This document shows positions 1-64,000 of a stretch of DNA of 64,000 nt, in pieces. A program made the position numbers and the translations under genes. The notes under the pieces were generated by a model. The model saw only the letters and a program-made list of their open reading frames with translations, was not told the DNA's origin and did not search any database. Source of the DNA: an uncultured Muribaculaceae bacterium (GTDB taxonomy: Bacteria; Bacillota_I; Bacilli_A; RF39; UBA660); the NCBI GenBank assembly GCA_964629735.1, contig CAZVQX010000001.1, forward strand, positions 86,984 to 150,983, read 5' to 3'. Every line of letters starts with the position of its first letter. The stretch's first letter is position 1.

Positions 1-1
1 A

Positions 2-235
2 GTTAGTGTTGAACCGTCTGTTCCAGATTTTAATGTAGAACATGAAACCCAAAATGCTCAATCAATTACAGCTTTTGATATTAATCCGAAGCCGGTAACG
101 GCAACTGTTGAAAATGATGAAAATCATTTTCAAGAATTATATGAAGCAGAGAAAGAAAAAAATAATAAGTTGCTATTAGAAAATGAACAATTGAGGAATC
201 AATTAGAAAAAATAAAAAATATTTTAAATAAATAA
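2..235 (+). CDS. 3' end of a CDS that starts upstream of the window; coiled-coil-like C-terminus (...ENEQLRNQLEKIKNILNK*)
   Basis: Open frame from the window edge to TAA at 233-235. Truncated, so absent from the ORF track. Confidence 0.3.
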   Translation, partial: VSVEPSVPDFNVEHETQNAQSITAFDINPKPVTATVENDENHFQELYEAEKEKNNKLLLENEQLRNQLEKIKNILNK

Positions 236-267
236 AAGACAAGAATTTAATTACTTGTCTTTTTTTA
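236..267. terminator. Bidirectional rho-independent terminator between convergent genes
   Basis: Inverted repeat AAGACAAG / CTTGTCTT with a 10-nt loop, followed by a T-run on the + strand and A/T-rich on the other. Confidence 0.55.
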
Positions 268-279
268 TAATTAATATTA

Positions 280-759
280 TTATTTTCTGTTTTGATGTGC
301 TAATTTACTAGCGGCTGATGAAGCAATTGCACAAATTATGTCATCTAAAAAAGTGTGACATTCTTTTTTTTCATCTCCAAGCTTATCTAACTTACCAATA
401 ACACCAGGTTTGGTCTTGTCTAAATAACCAAAGTTAGTAAAAGCAATAGAACCATAAATATTAACGATACTAAGTGGTAATATTTCATCAATACCATATA
501 AAGGATCGTCATTTTTTATAATATCATTAATTTCTTGATCAAATAAATCTTTTTCTGTAGCCTCATCAATAGCAATGCCAGTTAAAATTGCATGAATAAC
601 CTCTCTTTTTTCAATTATACCATCAACAGTACTTATGCAATCTTGTAGTGTAAGTTTAGGAATATATTTTTTTTGTAAATCTAAAACAATCATCCCAATA
701 TCATCTAATCTAACTCCACGTTCTTCTAATTTTTTAATAGCTAATGTTTTTAATGTCAT
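280..759 (-). CDS. Hypothetical 159-aa protein; possibly YutG/PgpA-like by synteny with the adjacent yutH-like and nfu genes
   Basis: Complete ORF. The neighbourhood mirrors B. subtilis yutG-yutH...yutI. No diagnostic motif recognised with certainty. Confidence 0.3.
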   Translation of the reverse strand: MTLKTLAIKKLEERGVRLDDIGMIVLDLQKKYIPKLTLQDCISTVDGIIEKREVIHAILTGIAIDEATEKDLFDQEINDIIKNDDPLYGIDEILPLSIVNIYGSIAFTNFGYLDKTKPGVIGKLDKLGDEKKECHTFLDDIICAIASSAASKLAHQNRK

Positions 760-817
760 TTAATTTCCTCCTATCATAAAAAAGTAATAAAATCATAAAC
801 TTAGTTGAGGTGAATAT

Positions 818-1726
818 ATGAAAAATGCAATAAACTATTATTATAATTTAGAGCCAGGTAATATTCACCAATATAATAAGCAATTAAAATTCGTAATTAA
901 TAACATTACTTATATATTTATTCCATATTCTCGCCAAACTGATGAAATAAATGATTTATATAAACTAAGTTTATCTCTATTTCAAAACGGAATTTATTGT
1001 CACCAATTTATTCCAAATATTAATAATTCTTTAATTACAAATATTAATAACATTCCATATGTATTATTAAAAACATATATTATAAATAATCGTAAAATTA
1101 ATATAAGTGATTTAATATTTTTTTCTAATTCAACATTAATTAATGTTGAAAATAAATTACGTAGAGATAATTGGTATTTATTGTGGACTAATAAAATAGA
1201 TTACTTTGAATATCAAATTAGTCAATTTGGAAAAAAATATCCAATTATTAGAGAAAGTTTTAGTTATTTTGTAGGCATGGCTGAAACAAGTATAATATTA
1301 TTTAAAAACATTAATAATAATCATGGTAAAGTTTTAAGTGTAAATCATCAAAGAGTATCATCTGATGATACATTGTTAGATTTTTATAATCCACTTAATT
1401 TCATAATTGATTATAAAATAAGAAATATAGCAGAATATTTCAAAAAACAGTTTTTTGAAAATAATCTTAGTTATGATGACATAATTTATTATTTTGAAAG
1501 TGAATCACTTAATCAATACGATTGTGTAATGTTATTTATTCGTCTGCTGTTCCCAACATATTATTTTGATATTTATGAAAAAATTATTTTAGAAAATGAA
1601 GATGAAAAAAAACTTATCCCTATTATTATCAAAATAAAAGATTATGAGAATTTGTTAAAAAAATTATATAATTATTTAATTAATATTGCGGAAATACCAA
1701 ATATAGAATGGTTAATAATTAATTAA
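818..1726 (+). CDS. CotS/YutH-like spore-coat-associated protein (tentative)
   Basis: 302-aa ORF with an RBS (GAGGTG). Assignment rests on size, composition and synteny with yutG-like and nfu genes. Motif-level support is weak. Confidence 0.35.
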   Translation: MKNAINYYYNLEPGNIHQYNKQLKFVINNITYIFIPYSRQTDEINDLYKLSLSLFQNGIYCHQFIPNINNSLITNINNIPYVLLKTYIINNRKINISDLIFFSNSTLINVENKLRRDNWYLLWTNKIDYFEYQISQFGKKYPIIRESFSYFVGMAETSIILFKNINNNHGKVLSVNHQRVSSDDTLLDFYNPLNFIIDYKIRNIAEYFKKQFFENNLSYDDIIYYFESESLNQYDCVMLFIRLLFPTYYFDIYEKIILENEDEKKLIPIIIKIKDYENLLKKLYNYLINIAEIPNIEWLIIN

Positions 1727-1949
1727 TGTTAATAACTTCTTTAATTTCTGGTATTTCAGAAATGATAGCCTTTTCAATTAAATCTTTTAACGTAATTGTA
1801 GCCATTGGGCATCCAGAACAAGCACCTAATAATTTTATATAAACAATGTTATTCTCAACTTTAACGAATTCAATGTTACCCCCATCACTTATTAAAAATG
1901 GTCTTAATTGTTCAATTACCTCTTTAATTTTTTCTTCTTGATTAATCAT
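1719..1949 (-). CDS. nfuA: NifU-like Fe-S cluster assembly protein (Nfu, C-terminal NifU domain only)
   Basis: 76 aa with the hallmark GACSGCPMATITLKDLIE motif of Nfu/YutI proteins. Confidence 0.8.
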   Translation of the reverse strand: MINQEEKIKEVIEQLRPFLISDGGNIEFVKVENNIVYIKLLGACSGCPMATITLKDLIEKAIISEIPEIKEVININ

Positions 1950-2043
1950 AATATCCCTCCTAGTTCATTATATAATATAAAAAAAATATAGTAAATAGTT
2001 TTAAATAAAAATAAATGTGTTATAATCTTTATTGAGGTGTGTT

Positions 2044-2427
2044 ATGACAAAGTATAAAGTAGGTAAAGTGGTTAGAGGGACAGTTACTGGAATTGAATCA
2101 TATGGTATCTTTGTTTCGCTAGATGAATTTTATAGTGGACTCATTCATATTTCTGAAATATCAAACAATTATATTAAAAATATAAATGATTATGTAAATA
2201 TTGGAGATATTATATATGTTAAGGTAAAAGAAGTTGATGATGAACTATCCCAGTTAAAATTAAGTATAAAAAATATAAATTATAACGGAAAAAGAAAAGT
2301 AAATAGAACGCCAATAAAAGAAACAAGCCTTGGTTTTAGTACTCTAAAGTATAAATTACCTTTTTGGATAAAAGAAAATATAGAAAAAAACAAAAAAACA
2401 CAAAAAGATATTGACAAAAACATTTAA
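2044..2427 (+). CDS. S1 RNA-binding domain protein (YugI / general stress protein 13-like)
   Basis: KVGKVVRGTVTGIESYGIFVSLDE...GLIHISEIS matches the S1 domain. Start moved to the ATG at 2044, just after the GAGGTG RBS; the track start at 2032 is an upstream in-frame ATG. Confidence 0.7.
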   Translation: MTKYKVGKVVRGTVTGIESYGIFVSLDEFYSGLIHISEISNNYIKNINDYVNIGDIIYVKVKEVDDELSQLKLSIKNINYNGKRKVNRTPIKETSLGFSTLKYKLPFWIKENIEKNKKTQKDIDKNI

Positions 2428-2439
2428 TAATAGTATACT
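2411..2439 (+). promoter_or_regulatory. Sigma-A type promoter for the tRNA operon
   Basis: TTGACA (2411-2416), 17-nt spacer, TATACT (2434-2439), about 20 nt upstream of the first tRNA. Confidence 0.5.
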
Positions 2440-2460
2440 TAGTTACGTCTAGTGGTCATT

Positions 2461-2537
2461 GGGTGATTAGCTCAGTTGGTTAGAGCACCTGCCTTACAAG
2501 CAGGGGGTCGTAGGTTCGAGTCCTACATCGCCCACCA
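2461..2537 (+). tRNA. tRNA-Val (anticodon TAC)
   Basis: Cloverleaf folded by hand. Acceptor GGGTGAT/ATCGCCC, anticodon loop CTTACAA, encoded CCA. Confidence 0.85.
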
Positions 2538-2538
2538 T

Positions 2539-2614
<76 letters not shown>

Positions 2615-2616
2615 GT

Positions 2617-2700
2617 GGAGGGATAGCGAAGTGGTCAAACGCGGCAGACTGTAAATCTGTTCCTTCGGGTTCGATGGTTCAAATCCATCTCCCTCCACCA
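2617..2700 (+). tRNA. tRNA-Tyr (GTA), class II with long variable arm
   Basis: Acceptor GGAGGGA/TCCCTCC, anticodon loop ACTGTAAA, variable arm TTCCTTCGGGTTC, CCA. Confidence 0.85.
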
Positions 2701-2714
2701 TTAATATTTGACCT

Positions 2715-2789
2715 TGCCTCGTAGCCAAGCGGTAAGGCACCACACTTTGACTGTGGCATGCGCTAGTTCGAATCTAGCCGAGGCAGCCA
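2715..2789 (+). tRNA. tRNA-Gln (TTG)
   Basis: U1-A72 start typical of Gln, D-arm TAGCCAAGCGGTAAGGC, anticodon loop CTTTGAC, CCA. Confidence 0.85.
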
Positions 2790-2797
2790 TTTTATAT

Positions 2798-2873
2798 GTT
2801 CCGTTAGCTCAGTAGGTAGAGCATTTGACTTTTAATCAAAGGGTCACAGGTTCAAATCCTGTACGGGACACCA
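2798..2873 (+). tRNA. tRNA-Lys (TTT)
   Basis: Acceptor GTTCCGT/ACGGGAC, anticodon loop CTTTTAA, CCA. Confidence 0.85.
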
Positions 2874-2878
2874 CTTAT

Positions 2879-2968
2879 GCCTGAGTGGCGGAATAGGTAG
2901 ACGCACAGGACTTAAAATCCTGCGAGACGCAAAATCTCGTGCCGGTTCAATTCCGGCCTTAGGCACCA
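2879..2968 (+). tRNA. tRNA-Leu (TAA), class II
   Basis: Acceptor GCCTGAG/CTTAGGC, anticodon loop CTTAAAA, long variable arm, CCA. Confidence 0.85.
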
Positions 2969-2988
2969 TTTATAATTAATTTTTAGTT

Positions 2989-3079
2989 GGAGAAATACCC
3001 AAGTCTGGCTGAAGGGGTCGGTCTTGAAAACCGAGAGGTCGGAAACGACGCGGGGGTTCAAATCCCTCTTTCTCCGCCA
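2989..3079 (+). tRNA. tRNA-Ser (TGA), class II
   Basis: Acceptor GGAGAAA/TTTCTCC, anticodon loop CTTGAAA, long variable arm, CCA. Confidence 0.85.
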
Positions 3080-3093
3080 TAAAAATTTAACAT

Positions 3094-3170
<77 letters not shown>

Positions 3171-3173
3171 TAA

Positions 3174-3249
3174 GGTCCCGTGGTGTAGCGGTTAACATGT
3201 CTGCCTGTCACGCAGAAGATCGCGAGTTCAATTCTCGTCGGGACCGCCA
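3174..3249 (+). tRNA. tRNA-Asp (GTC)
   Basis: Acceptor GGTCCCG/CGGGACC, anticodon loop CTGTCAC, CCA. Confidence 0.85.
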
Positions 3250-3254
3250 TTGTT

Positions 3255-3330
<76 letters not shown>

Positions 3331-3345
3331 TTAATATTTGAATAT

Positions 3346-3422
3346 GCGCCCGTAGATCAATTGGATAGATCGTTTGACTACGGATCAAAAGGCTATGGGT
3401 TCGACTCCTATCGGGCGCGCCA
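3346..3422 (+). tRNA. tRNA-Arg (ACG)
   Basis: Acceptor GCGCCCG/CGGGCGC, anticodon loop CTACGGA, CCA. Confidence 0.85.
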
Positions 3423-3424
3423 TT

Positions 3425-3501
3425 CGGGAAATAGCACAACTTGGTAGTGCACTTGGTTTGGGACCAAGGGGTTGCAGGTTCAAATCCTGTTTTCCCGACC
3501 A
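3425..3501 (+). tRNA. tRNA-Pro (TGG)
   Basis: C1-G72, acceptor CGGGAAA/TTTCCCG, anticodon loop TTTGGGA, CCA. Confidence 0.85.
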
Positions 3502-3506
3502 TCTTT

Positions 3507-3583
3507 GGGGAATTAGCTCAGTTGGCTAGAGTACCTGTTTTGCACGCAGGGGGTCAAGGGTTCAAGTCCCTTATTCTCCACCA
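3507..3583 (+). tRNA. tRNA-Ala (TGC)
   Basis: G3:U70 identity pair, anticodon loop TTTGCAC, CCA. Confidence 0.85.
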
Positions 3584-3593
3584 TGATGTTATC

Positions 3594-3618
3594 AACCCTT
3601 GATTTACAAGGGTTTTAG
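3594..3618 (+). terminator. Rho-independent terminator ending the tRNA operon
   Basis: AACCCTT / AAGGGTT 7-bp stem with a 7-nt loop, followed by a T-run. Confidence 0.6.
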
Positions 3619-3647
3619 TTTCTATAAATATTGTATAGGGGGTAATT

Positions 3648-3929
3648 ATGAGTAACAATTCATTTTTAGCTAGTAAAATTCAGAGTTTGCAAATGACGAT
3701 TTCTGGATTAAGAGATAATATTAAAACTGTTAATAATACTTTGAAAGATAATACTAAAAATAGTAATGATATTCAACTTGTTTTATTAGAAGTTTTGAAA
3801 TCAAACAAGAGAATTGAAGAAGCCATCTTAGAACAAAATGAACTTATAAAAGTTCAATTAGGATTACCAAGTAAATATGATGGTAAATATGAATATAATA
3901 AAGTTTTAAGAAAAAAAGGTACTTTTTAA
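3648..3929 (+). CDS. Hypothetical 93-aa protein (cysteine-free, helical, Asn/Lys-rich)
   Basis: ORF with a GGGGG RBS just upstream. No recognisable family. Confidence 0.3.
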   Translation: MSNNSFLASKIQSLQMTISGLRDNIKTVNNTLKDNTKNSNDIQLVLLEVLKSNKRIEEAILEQNELIKVQLGLPSKYDGKYEYNKVLRKKGTF

Positions 3930-4032
3930 CAAACGGCACTCACATGATAGTTACTAACATAAAATGTTAAAATTATTATATGGGTGCTTTTTTTAAAATA
4001 ATTTATTTAGAATAAACCAAATGAGGTGTGTT

Positions 4033-4731
4033 ATGATTAACTTTATAGTTTGTGATGATAATGAGTTGATTCTTAAACAAGTAAATGAAATTATAGATAA
4101 TGTGATGATGAAAAATAAGTTATCATATAAAAAACATTTTTTTACCGATTATGATAATGATTTTTTGAAATTGATGAGGTCTAAAATGTCTTGTAAAGTA
4201 TATATACTTGATATTGAGACACCAACCTCTTCAGGCATCGACGTCGCGCGTATGATTCGAGAACGTGATTTTTCTAGTGTCATTATATTTTTAACCTCAC
4301 ATCATGAATTGGGTTATACTATTTTAAAGGGTGAATTTTTGTTTTTATCTTTTATAAATAAATATGATAATTATAAAGAAAAGTTAAAGTCTTCAATAGA
4401 AAAAAGTTTAGAAGTATTAAATAAGAGAGAAATAATTAGATTTGAGGATCGTGGAATTTTATATACAATTCCAATAAACGATATTTTATATATAACAAGA
4501 GATACAGTTGAAAGAAAATTAATAATTAAAACTGATAATGTGAAATATGTAATAAGTAAAACATTAACTGAAATGTTAGATATTTTGGGTAGTGATTTTA
4601 AACAGACACATCGTTCATGTATAATCAACACAAAAAGAGTGTCGGTTCTTAGTTATTCTAAAAAATTCATTTTATTTGATACTGGCCTTAAAATTGATTT
4701 AATAAGTTCAAAATACAGGGAAAGGGTCTAA
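4033..4731 (+). CDS. agrA: LytTR-family response regulator (AgrA/ComE-like)
   Basis: N-terminal receiver domain (ILDIETPTSSGIDVARMI, phospho-acceptor Asp) and C-terminal LytTR DNA-binding domain (FEDRGILYTIPINDILYI...QTHRSCIINTKRV). Start at the ATG at 4033 after the GAGGTG RBS. Confidence 0.8.
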   Translation: MINFIVCDDNELILKQVNEIIDNVMMKNKLSYKKHFFTDYDNDFLKLMRSKMSCKVYILDIETPTSSGIDVARMIRERDFSSVIIFLTSHHELGYTILKGEFLFLSFINKYDNYKEKLKSSIEKSLEVLNKREIIRFEDRGILYTIPINDILYITRDTVERKLIIKTDNVKYVISKTLTEMLDILGSDFKQTHRSCIINTKRVSVLSYSKKFILFDTGLKIDLISSKYRERV

Positions 4732-4735
4732 TGAT

Positions 4736-6025
4736 ATGGAGTTTGTAGTATCTGGAATAATAACAACTTTATCTTTTTTTTATGTTCAATCAAAATTAAT
4801 TAATGAGAAAATAAATTATAAGTCTATAATATTTTATATTGTTTTATTTTTTAGTACTGCTACCTTATTATTCACTTATGATTTAACTCAACATTATATT
4901 AAAATTTTATTAAATTTCACTATTTTAGTAATAAGTTGTTATATATTGTATAGAAAAAGCATTGTAAAAACATTTCTTGTGACTTTATTGACATTTATAT
5001 TATTATTTTTGGCTGAATTTTTATTTGTAATAGGTTTATCAATAACTTTAAATATAAGTATAGAACAACTTGATTTTAATTTAGGTAGTACAATTATTCC
5101 AAATATAATTATAAGTTTAATTTTAATATTAATTGTAAATATTAGAGGTGTGTTTTTAGCCTTGAAGAATATAATCAATAATTTTACAAACTATGAAAAT
5201 AAAACTTTTTTTTTAACGGGTATATATATTGTCTTTTTATATTCCCTTTTCTTTTATAGTCTTTATTTTAATGTGCACATGAAGATTTTTGTTTTGTTAT
5301 CTTTGTTTTTAATTATATTTTTAACAATATTATTATTAAAAATTTTTTTGGAAAAAAAGTATAACAAATCTTTAGAATCAGAATATAAAATGTTGATTGA
5401 TAATCTAAGTGAGTATGAAAAATTTTTGGAAGATTATCGACTGAAAAATCATGAAAATAACAATGATTTAATAATTTTACGAGAAATGGTCATCAATAAT
5501 AATGAAGCAGTAAAATATATAGATAATATATTAAATATTAAACCAAATGAAGATAAAGAATTATTATATAAGACCAAAAGAATTCCAACGGGCGGTTTGC
5601 AAGGATTATTTTACCAGAAATTATTAACTATAAAAACAAAATCGATACATTATCATTTGGAAGTTAGTAAAAAAATTCAACCCGAACAATTTAAAAAATT
5701 AGATAATTTTTCAAAACAAACTATTTGCAAAATTTCTGGTATATTGTTAGATAATGCAATTGAGGCAGTTGAAAATTTAGAACAAAAATATATAAGTTTA
5801 TATATTTATAATGAAAATGATTACTTTGTTATTTCAATTTCAAATAACTTCACTAACTGTATAGAAATAGACAAAATTGATAGCAAAACTTATTCTAGTA
5901 AAGGTAATAATCGTGGTTATGGTCTTAGTCTAGTTAAAAATATTGTTTCAAAGAATAGAAATATAAAACTTGAACGCGAATTTATTGGTGATATATTTAA
6001 ACAAAAAATAAAGTTAAAAATGTAG
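4736..6025 (+). CDS. agrC: AgrC/ComD-type (HPK10) membrane histidine kinase
   Basis: Six or seven N-terminal transmembrane helices. C-terminal GHKL ATPase with N-box (LLDNAIEA) and G-box (KGNNRGYGLSLVKNIV). Immediately downstream of the LytTR regulator. Confidence 0.75.
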   Translation: MEFVVSGIITTLSFFYVQSKLINEKINYKSIIFYIVLFFSTATLLFTYDLTQHYIKILLNFTILVISCYILYRKSIVKTFLVTLLTFILLFLAEFLFVIGLSITLNISIEQLDFNLGSTIIPNIIISLILILIVNIRGVFLALKNIINNFTNYENKTFFLTGIYIVFLYSLFFYSLYFNVHMKIFVLLSLFLIIFLTILLLKIFLEKKYNKSLESEYKMLIDNLSEYEKFLEDYRLKNHENNNDLIILREMVINNNEAVKYIDNILNIKPNEDKELLYKTKRIPTGGLQGLFYQKLLTIKTKSIHYHLEVSKKIQPEQFKKLDNFSKQTICKISGILLDNAIEAVENLEQKYISLYIYNENDYFVISISNNFTNCIEIDKIDSKTYSSKGNNRGYGLSLVKNIVSKNRNIKLEREFIGDIFKQKIKLKM

Positions 6026-6042
6026 ATTCCTCTACATTTTTT
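6021..6042. terminator. Bidirectional terminator shared by convergent agrC and agrD
   Basis: TGTAGA-TTCC-TCTACA hairpin flanked by T-runs on both strands. The agrC stop codon lies inside the stem. Confidence 0.55.
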
Positions 6043-6046
6043 AATA

Positions 6047-6169
6047 CTACTTTATTAAACTTTTTGGTGTTTTAGGTTCATCCATCCATAAAATTATACA
6101 AGCTGTACTAATTGAATTTGCAACTATTAATCCTAAATTAGCAATTAAGGCTGTTATAATTTTTTTCAT
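6047..6169 (-). CDS. agrD: AgrD-like autoinducing-peptide precursor (40 aa: MKKIITALIANLGLIVANSISTACIILWMDEPKTPKSLIK)
   Basis: Hand-translated small ORF absent from the ORF track. Perfect AGGAGG RBS 6 nt upstream. Amphipathic N-terminal leader, a single Cys in a hydrophobic core (ACIILWM), and an acidic/Pro tail (DEPKTPKSL) resembling the Listeria YEPKSP and S. aureus DEVEVPKEL recognition tails. Lies directly downstream of agrB. Confidence 0.6.
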   Translation of the reverse strand: MKKIITALIANLGLIVANSISTACIILWMDEPKTPKSLIK

Positions 6170-6782
6170 CTAATCCCTCCTTTTCTTTAATATATTTTTT
6201 ATAATTATTATAAGGTAGTTTAAAAAGGCTATAAACAAAAGGTGATATTAAAAGGCTTTGTATAAATAATGAGAAAATTATACAATTTGTAATAAAATTA
6301 TTTGTAATAAAAATAGTAGTAAAAGATAATATAATAACAATAATAGTTGAAGAGAATTTATATAATTTTCTTCTTTTTTTATTAATTATTGGTTTTTTAT
6401 ATGTATCTGCAGGTGAATTTTTAAAAAATAAAATAATAAATATTATATTCAAAAAAATTGTGCTAAAAATATCAAATACAATAAAGTTAGCAATGTATGA
6501 AAAGGTTAGAAAAACAAATGCAGATACAATAAGACAAATATGACTTTTGGTGGCATGTAGTCCAAATGAAAACATTCTAATAAAATTATAAAAAAGTAAT
6601 AAAATAATTAATTCTTCTAAAATACCTATAAAATAAGCAATACTAAAAATGATAAATGTTTTAGTAATTAATAAATAAATCCCCTCTAAACCATATTTTA
6701 TCTGTGATAATTTTTCATTATTATAATCTGGGTGATATGTTTTTATATATGAAATTAAAAAACTTAAAAACTTATCTTTCAT
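6138..6782 (-). CDS. agrB: AgrB-family membrane endopeptidase (AIP propeptide processing/export)
   Basis: Polytopic membrane protein containing FIRMFSFGLHATKSHICLIVSA, aligning to S. aureus AgrB [21 protein letters not shown] with the catalytic His and Cys conserved. Its 3' end overlaps the agrD start by 32 nt. Confidence 0.75.
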   Translation of the reverse strand: MKDKFLSFLISYIKTYHPDYNNEKLSQIKYGLEGIYLLITKTFIIFSIAYFIGILEELIILLLFYNFIRMFSFGLHATKSHICLIVSAFVFLTFSYIANFIVFDIFSTIFLNIIFIILFFKNSPADTYKKPIINKKRRKLYKFSSTIIVIILSFTTIFITNNFITNCIIFSLFIQSLLISPFVYSLFKLPYNNYKKYIKEKEGLDEKNYNSLNC

Positions 6783-6866
6783 GTGTACTCCTTTATACTA
6801 TATATATTATAAAATATTTAGGGACTATTTTATAATATAAGTTTAAAATTGGTGTTTTTGGTCTTA

Positions 6867-6900
6867 AGTAACAAATAATTACCTACCAGTTAACAAATAA
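6867..6900 (-). promoter_or_regulatory. Candidate LytTR (AgrA) binding site: two 12-bp direct repeats TTATTTGTTAAC / TTATTTGTTACT spaced 22 bp start-to-start, upstream of agrB
   Basis: Direct repeats seen on the minus-strand reading, about 85-118 nt upstream of the agrB start. LytTR regulators bind imperfect direct repeats spaced about 21-22 bp. Confidence 0.35.
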
Positions 6901-7077
6901 AGATTATTTAAACATCGTTAAACTTTATTAAGCTAAAATCAATAATATGTTTAAAAAATGGTGTAAAATTTTAGTTGTTGTATTATATTGTCGGATTTTA
7001 ATGGTCTGATTTTATTGAAAGTGAGATGTATAAGTTGTATATTAGAGATGTGATAAGAATAGAAGGGAGCGCTGTTT

Positions 7078-7290
7078 GTGAGAGGTAAGGTTAAATGGTT
7101 TAACAATGATAAAGGCTTTGGATTTATTGAATACAGAGATGGGGAAGATATTTTTGTTCATTATTCAGCTATTTTGTCACCAGGTTATAAAACCTTGGTA
7201 GAAGGACAGTATGTTGAATTTGAATTAATTCGTACCGATAAAGGTCTTCAAGCCAAAAATGTTATTGAAATAAAAACTGCTTTAGTATAG
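7078..7290 (+). CDS. cspA: Cold-shock protein, CspA family
   Basis: [15 protein letters not shown]...DIFVHYSAI contains the RNP1/RNP2 motifs. GTG start preceded by GAAGGGAG. Confidence 0.9.
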
Positions 7291-7300
7291 CAGTTTTTAT
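7273..7300 (+). terminator. Rho-independent terminator of csp
   Basis: AAAACTGC...GCAGTTTT hairpin followed by a T-run. The stop codon lies in the loop-proximal stem. Confidence 0.6.
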
Positions 7301-7349
7301 TTGTTTTATATTTGATATATGGTATAATTATAATAGGAGGATTGATAAT

Positions 7350-7877
7350 GTGAAGTTTAATATCAGAGGTGATAAGCTTACTGTAACTGAGCCAATAAGA
7401 GAATACATTTATGATAAAATTGGTCGTTTAGAAAAATATTTAGAGAATTCTGAAAACCTAACAGCCAATGTGTTAATAAAAGTTAGAGGTATAAATCAAA
7501 TTGTGGAAGTTACGATTCCTTTGAAAAAAATAATGTTAAGGGCGGAAGAAAGTCATAAGGATTTGTATGCCGCAATAGATCTAGTTAGTGAAAAATTAGA
7601 GCGTCAAATAAGAAAAAATAAAACGAAAATGAAAAAAATAAATAAAGAAGTTTTAAAAGAATTACAAACTAATTATGAAAATGATGAGGATACAAACGAT
7701 TATAAGGTTATAAGAAGAAAAGAGATTGAAATGAAACCGATGAGCGAAGAGGAAGCAATTTTACAAATGAACTTACTTGATCATGACTTTTTTATTTATA
7801 AAGATGCAGAAACCAGTAGTGTTTGTGTATTATATAAAAGAAAAGATAATAATTATGGTGTAATAAAAACTAATTAA
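7350..7877 (+). CDS. hpf: Ribosome hibernation-promoting factor, long form (HPF/YvyD)
   Basis: N-terminal S30AE domain and C-terminal dimerisation domain (AILQMNLLDHDFFIYKD). GTG start after an AGGAGG RBS. Lies upstream of secA as in B. subtilis. Confidence 0.85.
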   Translation: MKFNIRGDKLTVTEPIREYIYDKIGRLEKYLENSENLTANVLIKVRGINQIVEVTIPLKKIMLRAEESHKDLYAAIDLVSEKLERQIRKNKTKMKKINKEVLKELQTNYENDEDTNDYKVIRRKEIEMKPMSEEEAILQMNLLDHDFFIYKDAETSSVCVLYKRKDNNYGVIKTN

Positions 7878-7895
7878 AATCATTTTAATTATAAA

Positions 7896-7925
7896 ACAAA
7901 CCTAAAACGAAGGTTTGTTTTTAAA
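7896..7925 (+). terminator. Rho-independent terminator after hpf
   Basis: AAACAAACC / GGTTTGTTT stem followed by a T-run. Confidence 0.6.
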
Positions 7926-8011
7926 TATTTGAAAATTAATTTAGATTATTAATAATACTATTAATTTTAATTATTTTTTGATAAAATAGATATAACAGAA
8001 AGGAAGATAAT

Positions 8012-10504
8012 ATGAAGTTTTTAAGGCGGATATTTGATTATGAATATAAAGAAATGCAAAAATTTTATAAAATAGCCGATGAAATAGAAAAACTAGATAA
8101 TGTTATGAGTCGTCTTAGTGATGAAGAATTAAAAAATAAAACCTTTGAATTTAAAGAACGTTTAAATAATGGTGAAACTCTAGAGGATATAAAAGTAGAA
8201 GCTTTTGCGGTAGTTCGTGAAGCAGCATATCGAGTAATAGGTGAAAAACCTTATTATGTTCAAATCGTTGGTGGTTTAGCAATTCACTATGGAAATATAG
8301 CTGAAATGAAAACAGGTGAGGGTAAAACATTAACTTCAACTATGCCTGCTTATCTAAATGCTTTAACTGGAAAAGGAGTTCATATAATAACCGTTAATGA
8401 TTATTTGGCTAGCCGTGATGCTGATTGGATGGGAAATATATATCGCTTTTTAGGTTTGAAAGTAGGCGTTAATAATCGAGATTTAACATCACAAGAAAAA
8501 CAAGAGGCTTATAATGCTGATATTTTATATTCTACAAATAACGAAATTGGTTTTGATTATTTAAGAGATAATATGGTTGTTCGTAAAGAAGACCGAGTTC
8601 AACGTGAACTTAATTTTGTTATAATAGATGAAGTTGATTCAGTTTTAATTGATGAAGCACGTACACCTTTAATTATATCCGGTGGTTATTTACATTCGGC
8701 CAATTTATATAAACAAGCTGATCGATTTGTAAAAACATTAACAGAAGATAATGGTTATATTTATGATGAAAAAACAAAAGCAGTTGCTCTTGATACTAAA
8801 GGAATTGAATTAGCTGAAAAAAGTTTTGGTTTAAAAAATTTGTTTGACTTAAATAATACAACAATTGTTCATTATATTAATCAGGCCTTGCGTGCCAATT
8901 ACGCAATGAAAAGAGATTTTGATTATGTAGTCGAAAATGGAAAAGTTGTAATTGTTGATCAATTTACTGGAAGATTGATGCATGGACGAAATTATTCAGA
9001 TGGTTTACATCAAGCTATTGAAGCAAAAGAAAATGTTGAAATAGGTGAAGAAACTAAAACGTTGGCAACTATCACATTCCAAAATTTATTTAGAATGTAT
9101 AAAAAAATAGCTGGTATGACTGGTACTGCTAAAACTGAAGAAGAGGAATTTCGCGAAATATATAATATGTATGTTATAACTATTCCGACTAATAAAGAAG
9201 TAATTCGAGATGATTTAGTTGATTTAATGTTTGGTAATCAAAATGCTAAATACCGTGCTATTATTCAAGAAATAAAAAGAAGACATAATACTGGTCAACC
9301 AATTCTTGTTGGTACGATTGCTGTAGAGACTAGTGAATTAATTAGTTCAATGTTACGTAAAGAGGGAATACCCCATGAAGTTTTAAATGCTAAAAATCAT
9401 GCTCGCGAAGCTGAAATAATTGCAAAAGCAGGTCATAAAGGTTCAGTAACTATTGCAACTAATATGGCCGGCCGTGGAACTGATATAAAATTAACAGATG
9501 AAGTAAAAAAAATGGGTGGATTATGTGTTTTAGGGACAGAAAGACATGAATCTCGCCGAATTGATAATCAGTTAAGAGGTCGTTCTGGTCGTCAAGGAGA
9601 TCCCGGTATATCACAATTTTATGTATCATTTGAAGATGAATTAATGGTTCGGTTTGGTACTGAAAAAGCGCGTGATTTATTAGAAAAATTTGGTTTTGAT
9701 GAGGATGTTCCTATTCGTCATTCAATGTTTGGAAAAATGGTTGAAACAGCACAAAGAAGAGTTGAAGGTAATAACTTTGATATTAGAAAAACTCTATTAC
9801 AATATGATGATGTTGTTAATCAACAGAGAATGATAATTTATGAAAAACGAAATGAAATATTAGATAGCGATACTATTTATGATTCATTATTAAATAATTT
9901 TATAAATTATGTAGAAGATTTAGTTTTAAGCCATTTGGTTGATTCCAGCGAATTAACTGAAACTGATTTATCTGAAATATTAGAAGCAGTTAACACCAAA
10001 TTGTTAAAACAACCTATTAAAATCGAAGAAATAAGAAATAAAAAAGATGAAGAAATTATTGAATTGTTGTATGAGAAAATATCAAATGAATATGAAGATA
10101 AAGTTAATAATATTCCAAATGAAATAAGACAAGAGTTTGAAAAAGCAATATCACTTCGTGTCATTGATACATATTGGATGGAACATATTAATACAATGGA
10201 GCATTTAAAAGAAGGAATACACTTGAGAGGATATGCACAAGAGGATCCTTTAAGAGCTTATACAAAAGAAGGTTATGAAATTTTCGATAATCTTTTAAGC
10301 GTTATAGATAGGGAAACAACTGTTTATTTATTAAATGCAGAAATAAGACAAAATATCGAGAGAAAAAAAGTAGTTGATTCAGAAATTACAAATGAAGCTG
10401 ATAATACAGCTAAAAGAACCCCAAAAAAGGTAAATAAAGTTGGCCGAAATGAGCCTTGTCCTTGTGGAAGTGGACAAAAGTATAAAAATTGTTGTGGAAA
10501 GTAG
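8012..10504 (+). CDS. secA: Preprotein translocase ATPase SecA
   Basis: 830 aa. Walker A MKTGEGKTL, DEAD-like motor, and a C-terminal zinc finger CPCGSGQKYKNCCGK. Confidence 0.97.
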   Translation: MKFLRRIFDYEYKEMQKFYKIADEIEKLDNVMSRLSDEELKNKTFEFKERLNNGETLEDIKVEAFAVVREAAYRVIGEKPYYVQIVGGLAIHYGNIAEMKTGEGKTLTSTMPAYLNALTGKGVHIITVNDYLASRDADWMGNIYRFLGLKVGVNNRDLTSQEKQEAYNADILYSTNNEIGFDYLRDNMVVRKEDRVQRELNFVIIDEVDSVLIDEARTPLIISGGYLHSANLYKQADRFVKTLTEDNGYIYDEKTKAVALDTKGIELAEKSFGLKNLFDLNNTTIVHYINQALRANYAMKRDFDYVVENGKVVIVDQFTGRLMHGRNYSDGLHQAIEAKENVEIGEETKTLATITFQNLFRMYKKIAGMTGTAKTEEEEFREIYNMYVITIPTNKEVIRDDLVDLMFGNQNAKYRAIIQEIKRRHNTGQPILVGTIAVETSELISSMLRKEGIPHEVLNAKNHAREAEIIAKAGHKGSVTIATNMAGRGTDIKLTDEVKKMGGLCVLGTERHESRRIDNQLRGRSGRQGDPGISQFYVSFEDELMVRFGTEKARDLLEKFGFDEDVPIRHSMFGKMVETAQRRVEGNNFDIRKTLLQYDDVVNQQRMIIYEKRNEILDSDTIYDSLLNNFINYVEDLVLSHLVDSSELTETDLSEILEAVNTKLLKQPIKIEEIRNKKDEEIIELLYEKISNEYEDKVNNIPNEIRQEFEKAISLRVIDTYWMEHINTMEHLKEGIHLRGYAQEDPLRAYTKEGYEIFDNLLSVIDRETTVYLLNAEIRQNIERKKVVDSEITNEADNTAKRTPKKVNKVGRNEPCPCGSGQKYKNCCGK

Positions 10505-10512
10505 GGATTTTA

Positions 10513-11328
10513 ATGAATGAAATGAAAAAAATGAAAAGAGTATTATTGATTGTAATTGGAGTTATTGTATTTGTGCCTGTTGCAATGTATGCAAAATATT
10601 TAAAAGGTGAGAAAATTATTGAAGGAGTTAATGCTATTTTTGGTAATGATAAAATTAATTTAGTATATATAGGTAGTAGAAATTGTGGGCATTGTGAAAA
10701 TTTTAACCCAGTAATAGAATCAGCTTCCAAAGAATACGATTTTGAATATTATTATATTGATATAATGAATTTAACAGATGGTCAATTTGATAGATTAATG
10801 AAAAAATTTTCGATTGACCCTAGTAGTTTTGGAACCCCATATATTTCAGTAATTGAAAAAGGTAAAAAAGTTAATGAGAAAAAAGGCTATGTTGAAAGAG
10901 AAGATTTATTAGTATTTTTACAAGAAAATAAAATGGTTAGTGAAGATATAAAAATTGAAAGAAGTGATGATGCGTTAACTATAATAAATGTTGATAAATA
11001 TTTTGAATTATTAAAAAGCAATGTTAATACAGTTATAGTTTATGCTAGTTCTTCATGCCCAGCATGTATATATGCAAAACCAATAATAAATGAAGTAGCA
11101 AAAGAAACCGGTGCAGTGATTAATTATTTAGAATTAGATAAAATAGAAGACGAAGAAAAATATAAAGCTCTTATTAAATCTATAGAAGATTTGAATATTG
11201 ATGTTGAAGAGTTTGGGACCCCAACTCTAATTATTGTTAATGATAGTAAAAAAATTGATATACAAATTGGTGCTTTAACAAAAGAAGAATATGTAAAAGT
11301 TTTTAAACAACATAATATTATAAAATAG
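10513..11328 (+). CDS. Membrane-anchored protein with two thioredoxin-like domains (CGHC and CPAC)
   Basis: N-terminal transmembrane helix, then two paralogous Trx-fold modules (LVYIGSRNCGHCENF...FGTPYISVIEKG and VIVYASSSCPACIYA...FGTPTLIIVND). Start at the ATG at 10513. Confidence 0.55.
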   Translation: MNEMKKMKRVLLIVIGVIVFVPVAMYAKYLKGEKIIEGVNAIFGNDKINLVYIGSRNCGHCENFNPVIESASKEYDFEYYYIDIMNLTDGQFDRLMKKFSIDPSSFGTPYISVIEKGKKVNEKKGYVEREDLLVFLQENKMVSEDIKIERSDDALTIINVDKYFELLKSNVNTVIVYASSSCPACIYAKPIINEVAKETGAVINYLELDKIEDEEKYKALIKSIEDLNIDVEEFGTPTLIIVNDSKKIDIQIGALTKEEYVKVFKQHNIIK

Positions 11329-11340
11329 GGGGAAAATAAA

Positions 11341-11796
11341 ATGACAAGTGAAGTTTATAACAAGGTAAGAGAATTTAAAAATAAATATCCTTTTACAATT
11401 TCTTGGCGATTAAAAGCTCATTCCAAAATAATTGATAAACACTTAAATGAAGGTGAATATATTAAATATGCTTTTGCCGCCCAAAAAAATGATAATAATT
11501 TTGATATTATTTCAACTTATGTTATAGCACTTAGTAATAAAAGAATATTATTAGGACAGAAAAGGTTGTTTTTTGGCTATTTTTTTACAGCTATTACTCC
11601 TGATATGTTTAATGATCTAAAAGTTAGAATGGGGATTATATGGGGAAAAATAGAAATTGATACTATTAAAGAACAGTTTATTTTATCAAATATTCAAAAA
11701 AAAGCATTGGCGGAGATTGAAACAAATGTTACTGAGTATATGATGAGAGAAAAACGTCGCTTTTATCAAAGTAGGGATAACGAAAATCAAAAATAG
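11341..11796 (+). CDS. Hypothetical protein, bacterial PH-domain (bPH_2/YdbT-like) candidate
   Basis: 151-aa ORF. Weak resemblance only. Confidence 0.3.
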   Translation: MTSEVYNKVREFKNKYPFTISWRLKAHSKIIDKHLNEGEYIKYAFAAQKNDNNFDIISTYVIALSNKRILLGQKRLFFGYFFTAITPDMFNDLKVRMGIIWGKIEIDTIKEQFILSNIQKKALAEIETNVTEYMMREKRRFYQSRDNENQK

Positions 11797-11835
11797 ATAT
11801 TAAAAATTTTTTATATCTATATAAGGAGTGATTTT

Positions 11836-13113
11836 ATGAAAAGATTGTTTATGATGTTAGTAACTTTATTTGTTATTTATTTTATGATTCAAATTGGTTT
11901 TAATTATTTTGGAAAAGGTCATGATGTTAATTATAATATAAAATCCGATAATGTCTTTTTTGAAATAAATGAAAAATATATTAATAATACAAAAGGTGAA
12001 AAAGATAGTTACCATTTTAAAATAAAGTTTAAAGATAGTGAGATTGTCTTTCAAACTTACGAAAATTTTTCTAATAATGAAAAAATTATTCAAAAAATAG
12101 AATATTTTGAGGATGAAAAATATAAATGTATATTACCTGTATTTGTAACAAATAAAGTTATATTTGATATTTTATGTCTTGATAATGATAATCTTAGGTA
12201 TTATCACGATATAATAGGTGAATCACCAAAATTAGATGACTTTGCTAAAAAACTATCACATTATAATTTGGAATCATATTATATTGATAATAAAAATAAT
12301 AAAACAATAAATAATACAATTACTATTTTTGATGATAATATTTTGAATAATCACTTTATTTCTTTTACAAATTATAAAGGATTATCCACTATAAATAATT
12401 TAAATTTCAAAAAACTTCATAATATTAAGTTATTTAAAAATGATGTTTATAAAAGAGAGGTAGAAGCATTCTTAAATCAGTATTATATTGTTGCTGATTA
12501 TAATCAAGAGCATGAATATAACAATATATTTATTGTTAATATTATGGATAATAAGGTAATTAGTATTAAATCACATCAAAAGATTAGTTTTGAGTCTTAT
12601 ATTCAAGGTATAGTTGATAATAAAATATATTTAGTTGACACCAAAAACAAAAGACAATATAAAATTGATGTTAAAAAAGAAATAATTTTAGAAATTGGGA
12701 ATGAAGATACCGGTGCTTTAGTATACGTCGGTAATAAATTTAATCGTGTAAACATAAATGAAATAATATCAAAAAAATATTTATTTAACGATCAAATTGA
12801 AATAACTTCGGATGAAAAATATTTTAAAATTAACACAACAAATTATACTAATACTGGATACACTTATTTCTATCAAAAAAACAATAAACTAATTGATGTT
12901 TATAGAGCACCTAATATTAGCAAGAATAAAAAGACATATTTATTTTCGGTAGATAAAACTAATAATATTAACTATATTGACGATTATATATACTTCGAGG
13001 ATGGAAATTTGGTAAAATATTATCACGATAAAACAGGACTCAGAACTTTATTTAAAAATGATGAATATGATTTTAATAAAAATTTAAAATTTTGGGTATA
13101 TATAAAAAAATAA
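11836..13113 (+). CDS. Hypothetical membrane-anchored extracytoplasmic protein (425 aa; Asn/Lys/Tyr-rich)
   Basis: N-terminal signal/transmembrane segment (LFMMLVTLFVIYFMIQIGF). No recognisable domain. Confidence 0.3.
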   Translation: MKRLFMMLVTLFVIYFMIQIGFNYFGKGHDVNYNIKSDNVFFEINEKYINNTKGEKDSYHFKIKFKDSEIVFQTYENFSNNEKIIQKIEYFEDEKYKCILPVFVTNKVIFDILCLDNDNLRYYHDIIGESPKLDDFAKKLSHYNLESYYIDNKNNKTINNTITIFDDNILNNHFISFTNYKGLSTINNLNFKKLHNIKLFKNDVYKREVEAFLNQYYIVADYNQEHEYNNIFIVNIMDNKVISIKSHQKISFESYIQGIVDNKIYLVDTKNKRQYKIDVKKEIILEIGNEDTGALVYVGNKFNRVNINEIISKKYLFNDQIEITSDEKYFKINTTNYTNTGYTYFYQKNNKLIDVYRAPNISKNKKTYLFSVDKTNNINYIDDYIYFEDGNLVKYYHDKTGLRTLFKNDEYDFNKNLKFWVYIKK

Positions 13114-13147
13114 CAATAAAAGGTTTTTATACATATAATATACCGAG

Positions 13148-13624
13148 GTGAAATATATGTATAAAATATATACGGTTAAAAATTCAGATACAATAATTTC
13201 AATTGCAAATAAGTTACGAATTACCCCTGATGAACTGCGTAAAATAAATGGTTTCCCAAGAAGTTATGAAGTAAAAGTTGGAGAACAAATAATAATACCA
13301 TCAGTAAGGGTAGAGCCTTTTGATGTATATATTGTAAAAAAAGGTGATACGTTGTATGGAATTGCACAATTGTATAAGTTAAGAGTCGATGATTTAGCCA
13401 AGTTAAATGGGATAGAAAAAGATGATTATCTTTATCCTGGTCAAGAGTTAATAATTCCTAAAGAAAATATATCGTTTTATATAACAAAAGATGGTGATAC
13501 AATTCGTACAGTTGCTTTAGAATTGAAAGCAACACCAGCTGAATTGATAGTAGAGAATGAATTAATCTATTTATTACCAAACCAATTGATAATTTATTCA
13601 AAAACAACAACAAATAAGGAGTAA
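13148..13624 (+). CDS. Protein with three LysM peptidoglycan-binding repeats
   Basis: Three repeats of the LysM signature (YTVKNSDTIISIANKL..., YIVKKGDTLYGIAQLY..., YITKDGDTIRTVALEL...). Confidence 0.7.
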   Translation: MKYMYKIYTVKNSDTIISIANKLRITPDELRKINGFPRSYEVKVGEQIIIPSVRVEPFDVYIVKKGDTLYGIAQLYKLRVDDLAKLNGIEKDDYLYPGQELIIPKENISFYITKDGDTIRTVALELKATPAELIVENELIYLLPNQLIIYSKTTTNKE

Positions 13625-13709
13625 TATTTACTCTTTTTTTGATTAAATGTTTTTATGTCTTTTTTTTTTTTAATATATATTATATAATTAAATAGGAGGA
13701 TTGTATAAT

Positions 13710-14120
13710 ATGAAAAAATTAACAGTAATATTATTATTAATAATTTTAATGGTAGGTTGTTCTTATAAAAAACCTTATATAGAAATTAAATATGATGAAT
13801 TTACAAATAAATTGGAAAATAAAGAATCTTTTATTTTTTACATAGGATCATCAACTTGTTCTTTTTGTGATAGATATGATGTAGCTTTAAAAAAAGTTGT
13901 TGATAAATATGAAGTTGAAGTTTATTATATAGATACAAATCTTAAAAAAATAGGTAAGGATAATTATAAAAATTTATCAAATATAATTAATTTTAGTGGT
14001 ACGCCACATACTGTTTTTATTAAAGATGGTGAAATTAGTTCTAGTTATAATTCTATCGAGGGTGCCGTAAGTTCTGAAAAAATAATAGAAGCTTTTAAGA
14101 GAAATGGTTATATAAAATAG
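13710..14120 (+). CDS. Thioredoxin-like lipoprotein (CSFC active site)
   Basis: Lipobox LMVGC. FIFYIGSSTCSFCDRYD...FSGTPHTVFIKDG is paralogous to the two domains of the 10513 gene. ATG at 13710 lies 10 nt after AGGAGG; the track start at 13701 is TTG. Confidence 0.55.
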   Translation: MKKLTVILLLIILMVGCSYKKPYIEIKYDEFTNKLENKESFIFYIGSSTCSFCDRYDVALKKVVDKYEVEVYYIDTNLKKIGKDNYKNLSNIINFSGTPHTVFIKDGEISSSYNSIEGAVSSEKIIEAFKRNGYIK

Positions 14121-14144
14121 TAAAAGAGAGGAAATGTTAAATTA

Positions 14145-15149
14145 ATGGAAAGAATAGAAATTTTTAATGACGATATTTTTGAAGAAAATAACAACATTAC
14201 TAATAATATAAGCGTTATTAATACTTACGGTGAGGTTTTAACTGACAAAAAATATATTACTAATCCTGCTATCGCCCGTGATAGTGAAATAAAAAAATTA
14301 ATTATAATATTATTAACGCCTGAAAAATCTGGTTTATTAGTGGGAAAACCAGGTATTGGTAAAACTGCTATTGTAGAAGGTTTAGCATATTTAATTCAAA
14401 GAGGTGAAGTACCTGATGCCTTAAAAGGGTATAAAATAATAAAAATTAATTCCACATCATTAGTTGGCGTTGTTAATATTGATGGTAGAGAAGAATTATT
14501 AATGAATGTCTTTGTTGATGAAATTAAAAAGTTAGAAAAAACAATTATTTTTATTGATGAAGTTCATACTTTAATTGGTGCTCGTGGTTCTGGCCCAATG
14601 GATTTAGCCAATATGTTAAAACCTGCATTGGATCGAGGTGATGTCAAAGCAATAGGCGCAACTACTACAATTGAATATAATACATATATTATTCGAGATA
14701 GAGCTTTTTTAAGAAGGTTTGAAAAAATAGATGTTTTAGAACCGGACGAAGCAACAACAGTTGATATATTGATGGGGACTATTCCAAAAATTGAGAAACA
14801 GACTGATGTAAAATTTAAATATAATGATTATATTACAAAACAATTAGTTGAATCAATTGTCAGTGCGACTTCTGAGTTTAAAAGAATTTATGGTTTATCT
14901 GCAATGTATCCAGATGTTGCGTTTTCTGTATTAACTCAAGCTTTTTCTCAAGCATTATATCAAAACAAAAAGGAAGTTGATATTGTTGATGTATATAATG
15001 CTATAAAAACAAGTAAAAGGATTTATCCTGACAGTATAATTAAAGAACTAGATGCATTTCGTCAAAAATTTAAAAAATTTCTTGAAGAAGAAAAAATTGC
15101 TTTACCAATTGTAAAACTTGAAGATATAAAAATAGAGGAAATGATATAA
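14145..15149 (+). CDS. Stand-alone Clp/Hsp100 D1-type AAA+ ATPase domain protein
   Basis: LLVGKPGIGKTAIVEGLA (Walker A), IIFIDEVHTLIG (Walker B), sensor and arginine-finger region GATTTIEYNTYIIRDRAFLRRFEKIDVLEP. Collinear with ClpA/ClpB D1, but lacks the N-domain, D2 and the ClpP-binding loop. Confidence 0.6.
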   Translation: MERIEIFNDDIFEENNNITNNISVINTYGEVLTDKKYITNPAIARDSEIKKLIIILLTPEKSGLLVGKPGIGKTAIVEGLAYLIQRGEVPDALKGYKIIKINSTSLVGVVNIDGREELLMNVFVDEIKKLEKTIIFIDEVHTLIGARGSGPMDLANMLKPALDRGDVKAIGATTTIEYNTYIIRDRAFLRRFEKIDVLEPDEATTVDILMGTIPKIEKQTDVKFKYNDYITKQLVESIVSATSEFKRIYGLSAMYPDVAFSVLTQAFSQALYQNKKEVDIVDVYNAIKTSKRIYPDSIIKELDAFRQKFKKFLEEEKIALPIVKLEDIKIEEMI

Positions 15150-15201
15150 ATATAATTATTAAACATATAATTGTATTAATAAAAATGTATGGGGTGATAA
15201 A

Positions 15202-15729
15202 ATGGAAAAAAGAAAAGTTCCTTTTATAAATTATATAATTTTAGGCATAATTGTTATTGTAACAATGATGATTACTTTTAATTTTGCAAATAAGTATAAG
15301 AAAAAGATTGATTCTCTAGAACGGTACTCACCTCTGCATGATATATTATATTTTCTTAAAATAGAAGAATTAGATAATTATTTATTGGAAAATCCAAATA
15401 TCGTTATTTATTTAGTGAGTGATGATATTAATTTTGAAATTAATAATAACATTAAGGAATTAGTTATTAATAATAATTTAAAAGATGATATAATTGCTAT
15501 AGATATCACTAAATTTACTGATCAAGATTTTGATAAGTTAAATAAAAAAATGTCAACAAATTTAACAAAAGAAAACATTAAAATAGAAAATTATTCTAAT
15601 TTTATTATAATAAGGGATAGAAAAATATATGAATTATTATACAAAGATAAGGTAGATATAAGATATAATGATTTATTAGCAAATGATTTATTATGTTTTT
15701 TAAAAAAACATGAGGTAATTGAAGAGTGA
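15202..15729 (+). CDS. Membrane-anchored hypothetical protein; degenerate (Cys-less) paralogue of the neighbouring thioredoxin-like proteins
   Basis: N-terminal transmembrane helix. The IVIYLVSDD...NFIIIRDRKIYELL pattern aligns with the Trx-like modules but carries no CxxC. Confidence 0.3.
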   Translation: MEKRKVPFINYIILGIIVIVTMMITFNFANKYKKKIDSLERYSPLHDILYFLKIEELDNYLLENPNIVIYLVSDDINFEINNNIKELVINNNLKDDIIAIDITKFTDQDFDKLNKKMSTNLTKENIKIENYSNFIIIRDRKIYELLYKDKVDIRYNDLLANDLLCFLKKHEVIEE

Positions 15730-16232
15730 TAAATGTTGTTTTATATGCACCTGAAATTCCTGGTAATACTGGAAATATTATGAGGACATGTGCAGGTACT
15801 GGTGTTAATTTACATTTGATAAAACCATTTGGTTTTTCATTAAGTGAAAAAATGATTAAGCGAAGTGGTGTTAATTATATTGATAAATGTAACTATTACA
15901 TATATGATGATTTTGATGATTTTGTTAGTAAAAATAAAGGTGATTATTATTTTTTAACAAGATATGGTAAAAATAATTATTGTAAGTATAATTATAGTAA
16001 TAAAGAAAAAGATATTTATTTTATTTTTGGTAGCGAAAGTAGTGGTATTCCAAAAAAAATTTTGAAAGCTAATATTGATAAATGTATACGTATTCCCATA
16101 AACAATAATATTAGAGCATTAAATTTAGCTAATTCGGTCAGTGTTATGGTTTTTGAGGCTTTAAGGCAGCAAAATTTTGAACATTTATTAAATAGTGATC
16201 CTTTTAAGGGAGAAGATTATTTAGAAAAATAA
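15726..16232 (+). CDS. trmL: SpoU/TrmL-family tRNA (cytidine/uridine-2'-O)-methyltransferase
   Basis: VVLYAPEIPGNTGNIMRTC...IFGSESSGIP...RIPINNNIRALNLANSVSV, the SPOUT knot motifs. GTG start overlaps the upstream stop. Confidence 0.75.
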   Translation: MINVVLYAPEIPGNTGNIMRTCAGTGVNLHLIKPFGFSLSEKMIKRSGVNYIDKCNYYIYDDFDDFVSKNKGDYYFLTRYGKNNYCKYNYSNKEKDIYFIFGSESSGIPKKILKANIDKCIRIPINNNIRALNLANSVSVMVFEALRQQNFEHLLNSDPFKGEDYLEK

Positions 16233-16299
16233 TAATAAATATTGTCAAAAAAAAATTAAAATGTTATTATATTTATATAAGATAGAGGAGGTTTTAAAT

Positions 16300-16926
16300 G
16301 TGGATTTCATTATAGACAATTATGTTTGGTTTATTGTTGGTGGTGTGTTATTAATTATGGCTGTTATTGGTTATTTTGCAGAAAAAACTAATTTTGGCCG
16401 TAATGAGTTTGAACGAAAGGTAAAAAGGGTTCCAAAAGAAAAAAAAGTAAAGACAAAAAATAAAAAGAGAGAAACGTCAAAATCAAAAAAAGAATCTGAT
16501 ATGGCTATTCAGGAATTGGAAGGTGCCACAGGTGTTACAATAGATGATCAGGATTGGTTTGAACCAATTGAATCAATCGACAGTAATTCACTTAAACCTT
16601 CACTTGAAAAACAAGTAGATGATAATTTAACTAATGCCAGTACGGAAGAATTATTTGATTCGCTAGAAGAAGTTGAACCATTGGATACAGAAGAACTTGA
16701 ACCATTGGTTGCAGAAGAATTTACTATTTCTGATTTAGACAATTTAGAAGAATATAATTCACCATTGATTGAAGAAAAAAAAGAACCTGAGATTATTATC
16801 GAGGATGTTATTGTAGAGGATGACATCGCTGGCGATAATATTATTGATGATCTAAATTCTGAAAATCTACCAAAAATAGAAGATTTAAACAAAAATAACG
16901 AAACAGAAGATGTTTGGAAGTTTTAA
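16300..16926 (+). CDS. Hypothetical membrane-anchored protein with a Lys-rich linker and a highly acidic C-terminal region
   Basis: One transmembrane helix, then KKVKTKNKKRETSKSKK, then an E/D-rich tail. Probable GTG start at 16300, 8 nt after AGGAGG; the track start is 16261. Confidence 0.3.
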   Translation: MDFIIDNYVWFIVGGVLLIMAVIGYFAEKTNFGRNEFERKVKRVPKEKKVKTKNKKRETSKSKKESDMAIQELEGATGVTIDDQDWFEPIESIDSNSLKPSLEKQVDDNLTNASTEELFDSLEEVEPLDTEELEPLVAEEFTISDLDNLEEYNSPLIEEKKEPEIIIEDVIVEDDIAGDNIIDDLNSENLPKIEDLNKNNETEDVWKF

Positions 16927-17018
16927 ATGTATTACTTAAAAGAGGTTTCAAAAAGAACTTCTTTTTTTTATTATAAATCAAATTCATAAACATATAATTT
17001 ATTAGTGGGTGAATTATA

Positions 17019-17843
17019 TTGTTATTTATAAAAGGTTTGATTATTGGTATTGGTAAAATAATACCAGGTGTTAGCGGATCAGTTATTGCCATTAGCTTCG
17101 GCTTGTATGAAAAAGGGATTGATGCTATTAATAATTATTTCGGTAATGTGAAGGAAAATACTAAGTTTTTATTAGTTTTAGGTTCTGGAATATTATTATC
17201 GATAATATTAATGAGTAATTTAATAAAAATTTTATTAAATAAATATTATTTTTTAACAATACTATTATTTATTGGATTGATTAGTGGTGGAATACCTTCT
17301 TTATTTTCAAAAATAAAAGATAGTTACAATATTAAAAATTTACTTTTATTTTTGATAATAATTGCAATAATAGTTTTTGTCAATTTTTTAAAATCGCCAA
17401 ATAATATAAATATTTATTATGATTTAAACGGAATATTATTATTAATTTTGATAGGTATAGTTGATGCTGCTACAATGATAATCCCAGGTATTAGTGGTAC
17501 AGCAATACTTATATTAATGGGATGTTATGATATTATGTTAAATCTTTTTAGTAATTTAACTAACTTTACAGAAATAATAAAGAACATTAAATATTTAATA
17601 CCTTTTGTTATTGGATTATCTGTTGGTATTATTATTTTTGTAAAATTAATGGATTATTTTTTAAAAAATTATAAAGAAGAAACATATTGGGGAATAGCAG
17701 GATTAGCAATTTCATCAATTATATCAATGTTTATTACAACTTTATATGGTGTTTATCAATTAAAAGAGGTGTTCATAGGTATACTTTTATTTATATTAGG
17801 ATATATAATTTCTAAAACTTTAAGCACTAAAAGTGTGCCATAA
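17019..17843 (+). CDS. DUF368-family membrane protein (putative polyprenyl-phosphate transporter family)
   Basis: Duplicated IPGVSGS / IPGISGTA motifs and about eight transmembrane helices. TTG start. Confidence 0.6.
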   Translation: MLFIKGLIIGIGKIIPGVSGSVIAISFGLYEKGIDAINNYFGNVKENTKFLLVLGSGILLSIILMSNLIKILLNKYYFLTILLFIGLISGGIPSLFSKIKDSYNIKNLLLFLIIIAIIVFVNFLKSPNNINIYYDLNGILLLILIGIVDAATMIIPGISGTAILILMGCYDIMLNLFSNLTNFTEIIKNIKYLIPFVIGLSVGIIIFVKLMDYFLKNYKEETYWGIAGLAISSIISMFITTLYGVYQLKEVFIGILLFILGYIISKTLSTKSVP

Positions 17844-17884
17844 GTATATAATATAATAAAAATAAATTTTTTAGGAGGATTATT

Positions 17885-18214
17885 ATGAGTAAAAAGCTAC
17901 CCAAGGTTTTTGTTAATAAAATAGATAAAAAATTAGAGAATAACTCACTTGTTTATTATAGCTATCATGATAATAAACAAAATTTTAGGGAAATAGAAAA
18001 GGAAAAGGATCTTAAGTCTGATATGTCAATCGAGGAAAAAATAATGGCAATTTTTAATTCGCCAAATTATGTATATAAAGCAACAGTAAATATTAAGTTA
18101 GTAGATAAAACTATTACAAAACAAATTGTAGGTAGAAATTTGTTTAATATAATTACTATTGATAATGAATTAATAAAAATTAGTGATATAATTGATATTG
18201 AAATTTCAGAATAA
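17885..18214 (+). CDS. Hypothetical 109-aa protein
   Basis: ORF with AGGAGG RBS. Confidence 0.3.
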   Translation: MSKKLPKVFVNKIDKKLENNSLVYYSYHDNKQNFREIEKEKDLKSDMSIEEKIMAIFNSPNYVYKATVNIKLVDKTITKQIVGRNLFNIITIDNELIKISDIIDIEISE

Positions 18215-18235
18215 TGCCGTTTTATTAAAAAATAT

Positions 18236-18262
18236 CCCAGTCTAATATTATTAAACTGGGAT
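18236..18262 (-). terminator. Terminator for the minus-strand CotZ-like gene
   Basis: CCCAGT...ACTGGG hairpin. The T-run lies on the minus-strand side. Confidence 0.45.
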
Positions 18263-18281
18263 GTATGCCTATTTGTATAAA

Positions 18282-18716
18282 CTAATCGACATCAACATAT
18301 GTATCTCTTAAACATCTAATTGCGCATATACAATCTAAATTCATAGTGAATATAGAATTGGTAGGCTCATATTTTTTGCCGGGCTTATTGCATGAAACTA
18401 AGACTCTAAAAGTAGCACAGTTGTCACTTATTTTTTCAACCCTAAATACACATGATTTTGGTGATGTACTAGTACAAGAATCGCTTTCTTTAAAAACTGG
18501 CATAGCCCAAGGTGTCCCATTTCCGCAACAAGTATAAATCATTATAGGTCTAGTATTGAAAAAATGACAAGGTTCTAAATCACCAAGAAAAGCTTTATCG
18601 CAACTATCTAAGCATTTATCCGTTTTTTTGCTCTTGCTTTGTAGTAAGCATATAATGGTTAATATTTCTGCAATACAATTATTGTCTTTTGGTTTGTTTT
18701 GACACATAAAATCCAC
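18282..18716 (-). CDS. CotY/CotZ-family cysteine-rich spore coat/exosporium protein
   Basis: Cys-rich, 144 aa. CVFRVEKISDNCATFRVLV and NLDCICAIRCL align with B. subtilis CotZ FFRVERVHGSCATLSLL and VDLDCFCAINCL. Confidence 0.5.
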   Translation of the reverse strand: MDFMCQNKPKDNNCIAEILTIICLLQSKSKKTDKCLDSCDKAFLGDLEPCHFFNTRPIMIYTCCGNGTPWAMPVFKESDSCTSTSPKSCVFRVEKISDNCATFRVLVSCNKPGKKYEPTNSIFTMNLDCICAIRCLRDTYVDVD

Positions 18717-18845
18717 TCCTTACTGTTTTCATTAATAGCATATTCACTATAATATAATCAGTGTGAAAATTTTGCCTACAATTAGAAATTATTATGTATA
18801 TTTATTAACTTTTATTATGATATAATATATTGAGTAGGTGGATTT

Positions 18846-20804
18846 ATGTTGAAAAATAGAAATTATTATTTTACACAAATTTTTTTGATTTTATTTGTTA
18901 GTCTTTTGTATATTGAAGCATTTTTTAAAATTTTATCTTTTGGTAATTTATTTCAAATTGAATTTATTAGAATTGCTTTATTTACAGCAACAATCTGCTT
19001 AATAATTGCGTTTGTCTGTTCATTCTTCAAACCAAGAGTAAGTATTGTTATAATTTTTATCAGCATTTTTTTAAGTGCGACTTATTCTCTTATTCAATTA
19101 AATTTTCATAGTTTTATGGGAAATTATATGTCGTTTAATGCAGCAGGGGATGGTTTGGGACGGGTTGGTGAACAAGTTAAAGATTTTGTTATGTATATAA
19201 AACCAATATATTATTTGTTTTATTTACCTTTTGTTATATTAATTATTTTGTTTATAGCTATTAAAAATATTTTAATAAAAGATAAAATAAGTTTTAAATC
19301 AACTGTTTCTAAATTATTATTAATAGTTATTGTTCATATTTTGTCTTTATCAACTTTATATTTAAATACATTCCAAGATCCAAATCAAATTAAAAGTAAT
19401 AAAATTTTATATAAAGCACCATTCTTATTAGAATTGTCTTTGAAGCAGTTTGGTACAATGCGTTTTTTACATCGTGATTTAGTTTACATGTTTAGTTCAA
19501 AACAAATTGAAAATATTATTATTGAAGACATTCCAGTTGTTAATCAGCCGGTTATTGTTCCTAATTATGAAAGAATTATTGACGATAGTGAATGGCGTTC
19601 GTTAATTGATAATGAAAATAATGAGCAAATAAAAAAACTACATAATTTTTTTATTAATCAAAGTGTTACACCCCGAAATGATATGACCGGAATTTTTAAA
19701 GATAAAAATTTAATATTAATTATGGTGGAGGCTTTTGATATGATTGCAATTAACGAAAAGTTAACACCAACATTATATAAATTATCAACTGAGGGATTAA
19801 ACTTTGATAATTACTATACCCCCAAATATAGTTGTACTACTGGAGAGAGTGAATTTATTGCGTTGACATCAATAATACCTAGCTCAACTGTTTGTACGCC
19901 AAATGAGTATAAACATAATAATTATAAAACATCAATTTTTGAGTTGTTTAATAAAAGTGGATATTATAGCACTTCATATCATAACTATTCTGATAAATTC
20001 TATGCCAGAAAAATACTTCATAAAAATATGGGGTCAGTTAAATTTTATAATAATGAAGATTTAAATATTAAGAGAATTTGGGGTTGGCCGAGTGATTTAA
20101 ATTTAATGGAAGAAGCTGTTCCACATTTTATAGAAAAAGATAAATTTTTCAGTTTTGTTATAACCTCAACAACTCATTTTCCATATAATGAGGATGGCCA
20201 TGTTGGGGTTGTGCTTGATCATTGGGATAAGGTAAAAGACTTACCTTATAATATAAAAATAAAAAGATATATGGCTAAAGCTATTGAATTGGATTTGGCT
20301 CTTGAATATTTGTTAGATACATTGGAACAAAGAAAAATATTAGATGACACCGTTATTGTTTTATTTGGTGATCATCATCCTTTAAATATGGAATTTAAGT
20401 ATTTAAATGAAGCATCATCAATTGACCGCTTCCAAGATTTTAATATAGATAGATTACCTTTTATCATTTATAATTCAGCAATAGAACCGAAAAAAGTAAA
20501 TAAAACAGCTAGTACATTTGATATTTTACCAACAGTAGCAAATTTATTTGATTTAGATTATGATCCTAGATACTATATAGGTAAGGATGTGTTTTCAGAT
20601 GAGGAAACTATTGTTGTTTTTACAACTGGGAGCTGGATAACTGATAAAGCAATATACTTTTCGAGAAGTAATGAGGTAAAAAAATTGCAAGATGATATAG
20701 ATGATGATTATATATCTAGTATCAATAGTAAGGTTAATAATTATTTTAATGTGTCTAATGAAACTTTAAAGAGAGATTATTTTAAATATAGATTTTCAAA
20801 ATAA
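18846..20804 (+). CDS. LTA synthase (LtaS) family sulfatase-domain membrane protein
   Basis: Five N-terminal transmembrane helices plus an extracellular alkaline-phosphatase/sulfatase-like domain (MVEAFDMIA...TTHFPY...LFGDHHP). Confidence 0.75.
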   Translation: MLKNRNYYFTQIFLILFVSLLYIEAFFKILSFGNLFQIEFIRIALFTATICLIIAFVCSFFKPRVSIVIIFISIFLSATYSLIQLNFHSFMGNYMSFNAAGDGLGRVGEQVKDFVMYIKPIYYLFYLPFVILIILFIAIKNILIKDKISFKSTVSKLLLIVIVHILSLSTLYLNTFQDPNQIKSNKILYKAPFLLELSLKQFGTMRFLHRDLVYMFSSKQIENIIIEDIPVVNQPVIVPNYERIIDDSEWRSLIDNENNEQIKKLHNFFINQSVTPRNDMTGIFKDKNLILIMVEAFDMIAINEKLTPTLYKLSTEGLNFDNYYTPKYSCTTGESEFIALTSIIPSSTVCTPNEYKHNNYKTSIFELFNKSGYYSTSYHNYSDKFYARKILHKNMGSVKFYNNEDLNIKRIWGWPSDLNLMEEAVPHFIEKDKFFSFVITSTTHFPYNEDGHVGVVLDHWDKVKDLPYNIKIKRYMAKAIELDLALEYLLDTLEQRKILDDTVIVLFGDHHPLNMEFKYLNEASSIDRFQDFNIDRLPFIIYNSAIEPKKVNKTASTFDILPTVANLFDLDYDPRYYIGKDVFSDEETIVVFTTGSWITDKAIYFSRSNEVKKLQDDIDDDYISSINSKVNNYFNVSNETLKRDYFKYRFSK

Positions 20805-20808
20805 AAAG

Positions 20809-20840
20809 GTATATGTATTTATCATGTACCTTTTTATTGC
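20809..20840. terminator. Bidirectional terminator
   Basis: GGTATATG...CATGTACC stem (one mismatch) followed by a T-run, between convergent genes. Confidence 0.45.
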
Positions 20841-20872
20841 CTGTTTTAAACAAATCAGAGCTAAAGTTTTCG

Positions 20873-21397
20873 TTAAATTTGTTTAAAATAACCGTTTTGG
20901 ACATATTTAGTTTCTGTAACAACAATAAATGCTTTTTTATCAATTGATTTAACAAGGTTCTGTAGATGATTTAAATGTTTTTTATCTATCTCAATAAACA
21001 GCATATATTTTGCTGATTTTTCATCAATTCCGCTGACATCAACAGCAGATACTGCATAACCATTTTCCCTTAATTTTACTAACATTTTATTATTTTTATT
21101 GGTTATTATTTGAACACCGAAAGTACCTTTAATAAATTTATCGGATATAAATCCACCAATATATGTACCTGCAGCGAATCCACCGGCATAGGCAAATATA
21201 ATCCAAATATTTGAAGTGCTAGTATTTAGAGCTTCCCTAACAACGGAAAACCAAATTGAAATTTCAATAAAACCAACAATACTTGAAATTAGTCGTTTAC
21301 CTTTTACTAATAAAATCATTCTTACAGTTCCTAAAGAAACATCTAATATTCTTACTAAAAAAATTTTAATATAAAGTAATGCCATATTTACCTCCAT
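20873..21397 (-). CDS. DUF2179/UPF0316-family small membrane protein
   Basis: Three transmembrane helices plus a C-terminal DUF2179-like domain. Weak recall-based call. Confidence 0.4.
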   Translation of the reverse strand: MEVNMALLYIKIFLVRILDVSLGTVRMILLVKGKRLISSIVGFIEISIWFSVVREALNTSTSNIWIIFAYAGGFAAGTYIGGFISDKFIKGTFGVQIITNKNNKMLVKLRENGYAVSAVDVSGIDEKSAKYMLFIEIDKKHLNHLQNLVKSIDKKAFIVVTETKYVQNGYFKQI

Positions 21398-21458
21398 TAT
21401 GATTATATCATAAAATTGTCATTTTAATTAAAGAAAGGTTTATAATTTAATAGGTGAT

Positions 21459-21686
21459 ATGATGTTTGGGCGAATTTTCTTTTTTCTATTAGGTTTTGGA
21501 CTAACTATTATTGGATCGGTTTATATAATAAGTTATTTAAACTTATTAACTATAGGGTATAATTTTTTTGATTATGTCAAATTTATAAGTAAAAGGGTTG
21601 AATGTTATTATACGCTTATTGGTTTTATTATGTTGATATTAGCTATTTTTATACCTGGAGGAGATAAAAATGAACTATATATATGA
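21459..21686 (+). CDS. Small hypothetical membrane protein (75 aa)
   Basis: Two predicted transmembrane helices. Confidence 0.25.
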   Translation: MMFGRIFFFLLGFGLTIIGSVYIISYLNLLTIGYNFFDYVKFISKRVECYYTLIGFIMLILAIFIPGGDKNELYI

Positions 21687-22293
21687 TATATTATTAAATT
21701 TAAATCAGCATGCATATGAGTTTTTTGAATGGGAATTAAATGATAACATTGTTCATGTGAAAAAAACTCCTTTAATTAAAATAAAGAGTGAGGATCTAAT
21801 AAATTTTAAAAATAACAAAGTACAAGTAACTGATGCTTTTTTAGATATAATAAAATTTAAAACAAATTTTTTTGGTAAACTCAATTATGATTATTTGTGC
21901 CTATTTAGTGATGGTCGTATAGTTATGGGCGTTGTTTTTGATAATGATGGTAATAACGTATTGAAAAGTCACTTATTACTTGATGAAGAGATGGAAATAT
22001 TAGACATACTAGATATAATTGTTTATAAAGATATTGAATATCAAATAATTGAATATAGTGATACAACTCTTCTAACTAGAAATCAATTAGATATAAATAA
22101 TTATATAAAAAAAGAACTATATAATATTAACGAAATAGAAAAATTAAAATATATACATTATGAATGTTTTAATAATAATGAATGTAGTATTCATAAAATA
22201 AAAGATAAACTTTTCTTAGAATTAAAAGAAAATTGGGATAGCATAGCATATAGACTATATGATGTTTTAAAATTAACATCACCAAATAAGTAA
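21670..22293 (+). CDS. Hypothetical protein (207 aa)
   Basis: ORF with GGAGG RBS. Overlaps the previous ORF by 17 nt. Confidence 0.3.
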   Translation: MNYIYDILLNLNQHAYEFFEWELNDNIVHVKKTPLIKIKSEDLINFKNNKVQVTDAFLDIIKFKTNFFGKLNYDYLCLFSDGRIVMGVVFDNDGNNVLKSHLLLDEEMEILDILDIIVYKDIEYQIIEYSDTTLLTRNQLDINNYIKKELYNINEIEKLKYIHYECFNNNECSIHKIKDKLFLELKENWDSIAYRLYDVLKLTSPNK

Positions 22294-22391
22294 TTATAGG
22301 CAAGCGGAAAAATATCGTTTGCTTTTTTATTTATGAATTAATATTATCCCAAAAAAGTTAAAAATATAGTATAATATATAAAGGTGATTTT

Positions 22392-23336
22392 GTGAGAAAA
22401 AAGGTAGTAGTTTTAGGAGGGGGCACAGGTTTGTCAACTCTTTTAATGGGATTAAAAGAATTTCCTTTAGATATAAGTGCAGTTGTATCAGTTAGTGACG
22501 ATGGTAGTAGCACAGGACGACTTCGCAAGGAGTTTAATATACCTGCAGTTGGTGATATCAGAAAAGTATTAGTTTCTCTTTCGGAGACGGAACCGTTATT
22601 TGAAAAATTGTTGAATTATCGATTTAATACTTCGAGCGATTTAAATGGCCATACTGTTGGTAATTTACTATTAACTGCGGCTTCCGATATAACAGGTAAT
22701 ATGTCAGAAGGAATTAATGCTGTATCAAGAGTGTTGAACTTAAAAGGTGAGGTATTACCTTTAACTGAAGATAATGTTATTTTGATGGGAAAAATGGAAG
22801 ATGGTAGCATCGTTGAAGGAGAACATAATATTACTGATAGTAAATTAATAATTAAAGATGTTTTTTATAAAGAAAAACCACGTGTTAATCCTAGTGTTAT
22901 TAAGGCTGTTCGTGAGGCTGATTTAGTCATTTTAAGTATGGGTAGTGTATTTACTAGTATAATTCCAAATTTAATATGTAAAGAAGTTCAAGAAGCCTTA
23001 GAAAAGAGTTCGGCTTCAATAATGTATGTTTGTAACATGATGACCCAACCCGGTGAAACTGACAATTTTAGCGTGAGTCATCATATTAAATTATTAAATA
23101 AATATTTAGGTAAACGTCAAATTGATGTAGCAATTGTTAATAATGGGTCAATTTCTAAAGAATTATTAAAAAAATATGAAACGCTTGAGCAAAAAGATCC
23201 AGTTTATTATGATGAGGAAAAAGTTAAAAAATTAAACACACAAATAATTTCATCAGATTTTATTATGATAAGGGATGGAAATATTAGACATGATTATAAA
23301 AAGTTAGCTGCATATATTTTTATTTATTTGATATAG
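22392..23336 (+). CDS. yvcK: Gluconeogenesis factor YvcK (CofD-like, UPF0052)
   Basis: VVVLGGGTGLSTLLMGLK...SDDGSSTGRLR. Precedes whiA as in Bacilli. Confidence 0.85.
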   Translation: MRKKVVVLGGGTGLSTLLMGLKEFPLDISAVVSVSDDGSSTGRLRKEFNIPAVGDIRKVLVSLSETEPLFEKLLNYRFNTSSDLNGHTVGNLLLTAASDITGNMSEGINAVSRVLNLKGEVLPLTEDNVILMGKMEDGSIVEGEHNITDSKLIIKDVFYKEKPRVNPSVIKAVREADLVILSMGSVFTSIIPNLICKEVQEALEKSSASIMYVCNMMTQPGETDNFSVSHHIKLLNKYLGKRQIDVAIVNNGSISKELLKKYETLEQKDPVYYDEEKVKKLNTQIISSDFIMIRDGNIRHDYKKLAAYIFIYLI

Positions 23337-23346
23337 GGGTGATATA

Positions 23347-24270
23347 TTGTCTTTTACTAGTGTTATAAAGACTGAAATAAGTAAAATTGATGCAACAGAT
23401 ATTGAATATATAGCAGAACTTTCTGCTATATTTCGAAATGTTGCAATTATTAATAATGATATAAAAGTTATTAGCGAGAACGCAAGTGTATCGCGTCGTA
23501 TTTTTAATTTGATTAAAAATACATATCAAGTAACCCCTAAAATAATAGTTCGAAGGGGTTATAACTTTAATAAGGGTTATTTATATATATTAGAGATAAA
23601 TAAAAAAGTAGATGTTATTTTAAATGATTTGAGTCTAAATGAAGGAAGTGTTCCAAAGAACTATATTATTGATGACAGTGATTTAAAAAGAGCTTATTTA
23701 AGAGGTCTGTTTATGGCTGCTGGTAGTATCAACGATCCTAAAAAATCTCGTTATCACTTAGAATTTTTAGTAAGCGATCGTGAGTATGCTAATTTTATCA
23801 AAAAGTTATTAAATTATTATAATTTAAATAGTAAAATTATTGATCGCGATAATAAATTTATGGTGTATATAAAAGAAGCAGAAAAAATTGGGGATTTTTT
23901 AAGAATAATAAATGCTAGTAATGCAGTTTTATATTATGAGGATATAAGAATATATCGAGACCATAAAAATATGACAAATCGATTGAATAATTGTGAACAA
24001 GCTAATATTGATAAAATTATTTTCACTTCAACAAAACAAATTAATGACATTGAATTAATAAAAAACAAGGTAAGTTTAGATGTTTTGGATGATAAGTTGA
24101 AAGAAGTTGCAATTTATCGATCTAAATATCCAGATTCGTCATTAAGTGAATTGAGCAACATTATTAGTATTGAAACAGGCAATAAAATTACCAAATCAGG
24201 ATTATATCATCGATTAAAAAAAATAAGTATAATTGCCGATAAAATGAAAAGAAATCAAGAAAATAAATAA
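23347..24270 (+). CDS. whiA: Sporulation/cell-division regulator WhiA
   Basis: N-terminal MSFTS.IK.E match to WhiA, and a C-terminal HTH (LSELSNIISIETGNKITKSGLYHRLKKI). TTG start. Confidence 0.85.
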   Translation: MSFTSVIKTEISKIDATDIEYIAELSAIFRNVAIINNDIKVISENASVSRRIFNLIKNTYQVTPKIIVRRGYNFNKGYLYILEINKKVDVILNDLSLNEGSVPKNYIIDDSDLKRAYLRGLFMAAGSINDPKKSRYHLEFLVSDREYANFIKKLLNYYNLNSKIIDRDNKFMVYIKEAEKIGDFLRIINASNAVLYYEDIRIYRDHKNMTNRLNNCEQANIDKIIFTSTKQINDIELIKNKVSLDVLDDKLKEVAIYRSKYPDSSLSELSNIISIETGNKITKSGLYHRLKKISIIADKMKRNQENK

Positions 24271-24303
24271 AAAGTATAGTATAATATTAGTTGAGGTGAT
24301 ATT

Positions 24304-24750
24304 GTGAAAGTAATATTTATAAAAGATTTAAGAGGTCAAGGAAAAAAAGGGGAAATAAAAGAAGTAAAAGATGGTTATGGGAAAAACTTCTTAATAAAAA
24401 ATGGTTATGCTGTTTTAGCGACAGAAACTAGTTTAAAAAGATTAAAGCAAGATTTACAAGAACAGGATGAATTGGAATTGTCAGAAATTGTATCTGCTAA
24501 AAAAACAAAAGAACAAATAGAAAAAATAACGCTTCAATTTTTTGTGAAAACTGGCGATAAAGATCGAGTGTTTGGTAGTATTAGTGCTAAACAAATTTCT
24601 GATGAACTAAAAAATCATGGTATAAATGTTGATAAACGAAAAATAAATATTACAAATTCTTTATCAAGTCTAGGAATGCATACAGTTGATATTGATTTAC
24701 ATAAACAAGTTAATGCCTCGCTTAATGTAAATTTATTAAAAGAGAAATAG
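24304..24750 (+). CDS. rplI: 50S ribosomal protein L9
   Basis: [34 protein letters not shown] start. Confidence 0.9.
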
Positions 24751-24758
24751 GTGGTAAA

Positions 24759-26102
24759 ATGCAAGGAAAGGTAATGCCGCATAATTTAGAATCTGAACAA
24801 GCTGTGTTAGGCTCAATGTTTTTGAGTAAATATGCTATTCAGAAATGTGCTGAGGGTTTAAATAAGGATTTATTTTTTCTTGATGCTCATAGTAAAATTT
24901 TTACAGTTATTGTAGAATTAGCAGAAAACGGTTCAGTTGTTGATTTTACAACTGTAACTGCTGAATTGGATAAAAGAAACTGGCTAAAAGCCGTAGGTGA
25001 TGTTGAATATTTAGTTGAAATAACTAATAAAGTTGCTAGTGCAGCTAACGTTGATTCGTATATTAAAATAGTTGTGGAAAATGCAACCTTAAGGAGGTTA
25101 ATAGAGGAAGCAACAGAAATTATAACCTCGGCATATTCTCCAACTGATTCTTTAAATGAAATACTAGATAATGCAGAACGTAAAATATTAAATGTAGTAA
25201 AAACAAGAAAAGGTACAGAATTTCGCTCTATTCAAGAGGTTTTATTTAAAGCTCAAGCAGACTTAGAAAAATTATCGCAACAAAAAGGAGAAATAACTGG
25301 TCTTGCTACTGGGTTCTATGATATTGATAAATTAACTTCTGGACTACACGCTAATGAATTAATTATAATTGCAGCCCGTCCAGGTATGGGTAAAACAGCG
25401 TTTGCACTTAATTTAGCATGTAATGCTGCTATTAACTCAGATAAAGTTGTTGCTCTTTTTAATATGGAAATGGGTGCTGAACAATTGGCGATGAGGATGA
25501 TATCATCACTTGGGCAAATTGATGGTAATAAGATTCGAACTGGCCGATTAGAGCATAATGATTGGAAACGGGTAAATGAAGCTATTAGTCGTCTGGCTGA
25601 TACTAAAATGTTTGTAGATGATACACCAGGTATGACAATTGGTGAGATAAGGGCTAAGTGTCGTCGTTTAGCTAGCTCTAATGATGGTTTGGGTTTAATA
25701 GTTATTGACTATTTACAATTAATAAGTGGCTCAGCCCGTTATGCTGGAAATCGTCAAATGGAAATCTCAGAAATATCCCGTTCGTTAAAAACTTTAGCAA
25801 TGGAGTTAGAAGTTCCTGTCATTGCCCTTGCCCAATTATCGCGTTCTGTTGAATCAAGAGAAGATAAAAGACCGTTATTAAGTGATTTGCGCGAATCCGG
25901 TTCAATTGAGCAAGATGCTGATATAGTTGCGTTCTTATATCGTGATGATTATTATAAAAAAGAAGAATCAATTGATAAAAACACAAGTAAAAGTGAGTTT
26001 ATAATTGGTAAACATCGAAATGGTCCAACAGCGACAATTGAATTGATGTTTATAAAAAATACAAGTACTTTTAGAAATTATATAAATGAAGTAGAAATAT
26101 AG
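24759..26102 (+). CDS. dnaB: Replicative DNA helicase DnaB (DnaC of Bacilli)
   Basis: Walker A ARPGMGKTAF and RecA-like motifs. The rplI-dnaB order matches Bacilli. Confidence 0.95.
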   Translation: MQGKVMPHNLESEQAVLGSMFLSKYAIQKCAEGLNKDLFFLDAHSKIFTVIVELAENGSVVDFTTVTAELDKRNWLKAVGDVEYLVEITNKVASAANVDSYIKIVVENATLRRLIEEATEIITSAYSPTDSLNEILDNAERKILNVVKTRKGTEFRSIQEVLFKAQADLEKLSQQKGEITGLATGFYDIDKLTSGLHANELIIIAARPGMGKTAFALNLACNAAINSDKVVALFNMEMGAEQLAMRMISSLGQIDGNKIRTGRLEHNDWKRVNEAISRLADTKMFVDDTPGMTIGEIRAKCRRLASSNDGLGLIVIDYLQLISGSARYAGNRQMEISEISRSLKTLAMELEVPVIALAQLSRSVESREDKRPLLSDLRESGSIEQDADIVAFLYRDDYYKKEESIDKNTSKSEFIIGKHRNGPTATIELMFIKNTSTFRNYINEVEI

Positions 26103-26109
26103 GTGGAAT

Positions 26110-27564
26110 ATGAAGAAAATAGGTTATATATTAATTTTAATTATTATAAGCTTAAGCGTTTTATTATTAGGTTTTAATAATAATGAAAATCAACACCCTC
26201 ACGAACTTTATCAAGTTTATTTAGATGGCGAAGTAATAGGTGTCGTTAAAAATAAAAAAAGTTTAGAAAAATATATTGATAAACGAGGAAATTACATTAA
26301 GAAGAAATATAAAGTTGATAAAGTATATGGTCCTACTACATTAGAAATTAAAAAAATATTAACATATAATTCTAAAGTTAACTCAGAAGAGGAGATATAT
26401 AAAAAAATTAGTGAAATTAAACCTTTTACAGTTAAAGGATATCAATTTTCAATAAAAAATGAAGAAGAGAAACATAAAAAGATATATGTTTTAGATCATA
26501 AAGTGTTTGAAGAAAGTATAGAAAATACAATTAAAACATTTACTGGTAGTCAATCATATGGTTTATATAAAACTGATAATCAACCTAAAATTGAAACGGT
26601 AGGAAGTATCTTAGAAAATGTTTATCTAGAGGATAATATAACAGTTAAAGAGATGCGCATACCAGTTAATGAAAAAATATATTTAGACAGTAATGAATTA
26701 TCTCGATTTTTATTATTTGGAACAACAAATGAACAAAGAAAATATACGGTGGTGGTTGGTGACACTATTGAAACGGTAGCATTTAATAATAAAATTAGTA
26801 GTGAAGAGTTTTTAATATCGAATCCTTCTTTTACAAGTAAAAATAATCTTTTGTTTCCTGGGCAAGAAGTAGTTATTGGTGTTACTGACCCACAAGTAAA
26901 AGTAGTAGTGGTTGAACATTTGGTTCGTGATACAGTAAGTAAAGCAAAACCAGAAATTCGATACGATGCTGAAAAAACAATAGGAACAGAAGAAGTTATT
27001 CAAGAAGAAGAAGAAGGTCTGGATAGAATTACGCAAAAAATAAAAAAAGTAAATGGGACAATTGTTTTCGTTAAACCAGTTAGTACCGAAGAATTAAAAC
27101 CAGCTGTTCCTAAAATAATTTTAAAAGGTGAGAAAAAGCCAACTAATATAGGTGATCGTCGCTCTTGGACTTGGCCAACAGGTAAAGGTTGGGTAATATC
27201 CTCAAATTATGAGTATCGTATTCATCCATTTACAAATAAACGCGAATTACACGCAGCACTTGATATTGCAATTGGCTATGGTGCACATATTTATACAGCA
27301 AATAATGGGACTGTTATTTTTACAGGATATAATAGTAGTTATGGTAATCATATAATTGTTAACCATAGAAATGGCTATTATACTTTATATGCCCATTTAT
27401 CGCGTATTATTGTTAAAAGAGGTCAAGATGTAGCTAGTGGGACTTTAATTGGTTATATGGGAAGTACTGGTATTTCGACAGGACCACATCTTCATTTTGA
27501 GGTGTGGCGCGGCGAACCATTTGCCGGCGGTTATCGTATTAATCCTTGGGGTGTACTAAGATAA
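26110..27564 (+). CDS. Membrane-anchored LysM + M23-family peptidoglycan endopeptidase
   Basis: Transmembrane anchor, a LysM repeat (YTVVVGDTIETVAFNN), and M23 zinc motifs (HAALDIA...YGNHIIVNH...GSTGISTGPHLHFEV). Confidence 0.7.
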   Translation: MKKIGYILILIIISLSVLLLGFNNNENQHPHELYQVYLDGEVIGVVKNKKSLEKYIDKRGNYIKKKYKVDKVYGPTTLEIKKILTYNSKVNSEEEIYKKISEIKPFTVKGYQFSIKNEEEKHKKIYVLDHKVFEESIENTIKTFTGSQSYGLYKTDNQPKIETVGSILENVYLEDNITVKEMRIPVNEKIYLDSNELSRFLLFGTTNEQRKYTVVVGDTIETVAFNNKISSEEFLISNPSFTSKNNLLFPGQEVVIGVTDPQVKVVVVEHLVRDTVSKAKPEIRYDAEKTIGTEEVIQEEEEGLDRITQKIKKVNGTIVFVKPVSTEELKPAVPKIILKGEKKPTNIGDRRSWTWPTGKGWVISSNYEYRIHPFTNKRELHAALDIAIGYGAHIYTANNGTVIFTGYNSSYGNHIIVNHRNGYYTLYAHLSRIIVKRGQDVASGTLIGYMGSTGISTGPHLHFEVWRGEPFAGGYRINPWGVLR

Positions 27565-28325
27565 AAATAAGTGTTTTAGCAAGTGGTAGTCGTGGTAATA
27601 GTACTTTAATTGTGGCTAAAGAACAAAAAATTTTAGTTGATATAGGAACATCAAGTCTATATATTGAAAAAAATTTAAAGTCTCTCAATATTGATCCTGC
27701 TGAAATTAATGCGATTTTTATAACCCATACTCATGTTGACCATATTAATGGATTAAAAGTGTTTTGTAAAAAATATAATCCAACAATTTACCTAACTGAA
27801 ATTATGCATCAAGAAATAAAAAACAAAATTAATATAGATAATTATGTTTACATTAATGAGGAAGTAATACTAGATGATTTATATGTTCAAGTTATAAAAA
27901 CATCTCATGATACTGCCGATTCTAATGGTTATATATTTGAGAGTCATCAAAAAACAGTTGTTTATATTACTGACACCGGTTATATTAATAAAAAGCATTA
28001 TCCTTTATTGGAAAATAAAAATTTATATATAATGGAAAGCAATCATGATTTAAAAATGTTAATGGATACAAACCGCCCCCACCATCTTAAAATTAGGATT
28101 ATGGGGGATAAAGGTCACTTATCTAATAAAGATTCTTCTTATTATTTATCTAAATTGGTTGGTGATAATACAGAATATGTTGTATTAGCGCATTTAAGCG
28201 ATGAGGCAAATTTACCATCTTTAGCAAAGCAAACATTATTAAAAAAATTAGATAAATGCAATAAGAAAGTTAATGATATAATAATAGCTGAACAAAACAA
28301 AAGAACGGAATTGATTGAGATATGA
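27546..28325 (+). CDS. walJ: MBL-fold metallo-hydrolase WalJ/YycJ
   Basis: ISVLASGSRGNSTLI...HTHVDHINGL (beta-lactamase fold). Confidence 0.7.
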   Translation: MGCTKIKISVLASGSRGNSTLIVAKEQKILVDIGTSSLYIEKNLKSLNIDPAEINAIFITHTHVDHINGLKVFCKKYNPTIYLTEIMHQEIKNKINIDNYVYINEEVILDDLYVQVIKTSHDTADSNGYIFESHQKTVVYITDTGYINKKHYPLLENKNLYIMESNHDLKMLMDTNRPHHLKIRIMGDKGHLSNKDSSYYLSKLVGDNTEYVVLAHLSDEANLPSLAKQTLLKKLDKCNKKVNDIIIAEQNKRTELIEI

Positions 28326-28759
28326 TAAAAATATTATGTGTTGGTCGTGTTAAAAAAAATTATTTACGTGAAATGGTTAATGATTACGAAAAAAGATTAT
28401 TAAAATATACAAAATTACAAATTGTTGAAATAGAAGGTTTTGATAATATAGAGAAAGAGAGTTTTCAATTTTTAAAAATAATTAAGCCGAAAGATTTTGT
28501 AATTGTATTAGATGTAGAGGGTAATGAATTATCTTCATTAGAATTATCTCATTATATTGAAAAAAAACAAATAAATCATTCTAACCTCGTTTTTATTATA
28601 GGTAGCTCAAATGGGGTACATAATAGTGTGAAGGAAAGAAGTGATTATCAAATATCATTTTCAAAATTAACATTTCCAAATCAGTTGTTTCGTGCAATCT
28701 TATTAGAACAGCTATATCGTTCATTTAAAATAATAAATAATGAAACTTATCACAAATAA
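28322..28759 (+). CDS. rlmH: 23S rRNA (pseudouridine1915-N3)-methyltransferase RlmH
   Basis: MIKILCVGRVKKNY...IGSSNG...LLEQLYRS. SPOUT fold. ATGA overlap with walJ. Confidence 0.85.
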   Translation: MIKILCVGRVKKNYLREMVNDYEKRLLKYTKLQIVEIEGFDNIEKESFQFLKIIKPKDFVIVLDVEGNELSSLELSHYIEKKQINHSNLVFIIGSSNGVHNSVKERSDYQISFSKLTFPNQLFRAILLEQLYRSFKIINNETYHK

Positions 28760-28767
28760 TGTATAAA

Positions 28768-28806
28768 TCACCTATTTAATGTCCAATATTAAATAGGTGA
28801 TATTTT
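28768..28806 (+). terminator. Perfect 13-bp hairpin plus T-run after rlmH; also contains the spoIIR RBS
   Basis: TCACCTATTTAAT-gtccaat-ATTAAATAGGTGA then TATTTT. The spoIIR ATG at 28807 follows immediately. Confidence 0.6.
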
Positions 28807-29325
28807 ATGAAAAAATATATATTTATTATAATATTAATTATTGTTTCTTACTTTTTTTTAAATTTTGATAATAATATAAAGATACCAGATGAGGCTATTA
28901 GATTAAGAGTGATTGCTAATAGTAATTCTGAATATGATTTAAAAATAAAAGAAAAAGTAAAAAAAGAATTACAAAGTAATATTGTAACCATGTTAAGTAA
29001 TGTAAATGATATAAATGAGGCACGTATAATTATCAATAAAAATATATCTATGCTTGATAATAAAATAAGTAAATTATTAAAGAAAGAAAATTATTTATTA
29101 TCACATAGTTTAAATTATGGACTTAATTATTTTCCAGAAAAGCAATTTAAAGGTATAACTTATAAAGAAGGATATTACGAATCGATTAAAGTTACTCTTG
29201 GTGAAGCGTTAGGTGATAATTGGTGGTGTGTGTTGTTTCCACCCCTATGTTTATTAGAGGCTGAAGAATCAGATGAAATTGAATATAAATTCTTTATAAA
29301 AGAATTTATAAAAAAATATTTTTAG
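28807..29325 (+). CDS. spoIIR: Stage II sporulation protein R (SpoIIR)
   Basis: IRLRVIANSNSEYDLKIK and the hallmark GDNWWCVLFPPLC motif. Confidence 0.75.
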   Translation: MKKYIFIIILIIVSYFFLNFDNNIKIPDEAIRLRVIANSNSEYDLKIKEKVKKELQSNIVTMLSNVNDINEARIIINKNISMLDNKISKLLKKENYLLSHSLNYGLNYFPEKQFKGITYKEGYYESIKVTLGEALGDNWWCVLFPPLCLLEAEESDEIEYKFFIKEFIKKYF

Positions 29326-29358
29326 TATATTAAAAAACCATCTCATATTATATATTAG

Positions 29359-29907
29359 GTGGTTTTTATGTTGATATCAATTTTATTAATTGCAGTAGCA
29401 GTTAGTACTGATGCTTTTTCTCTTGCGTTAATATACGGGACTATAAGAGTTAATCAACATCAGTCCATTTTGTTATCATTAACAACTGGAATATTTCACT
29501 TTTTTTTACCATTGTTAGGCAGTTTATTAGGTAATAATCTAATTGCAATGTTTCATATAGAGATGAAGTTTGTCATAGCGTTCATTTTGTTTATTGTTGG
29601 AATTAGTATGATTAAATCAAAAAATGAGACCGATTGTTTACCTATATCACTATATTTCAGTGAAATGATATTATTTGCTTTAGCGGTTAGTTTTGACAGT
29701 TTATTTGTTGGTGCGGGACTTGATGCACTAAATTATAATAAATTGTTTATTTCTTTAATATTTTTTATTGTTAGTTTTATATTTACCATGTGTGGTATTA
29801 GTTTGGGTGGGAAGATTGAAAAAAGGATCGGCAGGATTGCAACTTTTATTGGTGGGATTATTTTGATACTATTGGGTTTGTACTGGTCTTTTTTTAAAAC
29901 TTTTTAA
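29359..29907 (+). CDS. DUF204/MntP-family membrane protein (YtaF-like)
   Basis: STDAFSLAL motif duplicated (VSFDSLFVGAGL), six transmembrane helices. Confidence 0.5.
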   Translation: MVFMLISILLIAVAVSTDAFSLALIYGTIRVNQHQSILLSLTTGIFHFFLPLLGSLLGNNLIAMFHIEMKFVIAFILFIVGISMIKSKNETDCLPISLYFSEMILFALAVSFDSLFVGAGLDALNYNKLFISLIFFIVSFIFTMCGISLGGKIEKRIGRIATFIGGIILILLGLYWSFFKTF

Positions 29908-30987
29908 TTTTATAATAATGGCTGTTATTAATGTAATTAAAAACATAGTTAATGATATTACATAAGGGAAAAAACTTTTTGCTAAGCTCATAGTTATAAC
30001 CGAACTAAAAAGAAAATAATCTCTAATTTTTAGTGTAATTATAGCTATAATTATAAGTAATGTTATATTGTATTTTTTAATTTTAAAATTTTGTTTGAAA
30101 TAAATTGATAAATAATAAAGATAAACACATATTGAAATATACATATTAAAAATCCAAAGGAGGGAGAAAATATTTTCAGAGTTTTCTAAAAAACCTGTTA
30201 TTTTAATTTTTTTCATAACATAGTACGATGGAAAACGATATATATCAGCTAGATCAGCTCCAATGATGTTAATAACTGTAAAGGTTACATATGTTAGTAA
30301 TAAAGTGGAACCAATATATCCAAATATAATATACTTGCTTAATTTTTCTTTGTTGATAATATTGTTTTTAGGTATTATTGTTAATAATAATAGTGCTGGA
30401 ACTGTATAAAATAAAAATTGTAACGACGATTTTAAAAGTGGGAATAGTCCGTCATTTAATAGAGGAAAAATATTACCTATTTTCATATATGATAAGAGAG
30501 ATATAGCAATAATAATATTAAAAATTATAGTTATATAAAATAAAATTTCTGAGCTTCTCGCAATAGTCTCAATGCCTTTATAAGTAGAATAAATGATTGG
30601 TATAAAGAATAGTATTCCCACAAAAAGTGGTGGCGTACCGATTAAATATTTTATTTCTGTAAAATTAGTTAATAGCCAAATTGTAAATATTAATAATATA
30701 AATGTACAAGTTGTTAAAAGTGCATTTATAATAGAACCCCCAATTTTTCCAAATAAATGATTAATTTTTTCAATAATATTTTTATCGGGCTCATAATTCA
30801 TAATATAAATTATTAATAATAGTGGTATAAGACCTATTAATGCACTAACTAATACAGCTAACCATGCATTTTGTTTAGCACTTTCATACAAAAACACTTC
30901 AGATACACCTTGAAATAAGCTACTGCTAATAAAAAAACAAATAAATGCGATTTGAAGGGCTGTGATTTTGTTGTTTTTAACAATCAT
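29869..30987 (-). CDS. gerAB: Spore germination protein, GerAB/amino-acid-permease family
   Basis: Ten-helix permease-like protein, downstream in the gerAA-gerAC-gerAB arrangement. Confidence 0.7.
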   Translation of the reverse strand: MIVKNNKITALQIAFICFFISSSLFQGVSEVFLYESAKQNAWLAVLVSALIGLIPLLLIIYIMNYEPDKNIIEKINHLFGKIGGSIINALLTTCTFILLIFTIWLLTNFTEIKYLIGTPPLFVGILFFIPIIYSTYKGIETIARSSEILFYITIIFNIIIAISLLSYMKIGNIFPLLNDGLFPLLKSSLQFLFYTVPALLLLTIIPKNNIINKEKLSKYIIFGYIGSTLLLTYVTFTVINIIGADLADIYRFPSYYVMKKIKITGFLENSENIFSLLWIFNMYISICVYLYYLSIYFKQNFKIKKYNITLLIIIAIITLKIRDYFLFSSVITMSLAKSFFPYVISLTMFLITLITAIIIKLKSFKKRPVQTQ

Positions 30988-30988
30988 T

Positions 30989-32185
30989 TTATTTCTCCTT
31001 TACCGATTTTAAAGCTGAACCTTTTTTTGTTAATCTATAATTAACTTTTACTTCATATTCAATATTTTTAAATAAATTATCCCATTGGCTTTTATGTTCT
31101 TTCCAATATTTATAATTAAAGCGGTATAGATACTGCCCAAAACCAAAAACATCACTGTTAAGCTCTTTTTTTGCTTTTTCAACAGTTTCTTTTACTATTT
31201 TTTTAATCTCGTTATTTATACCGATTTCCATTTTTTTTCTTTCTTCAACTGACTCCATATTTATGTCGCAATTCAATTCAGATTGAACTGCGTCACCGTT
31301 AATTTCGATTGTAACAAAAGGTTTATTGTTTTTAATTTTAACATTTATTTTACTTTTATTATTTAAAATTCCCATAGAGGCGTAATTTTCATTATCGCAT
31401 TTGAAGGATAGTTCACTTTTTTTTAAATTACCAGTTATCAGATTGTAGGCTAGAGTTTCTTTTTCATTTAAATAACCAACTAATTTATCTTTTTTAAAAA
31501 CTCCAACCCCGCCTATCTTTAACAGTACTTTTGGGATAGAGCTCATGGTATTTTCTTCAGTGCGTCCTTCTTCTATGTTACCATTAATAATAATTGTGGG
31601 AATGATCATTTCAATTCCATTAGCAATTTGACGTGCCAGCAATTCGTCGAAAGTAACGATATAACTTGTTCCATAATTATTAATAATATTTTCTGTACTA
31701 TCCATTATGTCCTGTGCAGGTTGCTCTTCAATAGGGGTTAGTATTGTTAAAATATCATCGGCATCATTTTTTTTTGACATCATAACGTTAAATTGCTTTC
31801 TAGATTCTGGACTTCTAACTAAAAAATCAATAAAATCATTAACGCCTTCTATACCAATGCTTTCATCTAATATAAATAAATTTGTATGGCCTATATAAAT
31901 TTGTTTTGGTGTTAGTTCGGTTAGTTTTTTTAAGGCTTCGTGAAAAGTTTTGCCTTTTGAAGTTAAAGTTGTAATTGGCATTTTAGATGTGGAACCTGTT
32001 GATGAACCATCGCTACTCTCCTTTTTGGTTGACATAATTTGAACCGTAATAATAAAATTGTCATTATCTTTGCTAATGGCAATTGCGGAAGCGAGAGATA
32101 TATCATTAAGTTCGCGATAATTCCAACAACCACTTATGAATAATGAAATAGTAAATAAGTATAAAATTTTTTTCATTATATTCAT
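30989..32185 (-). CDS. gerAC: Spore germination lipoprotein, Ger(x)C family
   Basis: Lipobox ISGC and a Ger(x)C-like domain. Its stop overlaps gerAB. Confidence 0.7.
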   Translation of the reverse strand: MNIMKKILYLFTISLFISGCWNYRELNDISLASAIAISKDNDNFIITVQIMSTKKESSDGSSTGSTSKMPITTLTSKGKTFHEALKKLTELTPKQIYIGHTNLFILDESIGIEGVNDFIDFLVRSPESRKQFNVMMSKKNDADDILTILTPIEEQPAQDIMDSTENIINNYGTSYIVTFDELLARQIANGIEMIIPTIIINGNIEEGRTEENTMSSIPKVLLKIGGVGVFKKDKLVGYLNEKETLAYNLITGNLKKSELSFKCDNENYASMGILNNKSKINVKIKNNKPFVTIEINGDAVQSELNCDINMESVEERKKMEIGINNEIKKIVKETVEKAKKELNSDVFGFGQYLYRFNYKYWKEHKSQWDNLFKNIEYEVKVNYRLTKKGSALKSVKEK

Positions 32186-33642
32186 TATATATCACCAACC
32201 TTTTGATTTGGTGCTTTTATCATCCTAGCGCCTTTTTTGTTGTATTTCCTCTTAAATGTTAGAAATATATTATTACCTATATTTTGAGTAACTAATGGAG
32301 CATACCCTGATAAAAAAGGCGTTCCAAATGAATTGATACTTGAAATGTTTGCAATAAATAAAAAGCCAACCGCCACAATTCCAACAAATCCAGAACTAGC
32401 AGCCCCGATTAAAAAAATTATTCTCCAAAATCTGGTTGCATAAGCTGCATCTAGATAGGTTAAAATTAACCCACTAATAGATGTCATGGCAATAACAATT
32501 ACCATTATTGGTGAGACAATGCCTGCTGTTACTGCTGCATCACCAAGCACTAGCGCACCAACAATTGATAATGAATTTCCAATTGTACTAGGAGCTCGTA
32601 TGTCCGTCTCCCTTAAAATTTCGAAAGTTAAAATCATTGATAAGGCTTCAAAAATTGCTGAAAAAGGCACACCGTCTCGCTGGGTTGAAAAATTTATTAA
32701 AAGTGCTGGCGGAATAGTTTCGTGATTATATGTTGTCATAGCAATGTAAATAGCTGGCAGAGTTAATGTTGTTAAAAAAGCGATTACTCTTATTATTCTA
32801 TTTACTGTAGCATTTAATGGCCGATTATAAAAATCTTCTGGTGAGTGAAAGAAGTCATTTGCAACAACTGGTATAATTGCTGCAAATGGTGTGTTTTCTA
32901 ATATAATTGCAATTCTACCATTTAAAAGATGTTGTGCAACAAAATCAGGCCTTTCGGTTGTTTGATAATTTGGAAATACATTTTTTTCATTAGCTGAAAT
33001 TAGTTCGATAATTTGTTGAACATCATAAACTGCTTCGATATTGATATTATTTATTTTATCTGTTATTGTGTCAACTATATTTTGGTCAGCTAAATCTTCA
33101 ATATATATAACCGCTGTCTTACTATTCCCTAGTGTTCCAACTGTGCTTTCTTTAATTTTTAATTTTGGTGTTTTTAGTCTTTTTCTAATTAATCCAATAT
33201 TTGTTTGATAATTTTCAATAAATGAATCTTTCGGTCCTTGAATAGTTCGTTCATTTGCGGATTCGACAATCGCGCTACTTAATTTTGATTTTGCTTCGAT
33301 ACCGATGCACTTTTGATTTTTGTCTACTAAAACAATAACAAACCCATTTAATAAATTTGAAATTATTTTACTTTTATCATCAATTATTGTACTTTTATGA
33401 GTAGGAGTGTTTGTATATAAAAAATCGATAAATTTTTTTGATTTTTTATAGTTGATTTCATATGATAAATATTCTAAAATAAAATCATTTATGAAACTGC
33501 TATCTATTAAAGTTTCTATAAAAACAACTGCGACATTGTTTGTGCCAACCATAAAATTTTTAATAATTAAATCTGGTACTTCGTTAAGCGAGTTCTTTAT
33601 TTCAGAAATATTTTGGTAAAGATTTTTACTTATATTATTCAT
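32185..33642 (-). CDS. gerAA: Spore germination protein, GerAA family
   Basis: Soluble N-terminal domain plus a C-terminal five-helix membrane domain typical of GerAA/KA. Confidence 0.8.
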   Translation of the reverse strand: MNNISKNLYQNISEIKNSLNEVPDLIIKNFMVGTNNVAVVFIETLIDSSFINDFILEYLSYEINYKKSKKFIDFLYTNTPTHKSTIIDDKSKIISNLLNGFVIVLVDKNQKCIGIEAKSKLSSAIVESANERTIQGPKDSFIENYQTNIGLIRKRLKTPKLKIKESTVGTLGNSKTAVIYIEDLADQNIVDTITDKINNINIEAVYDVQQIIELISANEKNVFPNYQTTERPDFVAQHLLNGRIAIILENTPFAAIIPVVANDFFHSPEDFYNRPLNATVNRIIRVIAFLTTLTLPAIYIAMTTYNHETIPPALLINFSTQRDGVPFSAIFEALSMILTFEILRETDIRAPSTIGNSLSIVGALVLGDAAVTAGIVSPIMVIVIAMTSISGLILTYLDAAYATRFWRIIFLIGAASSGFVGIVAVGFLFIANISSINSFGTPFLSGYAPLVTQNIGNNIFLTFKRKYNKKGARMIKAPNQKVGDI

Positions 33643-33733
33643 ATTTATCCCTCATTTTATATAATAACCAAAAAACAATAAAATATAAATATTTGAAATT
33701 ATGACAATTAGACATATGTTGTTAATTTTTTTA

Positions 33734-33762
33734 TTGACAATTAATTGACTTAGAGTTATGAT
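33734..33762 (+). promoter_or_regulatory. Sigma-A type promoter of the pilin-like gene
   Basis: TTGACA, 17-nt spacer, TATGAT, about 65 nt upstream of the ATG at 33827. Confidence 0.5.
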
Positions 33763-33826
33763 AGAAGTATATTATATAGGCCCTTGATTTATTTGAGTGT
33801 ATATTATTAAAAGTAGGAGAGATTAT

Positions 33827-35779
33827 ATGTTTAATAAAAAAAATGGTTTTACTTTAATTGAATTGTTAGGGGTTATTGTTGTTATATCATTGATTATGTT
33901 GATTATTACCCCGTTAGCAACAAGAGTGATTAAAGATACTGAGAAAAGGACTTTTGAAAGAAGTATTTATGGCCTTATGAGGGCAGCGGAAGTAGAAAAG
34001 AAAAATATTGAGTTTGATAATCCTAATATAGGAAAAATTATTTTTTCTTATAATAATGGTAATGAAATTTCTAGTTTTAGTGGTGCCAAATTAGATTATA
34101 GTGGTAAAAAACCACATAGTGGTAATTTAGTGATTAGACAAGATGGTAAAATAAATCTATCTTTTTATAAGAATGGTTGGTGCGCGAGTAAGGATTTTGA
34201 CAGCTCTGATGTTATGATTGTACAAGGTTTGGAAGAAGAATGCATATCGGGAATTGTTTTTGCGGTGATTGAATTAAATGGTGAAGAGTTAGTTAATGTT
34301 GAAATTAATTCTGAATATAACGATCCTGGTGTTATTGCTAAAACGAATAAAGGACATGCTATAGAAAATATAATCACAGAAATAACTTATAAAAAAAATA
34401 TTGTGTCTTCTGTAGATGCTTCTAAGTTAGGGACTTATAATATTAAATATTCGGTTGAGTATGAAGGCGTTTTGATAAGTACTGATAGGAAGGTTATTGT
34501 GAGAGATACAGTACCACCAGTTTTAAATGTACCTGCTGATATTGAAATACCAATTTCTTATGTTGATAGTTTTGATGTTTTAAAGGATGTTAGTGCATCG
34601 GATAATAGTTTGGAAATGGTCGATGTAATTGTTAGTGGTAATATAAGTAAATTACCTGGTGAATATATAATTACATATAGTGCAAAAGATTCCTCAGGTA
34701 ATGAGACAATAGTAAAAAGAAGAGTAAAAGTTGTTGATACATCAGCACCATTATTAACTCTATTAGGTCAGAATCCGCAAATAGTAAAAGTAAATGAAGC
34801 GTATATTGAATATGGTGCAACAGCGATTGATGATGTTGATGGTGATATAAGTTCTACAGTAATAAAAACAGGAACGGTTAATAATAAGGTTGTAGGGACA
34901 TATGAAATAACATACAAAGTAACTGATACATCAGGTAATACAACAACAAAAATAAGGACGGTAAAGGTCATTGATGATATAGCCCCAATATTAACCTTAT
35001 TAGGTCAAAATCCATATTCGATGAGGACTGGCCAAGTATATAATGATGCAGGTGCAACTGCGGTTGATAATGTTGATGGTGATATAAGTTCGAAAATTCA
35101 AACAACGGGTACCGTTAATGTTAATATTGAAGGAGTATATAAAATCACATATACTGTTAAGGATAATGCTGGTAATATAGCAACGGCGGTGAGAACTGTT
35201 AACGTAGATAGTACCTTACCGACGATAACTTTTAGTCTGGGTGGTAATGCTACTTATGCGAAAAGTCATAGTACTAAAGTTACAGTTAGCGATTCGATTA
35301 GTGGAATAAATTCTAATAGTTTAAAATATGTTTGGACTCAAAGTACGACTCAACCAAGTGAAGCTGATTTTAAAAATTCTTTTGGCAACGGTGGTACAGT
35401 TTATACTCCAAGTAAAACAACAGGTAGCTATTATCTTTGGGTAATTGCTAAAGATAATGCTGGTAATACTAAAATTCAAAGAAGTAATATCTTTAATATA
35501 GATAATACTCCACCTGTCATAACTTTAAATGGAGCATCGACCATATATTTGGATCTTGACGAATATTTTATTGATAGGGGTGCGACGGCGGTTGATAATA
35601 TAGATGGTGTAATTCCGGCAAATTTATCCCCTTTTAGTGAAGAGGTAAATACACACAAAGAAGGTATATATAAGTTACTTTATACTGCAACTGATAGTAG
35701 TGGGAATACGGCTGAGGCAGTAAGGACTGTATATGTTGGTTGTGTTAGGGATCCTAAAACAGGTTTATGGAATTGTTAA
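33827..35779 (+). CDS. Prepilin-type (type IV pilin-like N-terminal methylation domain) protein with six tandem Ig-like (DUF5011/HYR-like) domains
   Basis: Class-III signal peptide MFNKKNG|FTLIELLGVIVVISLIMLII (Gly-1, Phe+1, Glu+5). Tandem ~80-aa repeats follow, carrying the GATA.D.VDGDIS...G.Y.ITY...D.SGN signature. Start moved to the ATG at 33827 after AGGAGAG. Confidence 0.6.
   Translation: MFNKKNGFTLIELLGVIVVISLIMLIITPLATRVIKDTEKRTFERSIYGLMRAAEVEKKNIEFDNPNIGKIIFSYNNGNEISSFSGAKLDYSGKKPHSGNLVIRQDGKINLSFYKNGWCASKDFDSSDVMIVQGLEEECISGIVFAVIELNGEELVNVEINSEYNDPGVIAKTNKGHAIENIITEITYKKNIVSSVDASKLGTYNIKYSVEYEGVLISTDRKVIVRDTVPPVLNVPADIEIPISYVDSFDVLKDVSASDNSLEMVDVIVSGNISKLPGEYIITYSAKDSSGNETIVKRRVKVVDTSAPLLTLLGQNPQIVKVNEAYIEYGATAIDDVDGDISSTVIKTGTVNNKVVGTYEITYKVTDTSGNTTTKIRTVKVIDDIAPILTLLGQNPYSMRTGQVYNDAGATAVDNVDGDISSKIQTTGTVNVNIEGVYKITYTVKDNAGNIATAVRTVNVDSTLPTITFSLGGNATYAKSHSTKVTVSDSISGINSNSLKYVWTQSTTQPSEADFKNSFGNGGTVYTPSKTTGSYYLWVIAKDNAGNTKIQRSNIFNIDNTPPVITLNGASTIYLDLDEYFIDRGATAVDNIDGVIPANLSPFSEEVNTHKEGIYKLLYTATDSSGNTAEAVRTVYVGCVRDPKTGLWNC
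34304..35776 (+). repeat. Tandem ~240-bp intragenic repeats encoding the Ig-like domains
   Basis: For example, 34741-34980 and 34981-35220 are visibly similar at DNA level. Confidence 0.6.
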
Positions 35780-35796
35780 AATTTAAAAAAATAATA

Positions 35797-35830
35797 GAGG
35801 TTAGTCAAATAAACTAACTTCTTTTTTTGA
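35797..35830 (+). terminator. Rho-independent terminator after the pilin-like gene
   Basis: GAGGTTAGT...ACTAACTTC stem followed by a T-run. Confidence 0.55.
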
Positions 35831-35901
35831 CTTTTTAATTTAATAATTGATATTATTATTTTTTATGTTATAATACTAATGTTAAAAAAGGGGTGTTATT
35901 T

Positions 35902-36999
35902 ATGAGTTTAAAAGCTGGGATTGTTGGTTTGCCTAATGTTGGTAAATCAACTTTATTTAATGCGATTACAAAACAAAATATACTTTCAGCAAACTATCCA
36001 TTTGCCACAATATCGCCTAATATTGGGGTCGTAACAGTGCCGGATGTCCGTTTAAAATTTTTAACGGATTTATGCGATCCGGATAAGGAAGTTCCGACAA
36101 CTTTTGAATTTATAGATATTGCAGGTTTAGTTAAAGGTGCTTCAACTGGTGAAGGTTTGGGTAATCAATTTTTATCCAATATTCGAGAGGTTGATGCGAT
36201 TTGCGAAGTTGTTCGTTGTTTTGATGATTCTAATATTACTCATGTTGAAGGTGATATTGATCCCATTCGTGATATAGAAATTATAAATATTGAATTGATG
36301 TTGTCTGATTTGGAATTAATTATAAACAGAATTAATAGAATTGGTAAAAAGGGTATGATGAGTAAGGATCGTGAACTTTTAAAGGAAATGGCCATTTTAG
36401 AAAAAATAAAGGCTGGTTTAGAAAAAAATATACCTGTTCGTAATTTAAAATTTGAAGAGGAAGATTTGAAAATAATAAAGCATTTTAATTTATTAACATT
36501 TAAACCAATTATTTATATCGCCAATATAAATGAGGATGATTTAACTTTTGAAAACCAGTATGTAAAAACGGTTAAAGAATATGCTGATAAAGAGGGTTCG
36601 CTTGTTATTACATTATGTGCTAAAATCGAAGAAGAATTAAACAGTTTAGATGAAGCAGAACGAATGCAGTTTTTAAAAGAATTAGGAATTGAAGAAAGTG
36701 GCTTAAATAAAATGATAAGGGCAACTTATAATTTATTAGGACTTGCAACCTATTTTACTATCGGTAAGCAAGAAGTGCGTGCTTGGACTTTTAAAAAAGG
36801 AATGAGAGCGCCTGAGTGTGCCGGTATTATTCATTCTGACTTCGAAAAGGGATTTATTCGAGCAGAAGTAATTAGTTATGACGATTTGTTTTTACTTGGA
36901 AGTGAGAAAGCAGCTCGCGAGGCTGGGAAGATGCGTTTAGAAGGAAAGGACTATATTATGCAAGATGGGGATATATGTCATTTTCGCTTTAATGTATAA
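35902..36999 (+). CDS. ychF: Ribosome-binding ATPase YchF
   Basis: GIVGLPNVGKSTLFNAIT plus a TGS domain. Start at the ATG at 35902. Confidence 0.95.
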   Translation: MSLKAGIVGLPNVGKSTLFNAITKQNILSANYPFATISPNIGVVTVPDVRLKFLTDLCDPDKEVPTTFEFIDIAGLVKGASTGEGLGNQFLSNIREVDAICEVVRCFDDSNITHVEGDIDPIRDIEIINIELMLSDLELIINRINRIGKKGMMSKDRELLKEMAILEKIKAGLEKNIPVRNLKFEEEDLKIIKHFNLLTFKPIIYIANINEDDLTFENQYVKTVKEYADKEGSLVITLCAKIEEELNSLDEAERMQFLKELGIEESGLNKMIRATYNLLGLATYFTIGKQEVRAWTFKKGMRAPECAGIIHSDFEKGFIRAEVISYDDLFLLGSEKAAREAGKMRLEGKDYIMQDGDICHFRFNV

Positions 37000-37039
37000 A
37001 TTTAATAAAAGTCATTTACATATGGTAATATCTCTGTTA

Positions 37040-37107
37040 TAATTTAAACGCGAGTATTTATTTACTCCTTGCAAGAAATTGCCAAAAGACCATAAGGAGG
37101 TGGAATA
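37040..37107 (+). promoter_or_regulatory. rpsF promoter (TTACAT..TGTTATAAT) and 5' leader
   Basis: Extended -10 and a 60-nt leader before AGGAGG. Firmicute rpsF leaders carry an S6:S18-binding autoregulatory element. Confidence 0.35.
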
Positions 37108-37395
37108 ATGAAAAAATATGAAATTATGTTTATTGTAGTACCCACATTAGGAGAAGATGAAGTTAAGGAAGTTGTTAAAAACTTTGAAAATGTTATTACA
37201 ACTAATGGTGGTGTATTAGCTGGTTCGAAAGAAATAGGTAAAAGAGAATTAGCTTATGAAATCAAAAAATATAAGAGTGGTTATTATTATTTATTTGAAG
37301 TTGAAACAAATAATGATAATCCTGTTAAAGAATTTGATCGTTTAGCACTTATAAACAAAAATGTAATTAGACATTTGATAACAAAAATTAATTAA
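37108..37395 (+). CDS. rpsF: 30S ribosomal protein S6
   Basis: MKKYEIMFIV...ELAYEI. Confidence 0.95.
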   Translation: MKKYEIMFIVVPTLGEDEVKEVVKNFENVITTNGGVLAGSKEIGKRELAYEIKKYKSGYYYLFEVETNNDNPVKEFDRLALINKNVIRHLITKIN

Positions 37396-37412
37396 AAGAA
37401 GAGAGGGATTTT

Positions 37413-37895
37413 ATGAATCGCGTTTCACTTGTAGGAAGATTGACAGCTAAACCAGAATTACGAATGACTAATAATCAAATACCGTTTACAAGATTTAGTT
37501 TAGCGGTAAATCGTAATTTTTCTAATTCTCAAGGTGAGAGAGGTGCTGATTTTATTAATATCATTGCTTGGCGTAAACAAGCAGAAGTAATTTGTAATTA
37601 CTTAGATAAAGGAAGTTTAATTTCAGTAGGTGGACGAATTCAAACTGGTTCATATGATGATAAAGACGGTAAACGCGTTTATTCATATGATGTTGTTGTT
37701 GATGATTTTCAATTTTTAGAGACTAAAGCTCAAGCTCAAGCGAGAATGAATAATACTGACAATAATAATTTTGGGCCAAGCCCATATGACTATCAAACAA
37801 ACAATTATATGGGATATGATTTAAATAAGACTGAGGATCCATATAGTAGTATGGGTGATATTGTAACGTTGAATGATAATGACGATATAGATTAA
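37413..37895 (+). CDS. ssb: Single-stranded DNA-binding protein
   Basis: [13 protein letters not shown]-fold and an acidic C-terminal tail DDDIPF-like (NDNDDID). Confidence 0.95.
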
Positions 37896-37906
37896 GGAGG
37901 TATAAG

Positions 37907-38125
37907 ATGGCTGAATTTTATCGTAAAAAAAGAAAAGTATGTCAAATGTGTATTGGAAAAAATGTTGATTATAAAGACGTTGACATAATTAAAAAATATA
38001 TTAGCCTTGATAAAGGAAAGATATTACCAAGGAGAGTAACAGGTGCTTGCGCTAAGCATCAGAGACATATAGCTGGTGAAGTTAAGAAAGCTCGTTTTAT
38101 GGCTTTAATTCCGTTTGTTAAATAA
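37907..38125 (+). CDS. rpsR: 30S ribosomal protein S18
   Basis: [15 protein letters not shown]...ILPRRVTG. Confidence 0.95.
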
Positions 38126-38151
38126 AAATTGTTTAATAAACGGTTTTTTTT
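38111..38151 (+). terminator. Rho-independent terminator of the rpsF-ssb-rpsR operon
   Basis: CCGTTTGTTAAAT...GTTTAATAAACGG stem then TTTTTTTT. Confidence 0.6.
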
Positions 38152-38170
38152 AAAAAAATCATTAAAAGGC

Positions 38171-38199
38171 TTGCAAAACATATAATAAATGTGTATAAT
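38171..38199 (+). promoter_or_regulatory. S10 operon promoter
   Basis: TTGCAA, 17-nt spacer, TGTGTATAAT (extended -10). Followed by a ~130-nt GC-richer leader before rpsJ. Confidence 0.55.
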
Positions 38200-38330
38200 T
38201 AAAAAGTGTGTAGAGGCGTTGATGTGTAAGGTTGCTGAGACACCAGGTTGAGTTGTTAAAACAATAAAGGTGTGTCGGGTTTTTACATGGAGCAAGTCTG
38301 TACTAGATATAGGCGAAGGGAGGAATAGAG

Positions 38331-38639
38331 ATGTCGAAAACAAAAGTTCGAATCAAATTGAAAGCATTTGAGCATAAAAGTTTGGATAATGCTTGTGCAA
38401 AAATTATTGAAACTGTTAAGCGAACTGGTGGTGAAATAAGTGGACCAATTCCATTACCAACAGAAATAGAAAAAATTACTATTTTGCGAGCAGTTCACAA
38501 ATATAAGGATTCACAAGAACAATTTGAAAAAAGAACACATAAAAGACTGATCGAAATTAATAACCCAAGTAAGGAAACTATTGAGGCATTAACTCATTTA
38601 GATATTCCAAGCGGTGTTGATATCAAAATTAAATTATAA
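38331..38639 (+). CDS. rpsJ: 30S ribosomal protein S10
   Basis: Conserved sequence. First gene of the S10 cluster. Confidence 0.97.
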
Positions 38640-38658
38640 TATATAGGAGGAAGAAAAT

Positions 38659-39408
38659 ATGAAAGGAATCTTAGGTCGAAAAGTTGGGATGACGCAAGTT
38701 TTTACTAAATCTGGGAAATTAATTCCGGTAACAGTTATCGAAGTTGAACCCAACATTGTGACACAGATTAAAACAGTTGAAAATGATGGCTATAATGCGA
38801 TTCAATTGGGTTTTAGTACTAAACGTGAAAAGTTAGCAAACAAACCTTCAATTGGTCATACTAGTAAAGCCAACACAACACCTAAGCGCTTCTTTAAAGA
38901 AATTAAAGGTGTTGATATCAATAATTACACTTTAGGTCAAGAAGTTAAAGCTGACATTTTTACTGAAGGTGAAGTTGTTGATGTAACAGGAACTTCAAAA
39001 GGCAAGGGGTTCCAAGGCGTTATTAAGCGCCACAATCAAGCTCGTGGGCCAATGAGCCATGGTTCTAGATTTCATAGAAGACCAGGTTCAATGGGACCAA
39101 TTAGACCACTACGTGTTTTGAAAGGTAAAAAACTACCAGGCCGTATGGGTGGAAATGTTATTACTATTCAAAATCTTGAAATTGTAATGGTTGATGTTGA
39201 AAACAATGCGTTGTTAATTAAAGGAAATGTGCCAGGTGCTAAAAAATCATTAGTGGTTATTAAAAGTGCTATTAAAAATTTAGGAGTTGTTAAAGAAACA
39301 GAAGAACTTAATTTTTACGAAGTTAAAGAATCTACAACTTCAAATAATGAAGAGGCACCTAAAACTGAAACTATAGTTGAGGAAACTTCAACTGAAGTCT
39401 CAGAATAA
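38659..39408 (+). CDS. rplC: 50S ribosomal protein L3 (with ~40-aa acidic C-terminal extension)
   Basis: [15 protein letters not shown]... Operon position. Confidence 0.95.
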
Positions 39409-39424
39409 TAGGAGGTAATATAAT

Positions 39425-40051
39425 ATGAGTAAAACATCGGTATTAAATATCAATGGTAATAAAGTAAAAGATATTACGCTAAAGACTGAACTTTGGGATA
39501 TTGTTCCTAATGATACAGTTTTATATGATGCAATAAGATTAACGCGCAATTCACAAAGACAAGGGACGCATGATACTAAAACACGCGACGAAGTTCGTGG
39601 CGGCGGAAGAAAACCATGGCGTCAAAAAGGTACAGGTCGTGCTCGTCACGGGAGTACTAGATCCCCAATTTGGGTAGGTGGTGGAGTTGTATTCGGCCCA
39701 GCACCAAGAAAATATGATGTTAAAATGAACCGTAAAGAAAGACGTTTAGCCCTTAAATCGGCATTAGCCTATAAAAAACAAAGTGGCGAATTAGTTATTG
39801 TTGATAATTTAAATTTTGACAATAATAAAACAGCGACAGCGGTTAAAATTTTGACTGATTTAGGTATGAAAGACGAAAAAACTTTAATTGTTGTTAAAGA
39901 ATTAAATGATAATTTAATTTTAGCAACACGAAATTTAAAAAATATTATGTTATTACAAACTGATGAAATTAATGTTTTAGATATTGTTAATGCAAATAAA
40001 ATGTTAATTACTGAAGAGGCTGTAAAAGTTATAGAGGAGGTGCTTGTCTAA
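39425..40051 (+). CDS. rplD: 50S ribosomal protein L4
   Basis: Conserved sequence and operon position. Confidence 0.95.
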
Positions 40052-40332
40052 TGATGAGTAATTATAGAGATATTATTAAAGCACCAATTATTACTGAAAA
40101 AAGTAATGACTTATTACAAAACAACAACACTGTTACTTTTAGTGTTGATGTTCGCGCTAATAAGGTTCAAATAAAACAAGCTGTCGAGAAATTATTTAAT
40201 GTTAAAGTTGAAAGTGTTAACATTGTTAATGTGAAACCAAAGAAAAAAAGAGTTGGAAGATACTATGGCAAAACAAATAAAGTTAAAAAGGCTATGGTTA
40301 AATTAAGTGAAGGAAGTTCAATCGAACTTTAA
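40051..40332 (+). CDS. rplW: 50S ribosomal protein L23
   Basis: [12 protein letters not shown]. Operon position. Confidence 0.95.
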
Positions 40333-40351
40333 AATTTAAGGAGGAAATAGT

Positions 40352-41182
40352 ATGGCGATAAAAAAATACAAACCGACAACTAATGCAAGACGAAACATGA
40401 CAAGCGTATCTAACGCACATATTACCAAAACAACTCCAGAAAAAACATTGGTTGTAACATTGAAAAAATCTGGTGGTCGTAATAATCAAGGTCGAACAAC
40501 TGTTAGACATCGTGGTGGCGGTGCAAAAAGAAAATATCGTTTAATTGATTTTAAAAGAAATAAAGACGGTGTTATTGGAACAGTTTCTGCGATTGAATAC
40601 GATCCAAATCGTACAGCAAACATAGCTTTAATAAATTATATTGATGGTGAAAAAAGATATATCATCGCTCCAAACAATTTAAAAGTTGGAGATAAAATTG
40701 AGAGTGGAGAAAATGTTGATATTAGAATTGGTAACAGTTTACCACTAGCAAATATTCCTGAAGGTACAATGGTTCATAATATTGAATTAAAGCCGGGAAA
40801 AGGTGGCCAATTGGCACGTTCAGCTGGCTCTTCAGTACAAATTTTGAGTCATGAAGGAAAGTATACATTACTTCGCTTAAGAAGTGGTGAAGTAAGAAAA
40901 GTATTAGGTACTTGCCGAGCTACAATCGGTGAAGTAGGAAATAAAGATCACGAATTAGTTAATTATGGTAAAGCGGGTCGAAGAAGACATTTAGGAATTA
41001 GACCTACAGTTCGCGGGTCAGTCATGAATCCAAATGATCACCCACACGGCGGGGGCGAAGGTAAGGCTCCAATTGGTAGAAAAGCACCAGTTACACCATG
41101 GGGTAAACCAGCACTTGGAGTTAAGACACGTAAAAACAAAAAATCTTCAAACAACTTAATTGTACGCCGTCGTAAAAAATAG
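40352..41182 (+). CDS. rplB: 50S ribosomal protein L2
   Basis: Conserved sequence and operon position. Confidence 0.97.
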
Positions 41183-41198
41183 TGAAAGGATGGTTTAA

Positions 41199-41471
41199 AT
41201 GGCAAGAAGTTTAAAAAAAGGACCGTTTATTGATCAACATTTAATGGATAAGGTTAATAAGGTTAATGCATCAGGTAAAAAAGAGGTAATTAAGACATGG
41301 TCACGTCGCTCAACAATATACCCACAATTTATTGGTCACACATTTGCAGTTCATAATGGTAAAGAATTTATTCCAGTTTATGTAACTGAGGATATGGTTG
41401 GTCATAAATTAGGTGAATTTGCACCAACGCGCAAATTCGGTGGTCACGGCGACGAAAAAAATAAAAAGTAA
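41199..41471 (+). CDS. rpsS: 30S ribosomal protein S19
   Basis: [12 protein letters not shown]. Confidence 0.97.
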
Positions 41472-41497
41472 TTAAATAAACTGGGAGGAGGACTAAA

Positions 41498-41833
41498 ATG
41501 GAAGCAAAAGCGATTGCAAAAACAGTTAGAATAGCACCCCGCAAAGCTCGTTTAGTTATAGATTTAATACGCGGTAAGAGTGTTGATGAAGCTTCAAATG
41601 TTTTAAATGGTTTAAATAAAGAAGCCGCTCGTCTTACGCATAAAGTATTAGTTTCAGCGGTAGCTAATGCTGAAAACAATTTAGGTTTGAATAAAGCAGA
41701 TTTATATGTTAAAGAAGCATATGTTGACGAAGGCGTAACGATGAAAAGACATCGTTTCGGTGGTCGTGGACACGTTAAACCAATTAGAAGAAGAACAAGT
41801 CATATTACAGTAATTGTAAGTGATGAAAAATAG
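41498..41833 (+). CDS. rplV: 50S ribosomal protein L22
   Basis: Conserved sequence and operon position. Confidence 0.95.
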   Translation: MEAKAIAKTVRIAPRKARLVIDLIRGKSVDEASNVLNGLNKEAARLTHKVLVSAVANAENNLGLNKADLYVKEAYVDEGVTMKRHRFGGRGHVKPIRRRTSHITVIVSDEK

Positions 41834-41849
41834 GTGAAGGAGGTAACTG

Positions 41850-42530
41850 ATGGGTCAAAAGGTTAGTCCAATTGGACTTAGAATCGGAATTAATAAAACA
41901 TGGCAATCAAAATGGTATGCGAATAATAAGGATTTTGCTGACTTTTTACTGAAGGATATTAAAATTCGAGAATTTTTAGAAAAAAAATTAAAAGATGCAT
42001 CTGTTTCTAGTATTCTTATTGAAAGAACACCAAAGAAAACCGAAGTAATTATTAATACAGCTAAACCAGGTGTAATAATTGGACATGGTGGTGAAGAAAT
42101 CGATAAAACAAGAAAACAGTTGGAAAAATTAGTTAATGAAAATATCCAAATTTCAATTATGGAAATTAAAAATCCTAATTTAGATGCAGCTCTTGTAGCT
42201 GAAGATATTGCCAAACAAATTGAAAATCGTGTATCTTTTCGTGTTGCACAAAAAAGAGCAATTAGAAATACAATGAGGTCTGGAGCAAAAGGAATTAAAA
42301 CGTCTGTGTCTGGTCGTTTAGGTGGTGCAGATATGGCACGTACAGAAGGATACACTGAAGGAATGATTCCACTACATACTTTAAGAGCTAATGTTGATTA
42401 TGCTCATAAAGAAGCTGATACACAATTTGGAAAAATCGGTGTTAAAGTATGGATTTATAAAGGAGAAATCCTTCCTGCAAAAAAGAACAAGGGAGGTAAT
42501 AAAGATGGCAGTAATACCAAAGAAAACTAA
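41850..42530 (+). CDS. rpsC: 30S ribosomal protein S3
   Basis: [24 protein letters not shown]. Confidence 0.97.
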
Positions 42531-42936
42531 ATATCGTAAACCACATCGTGTTAGTTATGAAGGTAATGCAAAAGGTAATACCGAATTACACTTTGGTAAA
42601 TATGGTTTACAAGCAACTGAAGGTGCTTGGGTTACACAACAACAAATAGAAGCTGCCCGTATTGCTATGACACGTTATATGAAACGTGGCGGTAAAGTAT
42701 GGATCAATATTTTTCCACATTTATCGTTGACAAGTATACCTTTAGAAACACGTATGGGTAAAGGTAAAGGTCAACCTGACCGTTGGGTAGCAGTTGTTAA
42801 AAAAGGTAAAATTATGTTTGAAATAGATGGTGTAAGTGAAGCGGTCGCGCGTGAAGCTCTGCGATTAGCTATGCACAAATTACCAATGAAATGTAAGTTT
42901 GTAAAAAAAGAAAGTGGTGAAGCTAATGAAAATTAA
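42505..42936 (+). CDS. rplP: 50S ribosomal protein L16
   Basis: [15 protein letters not shown]. Start at the ATG at 42505 after GGGAGG; the track start at 42391 is an upstream in-frame extension. Overlaps the rpsC 3' end by 26 nt. Confidence 0.93.
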
Positions 42937-43123
42937 TGACATAAGAAAACTTTCAAATGAAGAAATAATTAAAAAAATAGAAGAATATAAAGAAGAGTTA
43001 TTTAATTTGCGTTTTAGCCAAGCTACTGGTAATCTTGAGAAGCCTTCGAGAATTAAAGAATTAAGAAAAGAAGTTGCTCGTATGAAAACAGTTTTGCGAG
43101 AACGTGAATTAGAAAATGATTAG
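42926..43123 (+). CDS. rpmC: 50S ribosomal protein L29
   Basis: [14 protein letters not shown]... Start at the ATG at 42926. Confidence 0.93.
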
Positions 43124-43132
43124 GAGGGCATT

Positions 43133-43393
43133 ATGAAAGATAAAAAAACTCATGAATTAATTGGAACAGTTGTAAGTGATAAAAGTGATAAAACAATTAG
43201 TGTTTTGGTTGAAACTTATAAAACTGATAAATTATACGGTAAGCGTGTTAAGTATTCTCGTAAATACTTAGTTCACGATCCTAAAAACGAGGCTAAAGTT
43301 GGCGATCGCGTTAAAATTTCAAGTACAAGACCTTTATCGAAATCAAAGCATTATCGCCTAGTTAAAATAGTAGAAAAAGCAATTATTATATAA
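43133..43393 (+). CDS. rpsQ: 30S ribosomal protein S17
   Basis: Conserved sequence and operon position. Confidence 0.95.
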
Positions 43394-43419
43394 TTGCAAA
43401 CGGATAAGGAGGATTAAAT

Positions 43420-43788
43420 ATGATTCAACAAGAAAGCCGTTTAAAAGTAGCCGATAATTCTGGTGCACGTGAAATCGGAGTTATTCGTGTATTAGGCAAT
43501 AGTGTTGTTAAATCGGCTAATATTGGTGATATAGTTATCGGGAGTGTAAAAAAAGCAGTTCCTAACGGTACGGTTAAAAAAGGTCAAATTGTTAAAGCCG
43601 TTATTGTTAGAAGTAAATATGGTTTAAGTCGTGAGGATGGTTCTTATATCAAATTTGATGATAATGCGTGCGTTATTATTAAAGATGATAAGAGCCCAGT
43701 AGGTACGCGAATTTTCGGACCAGTAGCTAGAGAACTTCGTGATAAAAAATATATGAAAATTATATCACTTGCTAAAGAAGTGTTATAG
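43420..43788 (+). CDS. rplN: 50S ribosomal protein L14
   Basis: [16 protein letters not shown]. Confidence 0.97.
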
Positions 43789-43798
43789 GAGGTAGAAC

Positions 43799-44107
43799 AT
43801 GAACTTTAAAACTGGAGATAAAGTTGTTGTTATTACTGGTAAAGATAAAGGAAAAGAAGGAAGAATAACAAAAATATTACGTGACGATAAAAAAGTTATT
43901 GTTGAAAATGTAAATATGATTAAAAGACATCAAAAATCTGACGGACAAAATCCGGGTAGTATTATGGAAATGGAAGCTCCAATTCATGCTTCTAATGTTA
44001 TGCTTCTGGATCCTAAAACAAAAAAAAGAACCAGAATAGGACACACATTCGATAAAAATAATAAAAAAATAAGAGTAAGTAAAAAATCAAATGAGAACAT
44101 TGATTAA
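43799..44107 (+). CDS. rplX: 50S ribosomal protein L24
   Basis: [18 protein letters not shown]. Confidence 0.95.
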
Positions 44108-44127
44108 TTGGAAGGAGGGTATTACAA

Positions 44128-44673
44128 GTGAACCGCCTAAAAGAAAAATATAATAAAGAAATTATACCAAGTTTAAAGGAAAAATATAATTATAAATCTG
44201 TTATGGAAGTACCTAAACTAGAAAAAGTTGTGGTTAATATTGGTGCTGGAGATGCAACACATAATTCAAAATTAATTGAAGGTGCTATGAATGATCTAGA
44301 ATTAATTACTGGACAAAAACCTGTTATAACAAGGGCTAAAAAAGCTATTGCAGGATTTAAATTAAGAGAAGGTCAACCAGTAGGATGTAAAGTGACATTA
44401 CGAGGAGACAACATGTATAACTTTTTAGATAAATTAATTAGTATTGCACTACCTCGTGTTAGAGACTTTAGAGGTGTTTCTCCAAAGGCTTTTGATGGCC
44501 GTGGCAATTATACATTAGGTATTACAGAGCAATTAATTTTTTCTGAAATAGAATATGATAATGTTGTTAAGGTACGTGGTATGGATATTGTTTTTGTTAC
44601 AACAGCAAAAACAAACGAAGAAGCGTATGAACTCTTAAAAGGATTAGGTATGCCGTTTAAGAAACAACTCTAA
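44128..44673 (+). CDS. rplE: 50S ribosomal protein L5
   Basis: [19 protein letters not shown] start. Confidence 0.95.
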
Positions 44674-44686
44674 AAAGGAGGGTATT

Positions 44687-44872
44687 ATGGCTAAAAAAAG
44701 TAAAATTATACAAGCTAGTCGCAAACCAAAATTTAAAGTACGTCAATATTCACGTTGTCAAAAATGTGGAAGACCACATGCTGTTTTAAAAAAATATGGA
44801 ATTTGCCGTATTTGTTTTAGAGAACTAGCATATAAAGGACAAATACCAGGCGTTAAAAAATCAAGCTGGTAA
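44687..44872 (+). CDS. rpsZ: 30S ribosomal protein S14 type Z (zinc-binding, 61 aa)
   Basis: [20 protein letters not shown]. Confidence 0.95.
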
Positions 44873-44890
44873 ATTGAAGGGAGGATATTT

Positions 44891-45289
44891 ATGGTAGTTA
44901 ATGATCCAATTGCAGATATGCTTACAAGAATTCGTAATGCAAATCAAATGCGTTATAAAGAAGTAGAAGTACCCGCTTCAAAAATTAAAGTTGAAATCGC
45001 TAGAATATTAAAAGAAGAAGGATTTATTCACGATTACAAAATAAAAGAAAATAATGTTCAAAATGTAATTGTCCTAAATTTAAAGTATGGACAAAATAAA
45101 GAACGTGTTATTACTGGTCTTAAAAGAATTTCAAAACCAGGTTTACGCGTTTATGCAAAAGCAACTGATGTCCCTAGAGTTTTAAATGGTCTTGGTATTG
45201 CAATTATTTCAACATCATCTGGTGTTATGACTGATAAACAAGCCCGTGAACAATCACTTGGTGGCGAAGTGCTAGCTTATATTTGGTAG
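44891..45289 (+). CDS. rpsH: 30S ribosomal protein S8
   Basis: [13 protein letters not shown]. Confidence 0.97.
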
Positions 45290-45307
45290 AAAGTAAGGAG
45301 GATTATT

Positions 45308-45841
45308 ATGAGTCGTATTGGAAAAAGAAAAATAACTATACCAGCCGATGTTACCGTATCAGTTAATGATAATGTTGTAAGTGTAAAAGGTCCTAAAGGT
45401 GAACTTTCTACTGCAATAAATCAAAATATTGAAGTTGTTATTAATGAAAACGAATTAAACTTAGTCGCTAAAGATGAAAAAGTAAAAAGTTTTCATGGAA
45501 CTAATAACTCCCATATCGTTAATATGATTATTGGGGTAACAGATGGTTTCACAAAAGTTTTAGAAACCGTTGGTGTTGGTTATCGTTTTACTTTAAAAGA
45601 TAATAAAGTCTTGGTTGCAGCTGGTTTTTCTCATCCAGTTGAAGTTGTTATTCCGGAAGGGATAACAGTTGAAGCACCAAGTAATACTCAATTAATTATT
45701 AAAGGAATAGATAAACAATTAGTTGGTGAATTTGCAGCCAACATTCGTAAAATTAGAAAACCTGAACCATATAAAGGTAAAGGAATTCGTTATAAAGATG
45801 AATACGTGATTCGTAAAGCAGGTAAGAAAGCTGCTAAGTAA
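45308..45841 (+). CDS. rplF: 50S ribosomal protein L6
   Basis: MSRIGKRKITIP. Confidence 0.97.
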   Translation: MSRIGKRKITIPADVTVSVNDNVVSVKGPKGELSTAINQNIEVVINENELNLVAKDEKVKSFHGTNNSHIVNMIIGVTDGFTKVLETVGVGYRFTLKDNKVLVAAGFSHPVEVVIPEGITVEAPSNTQLIIKGIDKQLVGEFAANIRKIRKPEPYKGKGIRYKDEYVIRKAGKKAAK

Positions 45842-45863
45842 TTAAACAAAGGAGAGATTTACT

Positions 45864-46226
45864 ATGATAAAAAAAGTATCTCGTAATGAAATACGAAAGT
45901 CTAGACATAAAAGAGTAAGAAAAACTTTAAGTGGTACACAAAGTATTCCACGTCTTAATGTGTTTAGATCAAATAAAAATATTTTTGCCCAAATCATTGA
46001 TGATGAAACAAAAACAACCTTAGTAAGTGCATCTTCTATTGATAAAGAGTTAAAACTAACCAATGGAGGAAATAAAGAAGCAGCTACTAAAGTTGGAGAA
46101 TTACTTGCAAAAAGAGCTAAAGAGGCAAAAATAAACGAAGTTAAATTTGATAGAGGTGGTTACCTATATCATGGTCGTGTAAAAGTTTTAGCTGAAACTG
46201 CAAAACAAAATGGATTAAAATTCTAA
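45864..46226 (+). CDS. rplR: 50S ribosomal protein L18
   Basis: Conserved sequence and operon position. Confidence 0.95.
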
Positions 46227-46238
46227 GGAGGTTAATTA

Positions 46239-46745
46239 ATGGAATATAAAAGAAGAGAACCACGTCCAAAACAATTCGAAGAAGAAGTAATTGAAATTAA
46301 ACGAGTTGCTAAGGTTACAAAAGGTGGTCGTAATTTCCGTTTTACAGCTCTAGTAGTTGTTGGGGACAAAAAAGGCCAAGTCGGCTTAGGAGTCGGTAAA
46401 GCTAATGAAGTTCCTGACGCAATCAAAAAAGCTGTTCAATCAGCAACAAAAAATGTTGTTAAAGTTGCTATTGTTGATGAGAGAACTATACCACATGAAA
46501 TTATCGGAACACAAGGAGCTAGTAAAGTTTTATTAAAGCCAGCCCTTAAAGGTACAGGAGTAAAAGCTGGTGGTGCTGTGCGTTCGGTAGTTGAGATGGC
46601 TGGTATTAAAGATATTTTATCAAAATCCCTAGGTTCAAAAACAAAAATAAATGTCGCTTATGCAACCCTAAATGCACTTAAAGCTCAAAAAACTGTCGAA
46701 GAAGTTGCAAAACTACGTGGTAAAACAGTAGAGGAGATTGTATAA
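46239..46745 (+). CDS. rpsE: 30S ribosomal protein S5
   Basis: [27 protein letters not shown]. Confidence 0.97.
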
Positions 46746-46746
46746 T

Positions 46747-47190
46747 ATGAAATTACATAATTTAAAACCAAATGAAGGTTCGGTAAAATCTCGTAAAAGA
46801 TTAGGACGTGGACCTAGTAGTGGTTATGGTAAAACAAGTGGAAAAGGGCATAAAGGTCAAAACGCAAGAAGTGGCGGTGGCGTTAGAATAGGATTTGAAG
46901 GTGGTCAAACACCATTATTTAGAAGACTTCCTAAGAGAGGTTTTAGTAATGCGCCATTTAAAAAGACATATGCAGTTATTAATTTGAGCGATTTAAATAA
47001 ATTTGAAGATGGGGCAGTTATTACCCCAGAACTATTAAAGGAAATGGGATTGATTAAACAACAATTAGACGGAATTAAAGTATTAGGAAGTGGTGCTTTA
47101 GATAAAAAAATACATGTTAAAGCACATAAATTTTCAGAAACAGCTCAAGCAAAAATAGAAAAATTAGGTGGAAAAGCTGAGGTGATCTAA
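46747..47190 (+). CDS. rplO: 50S ribosomal protein L15
   Basis: [15 protein letters not shown] 1 nt after the rpsE stop. No rpmD lies between rpsE and rplO. Confidence 0.95.
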
Positions 47191-47191
47191 A

Positions 47192-48454
47192 ATGTTTGCA
47201 AACTTTAAGCAGATATTTAATCCCAAAAACAAGGATATTCAAAAGAAAATAATTTTTACTTTTGTAGCCTTGTTTATATATAAAGTAGGAATGACTATAA
47301 TTGTACCCGGCGTTGAACAAATTAATTTAGAAATAAGTCAATTAGGCTTTTTAGAGTTAGTTAACGTTATGGGTGGTGGTGCGATGGCCCGCTTTTCTAT
47401 TTTCGGGCTAGGTGTGATGCCGTATATTTCTGCCTCAATTATTATGCAACTGGCAGAAATGGATATTGTCCCTTATATAGCGGATTTAGCAAAAGAAGGG
47501 CATACAGGTAGAGTAAAAATAAACCAAATTACTAGAGTTTTTGGTATTATTCTTGCCTTTATTCAAGGTTATATGATGTCATTTACATTTATTAAGGGTG
47601 GTTCAGTTATGCAATATATGCAATTTGCAATTGTTTTAACTGCTGGAACATCATTCTTATTATGGTTAGGTGATCAAATAACAGCTAAAGGAATTGGAAA
47701 TGGTGTCTCCCTTATTATAATGACTGGTATTATCGCTAGTTTACCTGCAATGTTTGTAGAAGCATGGAAAAGTTTTCAAAATTATGGGCATATACAAGGA
47801 AATATATTATTTACAATATTTACCCTTATTTATTTAGGAATTGTTATTGGTGTTATTTTCGAACAATCAGCCGAGAGAAGAGTTCCAATACAATACGCAA
47901 ATAAATCAACTAGTTTTTTAGGTAAACAAAATTATATACCTTTTAAATTAAACTCAGCAGGTGTTGTTCCTGTTATATTTGCCTCATCATTATTATCAAT
48001 TCCAGCTATCATTGCCGGTTTTGTAAAAAGTGATAGTTTTAGTAATTTTGTTACAAATTATTTATCAATGACTAGCGCAGTTGGTTTTGTATTATATGTT
48101 TTATTAATTATTGGCTTTTCATATTTTTATACATTTATTCAATTAAAACCAACAGAGATGGCCGAGAATTTACAAAAAAATGGTGGCTTTATTCCAGGTA
48201 TTAGGCCTGGTGAAGAAACGGTTAATTATATTAATAGTATTTTATATCGTTTGACAATTGTTGGTGCATTAGCACTAGCATTTATAGCTGGATTGCCTAT
48301 AGTATTTGGTATAGTTTCAAAATTACCACCGACAGTTTCGATTGGTGGTACAGGAATATTAATTGTCGTCGGTGTTGCTTTAGAAACATATAAAAGCTTA
48401 GATAGTCAATTATCAAGTAGAATTTATGTTCGTAAAAGAGGACGTCGTCGATGA
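47192..48454 (+). CDS. secY: Preprotein translocase subunit SecY
   Basis: Ten-helix translocon. Operon position. Confidence 0.97.
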   Translation: MFANFKQIFNPKNKDIQKKIIFTFVALFIYKVGMTIIVPGVEQINLEISQLGFLELVNVMGGGAMARFSIFGLGVMPYISASIIMQLAEMDIVPYIADLAKEGHTGRVKINQITRVFGIILAFIQGYMMSFTFIKGGSVMQYMQFAIVLTAGTSFLLWLGDQITAKGIGNGVSLIIMTGIIASLPAMFVEAWKSFQNYGHIQGNILFTIFTLIYLGIVIGVIFEQSAERRVPIQYANKSTSFLGKQNYIPFKLNSAGVVPVIFASSLLSIPAIIAGFVKSDSFSNFVTNYLSMTSAVGFVLYVLLIIGFSYFYTFIQLKPTEMAENLQKNGGFIPGIRPGEETVNYINSILYRLTIVGALALAFIAGLPIVFGIVSKLPPTVSIGGTGILIVVGVALETYKSLDSQLSSRIYVRKRGRRR

Positions 48455-49116
48455 AAAACATTGTTTTTATTGCCCCACCAGCAGCAGGTAAAGGAACGCA
48501 AGCCAAAATGGTTCGAGAAAAATATAATATACCTCATATTTCAACTGGTCAATTGCTTCGTGATGAAGTAATAAAACAGAGTGAAATTGGTAAAAAAATA
48601 GAGAACGATATGTTGTTTGGTAACTTAATTGCTGATGAGATTATTTTCTCGTTATTAATAGAGAGATTAATGCATGAAGATTGTAAAAATGGTTATATAT
48701 TAGATGGTTTTCCCCGAAATATAAATCAAGCCAAAAAATATGATGAAATTTTAAAAATTCAAAACAAAGAAATTACTTATGTTTTTTATCTTAAATTGGA
48801 TAGAGAAATATCATTAAAAAGAACAATTGGCCGTTTAACATGCAATCAATGCTCAGATATTTATAATGAGAATTTTATAGAAACAAAGCCTAAATTAGAA
48901 GGTGTTTGTGATAAATGTGGTGGTTTATTAATTAAACGAAATGATGATAATGAAAATGTGTTTGATAATCGTTATCAGACATATTTAACTGATACAGCGC
49001 CTATCATTAAGTATTATGATGATTTAAATAAACTCTATATAATAGATAGTTCAATTAGTAAAGAGCATACTTTCACACAAATTACTAATATATTAGATGG
49101 GGATAATTTTTTATGA
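48451..49116 (+). CDS. adk: Adenylate kinase (zinc-lid form)
   Basis: FIAPPAAGKGTQA. Lid CNQC...CDKC. Confidence 0.95.
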   Translation: MKNIVFIAPPAAGKGTQAKMVREKYNIPHISTGQLLRDEVIKQSEIGKKIENDMLFGNLIADEIIFSLLIERLMHEDCKNGYILDGFPRNINQAKKYDEILKIQNKEITYVFYLKLDREISLKRTIGRLTCNQCSDIYNENFIETKPKLEGVCDKCGGLLIKRNDDNENVFDNRYQTYLTDTAPIIKYYDDLNKLYIIDSSISKEHTFTQITNILDGDNFL

Positions 49117-49859
49117 TAAAAATAAAAACAAAAGAAGAAATTGAATTAATGACCAAGGCTGGTCAAATAGTTGGTGCTACGCATCAATATTTAAAGAAAT
49201 ATATTAAACCTGGAATCACAACTAAAGAATTAGATAGTTTAGCGCATGACTTTATTATAAAAAATGGTGCTATTCCATCGTTTAAAGACTATGAAGGTTT
49301 TCCTGCTTCTATATGTACATCAATTAACGATGAGGTGGTTCACGGTATTCCGAGTAATCGGGTATTAAAAGATGGTGATATAATTTCAATTGATATTGGT
49401 GCTTGTTATAAAGGATATCATGGTGATTCAGCTTGGACTTACCCAGTTGGAAATACAAGTCCTGAAATTCAATTTTTATTAAAACACACGGAACTTTCTT
49501 TATATGAAGGATTAAAAGTAATTAAAGATGGTGCACGAGTTGGTGATGTTGGTTATGCAATATCTAAGTATATAAAAAAATATAAATTAGGTGTTGTTAA
49601 GGAGTTAGTAGGTCACGGTGTTGGTAAAGATTTACACGAACAACCCGATGTACCTAATTATGGCAAGAGAAATACTGGTCCAATTTTAAAAACTGGTATG
49701 GTAATAGCTGTTGAACCAATGATTAATCTTGGAACAGCACAAGTATATATAAAAGAGGATGGTTGGACAATTATAACAGGTGATGGCCATCCATCAGCCC
49801 ATTTTGAGCATACTGTTTTAGTAACTAGAGATGGTGCTAAAATATTAACAAAGGGGTGA
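49113..49859 (+). CDS. map: Methionine aminopeptidase type I
   Basis: Conserved metal ligands and operon position. Confidence 0.95.
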
Positions 49860-49863
49860 TATT

Positions 49864-50082
49864 ATGGCAAAAGAAGATACAATTGAAGTAGAAGGTAAAG
49901 TAATTGAAATCTTGCCTGGTGGGACCTTTAAGGTTGAGCTAGAAAACAAACATATAGTAACAGCCCACGTTTCTGGTAAAATCCGAATGAATCACATTCG
50001 CATTTCAGCAGGTGATAGAGTTACTATTGAGCTCTCAACATACGATTTAACACGTGGGCGAATAACCTATAGAAAAAATTAG
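49864..50082 (+). CDS. infA: Translation initiation factor IF-1
   Basis: [15 protein letters not shown]... Confidence 0.97.
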
Positions 50083-50093
50083 GAGGGGATATA

Positions 50094-50207
50094 ATGAAGA
50101 TAAAACCATCAGTAAAAAAAATTTGTGAAAAATGTAAAATTATTAGACGTAATGGAAGGGTTTATGTAATATGCCCTAATCCAAAGCATAAACAAAGACA
50201 AGGTTAA
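50094..50207 (+). CDS. rpmJ: 50S ribosomal protein L36 (37 aa: [37 protein letters not shown])
   Basis: Hand-translated. Not in the ORF track because it is under 60 aa. AGGAGGGG RBS. Zinc ribbon C..C...C..H. Confidence 0.9.
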
Positions 50208-50220
50208 TAGGAGGTGTTTT

Positions 50221-50586
50221 ATGGCACGAATAATTGGTGTAGATATACCAGATAATAAAAGAGTTGAAATTTCATTAACTTATATCTATGGTATTGGAAG
50301 AAGTTTGTCACAAAAAATATTACAAGATGCAAATGTTGATCAGAATAAAACAGTGAGTGAATTGTCTAATGAAGAATTAGATAGGATTCGTGAAGAGGTT
50401 AGTAAATATACTACCGAAGGTGAACTTAGACGTGAAGTTAGTATGAACATTAAAACAAAAATGGAAATAAATTCATATGAAGGAAGTCGTCATCGCCGTG
50501 GTTTACCAGTAAGAGGACAAAGAACTAATCGAAATGCTAGAACTCGTAAAGGGCGTGGCAAAGTAGTAGCTAATAAGAAAAAATAG
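50221..50586 (+). CDS. rpsM: 30S ribosomal protein S13
   Basis: [26 protein letters not shown]. Confidence 0.97.
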
Positions 50587-50611
50587 TTTTTAAATAAAGG
50601 AGGTTAACTAA

Positions 50612-50995
50612 ATGGCTTATAAACCAAGAAAAAGAAAAGTTAAAAAAAATATTCCAGAAGGTAATGCTTATATTCATTCAACCTTTAACAACACGATTGT
50701 AACAATTAGTGATAAAGAAGGAAATGCAATCAGTTGGGCATCAGCTGGAACACTAGGTTTTAAAGGAAGTAAAAAGTCAACACCGTTTGCAGCTGGTATG
50801 TCAGCTGAAGCTGCTGGTAAAGCTGCCGCTGAGATGGGAATGAAAAAGATAGATGTGTTTGTAAGAGGACTTGGTTCAGGAAGAGATACTGCAGTTCGTT
50901 CATTACAAACTGCAGGTTTAGAAATTACTTCAATTACAGACGTAACACCTATACCACATAATGGATGTCGTCCGCCAAAACGACCAAGAGGATAA
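50612..50995 (+). CDS. rpsK: 30S ribosomal protein S11
   Basis: Conserved sequence and operon position. Confidence 0.97.
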
Positions 50996-51017
50996 ATTAG
51001 AAAAGGAGTGTGTTAGA

Positions 51018-51968
51018 GTGTTAAATTTTGAAAAACCAGTATTTAAAATTACAGAATATGTTGAAAATAATAATTATGGTAAATTTGAGTTAGAGCCTTT
51101 AGAAAGAGGTTTTGGAACAACAATTGGTAATGCACTTAGACGAGTTATGTTATCTAGTTTACCTGGTAGTGCAATAGTTGCTGTTAAAATAGATGGCGTT
51201 ATGCATGAATTTCAAACGATTGAAGGCGTTGTTGAAGATGTGACATCAATCATATTGAATTTAAAGAATATTGTTATTAAAAATCATTCAAAAGAAATCA
51301 AAACAATAAAATTATCGGTTGCTAATGAGCAAGTAGTAACAGCCGCTGATATTGAGGTTGATTCTGATATTGAAATTATTAATAAAGATCAAGTAATTGC
51401 CACAATATCAAAAGGTGGTAAATTAGATATGGAAATGATTGTTGCTAATGGCCGCGGTTATGTACAATCGAATGAAAATAAAAAATTTATCGAAAATGAT
51501 AAATTAGGTTTTATATCAATTGATGCCCTTTATTCTCCTATTGAGAGAGTAAGTTATGAGGTTGAGGATGCGCGTGTTGGTCAAGATGACTCTTTTGACA
51601 AACTAACTTTTCATGTTTATACAAATGGTGGATTAAGGCCGGAGGAGGCTTTAGCACTTTCATCTAAAATTTTAATTGAACACTTAAAAATAATAACTGA
51701 CTTAAGTGAAATAACAGATCTAACAGGTGTTATGACAGCTAAAAAAGAGGATACAAAACAAAAGAAGCTGGAAACATCAATTGATGAATTAGAGTTTTCA
51801 GTAAGAGCATATAACTGTTTAAAGAGGGCAGGAATAAATACTTTAGGTGAATTAACTGAGAAAACTGAACTAGAGATGATGAAAATAAGAAATCTAGGAA
51901 AAAAATCATTAAAAGAAGTTGTTGATAAACTTAAAGAATTAGGACTAAAATTCCGGGATGAAGAATAG
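51018..51968 (+). CDS. rpoA: DNA-directed RNA polymerase alpha subunit
   Basis: VLNFEKPVFKITEY... N-terminal dimerisation domain and alpha-CTD. Probable GTG start at about 51018, 9 nt after AGGAG; the ORF track opens at 50961 and overlaps rpsK. Confidence 0.9.
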   Translation: MLNFEKPVFKITEYVENNNYGKFELEPLERGFGTTIGNALRRVMLSSLPGSAIVAVKIDGVMHEFQTIEGVVEDVTSIILNLKNIVIKNHSKEIKTIKLSVANEQVVTAADIEVDSDIEIINKDQVIATISKGGKLDMEMIVANGRGYVQSNENKKFIENDKLGFISIDALYSPIERVSYEVEDARVGQDDSFDKLTFHVYTNGGLRPEEALALSSKILIEHLKIITDLSEITDLTGVMTAKKEDTKQKKLETSIDELEFSVRAYNCLKRAGINTLGELTEKTELEMMKIRNLGKKSLKEVVDKLKELGLKFRDEE

Positions 51969-51983
51969 GTTAGGAGGAATATT

Positions 51984-52331
51984 ATGTATAGAAAACTAGG
52001 CCGAGATAATAAACACCGAAGAAGTATGTTGGCTAATTTAACTAAAGATTTAATTATGAATGAAGAAATTAAAACAACAGAAACAAGAGCTAAAGAAGTT
52101 CGTAAATTTTTAGATAAAATGGTTACATATGGTAAAAAGGGTACTTTAGTATCAAGAAGAAAAGTATTAGCTTTTTTACATAATGATAATGTTGCCACCC
52201 AAAAAGTATTTGACGATTTAGCTGTAAGATATGCTAACCGTAATGGTGGTTATACAAAAATTTTAAAATTAGATGAACGTCGTGGTGACGATGCATTAAT
52301 GGTTATTTTAAAATTAGTAGAAGAAGAGTAA
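51984..52331 (+). CDS. rplQ: 50S ribosomal protein L17
   Basis: [19 protein letters not shown]. Confidence 0.97.
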
Positions 52332-52347
52332 TAAACTCTTTTTTTTT
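52324..52347 (+). terminator. Rho-independent terminator ending the alpha operon
   Basis: AAGAGT-aataa-ACTCTT then TTTTTTT. The stop codon lies in the stem. Confidence 0.55.
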
Positions 52348-52493
52348 GGTTCTTTGTCAAATAGTTGGGTAAAATAAAGAAATATTAAAACTTTACTTAA
52401 TACCTATAATAGTATTTTGTTGTCTTTTTTTTTGGATAACAGCTGAAAGTATAAATTATTCAAAATACTACAGCAATCATCGAAATAGGTATA

Positions 52494-53277
52494 ATGAATT
52501 CAAACAATACTGCGAAGAAACCCCTCTTTTTTCATTGATGAATATGTTCAAGAAGCATGTAAAAACCTAAAAGAATATGAACCCTATCAAACAGATGTAA
52601 GTAACGCTTTTTTTCAAAATAAAATATCTAGTATATTAAGAATGTTAGATTTGTTTACACCGTTTTTAATAATCATAATGAATATTTGGGTAATTCGCTC
52701 TAAATTTAAAAGTGGCTATTTTAAAAATTTATTATTAAGAGAAAAATATTCAAAAGTAGTTTTTAAAGAGATTTTATAAAGTTACGGATTTGTTTTTGTT
52801 ATTCCTATTTCATTGATAATGGGTTTCCTCATTTTATATATTATTACTGGAACATTTGATCCTTCATATGCAATAAAACACGATACAACCTATGTTGTTG
52901 ATCATTTTTTAGAAATACTAATTCTTTTTCTAACATTTTATACAATTAGTTTATTTTTATATAATTTATTCATTGCCAATATTGCTTTATTTTTTGCCGA
53001 TAAAGGTATTAATAAAATTTTAGTAATCTTTGCTTCTTTTATTACTTTCTTTATATTAGGGCTAGCTTTTGAAGTTATAATATTTACAATAATTACACTT
53101 ACATTTAGAAATATTATGATCCCAGAATTATTATTTTATAGTTTTTGAAATTATGAACCAGCAGCAACTATTTTTTTTGAATTTGGTTATAGTTTATCCC
53201 TTTTCGTTTCGAGTTTAATAGTTGTTCTAATATTCTATAGTAATAAAGAGAAGGTGATTACCCAAAATGAAAAGTGA
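52494..53277 (+). pseudogene. Disrupted ABC-2-type permease-like membrane gene (one frameshift and two in-frame stops)
   Basis: Start MNSNNTAKKPLFF, then a +1 shift in a T6 run. The frame continues through the 52813-53148 ORF and beyond, interrupted by in-frame TAA (52777) and TGA (53146). Confidence 0.5.
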
Positions 53278-54001
53278 TTTTATTTATAAATTTTCAATGA
53301 AAATTGTTAATTGGTTATTATTTAAGTTACTAGTGGGATTAGTTTTAATCCTCTCAATTTATATGTTTTTTTCTAGTAATGTAGATATGAGCTATATAAA
53401 TCTACTTATTAGAGGTTATACATCTTCATGGTATATATTAGCAACAAACATTTTTATTCCTCTGATATTAATTATAAACTTATATTATGATTTCAACAAA
53501 AATTACCCATACTTTAATCGTTTAAAAAAGCATAAGCAATATTTATCTAGTTATTTTAAATCAGTCATCATTACTTACAGTTTTATCTTTTTGATTGCAT
53601 TAATAATAAATATGATTTTAATGAATTTGAGTAGTTATCGTCTGAAAATAGAAGTTTTTTTTAATGATAACTTTCCTAATATAATTCGTTTAATAATAGT
53701 TTTTATTAAAGTGTATTCTATTACTTTAATGATTTGTTTAATTAATTCATCATTAATCCAGTTGCTAAAAACACCATTTTTAACAATAGTAAACATTACT
53801 CTTTATTATTGGTATTTAAATCCCACTATATCAATAACAGAGATAGGTAAGATTTTTCCGATCTTTTTAAATCCTAGAAAATATATTATTCACTTAAATT
53901 ATAGTTCAGTTATTACAAAATTATTTATGTTTGGATTTTATCTGATTATATTACTATCAATTTTCAAAATATTTAATTCACTTATCTTAAAAAAAATTTA
54001 A
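53267..54001 (+). CDS. Polytopic membrane protein (ABC-2 permease-like, apparently intact)
   Basis: 244 aa with six predicted transmembrane helices. Confidence 0.4.
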   Translation: MKSDFIYKFSMKIVNWLLFKLLVGLVLILSIYMFFSSNVDMSYINLLIRGYTSSWYILATNIFIPLILIINLYYDFNKNYPYFNRLKKHKQYLSSYFKSVIITYSFIFLIALIINMILMNLSSYRLKIEVFFNDNFPNIIRLIIVFIKVYSITLMICLINSSLIQLLKTPFLTIVNITLYYWYLNPTISITEIGKIFPIFLNPRKYIIHLNYSSVITKLFMFGFYLIILLSIFKIFNSLILKKI

Positions 54002-54019
54002 ATTAAAAGGAGTAATTTC

Positions 54020-54665
54020 ATGATTTTTCGAAATGAACTCAATATTCCGAAAAGTAAAATATTCAGATTATTTTTAATTCAATTAATAGTATTAATAGCA
54101 GTGATGGTTATTTTTAACCTCACAAACAATCAAAGTTTAACACCGGAAGCTATCTTGGGGCTTACTCATGATAAAAACTCATTACCCATTGAATTATTCT
54201 TATATGGTTTAAATTGGGTTTCTACCATTATTTCATCTTATAGAAAGTTTTAAATTAGGTATTCAAAATTTATTTTTAAGAGGCTCTTTAAAAAAATGGA
54301 TAATAGTTAAAACTATATTAATTATAGGGTATGTATTAATATATAAGTTTATATTATATTTTATGATATCTTTTATCGGTAATATTAATTATCTAAATTT
54401 TCAAATGTTTTTATATTATCCAACCGATATTTTACTTTCTTTAATATTTATTTTTATAAGTTTACTAGTGTTAATTTTTTTTAAGGGTTATACAGTGAGT
54501 ATTATTATAATTTTTATACTTTTTTTAGGGATATTGACATTTCCTATTACAGTTGTAAATGTAAAAACTTATCAATATGTTTTATTATCCATTCTTTTAA
54601 TTTTAGTTGGTCTTTTTTATAAAATATTTAAAAAAAGATATTATAATATTTATGAAAAAATTTAG
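54020..54665 (+). pseudogene. Frameshifted membrane-protein gene (track ORFs 54020-54253 and 54363-54665 are one gene split by a -1/+1 shift near 54213-54253)
   Basis: The downstream ORF's frame is open back to 54213 and overlaps the upstream ORF's 3' end in another frame. Confidence 0.45.
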
Positions 54666-54673
54666 GAGGAATT

Positions 54674-55318
54674 ATGAAAATAGAAGTTAAAAATGTATCA
54701 AAAAGTTTTAAGAAAGTACCTATTCTTGAGGATATTAATATTAATTTTGAACCTGGCAACATCTATGCTTTAGTAGGTATAAATGGTAGTGATAAAAGTG
54801 TTTTTTTTAAAACTATTATGTGGTTTTTATAAACCGGACACAGGTGAAATACTAATAGATGGTATTGATATAATAAAAAATGGTGACTTTTCGCCATCAA
54901 CTCGTGCATTACTTGATTCACCATTCTTTTTGTCCGAATTATCTGGGTTAGAAAATTTAAGTCTTTTAGCCAAAGTCAATCTAACTTAACTAAAGAGGAT
55001 ATCAAAACAGCATTAGAAATGGTTAATCTAACAGAAGAAATGAATAAAAACTATATGTTTTACTCTTATGGAATGAAACAAAAACTTGGCATTGTACAAG
55101 TATTAATGGAAAATCCTGATTTAATGATATTTGATGAACCATTTAATGGAATAGAAGAAAAAACAGTTGTTAAATTAAGAAAAATATTTTTGAAGTTGAA
55201 AAAGGAGAAGAAAATAATAATTATTTCTACTCATATTAAAGACGATGTTAAGCTTTTGGCAGATTATATATACCAGTTTGATGATAAAAAGATAACTCTA
55301 ATAGAGAATGTTGAATAG
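54674..55318 (+). pseudogene. ABC transporter ATP-binding protein gene broken by two frameshifts
   Basis: Walker A GINGSxKS at the T8 run (54803-54810), then LLKLLCGFYKPDTGEILIDG in the +1 frame, then the signature-like YSYGMKQKLGI, Walker B LMIFDEP and H-loop STHI in a third frame (track ORFs 54783-54989 and 55019-55318). Confidence 0.55.
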
Positions 55319-55329
55319 ATAATAACTAT

Positions 55330-55349
55330 TAAAAGCCTAAGGCTTTTTT
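55330..55349 (+). terminator. Rho-independent terminator
   Basis: AAAAGCC-taa-GGCTTTT then TTT. Confidence 0.5.
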
Positions 55350-55775
55350 TAAAAAAATCTGTCAATAACTTTCAAAAAATCAAATAAAGTAGGTATGAAT
55401 TTAAAATATAAAGGGATTCCACCGGGAAATGATAATCACTGTTCTTATAAAGTGCTTAATAATTGAATAATAAACATGATAAGGTTATTTAAAAATCATC
55501 GTAATTTTGTAAGTCAGATATAATCAACAAAATTAATAGTAGTAACCAAAAAGGTATTTTTAATTTTAAAAAAGAATAAATTATGTAATTATAGTTTTCG
55601 TTTAAAATAATTTTGATGTTTGTTAATTTAATTAATAAAAAATAAAGACTGGATCTGTATTAATAGAAAGAATATGTTTTTGACTTAATCAATGAATACT
55701 TTGTCTAATTTAAATATAAAGTTGTTTTATGAATCGATATGCTATATAATTATAGTAGTGGAAGGTGTTGATAAT

Positions 55776-56528
55776 ATGAAAGTTTTAATAACAGGTGCGA
55801 GTTCTGGAATAGGTGCTGATATGGCAAGAATTTTTAGTAATCGTGGTTATGATTTGATTTTAGTAGCAAGGAATAAAGAAAAATTAGAATTATTAAAAAA
55901 AGAATTAAAAACAGATGTTAAAATAATTACAATGGATTTATCAAGTACTTTTAATTGTATGAAATTATATAATCGTGTTAAAAAAGAAAATGTTGATATT
56001 CTTATTAATAATGCTGGTTTTGGTGTTTTTGGTGAATTTACAGATACTAATTTAGATCGTGAATTAGATATGATTGACTTAAATATTAAAGCGGTTCACA
56101 CTTTAACTAAAGTTTTTTTGAAAGATTTTAAAGAAAAAAATAGTGGCTATATTTTAAATGTCGCTTCGTCTGCAGCCTTTACTTCAGGTCCTTTAATGGC
56201 CACTTATTATGCAACCAAAGGTTATGTTTTAAAATTAACTGAAGCAATATATGAAGAATTAAGAAAAACAAATAGTAATGTATATATTGGAGCTTTATGT
56301 CCAGGACCGGTTAATACAAATTTTAATAATGTTGCAGGAGTTCAATTTGGTGTAAAAGCTTTAGAGAGTTATGATGTTAGTGAATATGCAATAAAACAAA
56401 TGTTTAAAAGGAAATTAATTATCATACCTGGTTTCTCTAATAAGTTTGCTGCATTTATTATTAGATTATTACCAAGAAAATTAATGCTAAGAATAACTTA
56501 TCGTATTCAAAAAATGAAAGAAATATAA
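55776..56528 (+). CDS. SDR-family short-chain dehydrogenase/reductase
   Basis: TGASSGIG cofactor motif, and the catalytic YxxxK motif (YYATKGY). Start at the ATG at 55776. Confidence 0.8.
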   Translation: MKVLITGASSGIGADMARIFSNRGYDLILVARNKEKLELLKKELKTDVKIITMDLSSTFNCMKLYNRVKKENVDILINNAGFGVFGEFTDTNLDRELDMIDLNIKAVHTLTKVFLKDFKEKNSGYILNVASSAAFTSGPLMATYYATKGYVLKLTEAIYEELRKTNSNVYIGALCPGPVNTNFNNVAGVQFGVKALESYDVSEYAIKQMFKRKLIIIPGFSNKFAAFIIRLLPRKLMLRITYRIQKMKEI

Positions 56529-56636
56529 TATTAAAATTACATTTTGGGAAAACAATATAAAAATATTGTTTTTTTTGTCGAATAATTAATGTCTTATTAA
56601 TTAATGTCACCTAATATTATTTTATAGGTGATTAAT

Positions 56637-59240
56637 ATGGAAATTGGTAAAATTGGCTTAACTAATAAACAAGTAACTGAATCAAGATTAAAGTATGGTA
56701 GTAATCAAATCAGTGTGAAAAAAACTCATACTTTTTTTCAACTATTTATCGAGAGCCTTGGTGAGCCGATGACTAAAATATTATTAATCGCTTTAGCTGT
56801 GAAAACCTTATTTTTACTAAGTAATTTTGATTGGTATGAAACTGTTGGTATTGCAATCGTTATATTCATCGCTTCTTTAATATCGACTGTTTCAGAATAT
56901 GGGAGCGAAGAATCATTTAAAAAGTTACAAGATGAAGCATCTAAAATTAATTGTCGTGTTTATCGGAATGGTGAACTAAAAGAAATATCAATAGATGAAG
57001 TTGTTAAAAATGACATTGTTTCTCTTCAGTTTGGTGATAAAATACCTGCTGATGGAATTGTTATTAAAGGTTCGGTTGAAGTTGATGAATCTTTAATAAA
57101 TGGCGAATCAAAAGAAGTTACAAAAGATATAAATAATAATAAATTATTTAGAGGTAGTGTTATTTGTGCCAATGCTTGTTTGATGTTAGTTACTTCTGTT
57201 GGTGATAAAACAGTATATGGTAGCATAGGTCTTGAACTTCAAGAAGAAAAAAGGGAAGGACCATTAAAATATCGTCTTCGAATGTTAGCAAGATTAATTA
57301 GTAAATTAGGATACATAGGGGCTTTTTTAGTTGCCTTTTCTTATTTGTTTGATATGATTATAATAAAAAATAATTTTAATATAGATGCTATTAATCAAAC
57401 TATATATAATACGCCCTTATTAATTGGTTATATTCTCCATGCAATAACATTAGCAATTACAGTAATTGTAGTAGCTGTCCCTGAGGGATTGCCTATGATG
57501 ATAACTCTAGTACTTTCTAAAAATATGAAAAAAATGTTAAATGACAATATTCTGGTAAGAAAACTATTAGGTATAGAAACTTTTGGAAGTATGAATATAT
57601 TGTTTACTGATAAAACAGGCACTCTTACTAAAGGGAAGTTAGAAGTTGTTAATTTTATTGATGCTAATGGGTTTGATTATGGTAACATAGTTCATAAAAA
57701 TAAATTATTTGATTTATTAAATATATCATTAAAGTATAATAATTTATCAACTTATGATAAAGAAAAAAGACAAGCAATTGGTGGTAATGCAACAGATCGA
57801 GCATTATTAGAGTATGCTGTTACTTATCAAAACAATAGTCAAATATTGATGGGACGTCAAACACCTTTTAATAGCCAATCGAAAATCTCATCGACTAAAA
57901 TTACTGGTGATTATAATTTGACCTTGATTAAAGGAGTTCCCGAAAAAATTATAAAAGCGTGTAATTATTATTATGATAATAATGGCCGCCAGCAGAGGTT
58001 TGAAAATAAAAATAATTTAATTACTAAGATGGAAAAATTATCTGAACAAAGCTTTCGTTTTATTGCCGTTGCAACATCATCATTAGATATAAAAAGTAAT
58101 GATATTTTAAATAATTTAACGTTAGTAGGTTTAGTAGGAATTAGGGATGATATTCGCGATAATGTTAAGGAGTCAGTTATAAAAGTTCAAAATGCGGGTA
58201 TTAAAGTTGTTATGATGACTGGTGATTCAAAAAAAACAGCAGTAGCTATAGCTAAAGAGGTAGGATTATTAACAAATAATTCTTATATTATAACAAGCGA
58301 TGAATTAGCTAAAATGTCAGATCAAGAAATATCAGAAAAAATAATGAATATTAGTGTTATTGCCCGTGCACTACCAAGTGATAAAAGTAGATTAGTGAGA
58401 ATCGCTCAGAAGTTAAACTTAGTAGTAGGTATGACTGGTGATGGGGTTAACGATGCTCCAGCAATAAAAAAAGCAGATGTTGGTATTGCAATGGGAAGTG
58501 GTACAGAGGTTGCCAAAGAGGCCGCTGATGTAGTTATTTTAGATGATAATTTTGAATCAATATCTAAAGCAATATTATATGGTCGAACAATTTTCAAAAA
58601 TATTCGTAAATTTATTATTTTACAATTAACAATAAACATGTGTGCTGTTGGTATTTCCGTTATTGGTCCATTTATTGGTATAGACAACCCAATAACTGTG
58701 ATACAAATGTTATGGGTTAACATGGTAATGGATACCCTTGCCGCTTTAGCCTTTGCTGGTGAACCAGCTCTAGATGAGTATATGAATGAATTGCCTAAAA
58801 AAAGAGATGAAAACATTGTCAATAATTATATGAAATATCAAATAATTTTTACTGGTTTGTATTCATTTCTTTTATGTTTATTGTTTTTAAAATTACCAAT
58901 TTTCAAAACAATTTACATGGATGGTTCAAATGAAATATATTTAATGACTGCATTTTTTGGTTTGTTTATTTTTATAGGGATATTTAATTGTTTTAATGCC
59001 AGAACTCATCGTTTAAATATATTAGCTAATATTTTACAAAATAAAGGTTTTATTATTATAATAATTCTTATTTCAGTTATTCAAGTTTATATTATTTACT
59101 TTGGAGGTTCATTATTTAGAGTTTCAAGTCTTAGTTTTTTAGAGCTTACTATAATAATTATTTTGGCTTTATCAGTAGTTCCTGTTGATTGGATCCGTAA
59201 GTTATGGTTACGTTATAAAGGTGAAAATACTGGCGTTTAA
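56637..59240 (+). CDS. Cation-transporting P-type ATPase, Ca2+-type (PMCA/YloB-like)
   Basis: DKTGTLT phosphorylation site, TGDGVNDAPA hinge, ten transmembrane helices. Confidence 0.85.
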   Translation: MEIGKIGLTNKQVTESRLKYGSNQISVKKTHTFFQLFIESLGEPMTKILLIALAVKTLFLLSNFDWYETVGIAIVIFIASLISTVSEYGSEESFKKLQDEASKINCRVYRNGELKEISIDEVVKNDIVSLQFGDKIPADGIVIKGSVEVDESLINGESKEVTKDINNNKLFRGSVICANACLMLVTSVGDKTVYGSIGLELQEEKREGPLKYRLRMLARLISKLGYIGAFLVAFSYLFDMIIIKNNFNIDAINQTIYNTPLLIGYILHAITLAITVIVVAVPEGLPMMITLVLSKNMKKMLNDNILVRKLLGIETFGSMNILFTDKTGTLTKGKLEVVNFIDANGFDYGNIVHKNKLFDLLNISLKYNNLSTYDKEKRQAIGGNATDRALLEYAVTYQNNSQILMGRQTPFNSQSKISSTKITGDYNLTLIKGVPEKIIKACNYYYDNNGRQQRFENKNNLITKMEKLSEQSFRFIAVATSSLDIKSNDILNNLTLVGLVGIRDDIRDNVKESVIKVQNAGIKVVMMTGDSKKTAVAIAKEVGLLTNNSYIITSDELAKMSDQEISEKIMNISVIARALPSDKSRLVRIAQKLNLVVGMTGDGVNDAPAIKKADVGIAMGSGTEVAKEAADVVILDDNFESISKAILYGRTIFKNIRKFIILQLTINMCAVGISVIGPFIGIDNPITVIQMLWVNMVMDTLAALAFAGEPALDEYMNELPKKRDENIVNNYMKYQIIFTGLYSFLLCLLFLKLPIFKTIYMDGSNEIYLMTAFFGLFIFIGIFNCFNARTHRLNILANILQNKGFIIIIILISVIQVYIIYFGGSLFRVSSLSFLELTIIIILALSVVPVDWIRKLWLRYKGENTGV

Positions 59241-59291
59241 ATTGATTTTTAAATTAATTATGATATAATGAATATATGATAGGAGGTATAT

Positions 59292-59666
59292 ATGAAATTA
59301 TTTAAATGTGAAATCTGTGGTAATATTGTAGAATTACTGAATGATGGTGGTGGTACTCTTGTTTGCTGCGGTCAAGAAATGAATGAAATTTTAATTAATG
59401 AAGAAGAAAACAATTATGAAAAGCATCTTCCATATTTAAAAAGAGATGGAAACAAAGTAATTGTTGAGGTTGGTGAGGCTCATCATCCAATGATAGAAGA
59501 ACATTATATTGAGTGGGTTGCGTTAGTAGAAGGGAATAAAGTTAATAAAATAAACTTAAATCCAGGTGACGAACCAATAGTTGAATTTAATGTTGAAACT
59601 GATAACTTTATAGTTTATGCATATTGTAATATTCATGGATTTTATCAGACAAAAAGCACTAAATAG
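59292..59666 (+). CDS. dfx: Desulfoferrodoxin (2Fe superoxide reductase)
   Basis: N-terminal desulforedoxin CxxC...CC. C-terminal neelaredoxin site HHPM...H...CNIHG. Confidence 0.85.
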   Translation: MKLFKCEICGNIVELLNDGGGTLVCCGQEMNEILINEEENNYEKHLPYLKRDGNKVIVEVGEAHHPMIEEHYIEWVALVEGNKVNKINLNPGDEPIVEFNVETDNFIVYAYCNIHGFYQTKSTK

Positions 59667-59678
59667 TGCTTTTTTTAA

Positions 59679-60566
59679 TTATTTATTTGTTAATCTATAA
59701 AGGTTAATTGAAGGTTTATTAAATAAACGAACATCTAAGTTTGAAGTTCCTAAACCGCTTGATATAAATAAATCGGTATTATTTAATTTGTAAAATTCTT
59801 TATAATATTTTTTGGCACCTGGTGGTAAAATGATTGCACCAATACCTGGTATTTTAACTTGACCGTTATGCGAGTGACCGGCTAATATTAAATCAAAATT
59901 ACTATATTTAAAATTATCAATGTAATCAGGTTCGTGCATTATTAAAATTTTATACTTTGGCATTTCAATATCAAGATTGTTATTTGGTAAGGTTATATCT
60001 TTAATGAAATCATTCATAGGTTTTAGTTTTTCATTTAATGTTAAACTCCCATGAAGGTTGCTACTTATACCATTTATTAAAATAGGTTCAATTCCATTAT
60101 AATATATTAAATCGTAATTATCATCTAAATTAATAAAACCGCTTTTTTTAATTATTTCGTCCCAATCATTATGTGCAAAATCATGATTTCCTCGAATGGC
60201 ATATTTATTGATAGTTACCTTTATTTTTTTTAAGTTAATAATTATATTTTTTTTATCATCACTAGTTAATTCAATATCTCGATCTAATAAATCACCGGAT
60301 ATAATAACTAAATCAGCTTTAATTGTATTTATTTTATCTACAACCTTCTTCAATTCTTTATTATTGATTGTCCTTCCGTAATGGATATCTGTTAAATGTA
60401 CTACTTTTAATCCATGTAAATTAGTAGGAATTTTAGAGTTGGTTATTTTATATTCTTTAACAACTAATCCTTTAACCCCAATGTATCTAGCATATAAAAA
60501 AATAAAGGTTATTAAAATAACCAAGGTAATTAGTATAATAAATATTTTTCTCTTCATCATAACCAC
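59679..60566 (-). CDS. Membrane-anchored calcineurin-like metallophosphoesterase (YkuE-like)
   Basis: VHLTDIHYG...GDLLDRD...GNHDF...GHSHNG motifs. Probable start at 60557. Confidence 0.75.
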   Translation of the reverse strand: MVMMKRKIFIILITLVILITFIFLYARYIGVKGLVVKEYKITNSKIPTNLHGLKVVHLTDIHYGRTINNKELKKVVDKINTIKADLVIISGDLLDRDIELTSDDKKNIIINLKKIKVTINKYAIRGNHDFAHNDWDEIIKKSGFINLDDNYDLIYYNGIEPILINGISSNLHGSLTLNEKLKPMNDFIKDITLPNNNLDIEMPKYKILIMHEPDYIDNFKYSNFDLILAGHSHNGQVKIPGIGAIILPPGAKKYYKEFYKLNNTDLFISSGLGTSNLDVRLFNKPSINLYRLTNK

Positions 60567-61256
60567 CTAACTAAAAAGTAATAATAATACTTGTAATGAC
60601 ATTAAAATACCATTATGCATAAAATGAAGTCCAATCGGGACTAAAATGTTATCATCCTCAGCTAAAGTAAGCGAAAAAGCAATGCCTGGAATTGAGTAAG
60701 GGATAATAAAAAGCAAGTCTGAAAAATTGTCAACAGTTCCCAAAACATGAAATGACCCAAATGTGAAAGCTGAAAAAAGTATAAAACTTATATTGTCGCT
60801 GAACATGTATCTAAAACTTTGACGGAATACTAATTCTTCTAAAATAGGTGCTACTAAAACCGCAGATATAAAAATAATAAACGGATTAATTTTAAACATT
60901 TCCTTAATTAATTCTTCATTATTTGGAAGCGAACTTTTAGTGAAAAACAAAATAGTGAAATTACTTAATGCCATAAAAATGAGAGATATTAACCAATATT
61001 TGAAATATTTTTTAAAATATATTCTGTGATTTTTTTTAATATCTAAATAGTCATTTTTAAGTTTTTTTCGTAGTAAGTACATAATAATAAAGGTTAAAAT
61101 TATAGAAACAGTCAATGAGTAAATCATTGCAAAATTTTCTGATATATTATTAATATTTAATAATAGTAGAGGTATATGTTTTAAATATGAAACGGCTGTG
61201 TAAAGTAAAAAAATTCCAATCCCCAACCATCCATCTTTTGTTTTATTTTTATCCAT
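60567..61256 (-). CDS. CPBP-family intramembrane metalloprotease (CAAX protease/Abi)
   Basis: EELVFRQ...FGSFH...HFMHN motifs. Confidence 0.7.
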   Translation of the reverse strand: MDKNKTKDGWLGIGIFLLYTAVSYLKHIPLLLLNINNISENFAMIYSLTVSIILTFIIMYLLRKKLKNDYLDIKKNHRIYFKKYFKYWLISLIFMALSNFTILFFTKSSLPNNEELIKEMFKINPFIIFISAVLVAPILEELVFRQSFRYMFSDNISFILFSAFTFGSFHVLGTVDNFSDLLFIIPYSIPGIAFSLTLAEDDNILVPIGLHFMHNGILMSLQVLLLLFS

Positions 61257-61385
61257 TTTATCATCTCCATATTAATTATATCAAAAAAAATACATATATT
61301 ATATATATAATAGTTATTTTTTAATTAAAATAACTTTAAAAAACTTTTTTCCCTTGTAAAAACTATACCAAATTTAAAATAGTTA

Positions 61386-61430
61386 TGATATAATGTAAAA
61401 GAGAAAGGAAAGTGGGTAGCCCCACTTTTT
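61386..61430 (+). promoter_or_regulatory. Extended -10 promoter (TGATATAAT) followed at about +10 by a leader intrinsic terminator/attenuator (AAGTGGG-tagc-CCCACTT-TTTTT) upstream of rimP-nusA
   Basis: The hairpin plus U-run sits between the promoter and the rimP RBS (AGGTGA). Confidence 0.45.
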
Positions 61431-61445
61431 CAAATAGGTGATGTT

Positions 61446-61700
61446 ATGGATATTGAAAAAAAAGTAAGAAATATGATTGAGCCAATTATAACTGAAAACA
61501 ATTATATTTTAGATGATGTACAATATTTAAAAGAAGAGGGTATCCAATTTTTAAGAATAATTATAGATAAAGATGGCGTTATTGATGTTGATGATTGTGT
61601 TAATGTTAATAATTTAATTGATCCAATTTTAGATGAGCATGATCCAATTGTTGATTCATACATTTTAGATGTTTGTTCAAAAGAAAAAGGGGGGAATTAA
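61446..61700 (+). CDS. rimP: Ribosome maturation factor RimP, short form (N-terminal domain only, 84 aa)
   Basis: FLRIIIDKDGVIDVDDCVNVNNLIDPILDEHDPIVDSYILDV aligns to the RimP N-domain. No room for a C-terminal domain before nusA. Confidence 0.6.
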   Translation: MDIEKKVRNMIEPIITENNYILDDVQYLKEEGIQFLRIIIDKDGVIDVDDCVNVNNLIDPILDEHDPIVDSYILDVCSKEKGGN

Positions 61701-61701
61701 G

Positions 61702-62835
61702 ATGAATCCTAAAAAATTTAAAGAAGCGGTAAATTTGTTAGTTAAAGAAAAGGCGATTTCTGAAGATGTTATTTATGAAGCTTTAGAATTAGCGCTTACA
61801 TCAGCCTATAAACGAAATTATAAATCATTGTCTAATGTTAGAGTTGATATAAACCGCGATAGTGGTCAAATAAAAGTTTTTTCTTTTAAAACTGTAGTTG
61901 ATCCAGAAAGTGAAGTTGAAATTGTTGTTGATGAAACATTTGATGGTGAAGAAATATTAGAAACTGTTAAATTTCCATTTGATCCAAGAATTCATTTAAC
62001 ATTGGAAGAAGGACAAAAAATTATTCCAACCATTCAATTAGGTGAAACTATCGAGGAAGAAGTTACACCAAAGGATTTCGGAAGGGTAGCAGCAGCAACA
62101 GCAAAACAAGTTGTTATTCAAAAAATTAGAGAAGCTGAACGAAATAATATTATTGAAGAGTTTGGTGATAAAGAAGGGGATATGGTTAGTGGCATTGTTT
62201 TAATGGAAGATATTAGAAATTACTATATTGATTTAGGAAAAATTCAAGGTATTTTACCTAAAAGTGAATTAATTCCAGGTGAAACAATTAGGATGGGATC
62301 AAATATTAAGGTATATGTGTCTAAAGTAGATATTCAATCTAAGGGTACTGTGATTTTCTTATCAAGAAATCATTATGGGTTTGTTAAAAGATTATTAGAG
62401 TTAGAAATACCTGAAATAGAAGATGGGATTGTTTTAGTTTATAGTGTTGCTCGTGAGGCGGGAAACAGAACAAAAGTTTCGGTTTATTCAGAAAACCCTA
62501 ATGTTGATGCTATTGGTGCTTGTATTGGTGAAGGCGGAAGTAGAATTAATCGTATTATTAATGAGTTAAACCATGAAAAAATAGATGTTGTATTATATGA
62601 TAAAGATCCAGCTAATTTTATTGCTAACGCATTAAGCCCAGCGCGTGATGTCCGTGTTTTTATAACTGATGAGACAAAGAGAGAAGCAATGGTTATTGTA
62701 AATGATGAAAATTTTCCTCTAGCAATCGGTCGTGGTGGTATTAATGTTCGTTTAGCGTCTAAGTTAACCCGTTTTAAAATAGATATTAAAACCCAAAAAC
62801 AAGCACAAGAAGAGGGTATTAATATTATAGATTAG
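61702..62835 (+). CDS. nusA: Transcription termination/antitermination factor NusA
   Basis: S1 and KH domains (GRVAAATAKQVV...AIGRGGINVRLASKLT). Start at the ATG at 61702. Confidence 0.9.
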   Translation: MNPKKFKEAVNLLVKEKAISEDVIYEALELALTSAYKRNYKSLSNVRVDINRDSGQIKVFSFKTVVDPESEVEIVVDETFDGEEILETVKFPFDPRIHLTLEEGQKIIPTIQLGETIEEEVTPKDFGRVAAATAKQVVIQKIREAERNNIIEEFGDKEGDMVSGIVLMEDIRNYYIDLGKIQGILPKSELIPGETIRMGSNIKVYVSKVDIQSKGTVIFLSRNHYGFVKRLLELEIPEIEDGIVLVYSVAREAGNRTKVSVYSENPNVDAIGACIGEGGSRINRIINELNHEKIDVVLYDKDPANFIANALSPARDVRVFITDETKREAMVIVNDENFPLAIGRGGINVRLASKLTRFKIDIKTQKQAQEEGINIID

Positions 62836-62845
62836 GAGTGATGAT

Positions 62846-63106
62846 ATGAAGGTAAGAAAAACTCCGATGCGTAGCTGTGTAGTTACAAAGGAAAAATGTC
62901 CAAAATTTGAACTAATAAGAATTGTTAGGACACCAATTAATGAGGTTATAATTGATTTAAATGGAAAAGCTAATGGTCGGGGTGCTTATTTAAAAAAAGA
63001 TTTAGAAGTTATTGAAAAAGCTCATAAAAGTAAAATTTTAAATAAACACTTAGAGATTCAGGTGTCTGATGATGTTTTTGAAGAATTAAGAAAATTATTA
63101 AAATAA
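62846..63106 (+). CDS. ylxR: YlxR/RnpM (DUF448) RNA-binding protein
   Basis: [20 protein letters not shown]...GRGAYL. Confidence 0.8.
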
Positions 63107-63122
63107 GAAAGAGGTGACAGAT

Positions 63123-64000
63123 ATGATGAGTGTAAGAGAATATGCTGATGATATGGGGAGAGCGGTTGATGAAATATTAAGTTATTGTGATGAGATTGGT
63201 ATTAATGTCTTTGGTGCTGATGATGAATTATCAGAATCTGAAATTATTGAGTTAGATAATCGAATTGCTATGGAAGTGGATGAGGAATTGATTGAAAAGT
63301 TAGTTGAAACTCAAGATATTGTTGAAGAAGAAGATAAAAACATTAAGAAAAAAGTCAAAGGTACTTTTAAAGAACGTAAAAAAGCAATATATAAAAATCG
63401 TGAAAAGCTAACTGATCATACTAATCAAAGTGATAATATTCTTCTGTATAAAGAGAATATGACAGTAAGAGATTTATCTGATGCCGTTGGTGTACCAGCT
63501 GCCGAAATAATTAAATGTTTATTTAATTTAGGGATTATTGCAAATGTTAATAGTAATCTTGATTTTGAAACGGTTGAGATTATTGCCGTTGATTATAACA
63601 AAGAATTAAAAAAAGAAGAAACAATGGATATTTGCAATTTTGAAGAATTTGAATTTATTGATAACCCAGAAGATTTAATGTCAAGACCACCAATTGTAAC
63701 AATTATGGGACATGTTGATCATGGGAAAACAACATTATTAGACACTATTAGGAAAGCTAATATTGCAGCCGGGGAGGCTGGTGGAATTACTCAAACTGTT
63801 GGTGCTTATCAAACAAAATGTAATGATAAATTGATTACTTTTATAGATACTCCAGGGCATGCAGCTTTTACACAAATGCGTGCTCGTGGTGCAAGTATTA
63901 CTGATATTGTTATTATTATTGTTGCGGCAGATGATGGTGTTATGCCACAAACTAAAGAGGCAATTGATCATGCATTAGCTGCAAATGTACCAATTATTGT
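63123..64000 (+). CDS. infB: Translation initiation factor IF-2 (5' part; continues beyond the window)
   Basis: GTPase G1 [12 protein letters not shown] and G3 DTPGH motifs. No stop within the window. Confidence 0.9.

Follow-up and report, generated by a model that had tools for sequence, protein, structure and literature searches.

Decayed remains of an accessory ABC exporter cassette downstream of rplQ in an uncultured gut bacterium

Introduction

Among the systems closest to the locus described here are the LanFEG/CprABC-type transporters. Their LanF-type ATPases carry a conserved Glu in place of the Gln of the Q-loop, a motif called the E-loop (bioRxiv 10.1101/2025.10.09.681468), and one such system, NsrFE1E2G of S. 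mutans, has three membrane genes (PMC5786555). Bacterial pseudogenes can derive from horizontally acquired genes that have failed or become obsolete (Liu, Harrison, Kunin & Gerstein 2004, PMC522871). A literature search on ABC pseudogenes in RF39 yielded only general pseudogene papers.

We have analyzed a stretch of 64,000 nucleotides (the window) from contig CAZVQX010000001.1 of an uncultured bacterium of the RF39 lineage (assembly GCA_964629735.1). With a probability of about 0.9, the region 52347-55431 of this window is the non-functional relic of an accessory five-gene ABC exporter cassette.

Results

An earlier note on this DNA, made from the sequence alone, had proposed a comparison with the orthologous region of related genomes. 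This comparison revealed an intact cassette at the same spot, between rplQ and a short-chain dehydrogenase (SDR) gene, in the sister MAG GCA_028706395.1 (L088). In L088, and with the same order in L089, rplQ is followed by genes of 145, 300, 251 and 218 aa, the gene of a 214-aa ATPase, the SDR gene and a P-type ATPase gene. Of the products of the L088 cassette (7199-10645), the 145-aa protein is secreted, those of 300, 251 and 218 aa are membrane proteins, and the last is an ABC ATPase. Searching the window by tblastn with the L088 proteins gave matches with E-values of 1e-75 to 1e-128, in shifted frames; the 145-aa protein had no match in the window, while the other four cassette proteins all map to it. 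A list of the lesions at base level was then obtained from the pairwise alignment of the window with the L088 locus. The features of the region are as follows.

51984-52331, + strand: intact rplQ gene (ribosomal protein L17), which flanks the cassette site on the left; identical protein on 7 contigs, PF01196 match.
52347-52375, + strand: junction of the deletion of about 715 bp and degenerate RBS (GGAGG to GGGTA); pairwise alignment with L088.
52376-53277, + strand: pseudogene 1, ortholog of the 300-aa six-helix membrane protein; tblastn 78% identity, E=4e-128, in two frames.
53267-54001, + strand: gene 2, 244-aa membrane protein, nearly intact; predicted type V (ABC-2) exporter transmembrane fold.
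54020-54665, + strand: pseudogene 3, ortholog of the 218-aa membrane protein; tblastn, two pieces in different frames.
54674-55318, + strand: pseudogene 4, ABC ATPase of the LanF-like E-loop type; PF00005 and TIGR03740 scores, alignment with L088.
55331-55347, + strand: terminator-like hairpin followed by a T run, 3′ of the ATPase; kept in the intact ortholog.
55776-56528, + strand: SDR gene, intact, right flank; PF00106, 79.5% identical to the L088 SDR.

The genes between the two flanks display clear homology to intact genes together with disabling lesions, of which the alignment with L088 counts at least 10, including four 1-bp indels. A deletion of about 715 bp (L088 ~6955-7668) removed the promoter region and the first gene, that of the 145-aa secreted protein. 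In pseudogene 1, the start codon is lost, the ATG of the ortholog being replaced by AAA at 52376-52378 behind the degenerate RBS; the ATG at 52494, where the stretch described in the earlier note begins, is spurious, and the authentic N-terminal part is read in a different frame from 52376. The first frameshift, previously assigned to a T6 run, is in fact the deletion of one C after 52537, as judged from the same-species assemblies and L088. At this site, CATTGCATG is found in L088 and in five of the six other same-species assemblies that cover it, and the deletion is shared by the window genome and one other run. Further downstream, the two in-frame stop codons reported before were recovered as substitutions: TAA at 52777-52779 stands for AAA (Lys) of the ortholog, and TGA at 53146-53148 for TGG (Trp).

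The next gene, at 53267-54001, had been described as the only one that looks intact. It is indeed the sole long open frame, but an additional T (+1) at 53997-53999 shortens it by 7 codons and abolishes the ATGA overlap with gene 3, and it carries the substitution E218K at a near-invariant position of the family. Pseudogene 3 continues in a second frame after 54237, where 11 bp are deleted; this deletion is the cause of the break noticed earlier near 54213-54253. The ATPase gene, as had been seen, is spread over three frames with one shift in a T8 run; the first shift is an insertion at 54801-54808 (T7 to T8), and the second the loss of 1 bp after 54976. In addition, GGT is changed to GAT (Gly to Asp) at 54791-54793 in the Walker A motif. 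This substitution and the deletion of about 715 bp had both escaped the earlier note. Scanning the region for promoters gave fewer promoter-like sites than in shuffled controls, the terminator scan found only the hairpin 3′ of the ATPase, and the region had no Rfam match.

The lesions were compared with same-species contigs (L001-L007, L099 and L100) from seven independent sequencing runs (Logan assemblies), at the level of assembled sequence. Over the region, the identity of these contigs to the window is 99.8-100%, and no contig lacks a lesion that it covers, with the exception of the 1-bp deletion at 52537. All contigs spanning the site at 54237 (L001, L002, L003, L007) are identical to the window there, as are L002, L099 and L100 over the ATPase region. 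It is highly improbable that the genes are really intact and that the damage stems from errors of assembly or base calling, such as homopolymer indels. Two lesions do coincide with T runs (T8 at 54801; TTT at 53997, beside an A8 run), and L005 differs from the window in the length of a T run at 53171 (T7 versus T8). However, the agreement of the seven runs on the lesions is base for base, and most lesions lie outside homopolymers (the deletions of about 715 bp and 11 bp, the two nonsense codons, Gly to Asp, the loss of ATG, GTT>GT). Furthermore, about 40 other A/T runs of at least 8 bases occur in the window, yet the long ORFs are uninterrupted, including several with runs of this kind inside them.

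Expression of the damaged genes by recoding, be it TGA read as Trp (code 4), programmed frameshifting or phase variation at a homopolymer, deserves equally little credit. The lineage is tagged 'Tenericutes/Mollicutes' in some MAG records, the TGA at 53146 occupies the place of a TGG Trp codon of the ortholog, and one of the frameshifts lies in the T8 run. Against this, TGA ends 5 of the 66 long ORFs of the window, secY, adk and map included, and TGG occurs 73 times; neither recoding nor slippage could rescue the TAA codon, the 11-bp deletion, the Asp of Walker A or the absence of a start codon, RBS and promoter, and the length of the T8 run is constant in three independent runs. The tRNA cluster at 2461-3583 has no tRNA-Trp, and is thus uninformative on the genetic code.

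Since the seven runs share the lesions, homopolymer error, recoding of TGA as Trp and phase variation are excluded. Among some 5.8 billion protein clusters, the best intact ATPase, that of the sister species (P0001), has only 89% identity, and the next best 64%; no intact allele of the species itself has therefore been sampled. The earlier note had weighed genuine decay against damage inflated by homopolymer errors, and the agreement of the seven runs, with several lesions outside homopolymers, settles the matter for the former. The decay downstream of rplQ is genuine and fixed in the population; it is ordinary gene decay, a sequencing artefact is ruled out, and the relic makes no functional transporter.

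Once corrected for frame, the ATPase matches PF00005 with 79 bits (cutoff 25) and still presents the signature YSYGMKQKL, the Walker B motif MIFDEP and the H-loop STH. Its Walker A motif reads GINGSDKS, while all 120 intact homologs have G-x4-G-K-[ST]. The best model is that of the lantibiotic protection ABC ATPase, TIGR03740, with 152 bits versus 82-89 bits for the ECF models, in line with the earlier view that the protein resembles ABC-2 or lantibiotic-immunity ATPases rather than ECF energisers. The TIGR03740 cutoff of 309.75 bits is missed by the window protein (152) as well as by its intact relatives (167-178), which reach about half of it. At the Q-loop site, a Glu (...LIE.P) is found in 119 of 120 intact homologs, and an Asp in the window and P0001 (ALLDSP and ALIDSP). 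Of the 78 columns that are at least 90% conserved in the 119 other homologs (P0002-P0120), there are 4 at which the window is alone in deviating, and none at which L088 is. Taken at the sequence level, the substitutions at conserved sites of the ATPase and of gene 2 point to a relaxed constraint on the window copy.

The four remaining cassette proteins matched no described sequence family. Pfam, NCBIfam and PADLOC scans gave no family match for the three membrane proteins or the small secreted protein. For the three membrane sequences of the window, no Pfam model appeared at E up to 1 and NCBIfam returned only a chance-level CcoS (E=0.47); for those of L088, no Pfam model appeared at E up to 10 and NCBIfam returned only a chance-level YtjB (E=0.094). 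Searches of PDB sequences with family profiles found nothing, and four of the five ancestral proteins are without a PDB sequence family match. A paralogy among the three membrane proteins was suggested by tblastn run without composition correction but found no support in BLASTP with that correction. The 300-aa protein has an outside loop of about 60 aa. The small secreted protein has a plain signal peptide and no lipobox; it evolves fast, while the transporter is conserved. A word-indexed homolog search with the 145-aa protein matched only itself, and the single-sequence structure model of the small protein had a pLDDT of 36.

Gene 2 was modeled confidently as an ABC-2 membrane domain. The predicted structure has the six-helix fold of type V (ABC-2) exporters, common to PmtD, NosY, ABCG, ABCA, Wzm and TarG. 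According to this model, at least one ancestral membrane protein has the type V exporter fold. The word-indexed homolog search with gene 2 retrieved only same-species and sister proteins, and the exhaustive HMMER search 20 distant relatives. The 244-aa ORF (53267-54001) could have kept or gained a function of its own in a locus that is only partly dead, for instance with an ABC ATPase encoded elsewhere. This is improbable, even though the ORF is open and identical in five assemblies, is modeled confidently, and has a dN/dS of 0.32 versus its ortholog. Its promoter, translational coupling, cognate ATPase and partner membrane proteins are all lost, and E218K and the C-terminal frameshift have altered the protein itself. 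Moreover, 244 open codons are not unexpected in a recently inactivated operon, and dN/dS mainly records the time before inactivation.

Across the lineage, the SDR gene is the usual direct neighbor of rplQ, but the junction between the two genes varies, and the cassette is found there as an optional insert. The genome L008 is 97% identical to L088 in the flanks and is devoid of the cassette, its rplQ-SDR spacing being 310 bp; the similarity of the window to this cassette-less locus stops at 52346. The rplQ-SDR gap is below 500 bp in 25 of 52 relatives, and the others hold unrelated inserts. The same cassette architecture occurs at the rplQ-SDR site in L022 and at other genomic sites in L090, L093, L096, L097 and L098. 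No convincing terminal repeats or mobile-element ends were found around the region.

Many Bacilli, such as Bacillus and Streptococcus, carry an ecfA-ecfA'-ecfT block after rplQ. The earlier note had taken the locus to stand in place of ecfA-ecfA'-ecfT-truA, which does not hold: in relatives the SDR gene comes immediately after rplQ, with the cassette as an optional insert, and the locus is therefore no replacement of the ecf-truA block. That it is itself a decayed energising module of an ECF transporter (ecfA-ecfA'-ecfT) is refuted by the present results. The positional analogy with Bacillus and Streptococcus genomes and the secondary matches to ECF ATPase models (82-89 bits) would speak for such a module, but the scores of the LanF-type model are far higher (152-178 bits) and the ECF cutoffs are 315-330. 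There is one ATPase gene and not two, no EcfT match came from the Pfam and NCBIfam scans, the membrane ORF has a predicted type V exporter fold, and no ecf genes are present in the inspected relatives among the 25 in which rplQ abuts the SDR gene. The earlier note had also found such decay interesting in an agr-carrying genome; nothing connects the relic to the agr-like locus, 46 kb away.

The history of the exporter cassette was approached through its divergence from L088. The DNA identity is 86.7% in the cassette, versus 78.6% and 72.4% in the flanks. Synonymous divergence (pS) is 0.18-0.40 in the cassette and 0.37-0.66 in the flanks, and the dN/dS of the cassette is 0.14-0.42; these are Nei-Gojobori estimates from one sister genome and a very AT-rich genome. 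The value of the 5′ cassette gene (pS 0.40) overlaps those of the ribosomal-protein genes (0.37-0.52), and the lower divergence is clear for the three 3′ genes. With a synonymous divergence below that of the flanks and this range of dN/dS, it therefore appears that the two lineages shared or exchanged the cassette after their split. The values of the 3′ genes, compared as sequences, suggest an exchange between lineages before decay. The exchanged cassette would have been inactivated fairly recently, once it was no longer needed. The deletion of about 715 bp took the promoter and the first gene, and the other lesions followed or were already present. Such a fate would be the ordinary use-it-or-lose-it loss of an optional gene set.

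Discussion

As its intact copy demonstrates, the ancestral cassette specified one ABC ATPase, three integral membrane proteins and a small protein secreted by the Sec route. The machine would have been an exporter in which a dimer of the ATPase is joined to a membrane part made of different subunits. It might have expelled amphipathic or hydrophobic peptides from the membrane, as do LanFEG, CprABC or Pmt-type exporters, and the co-encoded secreted protein could have been its cargo, a toxin or an extracellular helper. By analogy, the LanF-like ATPase and a membrane fold similar to that of Pmt hint at a role in the export of peptides or in self-protection. Should such a role be shown, the cassette would add a new module of competition or defence in a little-known part of the gut microbiota.

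Cassettes of this family recur in many uncultured gut Bacilli, and four of the five proteins are without a family model. We consider it possible, albeit doubtful, that the relic stems from an undescribed and widespread cassette family of uncultured gut Bacilli, which combines a LanF-like ATPase of the E-loop type, two or three membrane proteins and a fast-evolving Sec-secreted protein of ~100-130 aa in which a C-terminal G-x-W is invariant. This may be a new bacteriocin-plus-immunity module that moves between lineages and settles beside ribosomal-protein operons; in the window, the toxin gene would then have been lost first, and the useless immunity transporter would have decayed.

For annotation, the 3 kb located 3′ of rplQ should be labeled as pseudogenes of an accessory ABC-2 exporter, and the relic should neither be 'repaired' nor cut into small hypothetical proteins. 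The locus offers a clean, population-confirmed case of an optional cassette discarded in a small-genome gut bacterium, and the intact sister copy allows each lesion to be named.

Several features bring the cassette close to the LanFEG/CprABC transporters: a single ATPase of ~210-230 aa with TIGR03740 as best model, the E-loop Glu in 119 of 120 homologs of the cassette ATPase family together with an S-x-G-M-K-Q-K-L signature, and separate type V/ABC-2 membrane subunits of ~220-250 aa, of which gene 2 has the predicted fold. The extra extracytoplasmic protein encoded alongside recalls LanI, if only loosely, as the small protein of the cassette has a plain signal peptide and no lipobox. In contrast to these transporters, the ATPase scores about half of the family cutoff (152-178 versus 309.75 bits), the membrane proteins match no NCBIfam or Pfam model, those of lantibiotic permeases (LanE, LanG) included, and there is a third, 300-aa membrane protein with its ~60-aa outside loop. 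In the window and its sister, an Asp occupies the E-loop position, and the window system is dead. Neither lantibiotic synthesis genes nor a two-component system were found beside the cassette in the window, L088, L022, L090, L093, L096, L097 and L098.

The resemblance to PmtABCD, the phenol-soluble-modulin exporter of Staphylococcus aureus (PDB 6xjh), comes with a sequence identity of only ~15%. PmtABCD has two ATPases and two membrane proteins, unlike the cassette; no PSM-like genes are present here, and the score of the PmtC model is far below its 375-bit cutoff. The lactococcin 972-type cassettes share the gene order, with a small Sec-signal protein first, then the membrane component(s) and an ABC ATPase, and also the association of a fast-evolving small protein with a conserved transporter. 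However, TIGR03608 reaches 87-114 bits for a cutoff of 254.85, and the small protein matches no Pfam or NCBIfam family, the lactococcin 972 models included. The lactococcin 972 system has one large 7-TM protein; the present cassette has three ABC-2-like membrane proteins of ~220-300 aa.

As a relic, the locus does not differ in substance from the bacterial pseudogenes described previously (PMC522871). It is typical of this class in being optional, placed at a variable site, closer to the sister copy than are its flanks, and multiply disabled.

A decayed exporter cassette downstream of rplQ

Between rplQ and an SDR (short-chain dehydrogenase) gene lies the remnant of a five-gene ABC exporter cassette (52347-55431). 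The ORF list and the three-frame translation downstream of rpoA/rplQ reproduced the broken frames described in the earlier note: a membrane-protein frame cut by two stops, TAA (52777) and TGA (53146), an open frame of 244 codons at 53267-54001, a second membrane protein split near 54240, and an ABC ATPase whose Walker A, signature, Walker B and H-loop are scattered across three frames. The observation of broken genes is confirmed, with corrections, and the evidence supports the note's main reading, that an ABC-2 exporter resembling lantibiotic-immunity systems has genuinely decayed. Searches of the relic region for RNA families, terminal repeats and unusual promoters found none. The surrounding features are:

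2461-3583, cluster of 13 tRNA genes (Val, Thr, Tyr, Gln, Lys, Leu, Ser, Met, Asp, Phe, Arg, Pro, Ala)
4021-4731, LytTR response regulator of an agr-like quorum-sensing locus
4736-6025, GHKL histidine kinase of the agr-like locus
6138-6782, minus strand, AgrB homolog (PF04647, 105 bits)
50961-51968, rpoA, upstream of rplQ
51984-52331, rplQ, left of the broken genes

The window is very AT-rich (G+C about 27%). The closest rplQ relatives are all from gut MAGs (animal and human) labelled Bacilli, 'Tenericutes' or Mycoplasmatota, and the source lineage is uncultured gut Bacilli. Translation follows the standard bacterial code; TGA closes 5 of the 66 long ORFs, the overlapping secY/adk/map stops among them, and TGG is used 73 times. 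The tRNA cluster, from which tRNA-Trp is absent, accounts for a local G+C peak of 0.37-0.40. The agr-like locus (4021-6782) is real and sits in a patch of about 20% G+C, 46 kb from the relic, with no link between them evident. The mechanical rpoA ORF (335 aa) overlaps rpsK, and on identical contigs the gene is called with 316 aa (L001, L004) or 335 aa (L002); translation probably begins at some point after the first ATG.

An intact counterpart defines the lesions

The frame-corrected ATPase best matched an intact protein of 214 aa (P0001, 89% identity; next best at most 64%) encoded in the sister-species MAG GCA_028706395.1 (L088, also L089), in the same neighbourhood as in the window. The order in L088 is rplQ, genes of 145, 300, 251 and 218 aa, the 214-aa ATPase, the SDR gene, a P-type ATPase and desulfoferrodoxin. 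Comparison with the orthologous region of relatives, proposed earlier as a check, revealed an intact cassette at the same locus, and the window was compared with it by tblastn and base-level alignment.

Lesions of the window relative to the intact cassette of L088
1. Deletion of about 715 bp; promoter region and 145-aa gene lost
2. Gene 1 (300-aa membrane protein), RBS GGAGG to GGGTA, and ATG to AAA at 52376-52378
3. Gene 1, 1-bp deletion after 52537
4. Gene 1, AAA>TAA at 52777
5. Gene 1, TGG>TGA at 53146
6. One T inserted at 53997-53999; gene 2 (251 aa when intact) stops 7 codons early and its ATGA overlap with gene 3 is gone
7. Gene 3 (218-aa membrane protein), 11-bp deletion after 54237
8. 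ATPase, GGT>GAT at 54791; Walker A Gly to Asp
9. ATPase, T7>T8 at 54801-54808
10. ATPase, 1-bp deletion after 54976

Two details of the earlier note were wrong in the light of this comparison: the first frameshift is the deletion after 52537 and does not lie in a T6 run, and the start is not the ATG at 52494, the orthologous codon being the present AAA. The note had not picked up the large deletion, the Gly>Asp change in Walker A or the early end of gene 2. Upstream of the SDR gene, about 145 bp (55542-55686) are missing from L088; conservation is about 90% over the last 70 bp or so ahead of the SDR start codon, a stretch that probably contains the promoter and leader of that gene.

The lesions are real and constraint is relaxed

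Same-species contigs were retrieved by exact-protein look-up with rplQ, the 244-aa ORF and the C-terminal ATPase fragment. These contigs (L001-L007, L099 and L100) are independent assemblies of seven sequencing runs; their identity to the window across the region is 99.8-100%, and every frameshift or stop covered by each contig is present in it. The three-piece ATPase is identical across three runs. An extra C after 52537 occurs in five of the six contigs covering the site, the window genome having one more 1-bp deletion than most. Single SNPs were seen at 54232 and at 52377, the latter in the orthologous start codon, while a T8/T7 difference at 53171-53178 within the dead gene 1 (L005 versus the others) is ordinary homopolymer drift in sequence no longer under selection. 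Homopolymer errors might have broken such frames; however, the lesions lie mostly outside homopolymers, and the window's long ORFs, several of them with A/T runs of at least 8 bases, are unbroken, about 40 other such runs being present across the window. Together with the agreement across runs, this excludes an assembly artefact. Recoding or phase variation, by which the frames would still be read, is likewise excluded by the multi-run agreement and the lesion types. Among about 5.8 billion protein clusters, none holds an intact ATPase allele closer than 89% identity, so that the decay appears fixed in the species as sampled.

The motif G-x4-G-K-[ST] is kept in 120/120 nearest intact ATPase homologs. 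At the 78 columns at least 90% conserved in 119 other homologs, the window is the sole deviant at four and the sister at none. Gene 2 has E218K at a site where its family hardly varies; that it alone retains residual function is unlikely, its promoter and cognate partners being gone, this residue mutated and its end truncated.

History of the cassette at a variable junction

DNA identity between the window and L088 is 86.7% in the cassette; upstream, in the block of ribosomal-protein genes and secY-rpoA, it is 78.6%, and on the downstream side 72.4%. Synonymous differences (pS) of the four cassette genes are 0.40, 0.26, 0.18 and 0.23, as compared to 0.37-0.66 for 16 flanking genes, and dN/dS in the cassette is 0.14-0.42. 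These values, from one sister genome and a compositionally extreme genome, and with a 5′ gene pS overlapping that of ribosomal-protein genes, suggest that the common ancestor of the two cassette copies is younger than that of the two genomes, above all for the 3′ two-thirds, and point to an exchange through recombination at the conserved flanks. Most of its divergence would have accrued under selection, and inactivation would therefore be comparatively recent. Such a history fits the finding that many bacterial pseudogenes began as genes gained by horizontal transfer that then failed or lost their use (PMC522871).

The earlier note had expected an ecf-truA block after rplQ, which is not the norm in this lineage. 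Among the 52 relatives with both genes (L008-L087), the rplQ-SDR gap is below 500 bp in 25; the other 27 carry inserts of 0.9-2 kb (16) or 2.7-6.1 kb (11) with unrelated genes, for instance membrane proteins or a pilin-like protein with an N-terminal hydrophobic segment. This contrast makes the junction (52331-55776) a variable spot. In L008, a close relative with flanks 97% identical to L088, the cassette is absent and the gap is 310 bp, the indel corresponding to L088 7029-10813.

A recurrent module and its relation to known transporters

Other uncultured Bacilli carry cassettes of this architecture as well: a small signal-peptide protein (123-153 aa), encoded first in every intact copy, a membrane protein of about 300 aa, one or two of about 210-250 aa, and the ATPase.

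Intact cassette copies, location and small secreted protein gene
L088, rplQ-SDR site, 7199-7636
L022, rplQ-SDR site, 10450-10848
L090, upstream of rpsL (as is L093), 4651-5055
L096 (GCA_977045155.1), next to an integrase fragment, 2123-2584
L097, next to murF-mraY, 2229-2642
L098, 3644-4015

Beside the L096 cassette, 5783-7238 holds an HTH regulator gene and short ORFs matching Phage_integrase and ResIII, a hint that mobile DNA may carry the cassette along. The small secreted proteins match no known family; they evolve fast, are highly divergent and align weakly, sharing only the signal peptide and an invariant C-terminal G-x-W, with Cys pairs in some. They could be a toxin, cargo or accessory protein.

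The ATPase matches PF00005, and among curated families it fits TIGR03740 (lantibiotic protection ABC ATPase) best; the window sequence scores 152 bits and intact relatives 167-178 bits, well below the cutoff of 309.75 bits and well above the DrrA, GldA, ECF, CcmA, lactococcin-972 and Pmt models. The Q-loop Gln of other ABC ATPases is replaced by Glu in 119/120 homologs and by Asp in the window and the sister. The assignment as ABC-2/lantibiotic-immunity-type rather than ECF is thereby upheld, as are the permease-like membrane genes, and model scores together with synteny rule out a decayed ECF module. The relic is of an ordinary, well-documented kind, a pseudogenised accessory operon; it stands out only in belonging to an uncharacterised cassette family that many gut Bacilli share. 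A place within LanFEG proper is no more than possible. In function the nearest analogues are the LanFEG and CprABC transporters, among which NsrFE1E2G is a CprABC/LanFEG-type transporter with three membrane genes (PMC5786555), and the Pmt peptide exporter.
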